DNA of 64,000 nucleotides from Clostridia bacterium (GTDB lineage Bacteria > Bacillota > Clostridia > TANB77 > CAG-465): assembly GCA_036635835.1 (NCBI GenBank), contig JAVWPP010000002.1:4990-68989 (forward strand), given 5' to 3'. The translations under genes were made by a program, and so were the position numbers. Below, in pieces: positions 1-64,000 of the stretch. The notes below the pieces were generated by a model. That model made no database searches, was not told the DNA's origin, and was given only the letters and a program-made list of their open reading frames with translations. The number at the start of each line of letters is the position of its first letter. Position 1 is the first letter of the stretch.

Positions 1-150
1 TTTAAAGCTTTTCTTCAAACTTAATTTTCTTATTCCTATTTTCATAATAACCTCAACTAATATAGATATTACAATATTTTCTGTTCTAAGTCAATACTGC
101 TATAGTAAAGTTTATATATAGATTAAATAATTTTTCTAATTTGCTAATGC

Positions 151-189
151 AGTAAAAAATAAAAGTCTTAGAAAAATAATTTCTAAGAC
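151..189 (-). terminator. intrinsic terminator downstream of tRNA-Pro
   Basis: 10-bp stem gtcttagaaa/tttctaagac followed by a T-run on the minus strand. Confidence 0.5.
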
Positions 190-197
190 TTTGAATC

Positions 198-273
198 TGG
201 TCGGAGTGACAGGACTTGAACCTGCAACCTCATGGTCCCAAACCACGCGCGCTACCAGTTGCGCTACACCCCG
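198..273 (-). tRNA. tRNA-Pro (anticodon UGG)
   Basis: Reverse complement is CGGGGTGTAGCGCAACTGGTAGCGCGCGTGGTTTGGGACCATGAGGTTGCAGGTTCAAGTCCTGTCACTCCGACCA. It has a 7-bp acceptor stem, D-arm GCGC/GCGC, anticodon loop TTTGGGA (UGG), T-loop TTCAAGT and an encoded CCA. Confidence 0.85.
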
Positions 274-408
274 TTGATTACAAAAATTATTATAACACTA
301 CTTTATGCAAAAATCAATACTTTTATGTAAAAAAACAAAATAAATTTAAAGTGCTTTATTTAATAGAAAATATAATATATAATAAAGGTAGAAAATACGA
401 GGTGTAAA

Positions 409-1779
409 ATGGGAAGAGTAAGTAAATATCAATATACACATTTTATATATCCATTTGTAGTGGATTCGAAAAAATATAATAGCTTTATAAATAAAACTAT
501 TAGTGATGAGAAAAAGTGGAGTTTTAAAATATATGATCAATCTGTAGATTATGATGTACACTCATTCTTTTTACCATACATGAAGAACTTTTTGTTCCAG
601 TCACTATTTTGGACTAAAAATGAACAAAAAACATTTAAAGATTTAAACATAACTCAAAAAATGTCTAAACTATCTAAAATGCCATGCTTAACTTTTGATT
701 ATAATTTAGGAAAAATAAAAACAGGAAATGTAACAATAAAAGATGAAGAAAGTATAAACTTTGAAATTTCACAGATAAGGCTTGTCACATTTGAACCTGG
801 AATATGCTTTTTAGATATAAAAACAGAAATAGATACATGCGGAAAGTATATAGATTTTGACACTATTTTAGATTTTAACTTTGGATTTAGAGAATTAACA
901 CCACGCGGAGATAATAGAGTATCAATAAAAAAACTAAAGGCAAATAAAATAGATAATATAATGGATATAGCAACATTTATTTCTTCAATAACAGAAGGCT
1001 TTGAGACTCAAAATATAGAAAAAGTATACTACGATAAAATGTTTACATATTCATATGTTTGCTTAGATAGAAGCGAGTGGGAAGAAGAATCAGACTTTAA
1101 AGAAATAGAAAATGATTTCTATAAATTTCAGTACGTTTTAGAAGGAAAATCTCAAAGTAGATTTAATAATGAATGCGAAAAACTAAAAGCAAATAGATAT
1201 TCTAGGTGGCAATACTCAATGTTTGGTTTTTCAAACGAAAGTGGAGTTGTTTTAGTATCTGAAAAAGAACAATACAACATAACTAAAATGCCACAATATT
1301 TTGATAATGTATATATTTTTATGCTGCTACTAGCATTATATCAAAGAATAAGTTTGCTTAATTTTTCTCATGAATTATTAAACAGCAGTAAATCTAGAGT
1401 TACAACAATGCAAAACAGATTAACAGAATTTGTTCATTTCAGTTGGTTTAGTCAAATAACTAATTCGGAATACGGCATGGATATATGGAAAAAGTGGCAA
1501 GAAGCATTAGGATTACCTGAACTTTTTGATGAAGTACATAAAGAATATCAAGAATATTACGAAAATATAGTAAGTGAAGGCCAAAACGGTATAAATGTAG
1601 TTTTAATGATTGTGTACATAATAAGCACCATATTTGCAGGACTATCTATTTTGGTAAACAAGATAGATATACAAGGAACATGGATGGAATATGGACTATA
1701 TATAGCTTTAATAACTGCAATAGTTTGCTATCCAACATATTTAATATTTAAAATTATTAATAGAAAGAAAAGGAGATAG
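409..1779 (+). CDS. hypothetical protein, about 390-aa soluble N-terminal region plus two C-terminal TM helices
   Basis: Long ORF with an RBS-like gaggtg upstream. Two hydrophobic helices at the C-terminus (VVLMIVYIISTIFAGLSIL and GLYIALITAIVCYPTYLIF). No recognisable family motif. Confidence 0.6.
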   Translation: MGRVSKYQYTHFIYPFVVDSKKYNSFINKTISDEKKWSFKIYDQSVDYDVHSFFLPYMKNFLFQSLFWTKNEQKTFKDLNITQKMSKLSKMPCLTFDYNLGKIKTGNVTIKDEESINFEISQIRLVTFEPGICFLDIKTEIDTCGKYIDFDTILDFNFGFRELTPRGDNRVSIKKLKANKIDNIMDIATFISSITEGFETQNIEKVYYDKMFTYSYVCLDRSEWEEESDFKEIENDFYKFQYVLEGKSQSRFNNECEKLKANRYSRWQYSMFGFSNESGVVLVSEKEQYNITKMPQYFDNVYIFMLLLALYQRISLLNFSHELLNSSKSRVTTMQNRLTEFVHFSWFSQITNSEYGMDIWKKWQEALGLPELFDEVHKEYQEYYENIVSEGQNGINVVLMIVYIISTIFAGLSILVNKIDIQGTWMEYGLYIALITAIVCYPTYLIFKIINRKKRR

Positions 1780-1783
1780 TAAT

Positions 1784-2143
1784 ATGCATAGTTGTGGAAT
1801 AGATATAGTAAAAGTAAGTAGAATTAAAGATGCAATAGAAGCTAATGATAAGTTTATTAAAAAAGTGTATTCAGATGATGAAATAGAATATTGTAATGTA
1901 AAAAACGTAGATCAAAGGTATTTGCATTACGCTGGTAGATTTGCAGCAAAAGAAGCGATATATAAAGCGCTAACTAACTCAGAAATAAAACCAGAAGCTT
2001 GGAATACAATTGAGATAATATCACTTGGAGGAAAATTAACTAAACCTATAGTAAGAATAAATGGTGAAATATTAAGTAATATAGATGTTAGTATTTCACA
2101 CGATACAGACTATGCAACTGCAGTAGCAATATTAGATAAATAA
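1784..2143 (+). CDS. acpS: holo-ACP synthase (4'-phosphopantetheinyl transferase)
   Basis: N-terminal GIDIVKV, central KEAIYKAL, about 119 aa. Typical AcpS. Confidence 0.8.
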   Translation: MHSCGIDIVKVSRIKDAIEANDKFIKKVYSDDEIEYCNVKNVDQRYLHYAGRFAAKEAIYKALTNSEIKPEAWNTIEIISLGGKLTKPIVRINGEILSNIDVSISHDTDYATAVAILDK

Positions 2144-2150
2144 TGTATAG

Positions 2151-2177
2151 AGTATGCTTTTGAAGGCATACTTTTTT
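2151..2177 (+). terminator. intrinsic terminator after acpS
   Basis: Hairpin agtatgc...gcatact followed by TTTTT. Confidence 0.55.
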
Positions 2178-2268
2178 ACATAATATATTTAGCATAAATG
2201 AGCTAACATTCTTTACATAAAGAGTTATACATGATATAATAAATAAAATAAAAGCATTGGAGGACAAA

Positions 2269-4215
2269 ATGAATAACAAAAATTATTACATAACAACACC
2301 TATATATTATCCAAGTGGAAATTTTCATGTAGGACATTGTTATTGCACAGTAGTAGCAGATACTATAGCAAGATATAAAAGATTAAGAGGCTATGATGTG
2401 TTTTTCTTAACAGGCACAGATGAGCATGGACAAAAGATAGAAAGAAAAGCTAAAGAAGCCGGTAAAACACCTAAAGAGTACGTAGATGAGATAGTAGAAG
2501 ACACTAAAGATCTTTGGGGAAAATTACAAATAACATATAATAGATTCGTTAGAACAACAGATACAGATCATAATGAGTGTGTACAAAAAATATTTGAGAA
2601 ACTTTATAAATCTGGAGATATATATTTAGATAGCTATGAAGGTAAATACTGCACACCTTGTGAAACTTTTTATACTGAGTCACAGCTAGTAGATGGTAAA
2701 TGCCCAGATTGTAATAGAGATGTAGAGCTTGTAAAAGAAGAAAGCTATTTTTTTAAGCTTTCGAAATACCAAGATAGATTAAAAAAATACTATGATGAAA
2801 ACCCAGGCTTTTTAGAGCCAGCAACAAGGAAAAACGAGATGATAGCTAATTTTTTCAATAAAGGTTTAACAGATTTATGTGTATCAAGAACAACAATTGA
2901 ATGGGGTATCAAGGTTCCTTTTGATCCTAAACACACGGTGTATGTATGGATAGATGCGCTTGCTAATTATTTAACAGCCTTAGGGTATATGACAGATAGT
3001 GACGTAAAAATGAAAAAGTTTTGGCCTGCGGATTTACATCTAGTAGGAAAAGAAATTTTCAGATTTCATTCAATAATTTGGCCAGCACTTTTAATGGCTC
3101 TAGATTTACCATTACCTAAAAAAGTATTCGGACATGGCTGGTTAGTAGTAGACGGAGCAAAAATATCAAAATCATTCGGAAACTATAAGGACCCAAGAGT
3201 GTATATTAACGAAACATCTGTAGATGCGCTTAGATACTTCTTGTTACATGAAGTTACATTAGGGCAAGATGCTAATTTTTCAGAAGAATTATATTTAGAA
3301 AAGTCTAATTCAGATTTATCTAACGACTTAGGAAATCTAGTAAGTAGAGTAACAGCTATGGTTGAAAAGTACAATAACGGAGTCATAATAAAAGGCTCAT
3401 CTGTGGAAGATGTGGATAAAGACCTTATTAATGTAGCAGAAAATGTAGTTATAAACCTAGAAAAATTAATGGATGATTTAAAAATAAATGATGCAATAAC
3501 AGAAATATGGAAACTTATTTCAAAAGCAAATAAATATATAGATTTAACAGCGCCATGGATACTTGCTAAAGAAAAAAACACAGATAGATTAAATGTAGTT
3601 TTATATAATTTAGTAGAAAGCATAAGAATAATAGCAATCGCATTACAGCCATATATGGTAGAAGTTCCAGAAAAGATTTTTCAGCAAATAGGTGTAGAAA
3701 AAGATATTATTAATTGGGATGATGCCAAGAAATTTGGTTTATTAAAAGAAGGAACTTTAGTGCAAAAGAAGGAAAATTTATTCCCTAGAATTGAGCTAAA
3801 AAAAGACGTAAAAGTCAGTGCTAATCCAGCTTCAAAGGAGATTAAGAAAATGGAAGAAATAAAAGAAGTAAAAGAAAACGAAGAAGAAAAAAACATAATT
3901 ACAATTGATCAATTAGATAAAGTAGAGTTAACTGTAGGACAAATAATAAAAGTAGACAGAATTGAAAAAGCAGACAAGCTATATAACTTAACAGTAGATA
4001 TAGGAACTGAAATAAGAACTATAGTATCAGGACTTGTTCCATATTATACAGAAGAAGAATTAGTTAACAAGAAAGTTGTTGTTGTTACTAATTTAAAACC
4101 TGCTAAACTAAGAGGAATAGTATCAAATGGTATGTTACTAGCAGCAGGAGAAAACCCAACAGTTAAGCTGTTAACAGTAGACGGAGATATTGAAATAGGT
4201 AGCAATATTAGATAG
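2269..4215 (+). CDS. metG: methionyl-tRNA synthetase with C-terminal tRNA-binding (EMAP/Trbp111-like) domain
   Basis: HIGH-type motif PSGNFHVGH, KMSKS-type KISKSFGN, zinc knuckle CTPCE...CPDC. ATG at 2269 sits 5 nt after GGAGG. The track ORF begins at TTG 2257. Confidence 0.93.
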   Translation: MNNKNYYITTPIYYPSGNFHVGHCYCTVVADTIARYKRLRGYDVFFLTGTDEHGQKIERKAKEAGKTPKEYVDEIVEDTKDLWGKLQITYNRFVRTTDTDHNECVQKIFEKLYKSGDIYLDSYEGKYCTPCETFYTESQLVDGKCPDCNRDVELVKEESYFFKLSKYQDRLKKYYDENPGFLEPATRKNEMIANFFNKGLTDLCVSRTTIEWGIKVPFDPKHTVYVWIDALANYLTALGYMTDSDVKMKKFWPADLHLVGKEIFRFHSIIWPALLMALDLPLPKKVFGHGWLVVDGAKISKSFGNYKDPRVYINETSVDALRYFLLHEVTLGQDANFSEELYLEKSNSDLSNDLGNLVSRVTAMVEKYNNGVIIKGSSVEDVDKDLINVAENVVINLEKLMDDLKINDAITEIWKLISKANKYIDLTAPWILAKEKNTDRLNVVLYNLVESIRIIAIALQPYMVEVPEKIFQQIGVEKDIINWDDAKKFGLLKEGTLVQKKENLFPRIELKKDVKVSANPASKEIKKMEEIKEVKENEEEKNIITIDQLDKVELTVGQIIKVDRIEKADKLYNLTVDIGTEIRTIVSGLVPYYTEEELVNKKVVVVTNLKPAKLRGIVSNGMLLAAGENPTVKLLTVDGDIEIGSNIR

Positions 4216-4227
4216 GAGATAATTATC

Positions 4228-4851
4228 ATGTCAGAAAATAAGAAAAAAATATTAAAAGAAGTTGGAGAGTGGATAGTAGCATTTGTTATTGCATATTTTA
4301 TTTATATCTTAATAAATTACTATTTAGGTACTATTTCAGGTGTAAAACAAGAATCAATGTACCCTACTGCTAAAGAAGGACAAAAAGTAATAATACAAAG
4401 ACCAACTTTATTTAAAAAAGAACTTAAAAGAGGAATGATTCTTACTTGTGAAGCACCACTTCCATATTCAAAGCAAGATGAAGATAAAATTGCAAACTAC
4501 GAAGAAAAAACTGGTCTAGATGCAATAACATATAACGTTTTAGGAATTAATAAAAAAACATTTATAAAAAGACTTATTGGATTACCAGGAGATAAACTAA
4601 AGATAGACATCAATGGTAACGTTGAAATAAATGGCGAAAAATATCCAGAAATCTATTTAAATCCTAACGGAGGAGAATTAAACGGAAACTATATGGACTT
4701 AACAGTTCCAGAAGGATCAGTTTTCTTAATGGGAGACAACAGATCAAGAAGTAAAGACTGCAGAGAATTTGGATGTATTCCTATAGACAAAATAAATGGA
4801 TATATATTAGGAAGAATATGGCCACTAAATAAAATAGGTAAAATAGATTAG
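4228..4851 (+). CDS. lepB: signal peptidase I
   Basis: N-terminal TM segment, catalytic Ser box SMYPT, Lys box KRLIGLPGD and a GDNRSRSKD box. Confidence 0.8.
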   Translation: MSENKKKILKEVGEWIVAFVIAYFIYILINYYLGTISGVKQESMYPTAKEGQKVIIQRPTLFKKELKRGMILTCEAPLPYSKQDEDKIANYEEKTGLDAITYNVLGINKKTFIKRLIGLPGDKLKIDINGNVEINGEKYPEIYLNPNGGELNGNYMDLTVPEGSVFLMGDNRSRSKDCREFGCIPIDKINGYILGRIWPLNKIGKID

Positions 4852-4860
4852 GAGCAAAAT

Positions 4861-5709
4861 ATGTTTAAAGATATAATTGGACATAATGAAAATATTCAAA
4901 TGCTAAAGGAAAGTGTACAAAAAGATAGCGTAATACATGCATATCTTTTTGATGGTCCAGATGGAATAGGTAAACAGTTAGTAGCAAAAGAATTTGCAAA
5001 AGAAATATTAGAAACGGAAAATCTTGAAACATGTCCAGATTATATTTATATAGATAAACTAGAAAATAAGAAGGATATATTAGTAGAACAAATACGCGAA
5101 AGTATTGTAAACAATGTATATTCTAAGCCAGTTGCAAGTAATAAAAAAGTATATATTATCAACAATGCGCAAGATATGAATAATGTAGCACAAAATTCAC
5201 TATTAAAAACGCTAGAAGAACCACCTAAATATATTGTATTAATATTAGTAGCAAACCAAGTAGATAAATTTTTACCAACAATAATATCAAGGGTTAAAAG
5301 AATTAAATTTAAAAAGTTAACAAATAACGATATAGATAAATATATTGTAGAAAACAATATTATAGTATCAGAGAATATCAAGGAATATATAGATGGATCT
5401 TTAGGTAAACTAAAGCTAATGGAAAACTTAAGTGCCTATGAAGAAATTGAAAAATTCGTAGACAAACTAAAAACCGAAAATATTGTATACTTGCTTGAAA
5501 TCTCAAAAATTGTTGACTTTAGAAACAACAACTATATGAATTATTTACAATTTGTATTATATAACAACTATAAAAAATGCAAAAACATAAAGCTTTTAGA
5601 GTGTATTAATACTATAGAAATAGCAAAACAAAGGTTGAAAACTAATGGGAATTATGATATAGTTTCAGATATAGCAATAATAACTATGTGTAATTGTTTA
5701 AGGAGATAA
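4861..5709 (+). CDS. holB: DNA polymerase III delta' subunit
   Basis: HAYLFDGPDGIGK P-loop-like motif, length and position upstream of yaaT/ricT as in Bacillus. Confidence 0.8.
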   Translation: MFKDIIGHNENIQMLKESVQKDSVIHAYLFDGPDGIGKQLVAKEFAKEILETENLETCPDYIYIDKLENKKDILVEQIRESIVNNVYSKPVASNKKVYIINNAQDMNNVAQNSLLKTLEEPPKYIVLILVANQVDKFLPTIISRVKRIKFKKLTNNDIDKYIVENNIIVSENIKEYIDGSLGKLKLMENLSAYEEIEKFVDKLKTENIVYLLEISKIVDFRNNNYMNYLQFVLYNNYKKCKNIKLLECINTIEIAKQRLKTNGNYDIVSDIAIITMCNCLRR

Positions 5710-5712
5710 AGA

Positions 5713-6531
5713 ATGAAAATATTATGTGTAAGATATCATAAAACGGGGAAATTAAACTATTATAACAATAAGGAAACAGATGAAATAGTTGTAGGAGATT
5801 ATATTATTGCCGAAACACAATACGGCCAATCTATTGGTAGAGTGGTAAAAATACTAGAACAAAGTAACGATATAACTAAAGCAGAAGAATATATAAAAAA
5901 AGCGACAGAAGAAGATCTAGAAACTAAAATAAGCAATGAAGCTAAAGCAAAAGAAGCTTTAGAAAAAGCAAAAGAAGTTGCAACTAGAATGAAACTAGAT
6001 ATGAAATTCTTATCAACTGAATATACTTTTGATAAGACTAAATTAGTATTTTTCTTTGCTGCAGAAGAAAGAGTAGACTTTAGAGAATTAGTTAAAGAAC
6101 TTGCTTCTATGTATAGACTTAGAATAGAATTAAGACAAGTTGGCGCAAGAGATGAAATAAAATCTTGTCCTAACTTAGGAAGCTGTGGTAAAGAAGTTTG
6201 CTGCAGAACATTTCTTCCAGATTTCGAGCCGGTAACTGTAAAAATGGCAAAAGAACAAGGTTTACAAATAAATATGCAAAAATTATCTGGAGCATGTGGA
6301 AGACTTAAATGTTGCTTAAAATTTGAACAGGAAGTTTATGAAGAAAAAAATAAAAAAATGCCAAAGTATGGCGAAATAGTTGCTACAAAAAAAGGAACCG
6401 GAAAAGTAGTACAAGTAGAAATATTAAAAGAAAAATTTAAAATAAAAGTAGATGATCCAGATGATTCATATCATTTCGAGACAGTAGACGCATCTGAAAT
6501 CATAAAAGATACTAAAAAGGAGGTGAAATAA
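5713..6531 (+). CDS. ricT: PSP1-domain protein RicT/YaaT
   Basis: YTFDKTKLVFFFAAEERVDFRELVKELASMYRLRIELRQVGARDE and the Cys cluster CPNLGSCGKEVCCRTF...CGRLKCC closely match B. subtilis YaaT. Confidence 0.85.
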   Translation: MKILCVRYHKTGKLNYYNNKETDEIVVGDYIIAETQYGQSIGRVVKILEQSNDITKAEEYIKKATEEDLETKISNEAKAKEALEKAKEVATRMKLDMKFLSTEYTFDKTKLVFFFAAEERVDFRELVKELASMYRLRIELRQVGARDEIKSCPNLGSCGKEVCCRTFLPDFEPVTVKMAKEQGLQINMQKLSGACGRLKCCLKFEQEVYEEKNKKMPKYGEIVATKKGTGKVVQVEILKEKFKIKVDDPDDSYHFETVDASEIIKDTKKEVK

Positions 6532-6699
6532 ATGGCATATAAAATATCAGACAATTGTATATGTTGTGGAGTTTGTCAAGCAGAATGTCCAGTTGGAGCA
6601 ATTTCAATGGGAGATGGTAAATACGTTATAGATAAAAACTTATGTATTGATTGTGGAACATGCGCAGGAGTTTGTCCAGTTGGGGCACCAGAAAAATAA
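6532..6699 (+). CDS. fdx: 2x[4Fe-4S] clostridial-type ferredoxin (55 aa), not in the supplied ORF track
   Basis: Translation MAYKISDNCICCGVCQAECPVGAISMGDGKYVIDKNLCIDCGTCAGVCPVGAPEK contains two CxxCxxCxxxCP motifs. RBS aaggagg lies upstream. Confidence 0.8.
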   Translation: MAYKISDNCICCGVCQAECPVGAISMGDGKYVIDKNLCIDCGTCAGVCPVGAPEK

Positions 6700-6754
6700 A
6701 AAAATGTTATATATAGTTCTAAGCGTATAATATAATATATACAAAGGAGAAAAA

Positions 6755-8461
6755 ATGAATAAAAAAGATGGAATGAGTTTAATAGTTCTTGTTATTACTA
6801 TTATAGTAATGATTATTTTATCAGGTGTTGTAATAATGGCACTATCTAAGAATAATCCTATTTTAAAAGCAAATGAAGCAACATTTAAATCAGATATTAA
6901 AAGTATCGAATCGATGGTTAGTTTAGATATTACTACCAAATCTACAGATAAGTATACTGATGAGTTATACACAGGAGAACTTACTGAATTTGGTATAGAA
7001 TCAAGCTCTGGAATATATAAAAAGTATGGTGGAATATTATACGTTGAGGACAATAATTTAGTAATAAGAATTGGATATACAACAAACAAAAAAAATAAGC
7101 AAATGGTTGAATGGGCAGCTGAATGTGGAATTAAAATGGCAGGAAGCTTTGCAAGTGGAGGATTTGACGGATTAATAAATACACCGGAGCTTACTCAAGG
7201 ATTAATACCTGTTAAGTATAATGACAATAAAAAAGCTTGGGTTATTGCTGATCCAACTAATTCATTAGATTTCATGTTTTGGCATGATTATCCTAATGCG
7301 CAGTGGGCAAATGCAGTCACTTTAAAACCTAATTCACAGCTTAGAAAGAAACTTTTGAATCCTAATAACAATATGCTTAAAGCTTCTAGTATAGGAGATT
7401 TTGTAAATGAATCAATCAATATGGACGAAGTAAATTCATTTTGGGTATGGATACCTAGCTTTAAACTAGGAGATGTAACGCCTGCTAATGAAAAATCAGG
7501 TTCGGATATAACTTTTTGCAGAGGAAAAGAAGATAAAAAGAAAGTACATAAAGCTTTTCTATTTGGAGATAAAGTTCTAAATGGAATTTGGGTTTCTAAA
7601 TTTAGCATGAGTAAAAATTCAGATAATATAGAAGTTAAACCAGACGTGGACGCTTTAAATTTTTTGCTTCCTGTACCTGCTCATAGATTAATAAGAGGTA
7701 TGGAAAACATAACAAAAGCACAGTATTATGGATGGGCTAATGAAGACGGATATAATGATGTAACTGGAGATTATGCTACTAGCCATAACAAATTAGATGT
7801 GCATATGATAAAAAATTCAGAATGGGCAGCAACTGCATATTTATCTAACAGTATATATGGAAAGCTAGGAAATAATGAATATGCATTAGCAGAAAAAGAA
7901 GTGTATATTAATAATTCATTTGCAGATAATAACAAAAAATCATATACCGGTAGAAGCGGTGGAGCGCCGGGTGGAGCAGTAAAATTAAAGCCAGGTCAAA
8001 CAAAAGAAAATTCACCATATGGGTATTACACTTATGACGGAAAGAATGTAAAGCAAGATACCGGTGAAATATTAGATTATGCAATAAATAAAAACTCGGG
8101 ATATGGAGCCTCTACAACAGGAAATATATATGGAGCTTTTGATATGTCTGGAGGATATGAGACTATAGTTGCAGCAATATGTATAGAGAAAGATAATCCT
8201 AATAAAGAACAATTAACATATGCAAATTCAAAATATTTAGAAGTATATGGTGTAAACGAATACAAAAAGGGTGATGCAACGCTTGAAGCGAAAAACTTCT
8301 ATGGTGATATGGCTTATATGATAGCAAATGACTATAGAAATATGGCAAGAGGTATTAAGGCGTTTATGGGTAGACCTGCAGGAATTTTTGGATATACAAG
8401 GGTATATGAGTGGGATAGCGGAATAAATACATCGAGGCCAGTTATAGTTGCGGATGTATAA
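6755..8461 (+). CDS. secreted/membrane-anchored protein with possible FGE-sulfatase-like (SUMF1-type) domain
   Basis: N-terminal hydrophobic anchor, AEWEYAA-like NSEWAATAY, DMSGNVWEW-like FDMSGGYET and a C-terminal RVYEWDSG. The domain call is by eye only. Confidence 0.6.
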   Translation: MNKKDGMSLIVLVITIIVMIILSGVVIMALSKNNPILKANEATFKSDIKSIESMVSLDITTKSTDKYTDELYTGELTEFGIESSSGIYKKYGGILYVEDNNLVIRIGYTTNKKNKQMVEWAAECGIKMAGSFASGGFDGLINTPELTQGLIPVKYNDNKKAWVIADPTNSLDFMFWHDYPNAQWANAVTLKPNSQLRKKLLNPNNNMLKASSIGDFVNESINMDEVNSFWVWIPSFKLGDVTPANEKSGSDITFCRGKEDKKKVHKAFLFGDKVLNGIWVSKFSMSKNSDNIEVKPDVDALNFLLPVPAHRLIRGMENITKAQYYGWANEDGYNDVTGDYATSHNKLDVHMIKNSEWAATAYLSNSIYGKLGNNEYALAEKEVYINNSFADNNKKSYTGRSGGAPGGAVKLKPGQTKENSPYGYYTYDGKNVKQDTGEILDYAINKNSGYGASTTGNIYGAFDMSGGYETIVAAICIEKDNPNKEQLTYANSKYLEVYGVNEYKKGDATLEAKNFYGDMAYMIANDYRNMARGIKAFMGRPAGIFGYTRVYEWDSGINTSRPVIVADV

Positions 8462-8491
8462 AAATACAAAGTTATTCTAACTTAAAAACAG

Positions 8492-8537
8492 TCGAAATAC
8501 AGATGATTAGAGATAATTATCTGTATTTCGATTTTTT
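8492..8537. terminator. bidirectional intrinsic terminator
   Basis: 13-bp stem tcgaaatacagat/atctgtatttcga then TTTTTT. It lies between convergent genes. Confidence 0.55.
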
Positions 8538-8577
8538 ACGAAAAAAATATTTGCTTAATATAATGTTAAACAAATAT

Positions 8578-9168
8578 TTAATCTATAGTAATTGTATATT
8601 TTTTATTGCTTTTCTTATCTATATAAATATATGCATAGTCTGTCTCGACCATATCAAATAAATCTTCAGTATATAAAAAATCCAAAAAAGATAATAAAGT
8701 AGTTTTGGAACTAACCATTCCATCTAAAATAAAATCATTAGCGGTTTTAGAATAATATAATTCTGCAGAAGTAAGCATATTAATAGGATAATCTATAATT
8801 CTATTGTAAGCAAAAATTTCTTCAGGTACAACGGAAGTTGTAATAAGGACAACTGGCTGTTCATAGGTTCCTTCTACATAATCAAAAAAGCTGCAAGTTG
8901 TGTTTACATATTCCGGAGTATCTTTAAAAATATTATTTACCACAAAACAATTGGAATCTTTTTTCACTATAATTTTTACTCCATTGTAATCTTCGTTTGC
9001 GTAATATGGAGAATCTTTTGGATTTAAATAACAGCACATTGCTTTTTTTGTGAAATTGTTTATAGTTAAAATACTATCGCAAAAATCAGATAATTTTATA
9101 CCATATTTAACAACATCACATTGCTGGTCTTTTTTTATAAAAAGATATACATATTTCAAAATAAACAC
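8578..9168 (-). CDS. hypothetical protein (196 aa)
   Basis: Long minus-strand ORF divergent from the 9250 ORF. No recognisable motifs. Confidence 0.5.
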   Translation of the reverse strand: MFILKYVYLFIKKDQQCDVVKYGIKLSDFCDSILTINNFTKKAMCCYLNPKDSPYYANEDYNGVKIIVKKDSNCFVVNNIFKDTPEYVNTTCSFFDYVEGTYEQPVVLITTSVVPEEIFAYNRIIDYPINMLTSAELYYSKTANDFILDGMVSSKTTLLSFLDFLYTEDLFDMVETDYAYIYIDKKSNKKYTITID

Positions 9169-9249
9169 CTCCCATATATTATAGCATAATACAGCCGTTT
9201 TGTCAGTAGCAAAATACTAAATCCCTAATATACTATTATAGGTGATGAA

Positions 9250-9534
9250 ATGAAATTAATAATAGAAATGTTTATATATATATTTTTTTCTTATGGCGTA
9301 TTATCTTTTATTTGGTACTGCACAAGAAATTCATTTAGAATGAAAATAAAAGAAATACATAAAAAAAGTAATAGTAATGAATCTGTTGAGGTAATAGTAA
9401 TATTTGAAAACATGAAAAAATATAAAGACATAATTGAAAAACAACTAATACAAGGAGACTTTGATAATATTTTTGAACTAGTAGATAACTTTGAATGCAT
9501 AGAAATAGAAGGAGTAGCGGTAAAAACCAACTGA
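9250..9534 (+). CDS. hypothetical small membrane-anchored protein
   Basis: N-terminal TM helix, 94 aa, with an overlapping spurious antisense ORF. Confidence 0.35.
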   Translation: MKLIIEMFIYIFFSYGVLSFIWYCTRNSFRMKIKEIHKKSNSNESVEVIVIFENMKKYKDIIEKQLIQGDFDNIFELVDNFECIEIEGVAVKTN

Positions 9535-9586
9535 TACGTTTGACATTATCTTAAGAAAAGTATAAAATACATTTGAGGTGGAAATA

Positions 9587-10177
9587 ATGTACGCATATTT
9601 TAAAGGCAAAGTAGAAGAAAAAGGGAAAAACTATATTATTTTAGATAATAATAACATAGGGTATTTAATATTAATGACAATATCAGACATAGAAAAATTA
9701 GAAATAGGAAATACTACAAAAGTATATACATACTTAAATGTAAAAGAGGATGAAATGAGTTTGCATGGATTCCTTACTCCGGAAAAACTAACAGTATTTA
9801 AAAAACTAATAGAAGTAAGCGGTGTAGGGCCAAGAGTAGGCAAAAATATTTTAGACCAATTAACATCAGAAGAAGTATGCGTGGCAATAGCAACTTCAGA
9901 TATTAAGACATTAGTTAAAGTATCAGGTGTAGGAAATAAAATGGCGCAAAGAATAATTTTAGAATTAAAGGACAAAATAAGTAATGAGCAGATAATAGAT
10001 ACAAAAACTAAAGAAAAAAATAGCAAATCAAAAGATGAAAAAGAAGCGACAATTGCTTTACAAGTATTAGGATATACGCAAAAACAAGCAGAAGAAGCCG
10101 TAGATTTTGCAACTAAAACAGAAAGTAAGCTAGAAAGTATAATAAAAGTAGCATTAAAGTATTCAACTAAATTATAG
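9587..10177 (+). CDS. ruvA: Holliday junction DNA helicase RuvA
   Basis: MYAYFKGKV start, two helix-hairpin-helix GVGP/GVG motifs (VSGVGPRVG, VSGVGNKMAQRI) and a C-terminal LGYTQKQAEEAV. ATG at 9587 follows gaggtg. The track ORF begins at GTG 9578. Confidence 0.85.
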   Translation: MYAYFKGKVEEKGKNYIILDNNNIGYLILMTISDIEKLEIGNTTKVYTYLNVKEDEMSLHGFLTPEKLTVFKKLIEVSGVGPRVGKNILDQLTSEEVCVAIATSDIKTLVKVSGVGNKMAQRIILELKDKISNEQIIDTKTKEKNSKSKDEKEATIALQVLGYTQKQAEEAVDFATKTESKLESIIKVALKYSTKL

Positions 10178-10235
10178 TTATTGCAAAAACAGCATTTTTG
10201 TTATATAATAAGCATAAATATGAGGGGGAACTTGA

Positions 10236-11297
10236 ATGCCAGTTTTAGATTTAAACGATAAGTTACAAGTAGAAAAATATAAAAAATTTGTTGATAATAG
10301 AAGAAAAACATCACTATTACAAAGTGTAGAATGGAAACAATTAAAAAAAGATTGGAAACAAGAAATAGTATATTTAGAACAAGAAAATGAAATTGTTGCA
10401 GGACTAACTTTACTAATTAGAAAAATGCCACTTTTAAATACACATATAATGTATGCACCTAGAGGCCCAGTTGCAGATGTTTCAGATATAGAAATGGTTA
10501 AAAAATTAATTGAAGAAGCAGAGCCAATAAGAAAAAAATACAACGCATGTGTTTTGAGATTTGATCCTGAAATACCAATGAATAAAGAAATACAAGAAAT
10601 GTACGAAAAAGAAGGATTCGTTGTTAGAAATGAAGGAGTTGATATGGTTGATATAATACAACCAAGATTCAACATGATTCTTAATATGGAAGGTAAAGAT
10701 GAAGAAACTTTAATGAAAAACTTTGCTGAAAAAACAAGATATAATATAAGACTTTCAGGAAGAAAAGGCGTAACAGTAAGACATAGTAGAAGTATTGAGG
10801 ATTTAAAAACTTTTTGCTCAATTCAAGAGATAACTGGAAAAAGAGATGGTTTCTTAATAAGACCTAATAGTTATTTCGAAAAAATGTTAGAAATATATGA
10901 TGAAAATGTAATGAGAATATATTTAGCAGAACATGAAGGAGATGTCCTTTCAGCAGCACTTGCAATGAACTATGGCGGAAAAATGTGGTACATGTATGGT
11001 GCAAGCAGCAATGTTAAAAGAAACTTAATGCCAAATTATGCAATGCAATGGGCAATGATTAAATGGGGAATAGAGCAAGGTTGCAGCGAATACGATTTTG
11101 GTGGAGTATATAAAATAAATATAAACGATGGACTCTATAAATTCAAATCTGGATTTTGCAAAAGCGATGGAGAAACAGCGTTTATTGGAGAAATAGATAA
11201 AGTATACAATAAATTTAATTACTTTGTATTTGTAAAAATGATACCAATATTTAAAAAAGTAAGAATGTTTTTTATGAAAACATTTAAAAAAGTATAA
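10236..11297 (+). CDS. FemAB-family peptidoglycan interpeptide-bridge aminoacyltransferase
   Basis: KTRYNIRLSGRKGVTV and the overall FemX-like layout, about 350 aa. Confidence 0.6.
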   Translation: MPVLDLNDKLQVEKYKKFVDNRRKTSLLQSVEWKQLKKDWKQEIVYLEQENEIVAGLTLLIRKMPLLNTHIMYAPRGPVADVSDIEMVKKLIEEAEPIRKKYNACVLRFDPEIPMNKEIQEMYEKEGFVVRNEGVDMVDIIQPRFNMILNMEGKDEETLMKNFAEKTRYNIRLSGRKGVTVRHSRSIEDLKTFCSIQEITGKRDGFLIRPNSYFEKMLEIYDENVMRIYLAEHEGDVLSAALAMNYGGKMWYMYGASSNVKRNLMPNYAMQWAMIKWGIEQGCSEYDFGGVYKININDGLYKFKSGFCKSDGETAFIGEIDKVYNKFNYFVFVKMIPIFKKVRMFFMKTFKKV

Positions 11298-11425
11298 TAT
11301 ATAAATTAAAAATACATAATAGAATAGTCATAACAAAATGACTATTTTTTTATGCCAAATTTAGCGTATGTATAGACAGCAAAATATAAATATGATAAAA
11401 TCAAAGTGGAGAGGTATATGAAAAA

Positions 11426-12193
11426 ATGATAGAATTTAAAAACGTAACAAAACAATATGATCATGGTGTTACCGCACTAGATAGCATTAATATAAAAATA
11501 GAAAAAGGTGAGTTCGTATTTTTTGTAGGGCCATCAGGTTCTGGAAAATCTACTTTGCTAAAATTAATAATAAAAGAAGAAGACCCAACTCGAGGAACAG
11601 TTATAGTCAACGCAAACGATCTAACAAATATGAAAGACAAAAACATACCATTTTTAAGAAGAAATATAGGATTTGTGTTTCAAGATTTTAGATTAATATA
11701 TGATAGAACAGTATATGAAAATATAGCATTTGCACTTCATGTAATTGAAGCAAAAGAAAGTGATATAACAAAAAAAGTAAGAGAAGTTTTAGAATTAGTA
11801 GGACTTAGTACAAAAGCTTATGCATTTCCAAATCAGCTTTCAGGTGGAGAGCAGCAAAGAGTTTCATTAGCAAGAGCAATTGTAACAAACCCACCTATTG
11901 TAATAGCAGATGAACCTACAGGAAATCTTGATTCGGATACGGCTGTGGATATCATGAATAGATTATATGATTTAAACAGCAAAGGCACAACAGTTATTGT
12001 TGTAAGCCATGATAGAGATATGATTACAAAGTCTGGAATGAGAGTTATACAAATGAATAAAGGCAAAGTAATAGCAGATGAAAAAATGACAAGAAGTGTA
12101 ACTGAAAATGTAAATGTGAATATAAAAACAGAAGCTAACAATCAAGACAAACCTTATAGCAGTCGTAGAATGAACATGGGAGGTGGTTTTTAA
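11426..12193 (+). CDS. ftsE: cell-division ABC transporter ATP-binding protein FtsE
   Basis: Walker A GPSGSGKST, signature LSGGEQQR, Walker B IVIADE. Confidence 0.85.
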   Translation: MIEFKNVTKQYDHGVTALDSINIKIEKGEFVFFVGPSGSGKSTLLKLIIKEEDPTRGTVIVNANDLTNMKDKNIPFLRRNIGFVFQDFRLIYDRTVYENIAFALHVIEAKESDITKKVREVLELVGLSTKAYAFPNQLSGGEQQRVSLARAIVTNPPIVIADEPTGNLDSDTAVDIMNRLYDLNSKGTTVIVVSHDRDMITKSGMRVIQMNKGKVIADEKMTRSVTENVNVNIKTEANNQDKPYSSRRMNMGGGF

Positions 12194-13089
12194 TGAGTAG
12201 TGCAAAATATTTATTTACAGAAGGTGTAACAAACATTAAAAAACATGGTTCAAAATCTGTATCAACACTATTTGTAATAGGTGCAACAATGCTTATACTT
12301 GGGCTATTTATCTTAATGTATTCTAATGTAAATTATTTAATGAATACTATAGAGAATGAACAAGGATTACAAGCATTTATAAAAGATGATCTAACATCTA
12401 ACAATAGAATAGATACAATTAAAAATCAAATAGAAAAAATAAAAGGTGTTTTAAATGTCGAATACATGGACAAAGAAGCAGCTTTTCAAGACGCAAAAAA
12501 TATGTTTAAAGGGCAAGAATATTTATTAGACGGCCTATTAGATAAATCAAATATATTTCCAGCTTCATTTATAGTAAAAATCGGAGATTTAACACAATCT
12601 AAAAATATAGAAAAAGCATTAAGTGAAATAGATGGAATATATAAAGTTAGATATAGCGAAACAACTATACAGTCAATTATGTCTATTTCACAAGTAACAA
12701 ATATAGTATTAGTAGGCTTAGGAAGTGTTATGCTTATTGTTTCAATATTTATAATTTCAAATACAATTAAACTTGCATTAAACTCAAATCAAAGAGAAAT
12801 ATTTATAATGAGATACATAGGAGCAACTAATAAATTTATAAGAACTCCATTTGTTATAGAAGGTGTATTCTTAGGGCTTTTAGGAGCATTTACATCATGG
12901 GTTATAGTATCGCTTATATATATAACTTTATATGCAAAATTACCGCAAGTATCATCTGCTATAGGAACATATGGATTAATACCATACTCTAAATTATGGT
13001 ATTCAGTATTAGGAATTAACCTATTATTAGGATTCTTAGTGGGATACATAGGAAGTAAAGTTTCAATTAAAAAATATTTAAAAGCGTAG
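12193..13089 (+). CDS. ftsX: cell-division ABC permease-like protein FtsX
   Basis: Start overlaps the ftsE stop. One TM, an extracellular domain, then three C-terminal TMs. FtsX topology. Confidence 0.8.
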   Translation: MSSAKYLFTEGVTNIKKHGSKSVSTLFVIGATMLILGLFILMYSNVNYLMNTIENEQGLQAFIKDDLTSNNRIDTIKNQIEKIKGVLNVEYMDKEAAFQDAKNMFKGQEYLLDGLLDKSNIFPASFIVKIGDLTQSKNIEKALSEIDGIYKVRYSETTIQSIMSISQVTNIVLVGLGSVMLIVSIFIISNTIKLALNSNQREIFIMRYIGATNKFIRTPFVIEGVFLGLLGAFTSWVIVSLIYITLYAKLPQVSSAIGTYGLIPYSKLWYSVLGINLLLGFLVGYIGSKVSIKKYLKA

Positions 13090-13118
13090 AGATACAAATA
13101 TTTAGAAGGAGAAAATAT

Positions 13119-14297
13119 ATGAAAAAAGTATTTAAAAATGTGATTTTGTTAGTGGTTATATTAATTACTTTTAACTTAAATAATGTTTTTGCAAAAAGCG
13201 TAACAGATTATCAAAAAGACATAGAAGCATATCAAAAAAATATAGATAATGTAAAAAAACAATTGGAAAACAATCAGAATAAGCTTGGAGGAATTGAAAG
13301 AGAAGTTAATTCATTAAGAATTGAATTATTAGATTTAAATTCTCAAATAGAAGTACAAAATACAAGTTTAGAAAAATTAGTAGCTGAATCAGATTCTGTA
13401 AAAAGTAGTATGGAAGCTAACCAAAAATTAATTAGCAACGCTACTGACAAACAAGAAGGTGCAGAAGATTTGCTTCAAATAAGGCTTAGAGCAATTTATG
13501 AAAATGGTGCAACAGATCCGTGGGAACTATTATTTTCTTCTTCAAGTATAATGCAGTATTTTGAAAAGAAAAAAGTAATTGCTGCAATAACTGAGCATGA
13601 TAAGAATTTAATAGATTCTGTTTCAAATCAAAAAGAGTATTTAAATGGAATACAAAAAGAAATAGAGCTTCAAAAAATTAAACTAGATCAAATAACTTTT
13701 GATAAAGAAAAAACAGCAGAAGCTTTAAAAACATCTAAAAACGTAATGGAATCAAGAACAGTACAACTAAATTCAAACAAGCAGATGATTAATTCATTAA
13801 ACGCTACATTACAAAAAGAAGAACAAGCTTTAAGTGAAAAACTAGCTGCTGAAATAATAAAACTACAACAAGAGTCAGGCAATATAGTAAGTGAAAAAGG
13901 TTTTGTATGGCCTTTTCCAACATGGAGAAGTGTATTCTGTGGATTTAATGGATATCCAGGACATACAGGTATAGATATTTCACCTAGCAAATCGCTACAA
14001 AATAAATCTATAGTTGCTGCAAAATCAGGTAAAGTTATCAGAGCAGTATCAGGAAAAGGCAATACATATCCTTGGAGTTATGATTATGGAAATTATATAA
14101 TAATAGATCATGGTAACGGCGAAAGTACTCTATATGGCCATTTATCCTCTCTTAATGTATCAAGTGGACAATTTGTTGTACAAGGACAAAAAATAGGTGT
14201 ATGTGGAAATACTGGCTATTCAACAGGCTTACATCTACATTTCGAAGTGAGAATAGGTGGAAGACCTAAAAACCCATTAAATTATGTTAAATACTAA
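13119..14297 (+). CDS. coiled-coil M23 metallopeptidase (EnvC/PcsB-like)
   Basis: Signal peptide, long coiled coil, M23 motifs HTGIDI and GLHLHFEV. Confidence 0.8.
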   Translation: MKKVFKNVILLVVILITFNLNNVFAKSVTDYQKDIEAYQKNIDNVKKQLENNQNKLGGIEREVNSLRIELLDLNSQIEVQNTSLEKLVAESDSVKSSMEANQKLISNATDKQEGAEDLLQIRLRAIYENGATDPWELLFSSSSIMQYFEKKKVIAAITEHDKNLIDSVSNQKEYLNGIQKEIELQKIKLDQITFDKEKTAEALKTSKNVMESRTVQLNSNKQMINSLNATLQKEEQALSEKLAAEIIKLQQESGNIVSEKGFVWPFPTWRSVFCGFNGYPGHTGIDISPSKSLQNKSIVAAKSGKVIRAVSGKGNTYPWSYDYGNYIIIDHGNGESTLYGHLSSLNVSSGQFVVQGQKIGVCGNTGYSTGLHLHFEVRIGGRPKNPLNYVKY

Positions 14298-14367
14298 ATA
14301 GTTTATGCATAAAACAAAGAAATAAATTATGTAAGTAATTAAATATAAAATTATAACGGAGGAGTAT

Positions 14368-15579
14368 ATGAAATTAAAAAATAAAATGAAAACAAGTATG
14401 TTAACTATAATTCTAATTATTTTTTCTTCTACCGTAGTGCTTGCAAACCAACAGCCTAAAAGCTTTGAAGCTGAATTAGAAAAAGTAAAGACTAAACTTG
14501 AAAAAAACAATTCAAAACTAGAGGGCGTAGACAGAGAAATAAATGCATTGCTAATACAAATTTGTGATTTAGATGTGCAAATAGCTAAAATAGATTCTCA
14601 AAATGAAAAAATAGATGTTAAAGCAGAGGAAACTAAAAAAGAGATCGTAGTAAATAATGAAAAAATAACTAAGCTAGACGAAATAGTAAAAACAGACACA
14701 TTATATTATGAGCAAAGATTAAGGAGTATTTACGAAAACGGTGCTGTTAATTTTCTAGATATAATGTTTACTTCTAAGAATTTTGTAGATTATATAAAAA
14801 AATATAACATATTAGTAGCAATTATAGAAGAGGACAAAAGAACCTATGTTAATATAAATACTAAACAAGAGCAAGTAGAAAAAGCTAAAAAAAATATTGA
14901 AATTAAGAATTTGCAATTAGATCAATTAAAAGAAGAAAAACAAGCTACAACAAATGAACTAGTAAAGCAAAGAGATATAAGAAAAAGATATATTGATGAT
15001 TTAGAAGCAAATAAAGAAAAGCTAGCAATTCAAAATAAATTATTAGTTAAACAAGAAGATGAATTGAATGCTGAAATAACAAACGAATTATTAAAACTTC
15101 TTGCAGAAGTAAGGCGTAATGACCCAACAATAATAGCAGGAACTCCTAATGCTGCTGGCTTTACGTGGCCAGTTCCAGCAGGCGGCGTTGTAACTGCAGG
15201 TTTTCCAACATATCCTGCAACATTTGGTGGTGGAAAACATGATGGCTTGGATATTGCACCAACAGCAACTATGTCTAGAGCTGTTGTTGCATGTAAAGGC
15301 GGAAAAGTAATAAAAGCTGTTACAGATAGACCACAAAATACATATCCGTATTCAATGCAATATGGTAATCACATTGTACTGTTACACGAAGATGGTGTTA
15401 CAACGTCTCTATATGGGCATTTAGCATCTGCAAATGTACAATTAGGAGATACAGTAACAGTAGGACAGCAAATAGGTGTAATAGGAAGTAGCGGATATTC
15501 TACAGGTGCGCATTTACATTTCGAAATAAGAATAAATGGAATAGCGCAAAATCCTTTATCATATATTACAAAGCCTTAA
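14368..15579 (+). CDS. coiled-coil M23 metallopeptidase, paralogue of the preceding gene
   Basis: Same architecture. M23 motifs KHDGLDIA and GAHLHFEI. Confidence 0.8.
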   Translation: MKLKNKMKTSMLTIILIIFSSTVVLANQQPKSFEAELEKVKTKLEKNNSKLEGVDREINALLIQICDLDVQIAKIDSQNEKIDVKAEETKKEIVVNNEKITKLDEIVKTDTLYYEQRLRSIYENGAVNFLDIMFTSKNFVDYIKKYNILVAIIEEDKRTYVNINTKQEQVEKAKKNIEIKNLQLDQLKEEKQATTNELVKQRDIRKRYIDDLEANKEKLAIQNKLLVKQEDELNAEITNELLKLLAEVRRNDPTIIAGTPNAAGFTWPVPAGGVVTAGFPTYPATFGGGKHDGLDIAPTATMSRAVVACKGGKVIKAVTDRPQNTYPYSMQYGNHIVLLHEDGVTTSLYGHLASANVQLGDTVTVGQQIGVIGSSGYSTGAHLHFEIRINGIAQNPLSYITKP

Positions 15580-15661
15580 AATAAAGAAATATAAAGAGTT
15601 TATGTATTAGTACATAAACTTTTTTTGTCGAAATTTGAATAACGGTTTTTTCTTTTTTTCA

Positions 15662-15690
15662 TTGACTTTGAATAATCACGGTGTTAGAAT
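15662..15690 (+). promoter_or_regulatory. sigma-A-type promoter candidate for the pilus-like operon
   Basis: TTGACT, 17-nt spacer, TAGAAT, about 25 nt upstream of the RBS aaggagg. Confidence 0.45.
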
Positions 15691-15714
15691 AGTGCAAGCA
15701 AAGGAGGAAAGACA

Positions 15715-16503
15715 ATGATAATGATAGTAGTTTTAATATTGTCTATAAGTTTAATCAGTTTATACAATACCCTAAGTATAAAAAAACAATTTTATAGCGA
15801 TCAAAAAACCAATAAATTTTACAAATCTAAATTTTTAAAAAAATTAAATGTCGGTTTAGGCCTGTGTAGCATAACGAAAAAAATAAGTTTAAAGACGTAT
15901 GTTACATTCAAAGTATTTTTATCAATAATATTTTCACTAATATTTTATATTAATTCACAAAGTTTAGCACAAACATTTTGTTACTGGGCATTAATATTTT
16001 TCATAATTGATATATATCTAATAGTTCGTGTAAAAGATGAAAATAATAATATTGTTAATACTATATATAATATAAGTGAAATTTTTTATCAGCTTTTAGA
16101 AGCAGAAGTTCCATATAAAGATGTCTTGGAAATTGTTATAGATGTTATAGATAACAAAAAGTTTAAATATGAGTTCACAGAATTTGTATTTAAATATAAA
16201 AGACAAGGATATAATTTAGAACTTGCTTCAAAATCAATTTTATCAATTTACGATAGTGATGAATTAAACCGTTTTATCGAAACTTTAAAATGTAGTTTTA
16301 CAGAAGAAACTCTAAAAGAAAATCTCAAAGATTTTTTATCACAATTGGCATACCGAAAAATGAACTATTTTAAGTCTATGATAGCTAAGAAAAGAGTTAC
16401 TGTAATGATTTCTATTCTTATGATTTTAGTAAGTATAATGAGCATTATAACTTATCCAATAATAATAGAACTAACTAATAGTATCAGTACTATCTTTTGC
16501 TAG
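15715..16503 (+). CDS. TadB/TadC (GspF/T2SSF-domain)-like inner-membrane platform protein
   Basis: TM helices at both ends flank a roughly 120-aa helical cytoplasmic segment (ISEIFYQLLEAEVPYKDVLEIV...LSQLAY). Confidence 0.45.
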   Translation: MIMIVVLILSISLISLYNTLSIKKQFYSDQKTNKFYKSKFLKKLNVGLGLCSITKKISLKTYVTFKVFLSIIFSLIFYINSQSLAQTFCYWALIFFIIDIYLIVRVKDENNNIVNTIYNISEIFYQLLEAEVPYKDVLEIVIDVIDNKKFKYEFTEFVFKYKRQGYNLELASKSILSIYDSDELNRFIETLKCSFTEETLKENLKDFLSQLAYRKMNYFKSMIAKKRVTVMISILMILVSIMSIITYPIIIELTNSISTIFC

Positions 16504-16516
16504 AAAGGAGCACCAA

Positions 16517-16735
16517 ATGAATAATAAAAAAGTAAGCAAAAATGAAAACAAAAAATTAAAAAAGAGAGGATCTGAAGTGATACAGTTTGTTTTACTAACT
16601 GTTATTTCATCAATTGTTATCATAGCAATTGTATATCCTACATTTAGAAATCTAACAGCTGCTACAAGTGGAAAATTAGAAATGTGGTTTAACGAGACAA
16701 TTGAAACAATAATGCCCAATGCTTTAGAATGTTAA
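16517..16735 (+). CDS. Flp/Fap-family pilin-like protein
   Basis: 72 aa. Basic leader ending KKRG, then SEVIQFVLLTVISSIVIIAIV, compared with the Flp motif G/xTAIEYGLI. Confidence 0.4.
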   Translation: MNNKKVSKNENKKLKKRGSEVIQFVLLTVISSIVIIAIVYPTFRNLTAATSGKLEMWFNETIETIMPNALEC

Positions 16736-16739
16736 TTAA

Positions 16740-17402
16740 ATGAGAAAGGATAAGAAAATAATTATAATTTGTGTTTTATCTATAATTTTGTATATATTTA
16801 TTACCTATATAATAGGCTTGGTATCAGTAAATAAAAGTCAATTTGCAGAGATATATATGTTAAAAAATGATGTTATTAGAGGCCAAAAAATAAATGAATC
16901 AAGCATAAATAAAATTAGTGTATACAAAAAAGATATAAAAGTAATACCTAATATGGACTATACAGTTTCTAATAAAGTATCAAAAGAAAATCTTAAAAAA
17001 GGACAAATTTTAGATAAAAATATGTTTATTGAAGAGAAAGATTATTTAAAAAGCTCTAGTAACAAGGAGTTAATATCTATATCAATTAAAGAAGCTAGTG
17101 ATGTTTCAGGATATTTAATTAAGAAAGATAGCATTGTTAATATGTATGTTACAGCTAAAAGTAAATATGTAGAGGATATTGTAAATTCAAAAAAAATACT
17201 CAAAACTGAATCGGGTTTTTCAACTATTGAACTACTTAAAGATATCAAAATCATAAAGGTTATTGATAAAAACGGAGTTGAAGTTACTAGCGGTGATAAT
17301 AAAATTTATGATGAAGTTATTATAGAAGTTAATAAAGAAGATGCTATTTTATTAAATAATTTAAAAAGTTATAGTGAATTTTCTTTTACATTAGTGAGAT
17401 AA
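16740..17402 (+). CDS. CpaB/RcpC-like pilus assembly protein (SAF plus beta-clip pattern)
   Basis: N-terminal TM, SAF-like KENLKKGQILDKNMF, ISISIKEASDVSGYLIKKDSIVNMYVT and a terminal SFTLVR, matching the CpaB pattern. Confidence 0.55.
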   Translation: MRKDKKIIIICVLSIILYIFITYIIGLVSVNKSQFAEIYMLKNDVIRGQKINESSINKISVYKKDIKVIPNMDYTVSNKVSKENLKKGQILDKNMFIEEKDYLKSSSNKELISISIKEASDVSGYLIKKDSIVNMYVTAKSKYVEDIVNSKKILKTESGFSTIELLKDIKIIKVIDKNGVEVTSGDNKIYDEVIIEVNKEDAILLNNLKSYSEFSFTLVR

Positions 17403-17833
17403 TGAAAGTATGTTATTTAAGAAAAAAAGATGATATAGAATATGATCCAATAATTCTATCATTAAATATGTATATTAAAAATAAATTAATCGAAAAAATA
17501 GATGAACAATATTATTGTAAAGATGAAGTGAAAATAAAAGATCCGGTGGATGTATATATAATTTTTTCGGATAACTTCAGAACATTTTGCGAATTATACA
17601 ATCAAATTGAAGATAAAAGCAAAATAATGTTGTTTACAAATAATGCAGATGCTTCATTTATTATAATGTGTTTAAAATTCATAAAAAGTGTTGCATATCT
17701 AAGAATAAAGCCTATGTTTTGTGAAGCTTCTAATGAATACGAAAAATACAATCTAATAAATACAAAAAGATTAACTAAAAGTATATTAGGTTTTATAAAA
17801 AGTATAGAATATGAAGAAACACTTAAGGAATAA
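17402..17833 (+). CDS. stand-alone CheY-like receiver-domain protein
   Basis: KVCYLRKKDD (acidic pair after beta1), DVYIIFSDN (Asp at end of beta3), KIMLFTNN (Thr), AYLRIKP (Lys-Pro). Confidence 0.4.
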   Translation: MKVCYLRKKDDIEYDPIILSLNMYIKNKLIEKIDEQYYCKDEVKIKDPVDVYIIFSDNFRTFCELYNQIEDKSKIMLFTNNADASFIIMCLKFIKSVAYLRIKPMFCEASNEYEKYNLINTKRLTKSILGFIKSIEYEETLKE

Positions 17834-18347
17834 AATTATTATTGCTGCTGTAATAATAGGAGTAATAATAATAATCTTATTAGTTATGTTATCAAGAAAT
17901 AGTGTAAAATATGATAACAATCAAACTTCATATTTTGACATAAATACTTTGATAACAAATAGATATATAAAGGCTGAAAACAATTATGACTTAGTTATAA
18001 TAGGTAGTAATAAAAATGAAGTTGAAAATGGTTATTATGATGTAAAAATAATTAAAAATAAAGATAATTTAAAAATATATATAAATAAATTATGGAAAGA
18101 TAATATCAATTATACGTCCTTTGTTGATGAAGAATATATAGATCAAATATTTACCTTCATTGAAAAGGTCTATAAAAAACCAAATATCGCAGATTTTAAA
18201 ACAAAAACAATTATTAAAGAGACCTATACTGCGTATCAAAATAATAAAAAAGAAAATAAAATAAATGAAAATATGCAAAGTATTAAAAAAATCAAAAATA
18301 TCAAAATGGATTGTGAGGATGGTAAATTTCTAATAGAAATTACCTAA
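17811..18347 (+). CDS. membrane-anchored hypothetical protein
   Basis: N-terminal TM IIIAAVIIGVIIIILLVML. Overlaps the upstream gene by 23 nt. Confidence 0.5.
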   Translation: MKKHLRNKIIIAAVIIGVIIIILLVMLSRNSVKYDNNQTSYFDINTLITNRYIKAENNYDLVIIGSNKNEVENGYYDVKIIKNKDNLKIYINKLWKDNINYTSFVDEEYIDQIFTFIEKVYKKPNIADFKTKTIIKETYTAYQNNKKENKINENMQSIKKIKNIKMDCEDGKFLIEIT

Positions 18348-18352
18348 AAAAA

Positions 18353-19903
18353 ATGAGAATTATAGTTATATTAATAAGTTTATTTTTTACTAGTCACATA
18401 AGCGCAATGAGTTATGAGTTCGAGAAAATGATTAATATTGTAGGGATACCAAGGTATAACGTTCTAGGTCATGAATTAAATGAAGAATTGTATATTACAT
18501 ATAATCAATTTATCTATGCAAGTCCTACTCAAATTACAGGTAGACAAAGATGGAAAAATGTTAATGAAGGAAGATGGACAGAAGGCGGAGGTATGTGGCG
18601 AGGTTCAGGAAATAGAGGAGAGTATTATGCTATTGGAACAGATTATTCAGGAGTTGTAGTTCATAACTTTTATTTTCCTGTAGATCGTACACCTAAAATA
18701 CCACCACATGAATGGAATTATTGCAATTTTAACGGCGCGCTTAATTCATGGAATGATACGAGTAGATATAAATTTGCAGATCAATTAAGTCATATGAAAA
18801 ATACCAATATAATTTATGACAGAATTGATTACAATAATAATCATTGCAACCCATATGACTTGGTAGAATACCCAATAAACGCATTACAAATCAATTTAAA
18901 TAGATGTCAATTAGAATTAGCAGCAACATGGAATACAAATGGTGTTATTTTAATAAGAAGGTACATCGATGGAATATGGTGGGAAACCGTATTTCTAGTA
19001 AAACCAATGGCTGCAGATGTAAAACTAAATAGTGAAGTTAAATTTGATAAAAAACCGTTAACTTTAGATGAAAATACTAAAGAACTCTTTTTAGACGTTG
19101 AATTTGGCGCGAATGTTACTAACTATTCTGGTTATGCAAAAAAAGAGCATATAAAAGAGATTAAATCAGAGTTATATTTAGAAAATGAAAAACAAGATGA
19201 ATTATCAATTATTAAGAATGATAATGGCAGAAAAAAAGCAAGAATAAAAATAGATAGAAGTAAATTAGAAGTTGGAAAAGTAAATAGAGTTAAAATCAAG
19301 TCAAGTTCATACATGATTACTGAATTTTCAGCAGACGGTATGTACAAAGATGAAAATACTCAATATTTAGAGATAGATGTTAAGAAACTAAGGCCCCCAA
19401 ATCCCTTAGAAGATAAAGAAGTCAAAAGGCTTTATATAAATGGCGAAAATGAGTATTGCGTTTCAAATATTTTAAAACATGAAGATGTTCCTATTTTTCA
19501 AGGAGGACAATATATAGTTAATAAAATCACTTTTAGAGATAAAATACAAACTATAAAAGCAAACGATGACAGCAAGTTTTATAAAATTAATGAGAAACAA
19601 TATATAAATGTTAAAAAAATCCCTATAGATACAGACAGTACATTAGCTTCATATGAAGATTTGAGAAATGAATCTGGCAACTATTTTAGAATTAATACTG
19701 CCGAGATATTAAAACCCTTAAAAGACCCTTATACAGTTAAATTTGAGTATAAATATGAAGATTTTGATTATAACTGTTGTTATCAATTTAATGTAATAGG
19801 CAATATACTGAACAATTTCAATTATAATTTCACTTCAAAAAACCCTGAAAAATACAATAAGGAGAGTATATATAATTGGTTAAACATAAAAAAAGCGGAA
19901 TGA
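18353..19903 (+). CDS. secreted hypothetical protein (516 aa)
   Basis: Signal peptide MRIIVILISLFFTSHISA. No known motifs. Confidence 0.55.
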   Translation: MRIIVILISLFFTSHISAMSYEFEKMINIVGIPRYNVLGHELNEELYITYNQFIYASPTQITGRQRWKNVNEGRWTEGGGMWRGSGNRGEYYAIGTDYSGVVVHNFYFPVDRTPKIPPHEWNYCNFNGALNSWNDTSRYKFADQLSHMKNTNIIYDRIDYNNNHCNPYDLVEYPINALQINLNRCQLELAATWNTNGVILIRRYIDGIWWETVFLVKPMAADVKLNSEVKFDKKPLTLDENTKELFLDVEFGANVTNYSGYAKKEHIKEIKSELYLENEKQDELSIIKNDNGRKKARIKIDRSKLEVGKVNRVKIKSSSYMITEFSADGMYKDENTQYLEIDVKKLRPPNPLEDKEVKRLYINGENEYCVSNILKHEDVPIFQGGQYIVNKITFRDKIQTIKANDDSKFYKINEKQYINVKKIPIDTDSTLASYEDLRNESGNYFRINTAEILKPLKDPYTVKFEYKYEDFDYNCCYQFNVIGNILNNFNYNFTSKNPEKYNKESIYNWLNIKKAE

Positions 19904-20328
19904 TTTATTTATTAGCTATCGCAATTATTATAGCTTTATTCATGTTATTTTCATTATATATAATTGTTTTACAAAATTCAATAATAATTTCAAGCGTCAA
20001 AAATACAGTCTATTATTTAGCACAAAATTCTATATTAGATTTTGATAAAGATAATTTAGGATTAGATAAATATGAAATTGATTTGATGGCGACAAGAAAA
20101 CGAATAGAAAATTTATTAAAACTAGAAGAAAAAAATTTCAAAAGGTTCGGAATTAAAAATGTAAGTATAGGCAATATTGAACTAGTAAAAAGCAAAAAAG
20201 ATAAAGAAATAAATCAAATGATAATAGAAATGAATTTTGATGTCGAACCTATTATAATGAAGCAAAAAATAAAGACGAAAAAAATAAAAATGAAAGAATA
20301 TATAAAAATGAACTTGATGGAGATATAA
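19876..20328 (+). CDS. TadE-like pseudopilin candidate
   Basis: TTG start 8 nt after AAGGAGAG. KKSG followed by the hydrophobic helix MIYLLAIAIIIALFMLF. Confidence 0.35.
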   Translation: MVKHKKSGMIYLLAIAIIIALFMLFSLYIIVLQNSIIISSVKNTVYYLAQNSILDFDKDNLGLDKYEIDLMATRKRIENLLKLEEKNFKRFGIKNVSIGNIELVKSKKDKEINQMIIEMNFDVEPIIMKQKIKTKKIKMKEYIKMNLMEI

Positions 20329-20329
20329 G

Positions 20330-20734
20330 ATGAAAAAAGGAAGCGCAGCAATAACAGTACCAATAACAACAGCTATCTGCATGATAATGATAGCAATATT
20401 ATTTATAAATATAATCAATTATATTATCCCCTTTATATGGTATGAGAAATTACAAATAATATGCCAAAAGTACACATACGTAATAGAGCAATTTGGGTAT
20501 CTTAAAGTAGGTGAAATAGATGATCTAAAAACTGAATTAAAAAGAAAAGGGTTCAAATTAGAAAATATAACATTTAAGATTCCAGAAGAAGAAAAAGAAT
20601 ACGGTAGTTTGTTTGAATTTTCTGTTAAATATATGTATGAACATAAAACAATTGGCTTTGGTAATGGTGGTGTTGTAAGTAAAAAAAATAACATACCCAT
20701 AGTAATTGAAAAATATGGGTACGTTAAAAAATAA
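20330..20734 (+). CDS. TadE-like pseudopilin
   Basis: MKKGSAAITVPITTAICMIMIAILF resembles the TadE N-terminal motif GSAAVEFALV. Confidence 0.45.
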   Translation: MKKGSAAITVPITTAICMIMIAILFINIINYIIPFIWYEKLQIICQKYTYVIEQFGYLKVGEIDDLKTELKRKGFKLENITFKIPEEEKEYGSLFEFSVKYMYEHKTIGFGNGGVVSKKNNIPIVIEKYGYVKK

Positions 20735-21346
20735 TTAAACTTTACAAAGTTTTTGAAGAGCTTTATTTTTAATTATTAATGTTGCTTTTTCTAGAATAAC
20801 AGATTGATTAGTATTACCACAGAAGTATTCTTCACAATATTCTGATGCAATGATAAAAGTTTTTAAAAATCTTTTGTTTTTAACAGTAGTTTCTTTAAAA
20901 AGTATATAATATGAGTTTTTATACTTATAAAGTGAATTAAAGCCTAAATATAAGTTTTCATTTAGTGCTTTTTTCGAAAAGTCTAATATATCATCTAGTG
21001 AATTAAATCTAAAAATATTACTAGATACAGAATATTTGATTTTATATTTAAATGGTTCATAATTCTTCGAGTTATATTTGCTTATAGCAGGAACAACATC
21101 TTCAAAAACACGAGTGATTGTTAAGATAAAACAATCATCACTACTAGTAGAGGCTTCAACTAAAAGTTGAGAATCTTCAAGTAAAAACTCTTCCTCTAAT
21201 TCAGTTTCCTCAAATATCTTGAAAAAAATTTGTTGAGCTTTAGAAGAATCTTTTACTAAATCGGTTAAAGAAATTTCTCTTTCATCTAATTCTTCGAAAC
21301 TCAATGTTATTCTAATTTTATCATTACTTAGTTTTTCAACTTTCAA
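20735..21346 (-). CDS. mecA: adaptor protein MecA
   Basis: MKVEKLSNDKIRITLSFEELDERE N-terminus, acidic linker and a C-terminal LYKYKNSYYILFKE segment parallel B. subtilis MecA. Confidence 0.65.
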   Translation of the reverse strand: MKVEKLSNDKIRITLSFEELDEREISLTDLVKDSSKAQQIFFKIFEETELEEEFLLEDSQLLVEASTSSDDCFILTITRVFEDVVPAISKYNSKNYEPFKYKIKYSVSSNIFRFNSLDDILDFSKKALNENLYLGFNSLYKYKNSYYILFKETTVKNKRFLKTFIIASEYCEEYFCGNTNQSVILEKATLIIKNKALQKLCKV

Positions 21347-21476
21347 CTGGTATTCCTCCTTTTTCTTTAGTATATGTATTATATGACTAAAAGGTTAAAG
21401 TGTCAATATATACAGCAACTTATATTAATATTTTAAGTTAAAATGATAAAAATATACTTAATTTTATGGTAACTAG

Positions 21477-21505
21477 TTGAAAAAATTTATAATGTGTGAT
21501 ATACT
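21477..21505 (+). promoter_or_regulatory. promoter candidate for rpsF-ssb-rpsR
   Basis: TTGAAA, 17-nt spacer, extended -10 TGaTATACT. Confidence 0.45.
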
Positions 21506-21570
21506 TGAGAAGTTAATTTTCCTTTGCTCTATACTAGATATAGGGCCTGGACCAAGAGGGGGTGAAAAAA

Positions 21571-21849
21571 ATGATGAACGCATACGAAATGATTACAATT
21601 TTAACAAGTAACGTAACTGATGAAACTAGAGATGAATTTATTCAAAAAATGAAAGATTTAATAGGAGCAGAAGTTGATGTAACTGTTGAAGATTGGGGAA
21701 GAAAAAAATTAGCATACGAAATCAAAAAACAAAACGAAGGTTACTACTTAATGTTTACATTTAGTTCTAATCCGTCAGATATTGCTGAAATGGAAAGAGT
21801 TTTAAGACTTAACGATACTGTATTAAAACATATGGTAATAAAAAAATAA
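21571..21849 (+). CDS. rpsF: 30S ribosomal protein S6
   Basis: MNAYEMITIL...GRKKLAYEI. ATG sits 7 nt after AGAGGGGGTG. Confidence 0.9.
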   Translation: MMNAYEMITILTSNVTDETRDEFIQKMKDLIGAEVDVTVEDWGRKKLAYEIKKQNEGYYLMFTFSSNPSDIAEMERVLRLNDTVLKHMVIKK

Positions 21850-21884
21850 TACAATAGAAAATTAACGGATTAGGAGGTCATTGT

Positions 21885-22301
21885 ATGAATAAGTTTCAAT
21901 TAATGGGCAGATTGACAAGAGACCCAGAACAAAGATCAACAGCAAATAATTTGCTAGTTACTACATTCTCTTTAGCAGTAAACAGAAAATATGTAGCGCC
22001 AGGACAAGAAAGACAAGCGGATTTCTTTAATGTGGTGGCATATGGAAAGATGGCTGAATTTTGTAGCAAATACTACAAAAAAGGTCAACAAGTTTTAGTT
22101 GAAGGCAGAATGCAGAACAGAACTTGGGAAGATCAAAATGGACAAAAAAGATATTCAACAGATTATATTGTTGAAAATGGTTATTTTGCTGACTCAAGAA
22201 GAGATGGAGATTCTGGAAACATGATGTCAAATAATGTGCAAGGATCAAGCGCAGATGGAGAATTTATCACAATAGATGATAATGAAGATTTGCCATTCTA
22301 A
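21885..22301 (+). CDS. ssb: single-stranded DNA-binding protein
   Basis: OB-fold N-terminal region and an acidic C-terminal tail DDNEDLPF. Confidence 0.9.
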   Translation: MNKFQLMGRLTRDPEQRSTANNLLVTTFSLAVNRKYVAPGQERQADFFNVVAYGKMAEFCSKYYKKGQQVLVEGRMQNRTWEDQNGQKRYSTDYIVENGYFADSRRDGDSGNMMSNNVQGSSADGEFITIDDNEDLPF

Positions 22302-22331
22302 ATGAAAATAAAAAGGAAGGAGTGAACCAAA

Positions 22332-22592
22332 ATGGCTGAGAAAAAAGTAAGAAAAAGTAATGATAAAGAAAAAAGTTTCAGAAGACCAAGAAAAAAAGTT
22401 TGTGTATTCTGTGCTGAACATATCGATGAAATAGATTATAAAGACGTAGAAAAATTAAAAAAATTCGTAAGTGATAAAGGTAAAATATTACCTAGAAGAG
22501 TAACTGGAACATGTGCTTTACATCAAAGAAAAGTAACTGTAGCAGTAAAAAGATCTAGAACAATAGCTTTATTACCATTCGTAGTTGAATAA
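22332..22592 (+). CDS. rpsR: 30S ribosomal protein S18
   Basis: [11 protein letters not shown]...[16 protein letters not shown]. Confidence 0.9.
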
Positions 22593-22607
22593 TAGTAAAA
22601 TAAAAAA

Positions 22608-22638
22608 TAGAATAGAGTAAAATCTATTCTATTTTTTT
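22608..22638 (+). terminator. intrinsic terminator after rpsR
   Basis: Stem tagaatagag/tctattcta followed by T7. Confidence 0.65.
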
Positions 22639-22709
22639 GTTAAAAACAGAGTTATCGTTTATTTTTCTAACAAAAAGTGATATAATATCACAAGCAGGAG
22701 GGTGGAATA

Positions 22710-25700
22710 ATGAATAGATGTATAAAAGACGTTTTTAAGGATTGTAATGAAATAAACGAAGTAATAGGGAGCATAATAATTAATGAATTAAAATATTCTA
22801 AAAAACAAGGCATAATAATAATAGATTCAAAATCTGAATGTTTATTATCACCATCAGACATAGGAAAATTAGAGAGAAATATAAAGAGTAAATATGAATT
22901 AAATAGTTGTATATTTAATTACCAATATACTGGTGAAAAATTTAATATAGATAATGATATAATCAAAAAAATGATAAATAGATATTGTGAGAGTAATACT
23001 TATGCTACTCCAATATTTAGAGAATGTGAAATAGATATAGCAGGAAATAATATTATATTCAAATTTCCTGAAATGTATTCAAGTATATTGAAAATACGTA
23101 AAGCAGATAAACAGCTTTCACAAGACTTCTTGAAATATTATAATAAAAAATTTACGTTTACATTTGAAGATAGTGAAAATGCTAAAAAAACAATTATAAA
23201 AGATAATACTGTAAATCTAGAAACTTTAAAAAATGAACAAAAAGCAGAAAAGTATGTACAAAATGAAATACAACTAGAAGATAAAAAAAGTACCAAAGAT
23301 ATCATCAAAAATGATGAAAACTTAATTTTAGGAAAGCCTATTTATGGAGAAGTAACGCCTGTTTCTCAGGTTTCCGAATCGTATAAAGTAATAATAGAAG
23401 GACAAATATGTGATAAAGAAGAAAGAAGTTTGAAAAATGATAAAACACTTTTAACTTTAGATGTAACAGACTTGAAAAATACAATAACAGTTAAAATGTT
23501 TGTATCTAATAGCAAAATAGAAGAATTAAGTCCTAAACTAAAAAAATTTGGCATGATTAAAGTATCTGGAAGAGCAGCTTACGATAATTATTCAAAGAGC
23601 ATAACTATTACTGCTACTTCTATTGAAAAATCAGATTTTAAAGTACCATCAAGGATGGATAATAGCATAGAAAAAAGAGTAGAATTGCATTTGCATACTA
23701 AAATGAGCGCTATGGATGCAGTTTCAAGTCCAACAGACATAGTAAAAGAAGCTATAAAATGGGGGCATAAAGCAATTGCAATAACAGATCATGGTGTTGT
23801 ACAAGCTTTTCCAGAAGCACATTTAGCATCAGTGGTGAATAATTTTGTTCCAACAGAAGAAAAAGAATATAAAATAAAAATTCTTTATGGAATGGAAGGA
23901 TATTTAATAGATGATTTAAATGTAATAGACATAGAAGAACCCACATATTGTATTTTAGATATTGAAACAACAGGATTTGACAGAAAAGAAAATAGAATAA
24001 CTGAAATAGCTGTTGCAAAAGTAAAAAATGGCGAAATAATAGACGAATTCTCTACTTTTGTAAATCCCAAAGTAAGAATACCAGCTAATATAGTAGAATT
24101 AACTAATATAACTGACGAACTTGTTAAAGACGCGCCAACAATACAGGAAGTAATGCCTGAATTTATAGAATTTATAGGTGATAGTATACTTGTTGCACAT
24201 AATAGTCCGTTTGATATACCATTTCTTAAATATAAAGCTATAACAGAATGTGGAGGAATAGATTTTCACAATTTAAATATTGATACTCTACACATATCAA
24301 GATCTATATATCCGGAATTTTCATCTCATAAATTAGGAGATGTGGCTAATAAACTAGATATAGAGGTTCTTGTAGCACATAGAGCAATTGATGATGTGCA
24401 TACTACAGTAAAAGTGTTTAATAAAATGAATCAGAAAATAAAAGAAAATGGTTTTCATATATTTGAATATGCATCTGATTCAGATCAATTATTTGCAAAA
24501 CAAAATATGAAAGCTAGAGAAAGAAATAAATTAGAAAAGCCATATCATATAATTCTATTTGCCAAAAACTATGTAGGTTTAAAAAACTTATATAAAATTG
24601 TGTCATATTCTAATTTGAGGCACTTTAAAGGCAAGCCTAGAATACCCAAATCTTTATTAAAAATGTATAGCGAAGGTATAATTATAGGTAGTGCATGTGA
24701 GCAAGGCGAAGTGTATAAAGCGGTACTAGAAAATGCGCCACAAAGTAAGATTGAAAATTTAATGAAGTTTTATGACTATTTAGAGATACAGCCAATTGGA
24801 AATAACGCATTTATGCTTAGAAAAAACCCTTCTAAAGAAGATAAATTCCCAATGATAAAAACAGAAGAAGATTTGAAAGACGTAAATAGAAAAATAGTAG
24901 AGCTAGGAGAAAAATATAATAAATTAGTAGTTGCAACATGTGATACGCATTTTTTAAATCCAGAGGATTCAATATACAGAGAATTTATTCAAGAAAGTCA
25001 AGGATATGATGATTTTGATAAACAACCGCCTCTATTTTTAAGAACAACTGAAGAGATGCTTAATGAGTTTTTATATTTAGGTGAAAAAAAAGCCAAAGAA
25101 ATAGTAATAACAAATACAAATAAAATTGCAGACATGATTGATCAAATACAACCGGTTCCAGATGGCACTTATCCACCTTCTATCGAAAACGCTGAAACAG
25201 ATATAGAAAATATGTGCTATGAAAAAGCAAAAGAAATATATGGAGATCCGCTGCCAGAAATAGTAGATGCAAGACTAAAAAAAGAACTTACATCAATAAT
25301 TAAGCATGGTTTTGCCGTAATGTATATGATAGCACATAAACTAGTTAAAAAATCTAACGAATGGGGCTATCTGGTTGGTTCTAGAGGATCTGTAGGATCG
25401 TCTTTTGTTGCTACTATGAGTGGTATAACTGAAGTAAATCCACTTCCTCCTCACTATATTTGCCAAAAATGCAAATACAGTGAATTTGTTGACACAGACG
25501 TAACAACTGGTGTAGATATGGAAGATAAAAATTGTCCAAATTGTAACATACATATGAAAAAAGATGGAATGGATATACCTTTTGAAACGTTTTTAGGTTT
25601 TAAAGGAGATAAAGTTCCAGATATCGATCTAAATTTTTCTGGAGATGTGCAGTCTAAAATACATGCGTACACAGGCGAACTTTTTGGAGAAGGAAAAACA

Positions 25701-27101
25701 TTTAAAGCAGGAACTATAGGAACTATTGCAGAAAAAACAGCTTTAGCATACGTTATTGGATATTATAAAGATTTAAATAAAACAGCGGTACTACCTGAAA
25801 TGAAAAGACTTTCTCAGGGGTGCGTTGGAGTAAAAAAATCTACTGGGCAGCATCCAGGTGGTGTTATAGTAGTCCCACATGATAAAGATATATATGATTT
25901 TTGTCCAGTACAACATCCAGCAGATGATGTAACTTCAAGTATAATAACAACGCATTTTGATTTCCATTCAATACATGATAATCTTTTAAAATTAGATATG
26001 CTAGGGCATGATGATCCTACAATAATAAAAATGCTTGAAAATTTAACAGGAGTTGATGCAAAAACAATTCCATTAGATGAACCAGGCGTAATGTCATTAT
26101 TTAAATCTACCGAAATATTAGGTGTAACACCAGAACAAATATATTCAGAAACAGGCACCTATGCAGTGCCGGAATTTGGAACAAAATTTGTTAGACAAAT
26201 GCTTAAAGATACCAAACCTACAACATTCGGTGAACTTGTAAGAATATCAGGACTTTCTCATGGTACAGATGTGTGGTTAGGAAATGCACAAACTTTAATA
26301 CAAGAAAAAACAACAACTCTTAAAGACTCAATATGTTGTCGTGATGATATTATGATTTATTTAATAAAAATGGGCATGGATCCGGGGCTTTCATTTAAAA
26401 CAATGGAAAGTGTAAGAAAAGGTAAGGGTCTTAAGCCTGAAATGAGAGAAGCAATGGAAGCTGCAAATGTACCTTTATGGTATATTGAATCATGCTTAAA
26501 AATTAAATACATGTTTCCAAAAGCACATGCTGCTGCGTATGTAATGATGGCTTATAGGATAGCTTATTATAAAGTATATTATCCAAAAGAATTTTATGCT
26601 ACATATCTAACAATAAGAGCAAATACTTTTGATAGTGATATTATGCTTGGTGGATTAAATGCAGTAAAACAAGCTATGGTTGATATAGATAACGATGTAA
26701 CACCAACACTTAGATATATGTCAGAGAAAGCTTTGCTTAAATTAGACGATATAGATAAAAAAGTACAAAATAAAGATAAAGATGTTTATGGAGTTTTAGA
26801 AGTTGTTAATGAAATGTTAGAAAGAAAAATTAATTTTTTACCGGTTGACCTTTATAAGTCAGATGCAGTATCTTTTTTAGTAGAAGAAGATGGCATAAGA
26901 CCGCCACTTAGTGCATTAAATTCATTTGGTGAAATTGCTGCAAAACAATTAGTAGATGCACGAAAAGGAGAAAAATTTGATTCTCAACAAGATGTTTTAT
27001 ATAGAGCAAAACTAGGTAAAACAGCGATGCAAATTTTAGAAAAAAATAATTGTTTCGAAGGCTTACCTAAATCTGATCAACTAGATTTTTTCGAAATGTA
27101 A
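22710..27101 (+). CDS. polC: DNA polymerase III PolC-type (1463 aa)
   Basis: PHP domain HLHTKMSAMD, DEDDh exonuclease motifs, Zn finger CQKCKY...CPNC and the length are diagnostic of Gram-positive PolC. Confidence 0.95.
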   Translation: MNRCIKDVFKDCNEINEVIGSIIINELKYSKKQGIIIIDSKSECLLSPSDIGKLERNIKSKYELNSCIFNYQYTGEKFNIDNDIIKKMINRYCESNTYATPIFRECEIDIAGNNIIFKFPEMYSSILKIRKADKQLSQDFLKYYNKKFTFTFEDSENAKKTIIKDNTVNLETLKNEQKAEKYVQNEIQLEDKKSTKDIIKNDENLILGKPIYGEVTPVSQVSESYKVIIEGQICDKEERSLKNDKTLLTLDVTDLKNTITVKMFVSNSKIEELSPKLKKFGMIKVSGRAAYDNYSKSITITATSIEKSDFKVPSRMDNSIEKRVELHLHTKMSAMDAVSSPTDIVKEAIKWGHKAIAITDHGVVQAFPEAHLASVVNNFVPTEEKEYKIKILYGMEGYLIDDLNVIDIEEPTYCILDIETTGFDRKENRITEIAVAKVKNGEIIDEFSTFVNPKVRIPANIVELTNITDELVKDAPTIQEVMPEFIEFIGDSILVAHNSPFDIPFLKYKAITECGGIDFHNLNIDTLHISRSIYPEFSSHKLGDVANKLDIEVLVAHRAIDDVHTTVKVFNKMNQKIKENGFHIFEYASDSDQLFAKQNMKARERNKLEKPYHIILFAKNYVGLKNLYKIVSYSNLRHFKGKPRIPKSLLKMYSEGIIIGSACEQGEVYKAVLENAPQSKIENLMKFYDYLEIQPIGNNAFMLRKNPSKEDKFPMIKTEEDLKDVNRKIVELGEKYNKLVVATCDTHFLNPEDSIYREFIQESQGYDDFDKQPPLFLRTTEEMLNEFLYLGEKKAKEIVITNTNKIADMIDQIQPVPDGTYPPSIENAETDIENMCYEKAKEIYGDPLPEIVDARLKKELTSIIKHGFAVMYMIAHKLVKKSNEWGYLVGSRGSVGSSFVATMSGITEVNPLPPHYICQKCKYSEFVDTDVTTGVDMEDKNCPNCNIHMKKDGMDIPFETFLGFKGDKVPDIDLNFSGDVQSKIHAYTGELFGEGKTFKAGTIGTIAEKTALAYVIGYYKDLNKTAVLPEMKRLSQGCVGVKKSTGQHPGGVIVVPHDKDIYDFCPVQHPADDVTSSIITTHFDFHSIHDNLLKLDMLGHDDPTIIKMLENLTGVDAKTIPLDEPGVMSLFKSTEILGVTPEQIYSETGTYAVPEFGTKFVRQMLKDTKPTTFGELVRISGLSHGTDVWLGNAQTLIQEKTTTLKDSICCRDDIMIYLIKMGMDPGLSFKTMESVRKGKGLKPEMREAMEAANVPLWYIESCLKIKYMFPKAHAAAYVMMAYRIAYYKVYYPKEFYATYLTIRANTFDSDIMLGGLNAVKQAMVDIDNDVTPTLRYMSEKALLKLDDIDKKVQNKDKDVYGVLEVVNEMLERKINFLPVDLYKSDAVSFLVEEDGIRPPLSALNSFGEIAAKQLVDARKGEKFDSQQDVLYRAKLGKTAMQILEKNNCFEGLPKSDQLDFFEM

Positions 27102-27178
27102 AAAGGTTAAAATAATTCGTTAAAACTATTGTAAATCCGGCTTATTTATAGTATATATATAAGTGGGAGGATGATCAT

Positions 27179-27508
27179 ATGAAAATTGATTTAACAGGAA
27201 TACATGTAGAAGTTACAGAAGGAATGAGAACATTTGTAAATCAAAAGGTTAACAAATTAGCTAAATTCTTTCCAGAAGATACAATAGCTCACGTTACTGT
27301 CGCAACCGAGAACGACAAAAAACATGTAGATATTCGTATAGAAGCAAAAGGACATACATTCTTAGCAGAAGAAACTACTGAGGATATGTACGCTGCAATT
27401 GATACTCTTACTACTAAAATCGAAGGACAAGCAAGAAGAGAAAAAGACAAAAATGAGAATAAACGTTATGAATCAGTCTCTATTCAAGTAGAAACTGAAG
27501 AAGAATAA
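27179..27508 (+). CDS. hpf: ribosome hibernation factor (short HPF/RaiA/YfiA family)
   Basis: 109 aa with MKIDLTGIHVEVTEGMR and a sigma54-modulation/S30EA-like fold pattern. Confidence 0.7.
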   Translation: MKIDLTGIHVEVTEGMRTFVNQKVNKLAKFFPEDTIAHVTVATENDKKHVDIRIEAKGHTFLAEETTEDMYAAIDTLTTKIEGQARREKDKNENKRYESVSIQVETEEE

Positions 27509-27521
27509 TTTTTCAGATAGA

Positions 27522-27546
27522 AAGAAGGGTATATCCCTTCTTTTAT
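27522..27546 (+). terminator. intrinsic terminator after hpf
   Basis: gaaggg tatat cccttc followed by TTTT. Confidence 0.55.
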
Positions 27547-27658
27547 TATGTAATCGGCTAAATATATATGTTACAACATTAAATCCACACTTTTCATATG
27601 TTAGATTGTCCAGTTCATGCCATTTTGTAGTATTTTTCTAACAAAACTATAATTATTC

Positions 27659-27688
27659 TTGACATTCTTATGTTAATTGTTGTATACT
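27659..27688 (+). promoter_or_regulatory. promoter candidate for the sortase gene
   Basis: TTGACA, 18-nt spacer, TATACT, 25 nt upstream of the start. Confidence 0.5.
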
Positions 27689-27712
27689 TAATAAGTATAA
27701 AAGGGTGAAAAA

Positions 27713-28399
27713 ATGAATATAAATAAAAAAAATATAAGTATAATTGTAGCAGTAGTTGTTGTTATAATTATTGCAGTATTAGGATTTAATATAACTAAGG
27801 ATATTGTAACAAATAGCAATAAAAAAACATCTACAGAGTTAACAAAAAAGCTTGAAACATTAAATAAAAAATATCCAGAAGCAAAAGCCTGGTTAAAAGT
27901 AAATAATACAACTATAAATATGCCTGTATTTCAATCTAACGATAATAATAAATATTTAAGATTAAATAGAGATGGAAAAGAAGCTAAATGGGGCGAAGCT
28001 TATTTAGATTACAGAGTAGATTTAAAAAAAATAAACGATAAAAGTAATATTATAATATATGGACATAATACTGAACAAGACACGTTGTTTACGCCATTAT
28101 TAAAATATAAAGACGAAGAATTTTTCAAAAAAAATAAAACAATTCAATTAGCAATTAAAGATAAGGAATATAAATTTGAAATTATATCTGCTTTTGTTAC
28201 AGATACTAGTTATTTTTATATAGATACTGAGTTTAAAAACGTAGAAGAATATGATAATTTTACAAATGAAATAAAAAGTAAAAGCATATACGATACAGGA
28301 GTTAAATTAAAGAGTAACGATACAATATTAACGTTATCTACTTGTGAGTACTCTATAGAAAATGGTAGATTCGTAGTGGTAGCTAGATTAGTTAAATAA
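27713..28399 (+). CDS. srtB: class B sortase
   Basis: N-terminal TM anchor, His motif IIIYGHN, Cys motif TLSTCEY, Arg in RFVVVARL. Confidence 0.75.
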   Translation: MNINKKNISIIVAVVVVIIIAVLGFNITKDIVTNSNKKTSTELTKKLETLNKKYPEAKAWLKVNNTTINMPVFQSNDNNKYLRLNRDGKEAKWGEAYLDYRVDLKKINDKSNIIIYGHNTEQDTLFTPLLKYKDEEFFKKNKTIQLAIKDKEYKFEIISAFVTDTSYFYIDTEFKNVEEYDNFTNEIKSKSIYDTGVKLKSNDTILTLSTCEYSIENGRFVVVARLVK

Positions 28400-28405
28400 A
28401 GAAAA

Positions 28406-28435
28406 GAGCAGTAAATAAAAATTACTGCTCTTTTT
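28406..28435. terminator. bidirectional terminator between srtB and the SASP gene
   Basis: gagcagtaa/ttactgctc hairpin flanked by T-runs on both strands. Confidence 0.55.
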
Positions 28436-28516
28436 AGTTATACTACTTGAATTATATACTATTAATTAAATATAAACATAAATAATAGTAAGACAAAATA
28501 ATTCATAAAATAGAAA

Positions 28517-28720
28517 CTAGTTTTTTCCTGACATTTGGTTTTCAGCTTGCATTATTAATTTCTTAACCATTGCACCACCGATAGAACCAGCTTGTTTAGA
28601 AGTTAAGTCACCGTTGTATCCTTGTTTTAAGTTAACACCGATTTCGTTAGCAACTTCATATTTGAATTTGTTTAAAGCTTCTTTAGCTTCTGGAACTGCT
28701 TTTTGATTTGAACTTGGCAT
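28517..28720 (-). CDS. ssp: alpha/beta-type small acid-soluble spore protein
   Basis: SASP signature segments KYEVANEIGVNL and GSIGGAMVKKLI. RBS aaaggagg. A loose sigma-G-like promoter element lies upstream. Confidence 0.85.
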   Translation of the reverse strand: MPSSNQKAVPEAKEALNKFKYEVANEIGVNLKQGYNGDLTSKQAGSIGGAMVKKLIMQAENQMSGKN

Positions 28721-28919
28721 AATTTGTTCACCTCCTTTTTAACATTAAGTAAAAACTAAATCTTTACTTAGTCATAATTTGTGCAGTAAAAATGAAATAA
28801 TACATTTTAAATCGTTTTTTTCGAAAAAAATTGTGACAGAAAAATTTTTAATATGTCAAACTCATTGCATTTTTATGTAAAGTGTGATAAAATATAAGGG
28901 TAGATTACGGAGGTTAAAT

Positions 28920-30098
28920 ATGAAAAAAATAATATCAATTAGTTTAATAATAATGATATTAGCAATAAATACACAAGTATTTGCAGCATCAATACCTATA
29001 GTTAATATAGGTGGACCCAATAGAGCTGAAGTACAAGTAGGTGGATCAGTAAGTTATACTGTTGCATTTTACGGTGCTAATTCAATTAATTTAAAAAGTT
29101 CAGATATAGGAATCGCGGGTTCTGGTGTAACAGCAGCAAAGACGGTTTCAGGATCTGGTAATACAAGGACAGTTACACTTAGTAATATACAAGGTGAAAT
29201 AGGTAAAGTTGTAAGTATAGCTATTAGATCAGGAGTAGCAACTAACGCATCTGGAAGTTCAGTGCAAACACCTAATTCTATTGGCTTTGTAATAAAACAA
29301 GGTCAATATGATAATGTAAAGCCTTCTATTACAGTAACAGGCCCTTCTAAAAATAATGTAGATTTAGGAGCTTCAGTTGTATATAACGTAAATTATTCAG
29401 ATAAAAGTGGTATAAAGAATATTTCTTTAAATAGTTCAAGTATAGCTTTATTTGGATTTACAGCAAATGTGTCAATTAGCGGAACTGGAACTTCAAGAAG
29501 AATAACATTAAATAACGTTCAAGGCGCAGAAGGTGGCAATAAATATATAAGTATTAAAAGCGGAACAGCAGCGGATATGGTTGGAAATTTAGCTTATGGT
29601 GTAGAAAGAACAACAAAATTTTGTATAAATGCAAAACCAGTTGAAACACCTAGTAATCAAGAAATAAAACCAGTAGAGAATAAGCAAACAGACGTAAACA
29701 AGCCAACTATTAATATTTCTGCACCAAGTGCAACTTCAATTTTAGCAGGTGAAACAATAAGATATGTACTTACATACAATGATGATCAAGGATTACAAAA
29801 TATATCGTTAAAAATTGATGATGTAAAATTAATAGGGTTTACAGCGGATATAACAATAGAAAATGATGAAAATAAAAGAGTGATTATATTATCAAATGTA
29901 CAAGGAGACTTAGAAACTGAAAAATACATATCAATCAATTCGGAAACTGCAGTAGACCTTAAAGGTAACAAAGCAGAAGCTGTAAATAAAACTATTCCAT
30001 TTAAAATAGAAAAAAAAGCAGAAATAAATGATAAAAAATATAATGATGGTAGACCAAATGATTGGATAGAAAATCCAAACACGGGAAAAAACATATAA
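28920..30098 (+). CDS. secreted surface protein with three tandem repeats of about 95 aa, C-terminal NPNTG
   Basis: Signal peptide MKKIISISLIIMILAINTQVFA. Repeats share GFTA[ND].SI.G.G..R.I.L.N[IV]QG. The protein ends ...ENPNTGKNI followed by a stop. Confidence 0.7.
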   Translation: MKKIISISLIIMILAINTQVFAASIPIVNIGGPNRAEVQVGGSVSYTVAFYGANSINLKSSDIGIAGSGVTAAKTVSGSGNTRTVTLSNIQGEIGKVVSIAIRSGVATNASGSSVQTPNSIGFVIKQGQYDNVKPSITVTGPSKNNVDLGASVVYNVNYSDKSGIKNISLNSSSIALFGFTANVSISGTGTSRRITLNNVQGAEGGNKYISIKSGTAADMVGNLAYGVERTTKFCINAKPVETPSNQEIKPVENKQTDVNKPTINISAPSATSILAGETIRYVLTYNDDQGLQNISLKIDDVKLIGFTADITIENDENKRVIILSNVQGDLETEKYISINSETAVDLKGNKAEAVNKTIPFKIEKKAEINDKKYNDGRPNDWIENPNTGKNI

Positions 30099-30104
30099 AA
30101 AAAG

Positions 30105-30133
30105 CACGTAATATAAAAGTTACGTGTTTTTTT
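30105..30133. terminator. bidirectional terminator
   Basis: cacgtaa/ttacgtg hairpin then T7. There is also a T-run on the other strand. Confidence 0.55.
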
Positions 30134-30147
30134 ATTCCTAACTGAAT

Positions 30148-30369
30148 TTATCCTTTAGGAGGAGTTGGATCATTTCCATAACTATCTTTGTCACGGAATT
30201 TTCCGTTTGCTGCATGTATAAAGACTTCAGATTTTTGGTTTATTGCGATCCTTCTTGCTATAACAATAGCTTCTTGTTGTGTATCTACATTTCTTGTAGC
30301 TTTAGAATTTCCTTCACCTCTAACTGACCAACCTCCGTTATTACGTTTTACAACATGTTGATTTGGCAT
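30148..30369 (-). CDS. DUF2188-family small protein
   Basis: MPNQHVVKRNNGGWSVRGEGNSKATRNVDTQQEAI...KDSYGNDPTPPKG. Start chosen at the MPNQ ATG after agaggtga. Confidence 0.6.
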   Translation of the reverse strand: MPNQHVVKRNNGGWSVRGEGNSKATRNVDTQQEAIVIARRIAINQKSEVFIHAANGKFRDKDSYGNDPTPPKG

Positions 30370-30713
30370 GAATATCACCTCTTTTTCTAAAATTATTATA
30401 TCAAGAAAAATTAACATGTACAATACATTATTGATAAAAAATGCAAATAGTTCAATCTTGTATACTTTTCATCATATTTACATCTTAAAGTGTTATCTAA
30501 TATAAAAAATCTCCCTATAAATATATAGAAGTAACTTATACTTTTTTCAATAAAAATAATAATACACTTACACATCTACTGTACAAAGTTCGAAATATTT
30601 AGCATATTAGCAGAATTCTTTCAGAAAATAGTGTAAAAAACTACGATTTTTTGTTGATGTATTATGTTAACTGTGATATAATATACACTATTAAAAGTAT
30701 CAAGGAGGTATAT

Positions 30714-32648
30714 ATGAAAAGAAAATTAATTATTATAATTTTAATATTCACAATAACATTTATAAATTTAAATTGTTGTGCGTACATATATGCTGCTCCT
30801 TTAGACAACATACCGCCAACAGTAACTATATATTATGCGGGCAACCAAGCTGTTAAATTAGGGGAAAGCATAGTATATAATATTACGTATTTAGATAATA
30901 CTAAAGTAGAAAGCATAAAATTAAAAAATTCAGATATAAGTTTAAATGGATTTACAGCTAATATAGATATACAAGCAAATCAAAATAAAAGAAAAATAAT
31001 ATTAAGCAACATTCAAGGTGAAATTGGAGTTAATAAATACATAAGTTTAAAACCAGGAACTGCTGTAGATATCTCTGGAAATGTAGCAAAAGGCGTGGAT
31101 AGAAGTGCGTACTTTAGAATTGTAGATTCTAAAGATTCAAAAAATCCAGATATATATTTAAGTGGACCATCAGACAAAACTGTACATATGGGAGAAAGCA
31201 TAACATATACGGCCAAATATTCAGACAATATAGGTATAGAAAAAATAAATTTAACAAGTAAAAATATAATACTAAACGGATTTGAAGCTAATATCAATGT
31301 TTATGGCTCAGGAATGGAGCGAAAAATAAAACTAAGCAATATAAGTGGGGAATATGATCAAGATAAAAGCATAACTATTAGCTCGGGAACGGCTGTAGAT
31401 GCCGCAGGAAATAAGGCTTATGGAATAAGTATGTCTCAAAAATTCTCAATAGTAGAAAAGCAAACAGATTTTAATGGCAAAATAATAAATATACCTGTAG
31501 AAGAATCCATTCTAACTTCTATTGAAGACCAAGAATCGTTTGAATGTACGGATCCTGTAACTTTAGAAATTGATAATAAAGTAAAAAAAGCTGGTATGTG
31601 GTTTGATGTTACTAGAGATAATGTTAAAAATTTTTATGAAAATAATTACATTTCCGAAGGCAAAACTTGCACATACAACATCCAATTTTATAATAATACA
31701 GATGAAAACTTAGAAAACGTACTAATCAGACTATCAATTCCTAAATCTGTGGATGTAGTAGAAGTTACAGCTGGCGGTGAAAAAGTAAGTAAAACTAATC
31801 AATTAACCGTAGTACAATGGAAAGTAGGAAAACTAGAAAAAGGTAAAGGATATACATTAAAAGCAAAAGTAAAATTTTTAGAAGATACAAACTTAAAAAA
31901 GAGTAAAGAGCTAGTTTCAGAATTTTTTTCTAAAGTAGATATGATATCAGATAAACAAATAAATTCCATGTATACAAGGCAAGCGTTTGTTGATCTTTCT
32001 AAAAATAAATCGGCAAAGTCAAAAAAATATTTAAAAATATATACTTTTCCAAGTAAAATAAGCCCTAGCGAAAAAATATCTAAAGTGGATTTTGCTAGAA
32101 TAATAATAGATAGCGGTATAATAAAAAATATTCCTAGTAAAAAAGGATATAAGTCATATAACGATAAAAATAAAATACCGTTTAATCAAAGAAAAGCAGT
32201 TAGTACTATGACTGAAATTGGAATATTTATGCCAGATGAAAAGGGAAATTTAAATGCAGACAAGTTAATAACAAAAGCTGAAATGTATGATATATTGATG
32301 AAAGTTTTAAAATACAAGTATAATGATCTATTAGTAAGTGAAGCAACGCCCTTTATTGTAAATAAAGATATTACAAATAATGAAAATGAAGCATTAGAGT
32401 ATAAAAATTCAGTAATGCAGCTTATTAGAATGAACATAGTAGAAAGATCTAGTATAAATATAAGCGAAACAGCTACTATACAAGATGTATTGCAAGTAGT
32501 TAACTGCGTTACATATAGAGATAACATTGGAAAAATTAAAAATATAAACAATACAAAATTTGCAAAAGAAAACTTAGATCTTATTACTATTGCAACAAAA
32601 AATATTAAATATAAGTATGATAAAGACTTGAAAATGCAAGTAGTTTAA
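30714..32648 (+). CDS. secreted surface protein, two copies of the same repeat domain plus unrelated C-terminal region
   Basis: Start at MKRKLIII after aaggagg. Repeats GFTANIDIQANQNKRKIILSNIQGE and GFEANINVYGSGMERKIKLSNISGE. No sorting signal. Confidence 0.65.
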   Translation: MKRKLIIIILIFTITFINLNCCAYIYAAPLDNIPPTVTIYYAGNQAVKLGESIVYNITYLDNTKVESIKLKNSDISLNGFTANIDIQANQNKRKIILSNIQGEIGVNKYISLKPGTAVDISGNVAKGVDRSAYFRIVDSKDSKNPDIYLSGPSDKTVHMGESITYTAKYSDNIGIEKINLTSKNIILNGFEANINVYGSGMERKIKLSNISGEYDQDKSITISSGTAVDAAGNKAYGISMSQKFSIVEKQTDFNGKIINIPVEESILTSIEDQESFECTDPVTLEIDNKVKKAGMWFDVTRDNVKNFYENNYISEGKTCTYNIQFYNNTDENLENVLIRLSIPKSVDVVEVTAGGEKVSKTNQLTVVQWKVGKLEKGKGYTLKAKVKFLEDTNLKKSKELVSEFFSKVDMISDKQINSMYTRQAFVDLSKNKSAKSKKYLKIYTFPSKISPSEKISKVDFARIIIDSGIIKNIPSKKGYKSYNDKNKIPFNQRKAVSTMTEIGIFMPDEKGNLNADKLITKAEMYDILMKVLKYKYNDLLVSEATPFIVNKDITNNENEALEYKNSVMQLIRMNIVERSSINISETATIQDVLQVVNCVTYRDNIGKIKNINNTKFAKENLDLITIATKNIKYKYDKDLKMQVV

Positions 32649-32806
32649 CGAAAAATAGAGGAAACTCTATTTTTTTTTGTTAAATCATGGTCATAAACGC
32701 AAAGTATATTGAATTTTTATGTAATCTGTGGTATAATGAATGTATAGTTTAATATTTCTATAAACCTTTAAATAAAGATTTAATAAAATAATAGGAGATG
32801 ATAAGT

Positions 32807-35620
32807 ATGAAAATATTTATACAATATTTCAAAGACTATAGAGAATCTTACAAATCATTAAAACCATTGCAAAAATTAGTTCCTATATTAGGAATTGCAC
32901 TGGCTGCATTTTTAGCTAAAGTAAATGTAATTCTTACTTTGGTAGTTTTAGGACTATCATTTGTATATATTACTAACAATGCTACAAACGTAGCTAAGCT
33001 ACAAGAAAGTGAAAACAAAAACGCAGAACAATCTAATCCTTTCAGCATAGCAAAGGCAGTTATATTTTTCGCAATTCTTGCTTGTGTTTCTTATAAGCTT
33101 TGGACTGTTAACAAGGTGATCCTTGGAGTAGTAGTTGTCTTTATGGCATTTTATTATAACAAGAAAATCAAGGGAACAGTTCATTTAAGTAAGAAAAACA
33201 TTTCTTTTGACAAGACTAAAGCATTTTTTACAGAAAAGAAATTCGCAGGTATGTTTAAGTCATCAAAAGAAAACAAAAAAGAAAAGAAAGCAAAAACAGA
33301 CAAGAAAGCAAAAAATGAAATGAAAGATTCTAAATTTCAAAACTTTAAAGTATCAATAGTAGAAAAAGCAAAAATACTAAAACAAAAATTATTAAAAGGA
33401 GGCATTAATATGCGGACTTCAATTAGAAAACACTTAAATTTTAAAAACGTAGTAGTATCTATACTTTTAGCAGCATCCCTTAGCTTGGGTGGAATCTTTG
33501 CATATACACAACTTAGTAAAAAGCCATGTGATTGCAAAGCAAAAGCTCAATATCAGGAAATGCTAAATGAGGCTTATCAAGAATTAGACACAGCATACGA
33601 CGAAATAGACAAGCAAAATGAAAAAATTGAAGAATTAGATGACAAAATAGCTGAAATGGAAAATGAAGACAAAGCAGAAGTAGAAGCAAAAACAGAATCA
33701 GCTCCAATAGAAGCTATTACAACATCACCAATAACAGAGTACAATCCTAATAATAATAACAATAATTCAAGTTCGTCATTAGGCTCTTATAATAATGATA
33801 CAAGTAGTATTAATAAAGACAGTAGTTCAAATGGCGGAAATGACAATTCATCAACAGTTGATACACCAAGTTCTTCAGTAGATAATCAAGCACCACAAGT
33901 TAAACTTGTAGGTAACTCACAAGTCGAAGCAGGTAAAGAATACACACTACAAGTTATAATCGAAGACGAAAATCTTAAAGAAGTTGGCCAAGTAAAAGAT
34001 TATTTCAAAGGTTTAGAAAATGCAAAAATAGGAGAACCAACACAAATATCAAGCTCAAATTACAAGTTCCCTATAACATTTGAAAAAGCCGGCGAATACA
34101 AGGTTTATATTTCTGAAGGATTAGCTAAAGATACAGTAAATTTAACATCAGGTAAGAGCAACGAGCTAACAATTTCAGTAACAGAAGCTAAGCCAAACCC
34201 AGAAGATAAACCAGAAGTAGCAACAGATACTAATAAACCAGTTGTAACAGTAGAAACAAGTAACTTAAATCTTAAAACAGGCGAAAAAGTATCAATTACT
34301 CTTAAAGCAACTGATGACAACAAAATCGACAAATTCTATATTGGAGCTTCATTGATTAACGGCACAACAATAGGACAATTTGAAGTGGATTCAATTTCAG
34401 AAAATGACGATTCAAGAGTTGTTAATTTTATCGCTAAAAAAGCAGGAACTTACAATGTATCATTTAGTGAAGGAATCGCAGTTGACGAAGCAGGAAATAA
34501 ATCTGATGCACCTAACGCTATTACTTTCGTAGTAACAGACAAAGATAATTCAGAAGATAAACCTGTAGAGCCAGGACAACCAGTTGAACCAGTAGAACCT
34601 TCAAAAGATACAGAGAAGCCACAGCTTTCTTACGAGTCAAGTAATGCTACTATTTACGAAAATTTTACTATTACTTTAAATGCTAAAGACAATGTTGAGA
34701 TTAAATCATTTGATTTCAGTGAATCAGATATTAATTTACCAGAAGGATGCAAATATTTAAATCACAGTTTTAAAGATCAATCTACAGTAGAAATACTAAT
34801 TTTAGTGGACAGCCTTGTAGATGATTCAGGTAATTTAAATTTCAGTATTAACGAAGCGGTTGTTACAGACACTTCAGGTAATAAATCAGACCAATTGAAT
34901 ATTACTGTTCCTGTTACAGGAGTAGATAATACAGAGAAGCCAGAAGTATTACCAGAAGAACCAGAACAAAGTGAAGAATTAGCTATAACATTAAGCGCAG
35001 ACAGACAATCAGTAACATCAGGTGAAAGCTTTTACGTTATAGGAACTCCTAATACAACTCTTAACGGATATACTTTAAATAGAGCGAATATACAAGTACC
35101 GGAAGGTATTGAGATAGGTTCAATCGAACAAAGTACCGATAAAATTGTAATAGAGGTTAAAACTTCTACAAATGTTACAGGTTCAGTTAATATAACAATC
35201 GATAATGCAGTTAATACAGTTACAGTAGATGTTACACCAGTTGAAACTATCACTGAAAAACCGGTTACACCAGAAGCCCCAGCAGAAGAACCTATTATAG
35301 AAGAAGTAGTACCTAGTATTACAAGTCCTTCTATAGAGGAAAATAATGTTGAGGTGAAAGAAGAAACAGTTGTACCAGAAGCCCCAGTAGACAATATAGA
35401 AGAGGACGTTAAAGAAGAGGTTTCAAACGGTTCTGAAGAAGTAATTCAAAATGAAACAACTAACCAAGATGATTGGGAAGAAGTTAATATTGATGAAACA
35501 GTAGAACCAGTACAACCAGTAGAACCAGTACAACCAGTAGAATCAACACAACCAGTAGAAAATCAACAAGAAACTTTAGTTTCAGATGAAATTCCAGTCT
35601 TTGAATCAGCAGATAGCTAA
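32807..35620 (+). CDS. membrane-anchored giant surface protein (about 937 aa)
   Basis: Four predicted N-terminal TM helices, a coiled coil, an Asn/Ser-rich linker, repeated Ig-like segments and Pro-rich VEPVQPVEPVQPVESTQPV repeats. Confidence 0.65.
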   Translation: MKIFIQYFKDYRESYKSLKPLQKLVPILGIALAAFLAKVNVILTLVVLGLSFVYITNNATNVAKLQESENKNAEQSNPFSIAKAVIFFAILACVSYKLWTVNKVILGVVVVFMAFYYNKKIKGTVHLSKKNISFDKTKAFFTEKKFAGMFKSSKENKKEKKAKTDKKAKNEMKDSKFQNFKVSIVEKAKILKQKLLKGGINMRTSIRKHLNFKNVVVSILLAASLSLGGIFAYTQLSKKPCDCKAKAQYQEMLNEAYQELDTAYDEIDKQNEKIEELDDKIAEMENEDKAEVEAKTESAPIEAITTSPITEYNPNNNNNNSSSSLGSYNNDTSSINKDSSSNGGNDNSSTVDTPSSSVDNQAPQVKLVGNSQVEAGKEYTLQVIIEDENLKEVGQVKDYFKGLENAKIGEPTQISSSNYKFPITFEKAGEYKVYISEGLAKDTVNLTSGKSNELTISVTEAKPNPEDKPEVATDTNKPVVTVETSNLNLKTGEKVSITLKATDDNKIDKFYIGASLINGTTIGQFEVDSISENDDSRVVNFIAKKAGTYNVSFSEGIAVDEAGNKSDAPNAITFVVTDKDNSEDKPVEPGQPVEPVEPSKDTEKPQLSYESSNATIYENFTITLNAKDNVEIKSFDFSESDINLPEGCKYLNHSFKDQSTVEILILVDSLVDDSGNLNFSINEAVVTDTSGNKSDQLNITVPVTGVDNTEKPEVLPEEPEQSEELAITLSADRQSVTSGESFYVIGTPNTTLNGYTLNRANIQVPEGIEIGSIEQSTDKIVIEVKTSTNVTGSVNITIDNAVNTVTVDVTPVETITEKPVTPEAPAEEPIIEEVVPSITSPSIEENNVEVKEETVVPEAPVDNIEEDVKEEVSNGSEEVIQNETTNQDDWEEVNIDETVEPVQPVEPVQPVESTQPVENQQETLVSDEIPVFESADS

Positions 35621-35755
35621 TGTTGATTTAAAAAACAGTATATTAAATCAAAAAAATCAAATTAGTAATTTGCAACTAGAAGCAAACTCTAATTGATTAG
35701 TGACTTCAGTGACGGAAAAGCATAATTTTATTCCAAAAAAATATTAATGTATTAA

Positions 35756-35881
35756 TTGTAGGGTAATACAAAAATATTTGGATGGAATATACAAGAAGAT
35801 AGTTACCAGAAGAAAACGAAATCAAGAACCAAACCTACAAATTGGTTTGAGAGATTGAATTCTATGGTAGCTACCCTACAA
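35756..35881. repeat. 10-bp inverted repeat pair TTGTAGGGTA / TACCCTACAA separated by about 106 bp
   Basis: Exact reverse complements at 35756-35765 and 35872-35881. A small hairpin caaacc/ggtttg sits between them. Confidence 0.6.
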
Positions 35882-35901
35882 GACATTTAAGAACGACAAA
35901 A

Positions 35902-35917
35902 ATTGGTGGCCACCAAT
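35902..35917. repeat. perfect 16-bp palindrome ATTGGTGGCCACCAAT
   Basis: Read directly from the sequence. The centre is GC-rich in an AT-rich context. Confidence 0.7.
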
Positions 35918-35949
35918 AAATATTTTCATAAAAAAATTATATATATATT

Positions 35950-36252
35950 AGCTAATTCTCACCTATTTAAAGCGTAAGCTTTAGAGAAAAACCTTTATTG
36001 CTGGGGCAATTAAGGCGGTGAGAGTTAGCACACAATTAAAAAATAAAAAATAATTAGTTGTGGACTTTTTTCTTGGGCACTAGTTCTTCTTCACTTCGGT
36101 GGAGAGGGACTGGAGCTCGAGATAAAAAGTTGGGGTTTTCCCCTTATCCAAGACAGTACACTTAGCATAATAGCGGATAACACAACTAATTTCAAAAAAA
36201 AAAAATATATATATATAATTAAAAAGAAAGTTGCATTTGCAGCTTTTTTTTT
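35950..36252. other. unexplained structured non-coding region with GC-rich core; candidate sRNA(s) or 3'-UTR element
   Basis: Stem tctcacc (35957-63)/ggtgaga (36017-23) encloses the hairpin aaagc-GTAA-gcttt. A GC-rich stretch spans 36060-36180. GGGGTTTTCCCC at 36132-43 reads as a minus-strand terminator, and agttgc-attt-gcagct plus T9 at 36229-52 reads as a plus-strand terminator. Confidence 0.35.
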
Positions 36253-36349
36253 GCGTTTAAATTCATAAAAAACATATAAAAAAACACATATAATATATTT
36301 CGACATTTTAAAACTTAATTTAGTGCTAAAATACTACTGAGGTGAAAAT

Positions 36350-36661
36350 ATGAAGTGCAATTATGAAGAAGATAATGAAATCTTAAAAGTTTTACTTACT
36401 CAAGATATAGATACTGGAGAATGTAAAAAAATACGAAATGTAATAGACGGATATATAATTAAATATCAGCCTAAAAAAGTAGTTTTAGATTTATCAAATG
36501 TATCATTTATGGACAGCTCTGGAATAGGGCTAGTAATGGGGAGATATAATTTAGCAAAAATGTTTAACAGTAAGCTAGCCATATGTAATCCAAATAAAAG
36601 AATAAAACAAGTGATTCAGCTTACTAATATAGATAAGTATGTAGAAATAATGGAGGTTTAA
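36350..36661 (+). CDS. anti-sigma-factor antagonist (STAS domain, SpoIIAA/RsbV-like)
   Basis: SNVSFMDSSGIGLVMG with the conserved Ser in DSSG. 103 aa. Confidence 0.75.
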   Translation: MKCNYEEDNEILKVLLTQDIDTGECKKIRNVIDGYIIKYQPKKVVLDLSNVSFMDSSGIGLVMGRYNLAKMFNSKLAICNPNKRIKQVIQLTNIDKYVEIMEV

Positions 36662-37087
36662 ATGGATAAGATACGTATTGAAATTGAAAGTAAATTAACA
36701 AATGTAGCGGTGGTAAGAGTAGCTGTTGCTACGTTTGTTGCAAATTACAATGTAAAATTAGATGAACTAGTAGATATTAAAACAGCAGTATCAGAAGCAG
36801 TTACAAATAGTATAGTGCATGGATACGAAGAAAAAAAAGGTACAATTGTTGTAGAATGTATATATTCTAAAGGTATTTTTGTAGTGAAAGTTATAGATAA
36901 GGGCATTGGAATTGGAGATATAAGTTTAGCTACAACCCCTGCTTATACAAGTAAACCGGAACTAGAACACGCCGGAATGGGTTTTACCATAATGTCAACT
37001 TTTATGGATGATCTAATTGTAGATTCTAGTGAGCAAGGTGGCACTATAGTAACTATGACGAAAAAAATAGATAATAACAATAAATGA
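36662..37087 (+). CDS. anti-sigma factor serine kinase (SpoIIAB/RsbW-like, HATPase_c)
   Basis: N-box EAVTNSIVHG, G1 DKGIGI, G2 GMGFTIM. The start overlaps the upstream stop (ATGA). Confidence 0.75.
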   Translation: MDKIRIEIESKLTNVAVVRVAVATFVANYNVKLDELVDIKTAVSEAVTNSIVHGYEEKKGTIVVECIYSKGIFVVKVIDKGIGIGDISLATTPAYTSKPELEHAGMGFTIMSTFMDDLIVDSSEQGGTIVTMTKKIDNNNK

Positions 37088-37144
37088 AATTAAAAAGGGA
37101 AAAAAACGCGTTTGGTATACATAATTGTGCACTTTTCCTTGTTA

Positions 37145-37186
37145 AACCGCTATATTTATGGTAAAATAAATATAGCGGTTTTTTTG
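37145..37186 (+). terminator. intrinsic terminator after the partner-switching pair
   Basis: 14-bp stem aaccgctatattta/taaatatagcggtt then T7. Confidence 0.7.
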
Positions 37187-37201
37187 ACTAAGGAGAGTTT
37201 A

Positions 37202-38107
37202 ATGATATATATAATAGATGACGAAAATGTAAATTTAAGAATAGATTCTTGTATTTCTAAATTAGATACAAAAATCACAAGAAGTTATGCTAAAATCTTA
37301 ATTGAAGATGGAAGTATACTTGTAAATAAAGAAATTCCAAAACCATCATATAAAGTTAGACTTAATGATGAAATAGAAATAAATATTAAAAAACCAAAAA
37401 TAACAAAAGCAATACCTCAAAAAATAGATGTAAATATAATTTATGAAGATGAAGATGTTATTGTTGTAGATAAAGAAAAAGGAATGGTTGTACATCCTGG
37501 TAATGGTAATTCAGATAATACATTAGTTAATGCTCTGCTTTACTCCCATGAAAATAATTTGTCTCAAATTAATGGAGTTATAAGGCCTGGAATTGTTCAT
37601 AGAATAGATAAAAACACAAGCGGAATACTTGTTGTAGCTAAAAATGATAAAGCACATAAAAGTCTATCTAATCAGTTTAAAGATCATAGTATAACTAGAG
37701 TATATGTAGCACTAGTAAAAGGAATAGTAAAAGAAGATATGGATATAGATTTGCCTATCGGAAGATGTCCTAGAGATAGAATAAAAATGGCGGTAACTAA
37801 TAAAAATTCAAAGAGAGCGGTTACACATATACATGTTTTGAAATGTTTTGAAGAAGATAAATATACGTTAATAGAAGCAAAACTTGAAACAGGGAGAACT
37901 CATCAAATTAGAGTTCATATGGCATACAAGAATCATCCGTTAGTTGGAGACGATTTGTATGGTAAACCAGATAAAAAAATCAAGATACAAGGTCAGTTGT
38001 TACATGCAAAGAAACTTGGATTTATACAGCCAACAACAGGTAAATACATAGAATTTGAAAGTGAAATACCAGAAGATTTTCAAACGATAATAAACAAATT
38101 AAAATAA
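37202..38107 (+). CDS. rluD: 23S rRNA pseudouridine synthase, RluA/RluD family
   Basis: S4-like N-terminal region, catalytic HRIDKNTSGILVVAK, HQIRVH. ATG follows aaggagag. Confidence 0.8.
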   Translation: MIYIIDDENVNLRIDSCISKLDTKITRSYAKILIEDGSILVNKEIPKPSYKVRLNDEIEINIKKPKITKAIPQKIDVNIIYEDEDVIVVDKEKGMVVHPGNGNSDNTLVNALLYSHENNLSQINGVIRPGIVHRIDKNTSGILVVAKNDKAHKSLSNQFKDHSITRVYVALVKGIVKEDMDIDLPIGRCPRDRIKMAVTNKNSKRAVTHIHVLKCFEEDKYTLIEAKLETGRTHQIRVHMAYKNHPLVGDDLYGKPDKKIKIQGQLLHAKKLGFIQPTTGKYIEFESEIPEDFQTIINKLK

Positions 38108-38197
38108 GCCCTACACAATAATATATGTAGGACTAAATCTATATCAAATAGAGCTCTATAGTATATAGTATGAAAATAAATAGAAAAAGGTGAAGAA

Positions 38198-38905
38198 ATG
38201 GAAGATAAAATCAGATTACAAAAGTATTTAGCAGATGCTGGCGTTTGTTCAAGAAGAACAGCGGAAGAATACATTGTAGATGGAAAAATAAAAGTAAACG
38301 GAAAAGTAGTTAAGGAAATGGGTATAAAAGTATCAAATAAAGATAAAGTTGTATATCAAGGCAGAACAGTTAAACCAACTAAAATAAGAAGATGTATAAT
38401 GTTAAATAAACCCGTTGGATACGTTACTACAAGTAAAGATGAATTAGATAGAAAATGTGTTATAGATTTAATACATGAAAGAGAAAGATACTATGCAATA
38501 GGAAGGTTAGATATGTATACAACAGGGCTGCTGCTATTAACTAACGATGGCGAACTTGCTAATAAAGTTATGCATCCTAAAAATGAAATAGTTAAAACAT
38601 ATGTAGCAACAATAGATAAAAAAATTGCTAAAGATGATGTTGAAAAATTAAGAGAAGGTGTAGATATTGGAGAATGTGTAACTAAAAAAGCGGAAGTTAA
38701 GCTTTTAGATAATACACATCAATTATTAGAAGTTAAAATATCTGAGGGCAAAAATAGACAAATAAGAAGAATGTTTGAGACATTAGGTTATGAAGTAAAA
38801 AAACTTAATAGAACGCAAGTAGGATCTTTAAAACTCAAAGAAGATCTTAAAATAGGCAAGTATGAAATATTAACTGATAGAGAAATCAAGAGAATTTTTG
38901 AATAA
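38198..38905 (+). CDS. rRNA pseudouridine synthase, RsuA/RluB family
   Basis: S4 domain LQKYLADAGVCSRR, catalytic GRLDMYTTGLLLLTNDG. Confidence 0.8.
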   Translation: MEDKIRLQKYLADAGVCSRRTAEEYIVDGKIKVNGKVVKEMGIKVSNKDKVVYQGRTVKPTKIRRCIMLNKPVGYVTTSKDELDRKCVIDLIHERERYYAIGRLDMYTTGLLLLTNDGELANKVMHPKNEIVKTYVATIDKKIAKDDVEKLREGVDIGECVTKKAEVKLLDNTHQLLEVKISEGKNRQIRRMFETLGYEVKKLNRTQVGSLKLKEDLKIGKYEILTDREIKRIFE

Positions 38906-38977
38906 TTAAAAAAAGTATAGCAAAATAATAGTATTTATTATAATATATTATTGAAAAGTATTAGGAGAGTGTAGATT

Positions 38978-41026
38978 TTGAAAAGCGAATTAGAAATATT
39001 AAAATTAAAAATAGAAGAAAATGATATAATATCTTTTGATATATTTGATACTTTAGTGTTTAGAAATGTAATGAAACCTAAAGACATATTTAAAATAGTA
39101 GAAGAAACTTTCATAGATCATGATATAATTAAAGGATTTGCAAAATTTAGAGCGGAATCCGAAGCAAAAGCAAGACTTTTATCTGGAAAAGAAGATATTG
39201 AATTAGATGAAATATATGATTTTATGGATGATAAGTATAAAGGTTATACAGAAAAGATAAAACAATATGAATTAGATATAGAAAAAGAGTTTATAGTAGA
39301 AAATAAGTTTATGAAAAAGGCATTTAATTATGCTAAAAAACTAAACAAAAAAATATTGATCATCTCAGATATGTATTTACCAAATTCATTTTTGCAGCTT
39401 GTTTTAGAAAAAGAAGGATATAAAGGATTTGATAATTTATATGTTTCTGGATCTCTAAACAAAACAAAAGCAACTGGTTCTATATATGAATTTGTAAGAA
39501 GCGAAAATAAAATTAGAATGAGTGATAAATGGTTACATATTGGTGACAATACTAGATCTGATATTGAAAACGCAAAGAGTAAAGGTATAAATGTTTTTTA
39601 TTATAAGCCACCAGCTGAAAGAATAAAATACAATTATAAAATGAATTTAAAAGAATCTATTATGAATGCAATACAGATCAATACTTCTAGAAATGGCATA
39701 GAAATTAGTACTTTCGAAAAAATGGGTATTGAAGACGTATCAAGCATATTTTATGGTTTTTGCGATTGGCTTGCTAGTGTAACATCTACGCAAGATAATT
39801 TAATGTTCCTATCTAGAGATGGATATTTTCCTCAAAAAGTGTATGAACTGTTTAAAGAAAAAAGAAAGATTGATGTATATACTAAATACTTGCTTACTTC
39901 AAGAAAAGCATATCAAATACCTGCTTATGCATTAATGGAAAAAAAGGATGTAATAGAACAGCTTACATTGTGGAACTCTCAATTAGATCATAAAATAACA
40001 ATAAAAGATATATATAAACAAGTTGGATTAGATGCTTCTAGCTTTATAAGAGAGATTAAGACTCTTGGTTTTAAAGATGAAAATACAGTATTGGATTTTA
40101 TGAATAGAGACAAGATAAAAAAATTACTTGCGCTTACATATAGCAAAATAAAGAAAAAACTTGAACTAAGATTAGAACTAGTAAAAGAATATCTAATTCA
40201 AGAAGGTGTAGATAAATTTGAACAATTAAATATTGTGGATATAGGATGGCGCGGAAGCATACATAATGCAATGCAAAAGATACTTTCTAATGATATAAAT
40301 GGATTTTATTTTGGAACAACAGAGCATGTATATGATGCAATAAGATTAAATACATTTGGATATTACTTTGATTTAGGTTTCCCAATAGAAAATAAACAAT
40401 TTGGGTTAGATAATGTAATGATGTTTGAGCTTATATTTAATTCTCCAGAGCAAAGTTTAAATTCTTTTGCAGAAGAAAACGGAAAAATAGTTCCCGTGTA
40501 TAGCACAAAGAAAAATACATATGGAAAAGATTTAAATACAATGCAAAATGCAGCGTTAGAGACTATTAAAGAATATATCAAATACGACAAATATCTTACA
40601 GGTATAACATGCAAATCTAGTATGAGAAACTATATTAATTTTATAATAGATAGAAATTATGAAGATAGAGCAGCGTTTAAAAACTTTACTAATGAAATAG
40701 GCATGGATGATGGTGAATACGGATATGTTTTAGAAGTTAGCAAAGAAACGTTCCTAAAAGATTATAAGAAGGTATTAGAAAAAGCTAAATTTAGTTTATG
40801 GCAAGATACTTTTGTTATAAAAGGCATAAATACAAAAGAAGAATACGATAAGTTTTTAAAAGAAAATAATATAAAAATCAAACGTAAAAATAAAGCAATA
40901 TATCATTTTGCAGATTATATATACATGGCAACTAAATTTCCTAGCAAGGTATTACATCGCTCAGGAAATGCAGTAAAAGCATTGATGATATCTAAAGCTG
41001 AAAAGAATAATAAGTGTGGTGAGTAG
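38978..41026 (+). CDS. large glycan-associated protein with HAD-like N-terminal motif and conserved DIGWRGS domain
   Basis: TTG start 6 nt after aggagagtg. FDIFDTLVFRN near the N-terminus, FLSRDGYFPQKVY and DIGWRGS. The C-terminal roughly 450 aa is paralogous to the C-terminal part of the 43000 gene. Confidence 0.6.
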   Translation: MKSELEILKLKIEENDIISFDIFDTLVFRNVMKPKDIFKIVEETFIDHDIIKGFAKFRAESEAKARLLSGKEDIELDEIYDFMDDKYKGYTEKIKQYELDIEKEFIVENKFMKKAFNYAKKLNKKILIISDMYLPNSFLQLVLEKEGYKGFDNLYVSGSLNKTKATGSIYEFVRSENKIRMSDKWLHIGDNTRSDIENAKSKGINVFYYKPPAERIKYNYKMNLKESIMNAIQINTSRNGIEISTFEKMGIEDVSSIFYGFCDWLASVTSTQDNLMFLSRDGYFPQKVYELFKEKRKIDVYTKYLLTSRKAYQIPAYALMEKKDVIEQLTLWNSQLDHKITIKDIYKQVGLDASSFIREIKTLGFKDENTVLDFMNRDKIKKLLALTYSKIKKKLELRLELVKEYLIQEGVDKFEQLNIVDIGWRGSIHNAMQKILSNDINGFYFGTTEHVYDAIRLNTFGYYFDLGFPIENKQFGLDNVMMFELIFNSPEQSLNSFAEENGKIVPVYSTKKNTYGKDLNTMQNAALETIKEYIKYDKYLTGITCKSSMRNYINFIIDRNYEDRAAFKNFTNEIGMDDGEYGYVLEVSKETFLKDYKKVLEKAKFSLWQDTFVIKGINTKEEYDKFLKENNIKIKRKNKAIYHFADYIYMATKFPSKVLHRSGNAVKALMISKAEKNNKCGE

Positions 41027-41813
41027 ATTGGAATTTTTAAAAGAAGTATGGAAAAACAAAAGAGTATTATGTTCAATGGTCAAAAACGATTTTGTAAATC
41101 GATTTGCAAATACTAGTTTAGGTGCTATTTGGGGATTTGTATCGCCAATAGTTTTAATAGTATTATATGCTTTTGTATTTGAATATATATTAAAGTTAAA
41201 TACAGCAGGAGAGTACCCATATTTAGTATGGTTTTTACCAGGAATAGTGATGTGGACTTTCTTAAATGATGCGATTTTAAATACAACTAATTCAATTAGA
41301 GAATATAGTTATTTAGTAAAAAAAATAGTTTTTCCAATTGATATTATTCCGTTAATAAAAGTATTTTCAACTTTTATTGTAGCTGCTGTTATGCTTGCTA
41401 TAGTAATAGCAATATCATTTTTTAATGGATTTTTACCAAATTTAATTATGCTTATTTATTATACATTAGCAGCTGTTTTCTTTATTATAGGTATAACGCG
41501 TCTTACGAGTGCTTTATCTGTAATGTTAGGAGATATAGCTCAGGTTGTTCCAGTTATAATGCAGCTTATGTTTTGGGCAACCCCTACTGTTTGGAATATA
41601 GCTATTGTTGATGATAAAATAGCTAATATAATAAAATTTAATCCACTTGCTTATTTAGTTTGTGGATATAGGGATGTATTTATAAATGGTAGTATATTTT
41701 CAGATAACAATTATATATTTACAATAGTGTTTTGGATAATTGCAGTGCTTGTTTTTATATATGGAAATATAATATTTAATAAAAATAAAGATGAATTTTC
41801 AGATGTTATATAG
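41016..41813 (+). CDS. ABC-2 type polysaccharide/teichoic-acid export permease (Wzm/TagG-like)
   Basis: Six TM helices with an ABC-2 family pattern. GTG start overlaps the upstream stop. Confidence 0.7.
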   Translation: MVSRLEFLKEVWKNKRVLCSMVKNDFVNRFANTSLGAIWGFVSPIVLIVLYAFVFEYILKLNTAGEYPYLVWFLPGIVMWTFLNDAILNTTNSIREYSYLVKKIVFPIDIIPLIKVFSTFIVAAVMLAIVIAISFFNGFLPNLIMLIYYTLAAVFFIIGITRLTSALSVMLGDIAQVVPVIMQLMFWATPTVWNIAIVDDKIANIIKFNPLAYLVCGYRDVFINGSIFSDNNYIFTIVFWIIAVLVFIYGNIIFNKNKDEFSDVI

Positions 41814-41822
41814 GAGGAAGAA

Positions 41823-43025
41823 ATGAGTAATAAAACGGTTATAAAACTAGATAATATAAGTAAAATATATAAAGTGTATCCTACTAAAATAAATCGTTTT
41901 TTAGAAGTAATGTTTTTTATTAAAAATAAACATGAAGAGTTTAATGCTTTATCTAATATAACATTTGAACTAAATAAAGGTGAAATATTAGGTATAATAG
42001 GAAGCAACGGTGCAGGTAAATCTACTTTGCTTAAAGTAATAACTGGTGTAACTAAACCTACATCTGGTAAATTATCTGTAAAGGGTAAGGTAGCATCACT
42101 TCTAGAGCTAGGAGCGGCGTTTAATTTTGAACTTACAGGTGTGCAAAACATTTATCAGCAAGGTCAAATTTTAGGAATGACAAAAGAACAAATAGACAGT
42201 AAAGTAGAAGATATTGTTGAATTCTCTGGAATAAATAAGAATGTTAATCAATTAGTTAAAACTTATTCTAGTGGTATGTTTGCAAGACTTGCGTTTTCTT
42301 GTGCAATTAATATGGATTTTGATGTTTTAATAGTAGATGAAATATTAAGTGTTGGAGATACAAATTTTCAAAACAAATGTATAAACAGAATGCAAGAATT
42401 AACGAAAGAAGGCAAAACAATATTATTTGTTTCTCATGATTTACATGCAGTAAAATATTTTTGTAATAGAGTTATTAGGCTAGATAAAGGCAGAATAATA
42501 GATGAGGGAGATAATGTTTTAGAAATCGTTGAAAAATACGAAAGAAATATAATGCCCGAGAGAGTAGATAATGAGAAAAAAGAAGTAAAAGAAAGAGCAT
42601 TTTCAACTAATGAAATTGTAACTATAGATAAAGTTATCTTAAAAGATGGAGCAGGGAATAGGACTAAGAAATTTAAGCATAAAGAAAATATTAAAGTGCA
42701 AATAAATTATACATTGCATAAATATGAAGAAGGTATGTTTTTTGGTGTTGGATTTAGAAATAGTAATAATGACTATATAAATGGTATGAATACAAAGCAG
42801 GAAGGCTTGGAAATACAGCAAAAGCCGGGAGAATATACACTTGAATTAGAATATATATGCCCAATGGTATATAAAGATATATATTCATTATGGGGAGTGT
42901 GTTATAATTCGTCAGGAACAGTGGTATTAAGTGATTATATAATAAAAGACGCATTTGAAGTCTATGTAGACAAGGATGTATGTGAAGGAGTGACATATAT
43001 TGAACACAATTGGCAATACAAGTAG
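41823..43025 (+). CDS. ABC exporter ATP-binding protein with C-terminal glycan-binding domain (Wzt/TagH-like)
   Basis: Walker A GSNGAGKST, signature YSSGMFARL, Walker B LIVDE, and a roughly 150-aa beta-rich C-terminal extension. Confidence 0.75.
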   Translation: MSNKTVIKLDNISKIYKVYPTKINRFLEVMFFIKNKHEEFNALSNITFELNKGEILGIIGSNGAGKSTLLKVITGVTKPTSGKLSVKGKVASLLELGAAFNFELTGVQNIYQQGQILGMTKEQIDSKVEDIVEFSGINKNVNQLVKTYSSGMFARLAFSCAINMDFDVLIVDEILSVGDTNFQNKCINRMQELTKEGKTILFVSHDLHAVKYFCNRVIRLDKGRIIDEGDNVLEIVEKYERNIMPERVDNEKKEVKERAFSTNEIVTIDKVILKDGAGNRTKKFKHKENIKVQINYTLHKYEEGMFFGVGFRNSNNDYINGMNTKQEGLEIQQKPGEYTLELEYICPMVYKDIYSLWGVCYNSSGTVVLSDYIIKDAFEVYVDKDVCEGVTYIEHNWQYK

Positions 43026-46005
43026 TAGTAGATATATTAGAAAAATTGATTATAGAGAACCAACTGCAGATTATAAGATAGCAAATCAAGTTAAAGATGG
43101 TTCTAAAGTATTAGAAATAGGTACATCAAGTGGGTATATGTCAGAATTCCTTGTTAAGGAGAAAAACTGCATACTTTCAGGTGTGGAATATAATACAGAG
43201 CTTTTTAATAAAGCAAAAGTTTTTTTTGAAAATGGATATAATGAAGATCTAAATAAAATAACTCAGTGGGAAGATAAAATACAAGATAATTATTTTGATT
43301 ATATAATTTGTCAAGATGTATTAGAGCATTTGTTAAATCCATTTGAAGTTATTAAAGCGCTTATGAAAAAACTAGCTAAAAACGGCAAAATATTAGTTTC
43401 TATACCGAATGTATCTCATAATGCAATTTTGATGGAAATACTTAAAGATAAATTTTCATATGAGCAATCTGGAAGTTTGGATTATACTCATTTTAAGTTC
43501 TATACAGCTAAATCTTTTAAAGACGAAGCAAATAAAATAGGTCTTAAAGTAATTCATCATGATATAACATATTTAATACCGGAAGATTCAAGTTTGAATA
43601 ATAGCTATAAAGATTATAGTTTGAAAGAAAGAGAAGTGCTTTTTGATCATTATAATGGACATGTATTTCAAAATATTTTTGTTCTTGGAAAAAAAGAAGA
43701 ATATGCTGATGAAAAAGAAAAATTAATTCAATTTAAATTGCAAAACTATGATGAGGTTATTATAGAAACTAAAAGTAATGTAAAGAGATATTATTATCAT
43801 GATGCTGAATTAATAGAATATATTTTAGAAAAAGGTACTCAAAATGTTAAAATATATCCAAGTATAAGACTTAAAAAATTTAATGTGGATTTGTATATTA
43901 ATGATGAAAAACAGTATATATCTTCTTTTGATTATCAAGCTGGAATTATACATGAAAATGAAGATAGATATATTTCTACTGGAACTGAATGTATAAATTT
44001 AAAAAGAGATTTTAAAAAAGGAGATAAAGTAGGAATACGCATTACTAGTAGCGAGAGTATTTTTGATCAGATTATAAAAGGCGAAAATTATTTTAATTCC
44101 GAAATAACTAATATTAAAGCGAAAATAGATAAATATACCCACATTTCTATAGCTGCATGGGATACGTTTATTTTAAAAAATGTGCTTAAATTTGACGATA
44201 TAATAGAGATAGTAGATAGAAAAGTAAGAACTAAGTTTGGTATAAATAACTTTGCTAAAAGGAGATTAGCTGCTAAATCGTATGAAATAGATGAAATTTA
44301 TGAAGAGTTAAGAATATTTTTAAAAGATAAAACCGAAGATGTTAAAAAAATAGAAATAGAGACTGTTCAAGAGTTTTCTATAGTTAACCCATTTATGCTT
44401 GAGATTTTGGATTTTTGCAAAAGACAAAATAAAAATGTGTATATTGTTAATAATGGTTATCTAGATAGCAACATTTTGATGGCTGTGCTGCATAATTTGC
44501 AGATTACTAATTTAAAAGTTATATCATATGATGATCTGCTTAAGTTCGATCTAGATCAGCTATTGCATATTGGTTCGGATATAAAAAAAGATATTATTAA
44601 TCTTAAAAGTTTAAATATAAATACGTATATGTATAAGGCTGTGCAAAAACGAGTAGAAAATAGAAAGAGTTTGGAAACTAAAAATATCTCAGAATCTATT
44701 ATGAGAGCCATTCAATATAATTATATATATAACGGCCTGCATATTAAATATTTTGAAAAGTTTGGTATTGAAAACGTAGCACCTATATACTTCTATTTTA
44801 CAAACTGGTTATACAATAAAAGTAAAGATAAAGACAATATATTTTTCTTATCTAGGGATGGATATATGCCATTTAAAGTATATAAATTGCTTCAGAAAAG
44901 TAGAAATACAGATAAATATATTAAGTATGTGTATGCGTCAAGAAAAGGTTATCAAATACCTGGACTTGCAACTGTAGGAATAGACAAAGCTTTGAGCGTT
45001 TTAACAGAGTTTAATTTGCAGTTAGATGAACAGCTTATACTTTCAGATGTTTTTAAAAATGCAACATTAAACCCAGAAGAAGTTTCAAAACAAAAGTTAG
45101 AAAAGTATGGCTTTAAATCTATAGATGCTAAAGTTAATATTAAAAACATAAATAAAGCAAAAGAACTGCTTAAAGAATACTATCCAAAAATTAAAGAAAA
45201 CTTGCAAAATAAATTAGAGCTTGCAAGAGAATATTTAAAATCTGAAGAATTTGATAAATTTGATACAGTAAATATTGTAGATATTGGTTGGAGAGGTAGC
45301 GTGCAAAATTACATACAAAAAATAATGAATAAAAAAACGTATGGATACTATTTTGGAACAATACCTACAGAATATAAAGAAATAAGAAAAAATATGCTTG
45401 GTTGCTATAGCAATAAATTTATGCCGCTATTACGTAGTGAATTTATATTAGATAACATTATGATGTTTGAGCTTGTATTTTCAGCACCGTTTCCACCACT
45501 TGTTGGTTTCGAAAAAAATAGTAAAGGCAAGGTTGTTCCGGTATTTAGTAGTGTAAAATCAGACACCTTTAATAAAGCAGTTAAAACTTTTCAAGAATCT
45601 GCTCTATATATTATAGAAAAATTTATGGATTATGATGAGTATCTATCAGAAATAGATATAGACTTTTCACTTAGTAATTATAAAAAATATATTGCGGATA
45701 AAAAGTACGCAGATATAATTGAAATGCATAAATTACAAACTAACATAGGTTATGGCGAAAAACAGCGTAAATACGTAGAAACAGTCAAACTTGAAACATT
45801 ACTTGCAGACAATATAAAAGTGCTTAAAAAGGCTAATTACGGCTTCTGGAAAGGTGCTATATACATAGAAGGAGTAGAAACACAAAAAGAATATGACGAA
45901 ATAAAGAAGAAATATAACTTTAAGACGTCGCTTGGCGCAATTAAAGCTTCTAGGTATTACAGAGGAGCAGAAGCTATGTTAAATAAGAAGCAAAAAAATA
46001 AATAA
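43000..46005 (+). CDS. fusion protein with N-terminal class I SAM-dependent methyltransferase plus a diverged copy of the DIGWRGS domain (WbdD/WsaE-like chain-terminator candidate)
   Basis: MTase motif I VLEIGTSSGYMSEFL, post-I DYIICQDVLEHL. The C-terminal half aligns with the 38978 protein (FLSRDGYMPFKVY, DIGWRGS). TTG start overlaps the upstream gene by 26 nt. Confidence 0.6.
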   Translation: MNTIGNTSSSRYIRKIDYREPTADYKIANQVKDGSKVLEIGTSSGYMSEFLVKEKNCILSGVEYNTELFNKAKVFFENGYNEDLNKITQWEDKIQDNYFDYIICQDVLEHLLNPFEVIKALMKKLAKNGKILVSIPNVSHNAILMEILKDKFSYEQSGSLDYTHFKFYTAKSFKDEANKIGLKVIHHDITYLIPEDSSLNNSYKDYSLKEREVLFDHYNGHVFQNIFVLGKKEEYADEKEKLIQFKLQNYDEVIIETKSNVKRYYYHDAELIEYILEKGTQNVKIYPSIRLKKFNVDLYINDEKQYISSFDYQAGIIHENEDRYISTGTECINLKRDFKKGDKVGIRITSSESIFDQIIKGENYFNSEITNIKAKIDKYTHISIAAWDTFILKNVLKFDDIIEIVDRKVRTKFGINNFAKRRLAAKSYEIDEIYEELRIFLKDKTEDVKKIEIETVQEFSIVNPFMLEILDFCKRQNKNVYIVNNGYLDSNILMAVLHNLQITNLKVISYDDLLKFDLDQLLHIGSDIKKDIINLKSLNINTYMYKAVQKRVENRKSLETKNISESIMRAIQYNYIYNGLHIKYFEKFGIENVAPIYFYFTNWLYNKSKDKDNIFFLSRDGYMPFKVYKLLQKSRNTDKYIKYVYASRKGYQIPGLATVGIDKALSVLTEFNLQLDEQLILSDVFKNATLNPEEVSKQKLEKYGFKSIDAKVNIKNINKAKELLKEYYPKIKENLQNKLELAREYLKSEEFDKFDTVNIVDIGWRGSVQNYIQKIMNKKTYGYYFGTIPTEYKEIRKNMLGCYSNKFMPLLRSEFILDNIMMFELVFSAPFPPLVGFEKNSKGKVVPVFSSVKSDTFNKAVKTFQESALYIIEKFMDYDEYLSEIDIDFSLSNYKKYIADKKYADIIEMHKLQTNIGYGEKQRKYVETVKLETLLADNIKVLKKANYGFWKGAIYIEGVETQKEYDEIKKKYNFKTSLGAIKASRYYRGAEAMLNKKQKNK

Positions 46006-46010
46006 AAAAT

Positions 46011-46041
46011 GGAGATAGATTTATATTCTATCTCTTTTTTT
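46011..46041 (+). terminator. intrinsic terminator
   Basis: gagatag/ctatctc hairpin followed by T8. Confidence 0.6.
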
Positions 46042-46051
46042 TGGATTTGTA

Positions 46052-46107
46052 GACTAAAAAAATAACACAAATAAGCCAAAAGAGAAAACTCCTTTGCTTA
46101 TCTGTGT
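46052..46107 (-). terminator. intrinsic terminator for rpsU
   Basis: 13-bp stem aacacaaataagc/gcttatctgtgtt with a T-run on the minus strand. Confidence 0.55.
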
Positions 46108-46138
46108 TATTAAGTTTTATATTTCAAGTATATAAAGT

Positions 46139-46312
46139 CTAGTGTTTTCTTTTTCTAGCTGCTTCAGATTTCTTTTTTCTTTTTACGCTAGGTTTTTCAT
46201 AGTGTTCTCTTTTTCTTATTTCAGCAAGAACCCCATATTTAGCGCATTGTTTTTTGAATCTAGCAATAGCATTATCTAAACTTTCATTGTCTTTTAATTT
46301 TATTCCTGGCAT
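46139..46312 (-). CDS. rpsU: 30S ribosomal protein S21
   Basis: [48 protein letters not shown]. Start taken at the MPG ATG after ggaaggagggg. The track ORF extends further upstream and is probably spurious. Confidence 0.8.
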
Positions 46313-46583
46313 CGTCATTCCCCTCCTTCCAGCGGGAAATACCTTGTAAATTTTAAAGTATTTCAGAATTACTTTTCCATTATACATTATTTTTTGGCGA
46401 TAGTCAAGTCTATGTGTAAAAAAATATTATGTTTATTGAAAAGGTTAACCAATATACCTACTTAAACGACTATATTATCCTAAATACAATTAAATTTATT
46501 GAATTATATTGTTAGAAATATCTCAATGTTTCTTTACATTATGCAATTCATATAGTAGAATAAGTAGGAAGAGGTGACCGGTG

Positions 46584-47807
46584 ATGGCAGAAAAAAAAGA
46601 AAATAAAATAATTAAGGTAATAATAACGCTAATCATGATAGTATTATTGGGATGGAGCGTGTATTATATAGCGATAGATACATTAAAAGGTCCATCAGTA
46701 GATGGTAATAAAGCATCTAAAAACAATAAGGAAATTAATGAACAATTAAAAAGAGTAGAAGAAGTTCTAAAAAAAATAGATTCTAAATATAAAGGAACAG
46801 AAGAAATAGATTTAGATAAACTTGGTGAGGGTGCTTTAAGAGGCATATTTGCTATGATAGAAGATCCGTATACTAGATATTTAGATAAAGAAGATTATAA
46901 AGATTCTGTTACTCCATCTAATGAAGAATACGTTGGAATAGGTATAACTAGTACTTTTAGTGAGGAAAAACAAAAAGGATATATAATAAGTATTCTTCCT
47001 GAATCACCAGCATCTGAAAGCGGAATATGGATAGGAGATGCTTTAAAAAAAGTAGGAGATTTAGAAGTTACAAGTTATGATACATATAAAGAAGCAATGA
47101 CAATACTAAGAGGTGTTGAAAATACTACTGTAGATGTAGTTTTAGACAGGGATGGTGAAACTATTACAAAGTCTGTAACAAGAAGAAAAGTTAAAGAAAA
47201 TTGTTTGACTGCGAAGACTATTGAGAAAAATATAGGTTATATAAGAATATATTCTTTTGATTTTAATGTTGCTGATAAGTTTAAAAAAGAATATAACTCT
47301 TTTAAAGAACAAGGAATAAGTAAATTAGTTATAGATTTACGTGGAAATCCAGGTGGAATTGTTGATGAAGCTGTTGAAATTGCAGATTTATTTATACCTG
47401 GAAATGATGTTATTTTAGAAACTGTATATAAAGATGGAAGTAGTAAATTTAAAAAAGCTGTCGATGGAAAAGCATCAGACATGAAAGTTACTATTTTGAC
47501 AAATGAAAATTCAGCTAGTGCTTCTGAAATATTAGCAAGCGCGTTAAAAGATTATAAAGTGGCTACTATTGTAGGAGAAAAGACTTATGGTAAAGGCATA
47601 GTTCAGTCATACGAAGGACTTAGAGCTGGTGATGGAGTTAGTATTACTGTAGCTGAGTATTTTACAAAAAATAGAGCTGTAATTCATAAAAATGGTATTG
47701 AACCAGACATTGAAGTTATTGCTACAAAAGATGAAAAGAAACAAATAGATATGGATGTAAAAAAAGATAGCGTTTTAAGAAGAGCTATTGAAGAATTAAA
47801 TAAATAG
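46584..47807 (+). CDS. ctpA: carboxy-terminal processing protease (S41, PDZ domain)
   Basis: N-terminal TM, a PDZ region, and S41 catalytic-region motifs GNPGG, TNENSASASE and KTYGKG. Confidence 0.8.
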   Translation: MAEKKENKIIKVIITLIMIVLLGWSVYYIAIDTLKGPSVDGNKASKNNKEINEQLKRVEEVLKKIDSKYKGTEEIDLDKLGEGALRGIFAMIEDPYTRYLDKEDYKDSVTPSNEEYVGIGITSTFSEEKQKGYIISILPESPASESGIWIGDALKKVGDLEVTSYDTYKEAMTILRGVENTTVDVVLDRDGETITKSVTRRKVKENCLTAKTIEKNIGYIRIYSFDFNVADKFKKEYNSFKEQGISKLVIDLRGNPGGIVDEAVEIADLFIPGNDVILETVYKDGSSKFKKAVDGKASDMKVTILTNENSASASEILASALKDYKVATIVGEKTYGKGIVQSYEGLRAGDGVSITVAEYFTKNRAVIHKNGIEPDIEVIATKDEKKQIDMDVKKDSVLRRAIEELNK

Positions 47808-47816
47808 GTGAATTGT

Positions 47817-50396
47817 ATGAAAAAAGTAAAAGAAAATGTAAATAAAGTAGAATTAGTAGCAGCAAAAATTGTGGTTATAGCGGTAGGACTTATAATTTTT
47901 CTATTATCATTAACAAGAGGTGGATATTATAGGCAAGAAAATGTGGTTGCAAACTTTTGCATAACAGCTCTTGGCGTATGTTATGTGTCTTATATGATTT
48001 TTAAAAACGTAAAAAGCAAGACTAAATTTCAAATGATAGATATCTTAGACTTATTAGTTGTAGCATTAACTTTTGCAACATCTTTACCAATACTTTTTGG
48101 TAAATGCGTTGCAAAAGGGGCGGCTTTTGCAGGAATTGAAAGATATATGTCTTTTGCAATTATATATTTTATAATAAAAGAAGTTATAAAGGTATCTGCT
48201 TTTGCAAATAAAGAAGCGGGTAGATATAAGATAAATAATATACTGTCCTTTATTATAGCTATATCAAGCATGGTTGTATGCTTTTTTGGAATAGATCAGC
48301 TAGCAGGGCAGACATTTGAAGGGTTTTTAAGTATATTTAATATAGATTATACAACGGAATTTGTCACAAGACTTTCTTCTGTGTTTCAATATGCAAACGT
48401 AGCAAGTATGTTTATAGCTATTGGGCTTTTTACAACAATATATTTGATATATATAAGTAAGAATAAAGTGCTTAAAACTTTCCTTATATCTGCAGCATAT
48501 GTAGAATATTTATCTATACTTATGACGCAGTCTAGAATGTGCATTGTTTTTACAAGTATAGTGCTTATTTTGCTTATGATATGCCTTAAAAAAGCAGAAG
48601 AACGAAACATAGGTATAATTTCAGTGATAGCTTTAATGATATATTCTGCTATATTTTATGCGGTTATTTATAATTTTATAAAATTAGAAGCTGTAAATGA
48701 AATTTGGATTGTTACGATAGTTTCAATTATACCGGTTTCTTTAATTGCGTTCTTTTCTATTAAAGTACTTGTGTATTTTACAGAAGAATTAAAAAACAAA
48801 AAAATATTTATTTACACACTTTTAGGCATTTTAGCGATTTCTGCAGGTATAATAGTTTTTACTTTTTCTCAAACTAAATCTATTGTTGTAACAGATGGTC
48901 TAGTAAGAAAAACAAGTGTAAATTCAAATAAAGATATTACTTTAGATATTTCCATGAAAAATGTAGATAGTGAGAATAGTGCAAATATAACTGTTGAAAT
49001 TTTTAATAAAGGTTATGAAAGTTTGCAAAAAAAAGTTTATGAATTTAATACTAAAGAAAAAGCTAGTGTAAAAGAAGATCTTAAAAAGCATAAAAATGCT
49101 AAATATATTACTTTTACAGTAGCGGATGTAAAGGGAAAACCTATTTTAGATAAAATAAATGTGCAAAATGCGAAGCTGCCACTAGATTATAAGTTTATTT
49201 CTTATGATATTGCCCAAAAAATAAATGAGATTTTCGAGGGGTCATCTAGTATAGATTACAGATTTATGTATATGAAAGATGGAATATCTTTATGGAATAC
49301 TAGCAAAATAGTTGGTATTGGCAATGATGGTTTTAGAAATGCGTATCAGTCAGTTCAGTCTAGAATGTATATTTCAAGCGAAGTACACAGCTATCCTGTA
49401 GATATTCTAGTTAATTATGGCGCAATAGGGTTTACTGCATATGTGCTTATTGTTTGCGTAGCAGGGTATGCTCTTGTAAAAAAATATATTGATGAAAAAG
49501 ATAAAAATAATGCATTTAAGTATATTAATTTACTTGCTATTCTTGTGCTACTTGTAGTTCATAGTATGTTTGACCTAGACTTTTCATATTCAATAATACT
49601 ATATTTATTTGCTATATTACTTGCGCAGGTTCCAGAGGTCTCTATATGCAAAATACAAGGCTTTAAGGTATCTACTGCTGTAGTATGCATAATATGCACA
49701 GTATCTGTAGGAGGCATGTTTTTAAGCAATGCTAAGTATTTAATTGCATATAGTATAGCAGATAATTTAAAAACTAAGACTATAACTGAAGAAAATGCAA
49801 AAGAACGTATTTCTCTATATGAGAAAACTGTTGTATTTGCGCCTACGGATTATGATTATAGAGCTAAATTAAGTGAGCAGTATAGCACATATATGGCTAT
49901 TTTGTCTAAAACTATTTTAGATACTAACGAGGTTAAAAAAGCAGATGCAGTTAAAGAAGTCAAAAGGGTTATTCCTTTAATAAAGGATAATTTAATAAAA
50001 ATAAACGAGCAAAATCCGTATAATAAGTATGCAATTCAAAAAGTAGCAGCTAATTATTTTAAGAATTTTATTAATTTCACTAAAGCTGAGGGAAAAGCAT
50101 CATATACAGAAGAACTTAATTATGCTGTAGATTTAGCTATTAAGATAGTGGATGTTGGACCTATTAATGATACAAATTATAGCTTTTCAGCAGAAACGCT
50201 AGATGGTATGTATGTGAATTTAGAAAAACTTAATATGGGTGAAAATTCTAAAGATAAGTTAATAGCAATGGATAAGATTAAAAAAGAATTAAAAGGATTT
50301 CCTAGTAAAATAGAAAATAATTTTAGTAAAAAAGGTCAAAAAAGAAGCATAAACGATATGCCAAGTATTTTAGAAATTGTTAATAAATATAATTAA
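47817..50396 (+). CDS. O-antigen ligase (Wzy_C) family polytopic membrane protein with long C-terminal extracytoplasmic TPR-like region
   Basis: More than 10 TM helices. Wzy_C-like block GIGNDGFRNAYQ...SEVHSYPVDILVNYGAIGFTAYVLIV. A roughly 250-aa helical C-terminal domain. Confidence 0.6.
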   Translation: MKKVKENVNKVELVAAKIVVIAVGLIIFLLSLTRGGYYRQENVVANFCITALGVCYVSYMIFKNVKSKTKFQMIDILDLLVVALTFATSLPILFGKCVAKGAAFAGIERYMSFAIIYFIIKEVIKVSAFANKEAGRYKINNILSFIIAISSMVVCFFGIDQLAGQTFEGFLSIFNIDYTTEFVTRLSSVFQYANVASMFIAIGLFTTIYLIYISKNKVLKTFLISAAYVEYLSILMTQSRMCIVFTSIVLILLMICLKKAEERNIGIISVIALMIYSAIFYAVIYNFIKLEAVNEIWIVTIVSIIPVSLIAFFSIKVLVYFTEELKNKKIFIYTLLGILAISAGIIVFTFSQTKSIVVTDGLVRKTSVNSNKDITLDISMKNVDSENSANITVEIFNKGYESLQKKVYEFNTKEKASVKEDLKKHKNAKYITFTVADVKGKPILDKINVQNAKLPLDYKFISYDIAQKINEIFEGSSSIDYRFMYMKDGISLWNTSKIVGIGNDGFRNAYQSVQSRMYISSEVHSYPVDILVNYGAIGFTAYVLIVCVAGYALVKKYIDEKDKNNAFKYINLLAILVLLVVHSMFDLDFSYSIILYLFAILLAQVPEVSICKIQGFKVSTAVVCIICTVSVGGMFLSNAKYLIAYSIADNLKTKTITEENAKERISLYEKTVVFAPTDYDYRAKLSEQYSTYMAILSKTILDTNEVKKADAVKEVKRVIPLIKDNLIKINEQNPYNKYAIQKVAANYFKNFINFTKAEGKASYTEELNYAVDLAIKIVDVGPINDTNYSFSAETLDGMYVNLEKLNMGENSKDKLIAMDKIKKELKGFPSKIENNFSKKGQKRSINDMPSILEIVNKYN

Positions 50397-50410
50397 AAAT
50401 TAGGCTTGAA

Positions 50411-50437
50411 AAAGGACATGGTTACATGTCCTTTTTG
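50411..50437. terminator. bidirectional terminator
   Basis: aaaggacatg gtta catgtccttt followed by T5. The gene downstream is convergent. Confidence 0.65.
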
Positions 50438-50457
50438 TTGTTTGCAATCTTGAACTA

Positions 50458-50739
50458 CTATAAATTTGTTTTATTCTTTTCAAAGACATTTCCAAGTATT
50501 CTTCCATCTTGTTCGAAAGTTACTTGCAATTTGTTTGTTGGTAAATCCTGATAATTAAATGTAGTTCTACAATTAATTCTTGAATCTACGAAACTAAAAT
50601 GATTATCATTTGCTGCAACAATTGTACCTTTTGCTTCTAATATACGATTTCTTCCATCGTCTTTTTTAATAGAAACTTCTTGTCCAAGATTTTTATCGAA
50701 ATATTCTTTAAATTGAAGCAATGAATCTTTATGTATCAT
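50458..50739 (-). CDS. veg: Veg-like protein (DUF1021)
   Basis: LLQFKEYFDKNLGQEVSIKKDDGRNRILEAKGTIV...HFSF follows the B. subtilis Veg pattern (IK..LD.NLG..V.LK...GR). Start taken at MIHKD. Confidence 0.55.
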   Translation of the reverse strand: MIHKDSLLQFKEYFDKNLGQEVSIKKDDGRNRILEAKGTIVAANDNHFSFVDSRINCRTTFNYQDLPTNKLQVTFEQDGRILGNVFEKNKTNL

Positions 50740-51030
50740 ATTTGCATCACCTCTATGATGTGAGTATACCACAAAAAAAAACAAATGTCAAAACAATTTT
50801 TATAAATTCTTTTAAATAAAAAGGCGATATATGAAAACAAGTATTCTTATGTAATCATACGTCGCCGATTTGTTAATATTGAAAAATAATGTATTTACTT
50901 TTACATGGGTGTTATGCCAGTTATAAGTAATTCATAGTATATTCTATGTTTTTTTTTTATTATTGTTACAAAAGTATGAATAAAAATATAATATAAAAAT
51001 ATATTGTAATATATATAGGAGGAACTGAAA

Positions 51031-52551
51031 ATGAAAGTAAAAACAAAGAAGGAAAATATATGTCTATATAAATGTAGTTTGAATTATAATGTAAATAAAA
51101 CTATAGAACAAGATGTATTAGTTCCAGATGTTAAGCCAGATATTATTAAAATTATTAATATTGAACCTAAAATTTTTATAAGTAAAATAAATACTGCAAA
51201 GGATAAAGTGAATATAGAGGGTAAAATAATATATTATATAATGTATAAATCTGCAGATAATTCAAACAAGCATAGAACTATTGTCTCTATAAATCCATTA
51301 AAAGCAGATTTTAATATACAAAATGAAGATCTTGCATTAAAATTTAAGGTTGTACCAAAAATTAAAAACATAATATCTACTCTTCCTAATGAAAGAAAAA
51401 TCAATATAAAAACCGATGTGGAATTTAATATTTGTGGCTATAAATCAGATAATATGGCGCTAGTTATAGGTTTTGAAGATAGTGCAAGAATGGAAGTTAA
51501 AAAGAAAAAAGAGATTTTCAATAATGTTATAGCGTGCAAAGATGTAAATATAAATTCAAGAGAAGAGATAGTTATATCCGAGCAAAGGCCAGATATCTAT
51601 GAAATAGTTTCGCTAAATTCAAAAATTGAAAATGTAGACTATAAGCAAAGCTATAATAAAATTATAATTAAAGCAGATTTAATAGGTAATATTGCATATA
51701 CTTCAGAAAAAGACGGAAATACTTTGCAAAATGAAAGATTTAGTATTCCATTTACCGGCTTTTTAGAGGTAGATAATTTACCAGATGCCCCTAATGTAGA
51801 AATGGCTTTTTATATGGAAAATTTAGAAGCTACATTAAACACTAATTCCACTAGATCTAATTCTTTACTTATAGATTTAGACATATTAGCTAGAGTTATT
51901 GTATCTAATAAAAAAGAAGTAGAGTATATAGAGGATATGTATTTTTTAGAAGAAAAAAATGAATCAGATTGTACTTATGCAGATATTAAAATACAAAACG
52001 ATTTGCAAAGAAAAGAAATAAATATTGTTGAAAGTGTGGATAACTTCTTTAAAGCAGACGAAAGTATCCTTATGTATAACATAGAAAATGAAAGTATTAA
52101 TAATAAGCTTGTAGACGGGGTAGCATCTGTAGAAGGAAGCGTTAGAATATCTTGTTTATTAGGCAATTTAGATGAAATTGAAAGTAGAAAAATAGACTTA
52201 ACTATAAGTAAAGAAATAGCAACGGATGTAAAGGAAAATATAGATGCTAAGTTTAAAATAGAAGATTTAAATATAACTAGAGAAGATAAGAATCTTAATG
52301 TTAATTTTAAAATTAAGTCAGAATATAGAACTTATGAAGACAAAATGGTTATAGCAGATGATGAAATAATAGCTGTTCCTATTCTTTTAAATGAATTTAA
52401 TTCTATAGTAGTATATAATATTAAAAAAGGAGATACTTTATGGGATATTGCTAAGAAATATAAGACTACAGTTGAGAACATTGTTAAGATAAATAACATA
52501 CAAAATCCAAATAAAATAGATGTAAACGAAAAAATATTAATAATTAGATAA
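51031..52551 (+). CDS. SipL/SpoVID-like sporulation protein with C-terminal LysM
   Basis: C-terminal LysM YNIKKGDTLWDIAKKYKTTVENIVKINNI and a repetitive N-terminal region. The architecture resembles C. difficile SipL. Confidence 0.45.
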   Translation: MKVKTKKENICLYKCSLNYNVNKTIEQDVLVPDVKPDIIKIINIEPKIFISKINTAKDKVNIEGKIIYYIMYKSADNSNKHRTIVSINPLKADFNIQNEDLALKFKVVPKIKNIISTLPNERKINIKTDVEFNICGYKSDNMALVIGFEDSARMEVKKKKEIFNNVIACKDVNINSREEIVISEQRPDIYEIVSLNSKIENVDYKQSYNKIIIKADLIGNIAYTSEKDGNTLQNERFSIPFTGFLEVDNLPDAPNVEMAFYMENLEATLNTNSTRSNSLLIDLDILARVIVSNKKEVEYIEDMYFLEEKNESDCTYADIKIQNDLQRKEINIVESVDNFFKADESILMYNIENESINNKLVDGVASVEGSVRISCLLGNLDEIESRKIDLTISKEIATDVKENIDAKFKIEDLNITREDKNLNVNFKIKSEYRTYEDKMVIADDEIIAVPILLNEFNSIVVYNIKKGDTLWDIAKKYKTTVENIVKINNIQNPNKIDVNEKILIIR

Positions 52552-53232
52552 ATGAAGATTAAATATAAATATTTTATCAAAATATATTATAAAATCATAA
52601 TAGCTGTGTTTGTTGTAGTTCTTTTTTTTACAGTTTGTATTTACTATGTTACAAAAAAAATAGAGCCTACGGTGCTTGCTTTTTGTGATGCAAAGGCGAA
52701 GTCTATGGCTTTAAAAGTTACAAATGATGTCGTAAATGAGCATGTTAAGGAGATTAAATACAAGGAAATCGTAAATCTTGTTTCAAACGAAGATGGAAAA
52801 CTAGTGAGTGTCAAGACGGATGTCCTAACTATGAATGAATTAAGCTCTGAGATATCGCTTGAAATACAAAAACAGCTAAACAATTTAGATAATGGCCAAA
52901 TTTTAATTAGCATTGGGAGTATGACGGGCAACAAGCTTTTGTACGATGTTGGACCTAAATTTCATGTAAATGTATATCCTGTTGGAAATGTTTCAGTTAA
53001 TTTTATTAGCGAATTTTCAGACGCAGGGATTAATCAAACAAAACACAAGATTTTTTTAGAGGTTAAGACTAAAGTTAGAATTGTTGCACCATTTATTAGC
53101 AAGTTTCAGGAGTATATTTATAATGTTAATATAGCTGAAACCGTTATTATTGGCGATGTTCCAAGCACTTATTATAATTTTACAGGGTCAAGTGGTATTG
53201 ATGAAAAAGATAGTTTGAATATGATAAAATAG
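52552..53232 (+). CDS. YunB-like sporulation protein
   Basis: N-terminal TM, roughly 225 aa. The start overlaps the upstream stop. Call is by overall resemblance only. Confidence 0.35.
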   Translation: MKIKYKYFIKIYYKIIIAVFVVVLFFTVCIYYVTKKIEPTVLAFCDAKAKSMALKVTNDVVNEHVKEIKYKEIVNLVSNEDGKLVSVKTDVLTMNELSSEISLEIQKQLNNLDNGQILISIGSMTGNKLLYDVGPKFHVNVYPVGNVSVNFISEFSDAGINQTKHKIFLEVKTKVRIVAPFISKFQEYIYNVNIAETVIIGDVPSTYYNFTGSSGIDEKDSLNMIK

Positions 53233-53336
53233 AGTAGAAAGTAAGAATATAAATAAAAAATATAAATAAAAGTAGAAAGAAAGAAAATAAAAAAAGCAAA
53301 TAGAATAAACTATTTGCTTTAATTGTTCTCCAAAAA

Positions 53337-53744
53337 CTATCTCTTTGAGAATTGTGGAGCTTTTCTTGCTTTTTTAAGACCGTATTTTCTTCTTTCTTTA
53401 GTTCTAGAATCTCTAGTAAGCATTCCAGCTTTTTTAAGAATAAGTCTTTTTTCTTCGTCTGTTGTTGCAACAGCTTTAGAAATACCATGTGCAATTGCAG
53501 CTGCTTGACCTGCGAAACCGCCGCCATGAACTGTAGCTATTACATCGTAGTTTTCAGTATTAGTAGTTAATACTAAAGGTTTAATAACGATAGCTTTTAA
53601 AGTATCTAAGTTATAAACTTCGTTAATATCTTTATCATTTATTGTTATTTTTCCTTTTCCAGGTACTAATCTTACTCTTGCGATAGATTGTTTTCTTTTA
53701 CCTGTTGCATATATAGAATTTGCTATTGTAGCTATTTTTCCCAT
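53337..53744 (-). CDS. rpsI: 30S ribosomal protein S9
   Basis: [10 protein letters not shown]...[19 protein letters not shown]...RKAPQFSKR. Confidence 0.9.
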
Positions 53745-53760
53745 TACTTTTTCCTCCTAA

Positions 53761-54195
53761 TTAATAATTCCAGTTTTCTGGTTTTTGTGCTGCTTGTTCA
53801 TGATTTGCATCTTTATAAACTCTTAGGTTAGTAAGCATTGCTCTTCCTAATGAGTTGCCAGGAAGCATTCCTTTAACAGCTAATGTTAAAGCTTTACCTG
53901 AATTTTTTTCCATTAAGTTTTTGTATGTAGTTTCTTTCATACCACCTACATATCCTGAGTGATGTCTACAAATCTTTTGATTTAATTTATCACCAGTAAG
54001 AATGATTTGATCACAGTTAATAACTATAACATGATCGCCACAATCTAAATTAGGGCTGTATGTTGGTTTATGTTTTCCTTTAAGTAATTGTGCAACTTCT
54101 GTAGCTACTCTTCCTAGAGATCTATTTGCTGCGTCAATTATATACCATTGTTTGATATTTTCGCTTTGTTTTAAGCTATAAGTTTTATTATTCAT
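53761..54195 (-). CDS. rplM: 50S ribosomal protein L13
   Basis: WYIIDAANRSLGRVATEVAQLLKGKHKPTYSP...GDHVIVIN. Confidence 0.9.
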   Translation of the reverse strand: MNNKTYSLKQSENIKQWYIIDAANRSLGRVATEVAQLLKGKHKPTYSPNLDCGDHVIVINCDQIILTGDKLNQKICRHHSGYVGGMKETTYKNLMEKNSGKALTLAVKGMLPGNSLGRAMLTNLRVYKDANHEQAAQKPENWNY

Positions 54196-54434
54196 AACTA
54201 TTGTGTTCCTCCTAAACTAAATATATATTATTATATTGATAGCATGTTTCCGGGGCTCACCATCAATCAACATCCATTTTACAATATTTAAAGAAAAATG
54301 TCAACTAAATATCGTAAAAAAGCTAAAAAAGATAGAAAAATTAATATAAAAAGCATAATAAAGATGTTGTATATAAAAAATAAATGTGATAATATAGTAA
54401 TATAGAATAAACTAATGATAAATGAGGTGTAGAT

Positions 54435-56171
54435 ATGAATGAAAATAACGTAATTGTTGACGCAAAAATAAAGACAGCAAATACTGTTAGTAGACTTCAA
54501 AGATCTGTAGGAGATAAAAGATTATTAACAAGTATAATGACAGAGGTACTTAAATCAGAAAATGTAGTTATGGAAATGGTAGGACTAACTCAAAATCCAG
54601 TTTTCCCTGAGATATTTCCAGAGTTTTATATGAAAAATGCATATGGCGAGAGTTTTATAAATTGTCAGCAAAACAATAAATATCATAGATATGGGGTGTG
54701 GAAACATAGCTTAGTGTCAGTAGAAATGGTTTGTGGAGAAGATAAGCCTTTTTCAGATGACCAAGCTACTATATTAAAATGGGTTATGCTTTTGCATGAT
54801 ATAGGTAAATCTTTCGTAAAAGAAATAAATGTTGATGGAACAGAATCTTTTGTAGGGCATGAAGCTAAATCTAGTGAAATTGCGGCATATATATTAGGTA
54901 AATTTGATTTTGCACAAGATCAAATAAGACAAATGTGTTTGTTAATTGAATATCATGATACGTTTTTAAATATAGATGATGTTTCATACGAGAATATGTT
55001 GCTACTTTTTGAAAAAATGGACCAAGATAAAGATTTGCTTAATATGCTTTTCGAAGTTAAGGAAGCAGATGCTAAGGCTAAAAATATACATTCTTACGAG
55101 ATAGCTAGAAAAGTAATAGATGGCTTTTTAGCACTTTCTAGAGATTATTTTAATGATAGATATTTGCAAAAAGGTGGAGTATCTAAGTTTGAAAACGATC
55201 AATTATTAGGTAAAACAGATAATTTAGGGTATGACCCAGAGGCTATAATGGCGGCTACTATTGCAGATTCTCATGATTATGCAAGTAGTGAAACTCACGA
55301 GCTGATGAGGGACTGTATTTCTCAAATGTGTATGAAGAAAGATATTGATTTATTATATCAACCTATTTTTGATTTAAAATCCGTAAAAGTATGGGGATAT
55401 GAAGGATATAGTAGAAATAGAGCACATTCTACGTTAAACATAACTCAAATTATAGACTATGCAAAAGAAATAGATAAATTTGATAAATTGCAGCAGTCTA
55501 TGTTTGTAAATGCAATTGAAAAATTTGCATTAACAGATAAAAAAGAAGTAAATAGATTTTTTATTAGTATAGATATGGACAGCTTTTCTAAGTATGCAAA
55601 TAAACCTAGGATCTATGATATGATGGATAAAACAGCGGTTGTTGTTGAGCTTAAAAACTATCATAAAACAGATACTAGAAAGCTTCAAGCTACTATTGAT
55701 GAAATTAGAAAATTAGGTGGAAAAGTTCTTCTTAATAATTTTGATGGGCTTGTTTTTAAGCAGCAAGATTTAGAAAAAATAAATGTAGATTATATTAAAT
55801 TTGATATTTCTATATTTGGAGAGTTTTTTGCTAATGAAAAAAAATATAAATTTTTAGAAGCTCTAATAACTTTGTGTTTTGTAAAAGAAATTAAGCTTAT
55901 TGTGTCTGGAATTGAGTCATATCCTGTTTTTAGTTTTCTAAAAAGTAAAGGCATTCAGTATATGCAAGGATATTTCTTAGCAAAACCACAAAAAGATATT
56001 GTATTATGGGGAGAAGATATTTATGTTCTTATTAATGGTACAAATGCAGATAATATTGAGCAGCCAAAATACCAATCTACTATAAAAGATCAAGGATATA
56101 ATCCTAACGATCCAAATTCAAGAAGTGCTGGCTTCTTAGGTTCTCAGCCAAAAGAAGAGTCACCATATTAA
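54435..56171 (+). CDS. HD-domain protein fused to a degenerate EAL-like domain
   Basis: HD motifs H...LLHDIGK...GHEAKS...EYHDTF. The EAL-like half has YQPIFDL, GYEGYSR in place of the EALxR motif, NNFDG in place of DDFGTG, KFDISIF, and a terminal EIKLIVSGIESYP...QGYFLAKPQ. Confidence 0.5.
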   Translation: MNENNVIVDAKIKTANTVSRLQRSVGDKRLLTSIMTEVLKSENVVMEMVGLTQNPVFPEIFPEFYMKNAYGESFINCQQNNKYHRYGVWKHSLVSVEMVCGEDKPFSDDQATILKWVMLLHDIGKSFVKEINVDGTESFVGHEAKSSEIAAYILGKFDFAQDQIRQMCLLIEYHDTFLNIDDVSYENMLLLFEKMDQDKDLLNMLFEVKEADAKAKNIHSYEIARKVIDGFLALSRDYFNDRYLQKGGVSKFENDQLLGKTDNLGYDPEAIMAATIADSHDYASSETHELMRDCISQMCMKKDIDLLYQPIFDLKSVKVWGYEGYSRNRAHSTLNITQIIDYAKEIDKFDKLQQSMFVNAIEKFALTDKKEVNRFFISIDMDSFSKYANKPRIYDMMDKTAVVVELKNYHKTDTRKLQATIDEIRKLGGKVLLNNFDGLVFKQQDLEKINVDYIKFDISIFGEFFANEKKYKFLEALITLCFVKEIKLIVSGIESYPVFSFLKSKGIQYMQGYFLAKPQKDIVLWGEDIYVLINGTNADNIEQPKYQSTIKDQGYNPNDPNSRSAGFLGSQPKEESPY

Positions 56172-56226
56172 AAAAAGATAGAGTAATCTATCTTTTTTTT
56201 GCACATAATAGTTAAAAAGGTGAAGT

Positions 56227-56559
56227 ATGAGTGTATTAGTTGGTTTTTTAAATGGGCTTTTGGCTGCAGGAGCTGGTCATTTGCTAGTTTTTTATCTTAT
56301 ATATATTAAAAAAATAGAGAGCCATAAGGCGAGAATAACTAGCATGTCTTTAATGGGAATTGCAAGCATTGTGACGGTTTTTGTATATTTAACTCAGATA
56401 AAAGTAGATTATATTTTAGTTGCAGGTATATCAGTTATTTCTGTGATAATGGGGTATATTGGAGTTGTTTTTATGAATAAAATTGAAAGCGAAAGGTTGA
56501 ATCTTATATCTGCTGTAACTGTGTTTATAGTGTGCATATATAAGCTTTTTAAGGTATAA
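56227..56559 (+). CDS. 4-TM TSUP (TauE/SafE) family half-transporter
   Basis: LNGLLAAGAGHLL and four TM helices. Confidence 0.5.
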   Translation: MSVLVGFLNGLLAAGAGHLLVFYLIYIKKIESHKARITSMSLMGIASIVTVFVYLTQIKVDYILVAGISVISVIMGYIGVVFMNKIESERLNLISAVTVFIVCIYKLFKV

Positions 56560-56560
56560 A

Positions 56561-56989
56561 ATGATAGAAGCAATATTTATAAGTGCATGTGCTTTAATCT
56601 CAGGACTTGGCATAGGTGGCGGAAGCTTTTTTCTAATTTTCTATAAAAATTTTTTAACAATAGAGCAAAAAGAAGCACAGCTGTATAATGTAATTATGTA
56701 TATATTTGTTTCAATAGCAGCAGTTATATATACTACGTTTTACAAAGAAAAAAAAGAAGAAAAAACGAAAAAAAACAAAGAAAAAATAGACTTAAATTAT
56801 ATAAAAAAAAATTACATAAGCATAATAATAGGTGCTATTTTAGGCTCAATACTCGTAAAATATATTAGTGGAAAAATACTAAGAAAAACTTTTTTAATAT
56901 TTATATCGATTTTAAGCGGATATGAAATAATTATATGTTTAAAAAACATAAAAAAGCACAAGATAAAGATAGATAAGAAAGGAGAATGA
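56561..56989 (+). CDS. 4-TM TSUP (TauE/SafE) family half-transporter
   Basis: ISGLGIGGGSFFLIF motif. Adjacent to, and nearly overlapping, the first half. Confidence 0.5.
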   Translation: MIEAIFISACALISGLGIGGGSFFLIFYKNFLTIEQKEAQLYNVIMYIFVSIAAVIYTTFYKEKKEEKTKKNKEKIDLNYIKKNYISIIIGAILGSILVKYISGKILRKTFLIFISILSGYEIIICLKNIKKHKIKIDKKGE

Positions 56990-56991
56990 AA

Positions 56992-57138
56992 ATGGATTTT
57001 ATAAAAGGAACCGTTATAGGAATGGCAATAGGTACGTTTCTTGGCTTTTATAATGAAGATAAAATAGATGAAGTTCTTCGTTATAGCAAGAAAAGATATA
57101 AGAAAATGATGAAAAGATATAATTATAATTTATTTTAA
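56992..57138 (+). CDS. small hypothetical protein (48 aa), not in the ORF track
   Basis: MDFIKGTVIGMAIGTFLGFYNEDKIDEVLRYSKKRYKKMMKRYNYNLF. Follows aaaggag and is coupled to the upstream stop. Confidence 0.3.
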   Translation: MDFIKGTVIGMAIGTFLGFYNEDKIDEVLRYSKKRYKKMMKRYNYNLF

Positions 57139-57174
57139 AAAAATGTGAAAATGAACTCATAATAGAGTTCATTT

Positions 57175-57666
57175 TTAATTATCCTTAAAGTACTGTATTT
57201 CATTCATTTTTTTCATATAAATAAACCTAAAATCATTAATTAATCTAGTACCTTCTTCAAAGGAATGATCCATAAATAGCCTGTCTAAATCTAAATTAGT
57301 ATAGTGTACAAATCTGTTTTTTAAATCAATCTTAAGGTCTTGTACGTTTGGATTTTTAGCGTTAATTCCATCAACATAAACGTCTAAAGTTTTGTATTTA
57401 CTTGGGCAAAATTTATATATTTCATTTTTTTCATACTTATCATTTTTAAAATATATACACCATTTCCAAACCGTCATATCCTCCGAAAACTGCCTATAAA
57501 TTATTAGGTTATCTTTTAGCTCTACTGAAAAAGCGTTTTTGCCATGAGATAACTCTAAAGCTGTTTTTGTTATATCTTTTTTAGAAGAAAAGTCATAATA
57601 AATAACGCTAAAAAGTATAAGTATTATTATAGTATCTAAAAGCATATAAAACCAAATTTTTTTCAT
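57175..57666 (-). CDS. hypothetical membrane-anchored protein
   Basis: N-terminal TM. No recognisable motifs. Confidence 0.5.
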   Translation of the reverse strand: MKKIWFYMLLDTIIILILFSVIYYDFSSKKDITKTALELSHGKNAFSVELKDNLIIYRQFSEDMTVWKWCIYFKNDKYEKNEIYKFCPSKYKTLDVYVDGINAKNPNVQDLKIDLKNRFVHYTNLDLDRLFMDHSFEEGTRLINDFRFIYMKKMNEIQYFKDN

Positions 57667-57901
57667 AAATTCCTCCTATGTATATAGATATATAGTATCT
57701 TAAAATGCATACTTTAGCAAGCATAATTATTTTTAGGAAACTAAAATGCATATAAAAGAAAGACTTAGAAAATATATTAATGAAAATACATAAGTTTTAT
57801 TGAATAATCTTTATTTTTAGCTATTGATATTTATAATATAATGTAGTATGATATATAAGTAATAGTAAACATTTTAAGTAATGTTAACAAGGAGTGATTT
57901 T

Positions 57902-58231
57902 ATGGGATTTAAAAAAACAATAACAATATCTATGGTAGTTGCATTTATAGCATTTTGCTTATCTGGAATTGTATTTGCAGAAGGACTGCCTAAAACAGAC
58001 GATGTAGTATATGATAGCGTGCTTGTAGCACTTGATTACATACAAAAGTATTCATGGCCAATAGCTTTTCTATTTTTTATATTTGCTTTATATAAATTTT
58101 ATATTTTAGGTGCTGAAACTTTAGCACATAGAATAGTAGGGCAAAGAATGGTAATAGGAACAGCGCTGTTTTTAGCACTTGCACAATGGATGCCATTAAT
58201 ATATGCATTTATAATTTTGGCAGATAAATAA
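57902..58231 (+). CDS. small secreted 2-TM protein, pilin-like (VirB2/TrbC-like topology)
   Basis: Signal peptide MGFKKTITISMVVAFIAFCLSGIVFA followed by two hydrophobic helices. ATG follows aaggag. Confidence 0.45.
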   Translation: MGFKKTITISMVVAFIAFCLSGIVFAEGLPKTDDVVYDSVLVALDYIQKYSWPIAFLFFIFALYKFYILGAETLAHRIVGQRMVIGTALFLALAQWMPLIYAFIILADK

Positions 58232-58261
58232 AAAAAGTAGTACCTAAGGAAGGTGAAAAAT

Positions 58262-60025
58262 ATGAGAGTTTTATTTGGATTCAATAAAGACGATATAGCA
58301 AAGTCCATAGCAAATTTCTATGAACAAAAATTTAGTGAAAAATTGGAACAAAAGACTGTGTATTATTATAAGAGCATAATCGAAGAAGTTTCAAAAAATG
58401 ATTATGATAGATTAGTAATTTTAGAGGAATTAGAGCAGTTTCCAGTGAATAATTACGCGCAAATTGATGAATATTTATTTAAAAATATAGACAGAATAAC
58501 TGACGAATTTGATGCAAAAAATATTATATTTATAGCTTCAGATAGAAGAAGAATTGGTGATGAATTTTTAAGTAAATTATTTAACCTTGGCGTATATAAT
58601 GTTCTTACAGGACAAGATAGAATAAAAAGTAGAGTTACTGAAATAATAAAGACACCAAAGTCTAAAAAAGATGTTAAACAGTACTATGAAAATAGTGCTG
58701 GCAATAATGTGTACCAATCTAATGAAGTATCTGAACTTGAAATACAGAAAATACTAGTGTATTACCGTAATTTAGGCAATGACACTTCAAAATATGTTGA
58801 AACATTTGATAGAGTATCTGAGCAATATACCGGAGAACAAATGCGTATAATAATTAATTTTCTACCTCAGAACGTTAGAACATTTTTAAGAGAAAATAGT
58901 GAAAAATATAAAGGCATTTTACAAGTTGGTGAAATTAATATACCAGAACAAGTAGAAAAACAAACTATGGTGCCAATACAACCTGTACAAAAGCAGCATA
59001 ACAAAGCTCCAGCTCCACCGGTTGTACAAATACAAAAACAGCCTGAAATAGTTGAAAAGATTGTTATCAAGCAGGTTCAATCACCACCAAAAGTAATAAC
59101 AGAAGTAGTTGAAAGAGAAGTAGTTAAGTCTGTTTATCAGGTACCTAAAGACTATAAAAAAATGGTTTGTTTAGTTGGGCCTCCAAAGTCAGGAACAACA
59201 TTTTGTGTTAATGCACTTACAACAAATTATACAAGAAAAAATATAAAAACAGCAATTGTAGATATGACAAGAAAAAGAGACACATTTACAATGTATACAT
59301 ATGATAATGAAGGCAAAAGATCTATTGCGGCAGAAAGTTTAAAATATGCTTCTAATGGATTAAACGAACCATTAGTATATGGACCATTAAGTATATATAC
59401 ATCAATGCCAGGCGAAGAAAGAAGAACTTATGGACATACTAAAATAGTAGACGTTGTAAAAATGCACAATTCAGTTGTATTAGTTGATTGTGATTTTACA
59501 ACACCATATGAGTATTATAGAATGGCACAAGAAATTTATTTGATTCAAGATATGGACATATTAAACGTTGGGCAAACAACATTGTTTTTAAGAGAGTTAA
59601 AAAACAAAGGAATACCTTTAAACAAAGTAAAAGTAGTAATTAATAAACATATTAAATGTAAGCTAACAGCTAGAGATTTAATAGATGGAATTGCTACATA
59701 TACAACTCCAGATCTTAAATCATATGATGAGCTATTTAGCGTAGATAAAATGGAATACTTTACGTTACCATTTGAAACTGAAAACTATGCTAAATATGTT
59801 GAAATGATGTATAAATATTCAAATTTATTTTCGAGTTTTACTAAAAACTTTCAAGAAGATTTAGATGTATTAGCAAACGCAATATATCCAGTAAGTAATT
59901 CTGTAACAAAGTCACCTTCAACACATAAAGTACAAAAGCAAGGTGGAATGAGAAACAGCTATAATAAAATGAGAGATTATACTGCTTCAAACGGAAATGG
60001 AGATTTTGAGACAACAATTCAGTAG
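58262..60025 (+). CDS. CpaE/TadZ-like protein with pseudo-receiver N-terminal domain, Pro/Gln-rich linker and a ParA/MinD-like domain with a non-canonical P-loop
   Basis: MRVLFGF...NIIFIASD receiver-like region. Linker PIQPVQKQHNKAPAPPVVQIQKQP. MVCLVGPPKSGTTFCVNAL occupies the position of Walker A KGGVGKTT. VVLVDCDF is Walker-B-like. Confidence 0.4.
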   Translation: MRVLFGFNKDDIAKSIANFYEQKFSEKLEQKTVYYYKSIIEEVSKNDYDRLVILEELEQFPVNNYAQIDEYLFKNIDRITDEFDAKNIIFIASDRRRIGDEFLSKLFNLGVYNVLTGQDRIKSRVTEIIKTPKSKKDVKQYYENSAGNNVYQSNEVSELEIQKILVYYRNLGNDTSKYVETFDRVSEQYTGEQMRIIINFLPQNVRTFLRENSEKYKGILQVGEINIPEQVEKQTMVPIQPVQKQHNKAPAPPVVQIQKQPEIVEKIVIKQVQSPPKVITEVVEREVVKSVYQVPKDYKKMVCLVGPPKSGTTFCVNALTTNYTRKNIKTAIVDMTRKRDTFTMYTYDNEGKRSIAAESLKYASNGLNEPLVYGPLSIYTSMPGEERRTYGHTKIVDVVKMHNSVVLVDCDFTTPYEYYRMAQEIYLIQDMDILNVGQTTLFLRELKNKGIPLNKVKVVINKHIKCKLTARDLIDGIATYTTPDLKSYDELFSVDKMEYFTLPFETENYAKYVEMMYKYSNLFSSFTKNFQEDLDVLANAIYPVSNSVTKSPSTHKVQKQGGMRNSYNKMRDYTASNGNGDFETTIQ

Positions 60026-60040
60026 TAAAAGGAGATAAAA

Positions 60041-61114
60041 ATGGAAATAGTATTAATTGTATTTGTAGTATTAATAATTGTTGTACTAGCACTAATAGCA
60101 CTACTTTCATATAAAAGTATGCAAGTTAAGTATTATAAAAAAATATCAAAAGAAGCAGATTCAGTTCTTATGCTTCAAAAAATGTTTGATTTAATGGGTT
60201 CTAATGTATCTGCAGAAGATAAATTATCTGAACTAAACGATATATTTAGAGAAATTTTTAACGCGGAGTACTCTACAATAGTATGGTTTGACGGGACAAG
60301 TAATGTAATAAAAGCTTCTAATGTAGAAGAAATGTATGCCGTATCTTTAGGAGAAGTAGCGCTAGAAAACGATTTTAAAGGTAATATAAAAAGAAATGTA
60401 GCAAAATATATTACTACAAGTAATTCATCAAAAACACTTATGTACAAAACAGCTATAGAAAGAAAAATAAGATCTATGGTATTTGCACCTATTTATGATA
60501 ACGCTTCGTTTTTAGGTTTTTGGATTTTAGAATCCACTATGCAAGGCGCTTTTGAAAAAATATCTAAAAAACAGCTTAGTATGCTTAAAGAAAATTTAGC
60601 AGTTTTCTTATCTAGTGTATTATCTCAAGAAAAAATAGAAAGAATAGAAGATACAGATAAACAAACTGGCCTATATAACAGTTTCTATTTGTTTTCTAAA
60701 GGACAGTATATAATAGAAAACGCAGATTCTACGACTTTCATAATGATAGCTTTCCCAGAACTTAAAAAAGTTAATGAGTATTATGGAAGAAAAACAGGAG
60801 ATAAATATTTAATTTCAGCAATAGAATATGTAAAAAATAGCGTAGGAAAAAATGCTGTATTAATTAGATATGCAAGTAGTAAAATACTTGTGCTTGCGCC
60901 TAATACAACGGCTAAATCCGCTGTACAAGGCATTGGTAAACTACAAAGTAGAATGAAAATGTATGGCGTAACATTACCAAACGGAAAAGTAGAAATAAAT
61001 TCTAGATTTGTTCTTTCAAATCATTTAAAACATACTAATATAGATAACACATTAAAAAATTTAGAGAATAAAATAGATGATATAAATTCAAAAGATAATA
61101 TTGCAATAATTTAG
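60041..61114 (+). CDS. membrane-anchored sensor with degenerate GGDEF domain
   Basis: N-terminal TM. DKQTGLYNSFYLF matches DxLTGLxNRR. NEYYGRKTGDKYL. RYASSKILVLAP occupies the position of RYGGEEF, so the GGDEF motif is replaced by ASSKI. Confidence 0.5.
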   Translation: MEIVLIVFVVLIIVVLALIALLSYKSMQVKYYKKISKEADSVLMLQKMFDLMGSNVSAEDKLSELNDIFREIFNAEYSTIVWFDGTSNVIKASNVEEMYAVSLGEVALENDFKGNIKRNVAKYITTSNSSKTLMYKTAIERKIRSMVFAPIYDNASFLGFWILESTMQGAFEKISKKQLSMLKENLAVFLSSVLSQEKIERIEDTDKQTGLYNSFYLFSKGQYIIENADSTTFIMIAFPELKKVNEYYGRKTGDKYLISAIEYVKNSVGKNAVLIRYASSKILVLAPNTTAKSAVQGIGKLQSRMKMYGVTLPNGKVEINSRFVLSNHLKHTNIDNTLKNLENKIDDINSKDNIAII

Positions 61115-61155
61115 TAATTATGATAATATAGAAGTATAATATAAGGAGGTTTCAT

Positions 61156-61401
61156 ATGGAACAAAATACAACAGTTTTTAGTCCTCAAAAGGATGATAAA
61201 GAAAACATAAAAGAAATAATGATGGAAGTGGTAGCTGCACTTAAAGATAAAGGATATGAACCTTCAAGTCAAATTATTGGTTATATTCTTTCAGGAGACC
61301 CTACATATATAACTAGTCATCACAATGCAAGAGCATTAATTTGCAAAATTGAAAGAGATGATTTGTTAGAAGATATGGTTAAAAAGTATTTAGAGCTATA
61401 A
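61156..61401 (+). CDS. ireB: UPF0297/IreB-family protein
   Basis: KGYEPSSQIIGYILSGDPTYITSHHNARALICKIERDDLLEDMVKKYL parallels B. subtilis YrzL. Confidence 0.7.
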   Translation: MEQNTTVFSPQKDDKENIKEIMMEVVAALKDKGYEPSSQIIGYILSGDPTYITSHHNARALICKIERDDLLEDMVKKYLEL

Positions 61402-61454
61402 TTAAATAAATAGGACTAGCTATGCTAGTTCTATTTTGCATAAAGGAGAAAAAG

Positions 61455-61874
61455 ATGGGTAGAATATTAGCAATAGACTATGGTGAAAAAAGAGTTGGCG
61501 TTGCCATAACAGATCCTTTGGGATATACCGCGCAAGGCTTGCCTACTATAGAAATTAACGGTAGTGATAAGAAGTTTTTTAAAGCAATTGAAGCGCTAGT
61601 TAAAGAAAAAGAGATAACTGAAATAGTTATAGGTTATCCAAAGCATATGAATGGAGATATTTCAGATAAAGCAAGAAAAATAGATACTTTTATACCAAGG
61701 CTTGAGACTTTGGTTAAAGTAGTAGCAAAATGGGATGAGAGACTAACAACGGCTGCAAGCTATGGTGTAATGCGAGAACTTGGAATTAAACAAACACAAA
61801 AAAATATTTATGCAGATAAGCTAGCAGCAACATATATTTTAGAAGGATATATGTCTAAAAAAAAGAATATTTAA
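61455..61874 (+). CDS. ruvX: Holliday junction resolvase-like YqgF/RuvX
   Basis: MGRILAIDYGEKRVGVAITD. Start after aaaggag. Confidence 0.8.
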   Translation: MGRILAIDYGEKRVGVAITDPLGYTAQGLPTIEINGSDKKFFKAIEALVKEKEITEIVIGYPKHMNGDISDKARKIDTFIPRLETLVKVVAKWDERLTTAASYGVMRELGIKQTQKNIYADKLAATYILEGYMSKKKNI

Positions 61875-61959
61875 GTTTTATGTAAAAACTAATGACAAAA
61901 ACGAGTTTATATGTTAAAATGAAAGGGTCTTATTAATTAAGATTAAAGGAGAGAATAAA

Positions 61960-62316
61960 ATGAGCGAAAATGAAGTAGAATGCAATGGCGTATGTAATGG
62001 ATGCCCATGTCATGGGGAACATACACAAGAAGAACCAGAATTTGATGGAAAAGTAACATTAGTTGACGAAGATGGAAACGAAGTAGATTTTGAAGTTATA
62101 GATGCTGTGTTATTAGAAGAAAATGAATATATCATAGTAGCACCTGCTGAGTCAATTACAGAAGATGCAGATATTGAAGTTGTAGTTTTAAAAGTAGATA
62201 ATGTTGATGGAGAAGAATCATATGTAACTGTTACAGATGATGAAGAGTTTGATAAAGTATTTAAAGCATTCCAAAAACAAAACGAAGATGAATTAAATTT
62301 TTCAGAAGAAAAATAA
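61960..62316 (+). CDS. DUF1292 (YrzB-like) protein
   Basis: Acidic small protein with the VDFEVIDAVLLEENEYIIVAP pattern. The order ireB-ruvX-yrzB is conserved as in B. subtilis. Confidence 0.6.
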   Translation: MSENEVECNGVCNGCPCHGEHTQEEPEFDGKVTLVDEDGNEVDFEVIDAVLLEENEYIIVAPAESITEDADIEVVVLKVDNVDGEESYVTVTDDEEFDKVFKAFQKQNEDELNFSEEK

Positions 62317-62426
62317 TTAAATTGGCTATACATTATATGTATGGCCTTTTTTCTACCCTTGCTGTTGTAAAAGTTACATAAAAATGATATAATAGATACA
62401 TGAAATAAACACTGAAAGGAATAAAA

Positions 62427-63683
62427 ATGAATATATTAGAAGAAAAAATGGGAATTAAAAAAGAATTAATAGAGCTTGCAGCTAAAGTAGAATTAGAGCT
62501 ACAAGATGAGTTTAAAAAAGTAGAAGAAATAGCTTTTCAAAATCAGGTAAAAGTGCTACATAGCATGCAAAAATTTGGACTTGCAGAAATGCATTTTGGA
62601 AAATCTACAGGTTATGGTTATGACGATATAGGTAGAGAATTAATAGAAAAAGTATACGCAGATATTTTTGAAGCAGAAGATGCGCTTGTAAGAATTCAGT
62701 TTGTTAACGGAACTCATGCACTTTCTACTGCAATGTTTGGCGTGCTTAGACCAGGAGATAATATACTTAGTTTAAACGGTAGGCCATACGATACAATTTG
62801 CGGAGTTATTGGTATAGTTCCTAACAATTCATCTTTAGATAAGTTTGGTGTTGGATATGACCAAATAGATTTAAAAGATGAAAATTTTGATGAAGAAAAA
62901 ATAGTAGAATATTTAAAAAACAATAAAGTTAAATTAGCAATAATACAAAGATCTAAAGGATATGCATGGAGAAAGTCTTTATATATTGAAGATATAGAGC
63001 AAATAATTAAAAAAGTAAAAGAAGTATCTCCAGAAACAATAGTAATGGTGGATAACTGTTATGGGGAACTTGTAGATCTTAGAGAACCAGTAGTTGTAGG
63101 AGCAGATTTAGTAGTAGGAAGTTTAATTAAAAATCTAGGTGGTGGACTTGCAGAAATGGGTTCGTTTATTGTAGGTAAAAAAGAATATATTGAGCTTTGC
63201 GCAGAAAGGCTTACTTGTCCTGGTATTGGTAAAGAATGCGGAGCTACGCTTGGGCAAAATAAGAACATACTACAAGGTCTTTTCCTAAGCCCTAACGTTG
63301 TAAAAGAAGCTGTTAAAACTGCTATATTTACAGCTAAAATGTGCGAAGAATTAGGGTATGAGGTAATGCCTAGATATAATGAAAAAAGATCAGATATAAT
63401 TCAAGCTATTAAGTTTAATGATAGAGAAAAATTAATTAAATTTATACAAGGAATACAAAGCGGAAGTCCTGTAGATAACAATGTTAGACCAATTCCATGG
63501 GCAATGCCTGGCTATGAAGATGAGGTTATAATGGCAGCTGGTACTTTTGTGCAAGGAGCGTCTATTGAGCTATCTGCAGATAGTCCTATAAGGCCGCCAT
63601 ATGTTGCATATATGCAAGGTGGACTTACATATATAAGCGCAAAAATTGCTGTTTTAAAAGCTTTACAGAATATAATGGAGTAA
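62427..63683 (+). CDS. YnbB/aluminium-resistance family PLP-dependent enzyme (Met_gamma_lyase-like)
   Basis: HFGKSTGYGYDDIGRE and the length match the family. Confidence 0.6.
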   Translation: MNILEEKMGIKKELIELAAKVELELQDEFKKVEEIAFQNQVKVLHSMQKFGLAEMHFGKSTGYGYDDIGRELIEKVYADIFEAEDALVRIQFVNGTHALSTAMFGVLRPGDNILSLNGRPYDTICGVIGIVPNNSSLDKFGVGYDQIDLKDENFDEEKIVEYLKNNKVKLAIIQRSKGYAWRKSLYIEDIEQIIKKVKEVSPETIVMVDNCYGELVDLREPVVVGADLVVGSLIKNLGGGLAEMGSFIVGKKEYIELCAERLTCPGIGKECGATLGQNKNILQGLFLSPNVVKEAVKTAIFTAKMCEELGYEVMPRYNEKRSDIIQAIKFNDREKLIKFIQGIQSGSPVDNNVRPIPWAMPGYEDEVIMAAGTFVQGASIELSADSPIRPPYVAYMQGGLTYISAKIAVLKALQNIME

Positions 63684-63689
63684 AAATTA

Positions 63690-64000
63690 ATGAATAAAAT
63701 ATGTGTAATAGGTGCAGGTGCAGCTGGAATTATTTCAGCTATTGAAGCGGCTAAATCAAATAATGAAGTATATTTAATAGAAAAAAATGATCAGCTTGGT
63801 AAAAAGCTAAGAATAACTGGAAAAGGTAGATGTAATATTACGTTTCAAGGAGATCAAAAGCAGTTTATGGACAATTTACTTGTAAACAGTAAGTTTATGT
63901 ACAGCGCTTTTAAATCTTTTAGCAATTTAGATGTTGTAGATTTCTTTAATTCAATTGGCGTAGATACTAAGATTGAGCGTGGTAATAGGGTGTTTCCTGT
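63690..64000 (+). CDS. flavoprotein, HI0933/YhiN family (partial, runs off window)
   Basis: FAD-binding GxGxxG ICVIGAGAAGIISA. The ORF continues past the end of the window. Confidence 0.6.
   Translation, partial: MNKICVIGAGAAGIISAIEAAKSNNEVYLIEKNDQLGKKLRITGKGRCNITFQGDQKQFMDNLLVNSKFMYSAFKSFSNLDVVDFFNSIGVDTKIERGNRVFP

Follow-up and report, generated by a model that had tools for sequence, protein, structure and literature searches.

We consider it reasonably likely that the operon described here encodes a minimal ABC-transporter-dependent route to a beta-ribofuranose surface glycan, in which chains would be built from PRPP as the donor, capped by methylation, and exported once a carbohydrate-binding domain (CBD) has read the cap. 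It occupies positions 38978 to 46005 of the window (the whole 64-kb stretch of DNA that was analyzed) and comprises four translationally coupled genes on the plus strand, with a terminator hairpin at the end. The domain shared by its two large proteins is a dual-domain ribofuranosyltransferase, consisting of a HAD-like phosphoribose phosphatase (PRP) followed by a glycan phosphoribosyltransferase (gPRT).

Operon layout and the family of the two large proteins

The plus-strand genes encode, in order, a ribofuranosyltransferase of 682 aa (38978 to 41026, TTG start), a Wzm-type ABC-2 permease of 265 aa (41016 to 41813, GTG start), a Wzt-type ATPase of 400 aa (41823 to 43025, ATG start), and a methyltransferase-PRP-gPRT fusion of 1001 aa (43000 to 46005, TTG start). 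All four open reading frames were found exactly where a sequence-only reading of this DNA had placed them, and the TTG/GTG starts and overlaps that it had taken as signs of tight coupling were confirmed. The permease start lies over the upstream stop codon in an 11-nt overlap, a 9-nt gap separates the second and third genes, and the third and fourth overlap by 26 nt. GGAG-type ribosome-binding sites are located 8 nt upstream of the TTG codons at 38978 and 43000. Two database entries, P0001 (682 aa) and P0121 (1001 aa), were 100% identical over 100% of their length to the respective open reading frames, so the same starts were picked by independent gene callers. The terminator-like hairpin (46011 to 46035, plus strand), with a 9-bp stem and a T-rich tail, begins 6 nt past the stop codon of the 1001-aa gene. 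The neighbors of the operon are housekeeping and sporulation genes, and synteny is conserved.

The two large proteins had been described as sharing a paralogous domain (FLSRDGY...DIGWRGS) of roughly 450 aa that could not be assigned. The paralogy is real, with residues 3 to 633 of the 682-aa protein aligning to residues 367 to 975 of the 1001-aa protein at 37% identity (E 4e-121), but the proposed extent was too small, because the HAD-like part is shared as well. The domain belongs to a described, biochemically characterized, and structurally solved family (7SHG, Bcs3; PMC11231755, PMC11294581, PMC10299916). As this is a known glycosyltransferase family, that part of the earlier reading does not stand. 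A query profile of 73 homologues, searched against the PDB, matched 7SHG ("ribofuranosyl transferase" of Thermobacillus composti; E 6e-53, query 14 to 576) and Haemophilus influenzae Bcs3 (CrpP-CriT; E 3e-49, query 19 to 596). Foldseek gave Bcs3 and 7SHG as the best PDB matches of the AF2 model of the 682-aa protein (pLDDT 92.4; E about 1e-23). The model of the 1001-aa protein (pLDDT 87.8, pTM 0.79), from which domain limits were read by secondary structure, matched Bcs3/7SHG at about 1e-19 and the methyltransferase 3CC8 at 1e-12. For both models, the leading PDB matches were Bcs3 (8A0C/8A0M) and 7SHG, with E values from 1e-24 to 1e-17, and a gPRT fold, that is, a PRTase-like alpha/beta core with helical bundles, is predicted after the HAD-fold domain in both proteins. 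A literature search for COG5610, the COG of the HAD-like family, returned no papers.

Roles of the residues in the gPRT active site were taken from Bcs3 (PMC10299916). In the profile alignment, Bcs3 S678/R679/D680 correspond to the FLSRDGY motif, S707/R708 to SRK, E818 and loop 3, which binds the 5-phosphate of PRPP, to DIGWRGS, and E874, the proposed base, to the glutamate in MFELIF; it should be noted that the Bcs3 chain numbering is shifted by 3 from the native numbering of that study. These catalytic residues (SRD, SR, DIGWRGS, and the E of MFELIF) are conserved in both paralogues and in all aligned relatives.

In the 682-aa protein, the PRP domain spans residues 1 to 218 (38978 to 39631, plus strand) and the gPRT domain residues 219 to 633 (39632 to 40876, plus strand), after which a C-terminal helical tail follows. 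HAD motifs I to IV are intact: D21 is invariant in the 73 sequences, and S130/D131 of motif II, K164 of motif III, and G189/D190 of motif IV are all present. Across the same homologues, S279/R280/D281, S308/R309, D421 to S427, and E484 of the gPRT are invariant or nearly so. Judged by its sequence and predicted fold, this protein is a complete dual-domain ribofuranosyltransferase and a candidate for the polymerase role.

The 1001-aa protein is built differently, with four domains encoded on the plus strand. It begins with a class I SAM methyltransferase (residues 1 to 235, 43000 to 43704), recognized before and here supported by Pfam Methyltransf_23 (residues 32 to 187, 65 bits), and continues with an all-beta domain (residues 250 to 353, 43747 to 44058), a catalytically degenerate PRP (residues 367 to 560, 44098 to 44679), and an intact gPRT (residues 561 to 975, 44680 to 45924). 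A search for a relationship between the all-beta domain and the Wzt_C domain detected none (hhalign probability 0.4%, profiles of 16 and 6 sequences). That the HAD motif is intact in one copy (SFDIFDTLV, 682 aa) and degenerate in the other (SIAAWDTFIL, 1001 aa) had been seen correctly; D21 of motif I is replaced by A, S130/D131 of motif II by N/N, the Lys loop of motif III is deleted, and D190 is replaced by S. The same losses occur in P0122 to P0124 and are conserved in a small clade. By its residues, therefore, the 1001-aa protein has an intact gPRT and is not a complete dual-function member of the family, and it is a candidate chain terminator or co-polymerase.

The ABC transporter and the genomic neighborhood

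The permease matched PF01061 (ABC2_membrane, 58 bits), with weak, below-cutoff NCBIfam matches to galactan Wzm/RfbD and KpsM, and the ATPase matched PF00005 (ABC_tran, 79 bits). With an ABC-2 permease and an ATPase encoded together, the earlier view of the segment as an ABC-transporter-dependent glycan pathway was upheld. The C-terminal extension of the ATPase (about residues 256 to 400, 42588 to 43022, plus strand), which had been supposed to be of the carbohydrate-binding type, matched Wzt_C (PF14524) over residues 263 to 360 at 32.6 bits against a gathering score of 30.4, a narrow margin. Alignment with characterized Wzt proteins gave full-length Aquifex aeolicus Wzt (8DKU) as the best PDB match (E 1.4e-69, residues 9 to 341), and this alignment reaches beyond the nucleotide-binding domain into the region matched by Pfam Wzt_C. 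Over its last 145 aa, the ATPase shares 74% identity with the syntenic ortholog in locus L085 and 36 to 50% with the Wzt C termini of the Kluyvera, Vibrio, Clostridium beijerinckii, and L087 cassettes. The CBD co-occurs with a methyltransferase in eleven loci and is absent in ribofuranosyltransferase clusters without a methyltransferase. That it may bind a methylated ribofuranose terminus is purely inferred.

The best NCBIfam names would instead suggest export of the TagG/TagH teichoic acid type accompanied by two accessory HAD phosphatases, since the ATPase matched PRK13545 at 235 bits and PRK13546 at 187 bits and the 682-aa protein had weak HAD-IA matches. This is highly improbable. The two scores lie far under the curated cutoffs of 538 and 320, respectively, which contradict the teichoic acid reading; Wzt_C is present, and A. 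aeolicus Wzt scored 238 bits in the PDB compared with 209 and 175 bits for TarH/TagH. Moreover, the HAD domain is the N-terminal third only of a protein of which the rest is a gPRT glycosyltransferase, and no TagF/TagB-type or CDP-alcohol enzymes were found in the window with Pfam.

No classical glycosyltransferase or phosphoglycosyltransferase was detected by Pfam and NCBIfam in any open reading frame of the 64-kb window with 120 aa or more. The sequence-only reading had stated that no glycosyltransferase is present, which proved wrong: the two large proteins are themselves the glycosyltransferases, and the lack of a classical one is no longer a puzzle. An initiating phosphoglycosyltransferase was likewise not found in the window, and a primer is therefore assumed.

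Downstream, a separate operon on the plus strand contains an S41 peptidase gene (46581 to 47807) and a gene for a polytopic membrane protein of 862 aa (47808 to 50396). The latter matched Pfam Wzy_C (PF04932) at 24.3 bits, under the gathering score of 31.7, and has about 12 to 14 hydrophobic segments, a large loop (residues 357 to 531), and a soluble C terminus; its syntenic 846-aa ortholog in L085 matched PF04932 at E up to 1e-5. The 862-aa protein may act on the exported glycan as a ligase or O-oligosaccharyltransferase. Because its gene lies in an operon separate from the four-gene one, its membership of the system is tentative. By Pfam annotation, Wzy_C proteins also occur in or beside the related clusters L087, L081, L088, and L092. 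When the 862-aa protein was compared with the related loci by phmmer, only L085/L086 and, weakly, L003 (a neighboring open reading frame, 49 bits) were matched, with no match to the Wzy_C protein of L087 at 1e-5. L087, L081, and L088 have Wzy_C proteins from subfamilies other than that of the 862-aa protein.

A recurring cassette with variable surroundings

The combination of Wzm, Wzt with Wzt_C, a methyltransferase, and a ribofuranosyltransferase, the last two either fused or adjacent, recurs in eleven loci that range from Vibrio and Kluyvera to Clostridia; among them are the window, L081, L083, L084, L085, L087, L089, L090, L091, and L092, with the L085 contig counted apart from the window. 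Methyltransferases of the cassette are 42 to 53% and Wzt C-terminal domains 36 to 50% identical to those of the window. What surrounds it varies: no other glycosyltransferase, GT4, GT2, or rml genes. L085 keeps the arrangement of the window even though its orthologues are only 55 to 75% identical. In L087, five genes (Wzy_C, ribofuranosyltransferase, Wzm, Wzt, fusion) form a self-contained operon flanked by housekeeping genes, L089 encodes a PGT, a ribofuranosyltransferase, a methyltransferase protein, Wzm, and Wzt, and L090 has only three genes, Wzm, Wzt, and the fusion. In L089, no other glycosyltransferase was recognizable, and a trailing 590-aa open reading frame, which runs off the contig end, had no Pfam match. 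P0125 in L089 joins the same methyltransferase to a phosphoribosyltransferase domain of the classical type I and has no phosphatase. In the Vibrio and Kluyvera loci, the methyltransferase stands alone beside one ribofuranosyltransferase. L088 and L003 are ribofuranosyltransferase clusters without a methyltransferase, and their short Wzt proteins have no CBD. The Kluyvera cassette was not matched as an O-antigen locus in Escherichia coli when 5.2 kb was compared by megablast with 5,426 complete E. coli genomes; a paper on E. coli O101/O162 mentions a methyltransferase terminator and no ribofuranose or HAD protein.

A recurring core amid varying backbone glycosyltransferases suggests a portable module for capping with methylated ribofuranose, followed by export. 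For the window, the backbone is probably a ribofuranan, to go by the gene content, since the 682-aa protein is the sole complete transferase and no other glycosyltransferase is encoded nearby. The backbone could nevertheless come from glycosyltransferases encoded elsewhere. Conventional enzymes would then build it, the two ribofuranosyltransferases would add side-chain, adaptor, or terminal ribofuranose, and the methyltransferase would cap the chain. Most characterized ribofuranosyltransferases do add a single ribofuranose per heteropolymer repeat, as in Klebsiella pneumoniae O4/O7, Hib, and Campylobacter jejuni HS:2 (PMC11231755, PMC10299916, PMC12096443), and GT2, GT4, and rml genes are present in L081 and L092, so that in those clusters backbone synthesis does not fall to the ribofuranosyltransferase alone. 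However, ABC-transporter-dependent loci normally keep their polymerase glycosyltransferases beside wzm/wzt. Here, a terminator-bounded operon of four genes lies amid housekeeping and sporulation genes in conserved synteny, L087 and L089 are likewise self-contained, and no glycosyltransferase family match was obtained anywhere in the 64 kb. We therefore regard this alternative as unlikely.

Precedents, proposed mechanism, and significance

PRPP-dependent ribofuranosyltransferases were first described in 2022 (Kelly et al. 2022, as cited in PMC11231755 and PMC11294581). The dual-domain enzymes use PRPP as donor, and dephosphorylation follows (PMC11231755, PMC11127046). K. pneumoniae ORF5(O4) and ORF7(O7) and T. 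composti 7SHG have the same order of N-terminal HAD-like phosphatase and C-terminal gPRT, the same fold, and the same conserved catalytic residues as the proteins described here, with about 22% identity to 7SHG. A further shared feature is that the genes lie beside wzm/wzt in an ABC-transporter-dependent locus. Unlike those systems, the present one resides in a Gram-positive spore-former of the Clostridia, has no partner Leloir-type glycosyltransferase in the locus, and contains a second copy, joined to a methyltransferase, in which the phosphatase residues are gone. An extra N-terminal catalytic domain before PRP-gPRT is found in Bcs3 (CroT-CrpP-CriT, 8A0C), the active-site residues of which match those of the window one to one, and in C. 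jejuni Cj1432 (GT4-PRP-gPRT) (PMC10299916, PMC12096443). In the 1001-aa protein, however, this extra part is a SAM methyltransferase with a beta-domain and not another transferase, and the PRP has lost its activity residues. The system of Bcs3 is that of a group 2 capsule; the K. pneumoniae study points out that it likewise relies on an ABC transporter but lacks a chain-terminating residue (PMC11231755).

A single PRP-gPRT enzyme can suffice for polymerization. STM0726 of the Salmonella T1 antigen alone polymerizes beta-1,2-ribofuranan, starting on a foreign sugar, and the product is exported by Wzm/Wzt (PMC11294581). In contrast to the window, where none is encoded, STM0726 needs a catalytically inactive GT-A-like partner (STM0725); T1 ribofuranan sits on galactofuranan, and the T1 locus genes described in PMC11294581 include no methyltransferase. 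By analogy with the characterized homologues, we propose that the 682-aa protein works in two steps, its gPRT transferring ribose-5-phosphate from PRPP to a growing lipid-linked chain and its HAD-like PRP removing the 5-phosphate so that the chain can extend. The primer would be an undecaprenyl-linked sugar from an initiating enzyme encoded elsewhere.

For termination, WsaE is the closest architectural precedent. Of the two systems named in the sequence-only reading, the WsaE comparison held: the methyltransferase domain of the 1001-aa protein matches many methyltransferase-GT2 and methyltransferase-GT4 fusions at 30 to 40% identity, including a Geobacillus stearothermophilus "glycosyltransferase" (P0139, a methyltransferase-GT2 fusion), and WsaE itself, compared by architecture, has an N-terminal methyltransferase that caps the S-layer glycan of that species (PMC2943079). 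In the WsaE/WsaF/Wzm/Wzt/WsaB system, too, the capping O-methyltransferase is N-terminal to one or more glycosyltransferase domains, a second glycosyltransferase is separate, the wzm, wzt, and fusion genes overlap, a Wzy_C-type transferase is associated, and the methylated end is the predicted ligand of Wzt (PMC2943079). The differences are that the window has a PRPP-dependent gPRT in place of GT2 rhamnosyltransferases (no GT2 match was found in the 1001-aa protein, of which the C-terminal 640 aa are pseudo-PRP and gPRT) and that no rml genes and no WsaP-like initiator are present in the locus. S-layer linkage is a feature of the Wsa system. The likeness to WbdD, on the other hand, is one of analogy only. 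In E. coli O9a/O8 and K. pneumoniae O3/O7 (terminators WbdD and ORF6-O7-N), terminal methylation halts growth and licenses export by a CBD-containing Wzt (PMC3482155, PMC11231755), which is the logic proposed here. Yet the 1001-aa protein showed no kinase family match (Pfam, NCBIfam) and no extended coiled coil in its AF2 model that could correspond to the molecular ruler of WbdD, and its methyltransferase has no detectable sequence or fold similarity to that of WbdD, which was not among the PDB phmmer matches (E up to 1e-3) or the top 50 Foldseek matches.

Following the WbdD/Wzt and WsaE precedents and the gene association, the 1001-aa protein would act as the terminator, its gPRT adding a last ribofuranose and its SAM methyltransferase methylating the chain end, with the PRP as a structural relic. 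The CBD of Wzt would recognize the methylated terminus, so that only finished chains are exported by Wzm/Wzt, and a Wzy_C-type membrane protein, probably the 862-aa one encoded 1.8 kb downstream, would move the glycan to its final acceptor.

The glycosyltransferase domains fused to the WsaE methyltransferase are, however, polymerase domains and not terminators (PMC2943079), and the gPRT of the 1001-aa protein may thus be a co-polymerase. The two gPRTs would alternate two ribofuranose linkages, the 682-aa PRP would dephosphorylate both products in a heterocomplex, methylation alone would terminate, and the dead PRP would be a tolerated loss. Several observations fit: WsaE works with a separate glycosyltransferase, WsaF (PMC2943079), the 1001-aa protein keeps every catalytic residue of its gPRT, and wild-type STM0726 dephosphorylates a ribofuranose-5-phosphate product in trans (PMC11294581). 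The pseudo-PRP is also the fastest-evolving domain (between the same two genomes, it is about 40% identical and the active PRP 60%), and the fused PRPs of P0056, from the L087 outgroup with the same gene order, and of C. beijerinckii keep motifs I to III, which indicates that the loss is derived and not required by the module. Against a co-polymerase, two gPRTs are not needed, as judged from the three-gene L090 locus and from the stand-alone methyltransferase with one ribofuranosyltransferase in Vibrio and Kluyvera, and in rhamnose-type clusters (L092) the fusion looks added to a different backbone. We consider this arrangement possible, if somewhat unlikely.

What a PRP-dead enzyme would do is shown by the D14A variant of the STM0726 PRP, which adds a single ribofuranose-5-phosphate, after which elongation stops (PMC11294581). 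Conceivably, then, the PRP-dead gPRT and the methyltransferase could together form a phosphorylated, methylated chain cap independently of a kinase, a proposal that we rate as quite improbable. The 1001-aa gPRT would add ribofuranose-5-phosphate from PRPP, the 5-phosphate would stay without a phosphatase, and the methyltransferase would methylate the terminus, possibly on the phosphate, to give a methyl-phosphoribosyl cap, a counterpart of the methyl-phosphate cap for which WbdD uses its kinase. Once methylated, the cap would also be safe from the 682-aa protein and its active PRP, and chain length could then be set by how methylation competes with dephosphorylation. The retention of four catalytic-motif losses in a clade diverged to 55% identity is consistent with such a cap, as is P0125, in which the methyltransferase is again joined to a phosphoribosyltransferase with no phosphatase.

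Functionally characterized ribofuranosyltransferases come from Gram-negative O antigens and capsules, 7SHG being described as putative only (PMC10299916). In the literature searched, we found no methylated-ribofuranose cassette shared by Gammaproteobacteria and Clostridia, no methyltransferase-gPRT fusion protein, and no natural, conserved PRP-dead gPRT. The shared cassette of Wzm, CBD-containing Wzt, methyltransferase, and ribofuranosyltransferase implies that chains end in a methylated-ribofuranose cap and that a domain of Wzt recognizes this cap. In the natural PRP-dead gPRT, evolution has arrived at a counterpart of the D14A mutant, made in the laboratory, in which elongation halts. With regard to annotation, at least 1887 matches, proteins of ~670 aa labeled "HAD-IA family hydrolase" or "hypothetical," are glycosyltransferases. 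A system of four genes that draws on nothing but the universal metabolites PRPP and SAM would be unusually simple to use when polymerization, termination, and export gated by the CBD are to be reconstituted, or when a defined ribofuranan is to be made by glycoengineering.

Four-gene operon and its surroundings

Four ORFs on the plus strand, encoding proteins of 682, 265, 400, and 1001 aa, occupy positions 38978 to 46005 of the window. They start, in gene order, with TTG, GTG, ATG, and TTG; genes 1 and 2 overlap by 11 nt and genes 3 and 4 by 26 nt, and both TTG codons are preceded at 8 nt by GGAG-type ribosome-binding sites. The gene models were confirmed by two public proteins from a "Clostridia bacterium" MAG (P0001 and P0121), which are full-length identical to the 682-aa and 1001-aa proteins. 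A terminator-like hairpin with a T run (46011 to 46035) stands at the end of the operon, and the G+C content of the window is about 28%. Pfam matched the 265-aa permease to ABC2_membrane, the 400-aa ATPase to ABC_tran and Wzt_C (32.6 bits for the latter, against a gathering score of 30.4), and the N terminus of the 1001-aa protein to Methyltransf_23. No Pfam match was obtained for the 682-aa protein. The sequence-only reading had described four ORFs with paralogous large proteins, which ORF calls, Pfam, and pairwise alignment confirmed. It had put their shared domain at roughly 450 aa; the paralogy stands, whereas the aligned region spans about 630 aa. Residues 3 to 633 of the smaller protein align with residues 367 to 975 of the larger (37% identity; E value, 4e-121), and this whole-length alignment is what establishes the paralogy.

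Housekeeping and sporulation genes flank the operon. Upstream neighbors encode PolC, a sortase with large surface proteins, a STAS/anti-sigma pair, and two pseudouridine synthases; those downstream are rpsU and genes for an S41 peptidase, a Wzy_C-like membrane protein, SipL, and YunB. Gene order is kept in L085, a syntenic locus in another genome, whose orthologues are only 55 to 75% identical. The small ORF for ribosomal protein S21 (46139 to 46387, minus strand) lies between the operon and the S41 gene; as listed (82 aa) it probably starts too early, because the syntenic L085 gene encodes 57 aa. The gene for the S41 peptidase, a CtpB-like C-terminal processing protease, directly adjoins the 5' end of the gene for the ligase-like Wzy_C-like protein (46581 to 50396 for the pair), with a terminator 3' of both (50409 to 50436), and the pair is also present in L085. 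The Wzy_C-like protein (862 aa, 47808 to 50396) has 12 to 14 hydrophobic segments and a Pfam score below threshold. Searches with Pfam and NCBIfam detected no glycosyltransferase or phosphoglycosyltransferase (PGT) families in the whole 64 kb.

Two further regions were noted. Between 27713 and 35620, genes for three large secreted proteins (404, 665, and 940 aa) come after the sortase gene. DUF11 and Big_12 matched the second of these proteins, and the third carries a VPVTG motif at residue 704; a canonical C-terminal LPXTG signal was not seen. The region may encode a pilus or an adhesin, and could conceivably provide an acceptor for the glycan. Between 15715 and 20734, seven co-directional ORFs (262, 220, 143, 178, 516, 150, and 134 aa) gave no Pfam match, the sole NCBIfam signals being an Athe_2463 domain in the 516-aa product and, below threshold, a FlgA-like match for the 220-aa product.

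Assignment of the shared region

Database searching gave the 682-aa protein at least 1887 relatives, mostly of about 670 aa, in Clostridium, Paenibacillus, Vibrio, Kluyvera, and many more lineages, usually labeled "HAD-IA family hydrolase" or "hypothetical." A profile built from 73 of them matched, nearly over its full length, both 7SHG, a "ribofuranosyl transferase" from Thermobacillus composti (E value, 6e-53), and the CrpP-CriT part of Bcs3, the Haemophilus influenzae type b capsule polymerase (E value, 3e-49). The same two proteins were the best Foldseek matches of the AlphaFold model (pLDDT, 92.4). Profile and predicted structure thus place the shared region in the dual-domain ribofuranosyltransferase (Ribf-GT) family, composed of a phosphoribose phosphatase (PRP) and a glycan phosphoribosyltransferase (gPRT). 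In this family, the N-terminal HAD-like PRP strips the 5-phosphate as the second step (PMC11231755, PMC11127046, PMC11294581, PMC10299916). What had seemed an unassignable domain is an existing glycosyltransferase family, which also solves the puzzle of the missing glycosyltransferase. A teichoic-acid-type TagGH system with a HAD phosphatase is highly improbable, as it falls short of the curated cut-offs.

Residues were mapped by profile alignment to Bcs3, whose PDB chain numbers differ by 3 from the native ones used in the paper. The FLSRDGY and DIGWRGS motifs of the sequence-only reading map to active-site loops. The former contains the equivalents of Bcs3 S678/R679/D680, and the latter is loop 3 with the E818 equivalent, which in Bcs3 hold the ribose and 5-phosphate of PRPP (PMC10299916). 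The glutamate of MFELIF corresponds to E874, the proposed base, and the SR pair of TSRKAY to S707/R708. All mapped gPRT residues are invariant or nearly so across the family and are intact in both large proteins. The 682-aa protein shows every family feature that could be tested and is a member of the gPRT glycosyltransferase family; the 1001-aa protein is likewise a member, departing from the family in its PRP.

Methyltransferase fusion with a degenerate phosphatase

The AlphaFold model of the 1001-aa protein (pLDDT, 87.8; pTM, 0.79) comprises four domains: a class I methyltransferase (MTase; residues 1 to 235), an all-beta domain (250 to 353), a HAD-fold pseudo-PRP (367 to 560), and a gPRT (561 to 975). 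It contains no coiled coil. Foldseek matched the C-terminal part to Bcs3 and 7SHG and the N terminus to the Bacillus cereus methyltransferase 3CC8. Judged by its motifs, the catalytic residues of the HAD domain are gone: the nucleophile Asp is replaced by Ala (SIAAWDT versus SFDIFDT), Ser-Asp of motif II by Asn-Asn, and Asp of motif IV by Ser, and the Lys loop of motif III is deleted. Identical losses occur in the three closest homologues (P0122 to P0124; 54 to 55% identity) and are absent from the other fusions (about 12), including those of C. beijerinckii and C. saccharobutylicum and P0056. Identity to P0122 is lowest of all domains in the pseudo-PRP (41%), against 71% in the MTase and 55% in the gPRT; the 682-aa protein's active PRP retains 60% between these two genomes. 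This argues that the phosphatase is a relaxed relic and that the gPRT is maintained.

As regards the dead domain, the derived, relaxed nature of this loss favors the reading given by a tentative alternative model, similar to WsaE/WsaF, in which both gPRTs would co-polymerize two linkages and the single active PRP would serve both. Another possibility is that the 5-phosphate added by the PRP-dead gPRT stays on the terminal ribose and is methylated there by the MTase. There is precedent in the PRP-dead D14A variant of STM0726, which adds one Ribf-5-P and then stops (PMC11294581), and a PRTase-MTase fusion in the related locus L089 likewise has no phosphatase. However, other fusions keep an active PRP yet share a similar carbohydrate-binding domain (CBD) of Wzt, and we regard a methylated phosphate cap as quite unlikely.

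The proposed similarity to WbdD was not upheld: a kinase and a coiled coil are missing from the fusion, which also shows no detectable similarity to WbdD, and membership was rejected on these grounds. WsaE was rejected as a family assignment because the fusion has no GT2 domains, but it stands as a precedent for fusion of a capping MTase. By analogy, the chain-termination logic of WbdD/Wzt and WsaE/Wzt resembles that proposed for the operon. N-terminal fusions preceding PRP-gPRT are known from Bcs3, Cj1432, and E. coli K13-type capsule polymerases (PMC10299916, PMC12096443, PMC13171606). The searchable literature, outside which the founding 2022 paper lies, contained no MTase fusion to PRP-gPRT, natural PRP-dead member, functionally characterized Gram-positive locus, or description of the conserved cassette.

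Recurring cassette and proposed mechanism

The combination of Wzm, Wzt with Wzt_C, a window-type MTase, and a Ribf-GT recurs in several arrangements. Vibrio gazogenes and Kluyvera sichuanensis (O-antigen region) have the order Wzt, Ribf-GT, stand-alone MTase (362 aa), and Wzm. The Kluyvera cassette (L084:6287-16710, CP162271.1) is flanked by duplicated gnd, beside an IS (rve) transposase and near wzz and the his operon, and has the look of a mobile element of recent insertion. It has no near match among 5,426 complete E. coli genomes. Wzm, Wzt, and the fusion occur alone in L090 and with a GT4 nearby in L091, the cassette lies within rhamnose-type clusters with a PGT and a Wzy_C gene in L092 and L081, and L087 is a five-gene operon (Wzy_C, Ribf-GT, Wzm, Wzt, fusion) with housekeeping genes on either side. 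The order in L089 is PGT, Ribf-GT, a type I PRTase joined to an MTase, Wzm, and Wzt with Wzt_C. The joined protein (P0125, L089:3613-5280, 555 aa) has its MTase, 37% identical to that of the window, behind a classical type I phosphoribosyltransferase domain (PF00156, 48.9 bits) rather than PRP-gPRT, and is a second, independent pairing of this type of MTase with a PRPP-type domain without a phosphatase.

Across cassettes, identity to the window is 42 to 53% for the MTase and 36 to 50% for the C-terminal 145 aa of Wzt. In L088 and L003, Ribf-GT clusters without an MTase, Wzt is short and its C-terminal domain absent. These loci (L001/L088:10001-14787, a Clostridiaceae MAG; L003:9965-14092, Paenibacillus polysaccharolyticus) have two divergent tandem Ribf-GT paralogues behind Wzm and the short Wzt, accompanied in L088 by rmlABCD and Wzy_C genes, and represent a different way of using paired Ribf-GTs in Firmicutes, one with no terminator. 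In C. beijerinckii (CP010086.2), a 460-aa ORF without a Pfam match (L081:8485-9933) lies directly upstream of the fusion, and the cluster is closely followed by a group II intron reverse transcriptase. The ORF weakly resembles the gPRT part of the 682-aa protein (26% identity over residues 273 to 538; E value, 5e-13) and may be a stand-alone gPRT without PRP. Exporter, CBD, MTase, and gPRT recur while the backbone machinery varies, which separates constant from variable parts of the cassette, a pattern characteristic of a terminator/export module.

By homology, the 682-aa enzyme would add beta-Ribf from PRPP and then dephosphorylate it. STM0726, from the Salmonella T1 locus, is a single enzyme that starts on another sugar and polymerizes a beta-1,2-ribofuranan (PMC11294581). 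Since the terminator-bounded operon encodes no complete glycosyltransferase other than the 682-aa enzyme, we infer a ribofuranan backbone; that the operon decorates or caps a backbone made elsewhere is, in our view, unlikely. Priming of the ribofuranan would depend on a lipid-linked sugar synthesized elsewhere, as provided by WecA for enterobacterial ABC-dependent O antigens (PMC11294581). The fusion would contribute a capping MTase and a second, active-looking gPRT. Its capping role is proposed because of WsaE, whose N-terminal MTase caps the Geobacillus S-layer rhamnan and where the methylated end is the predicted ligand of Wzt (PMC2943079). The Wzt CBD would then gate export, and a Wzy_C-type protein, for which the 862-aa protein (47808 to 50396) is the candidate, would carry out the last transfer. 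In this scheme the families, residues, architecture, and gene association are observed, and the donor, product, cap, CBD specificity, and acceptor are predictions. The operon is a real, coherent system, and both the cassette and its candidate dead-phosphatase terminator are worth experiment.
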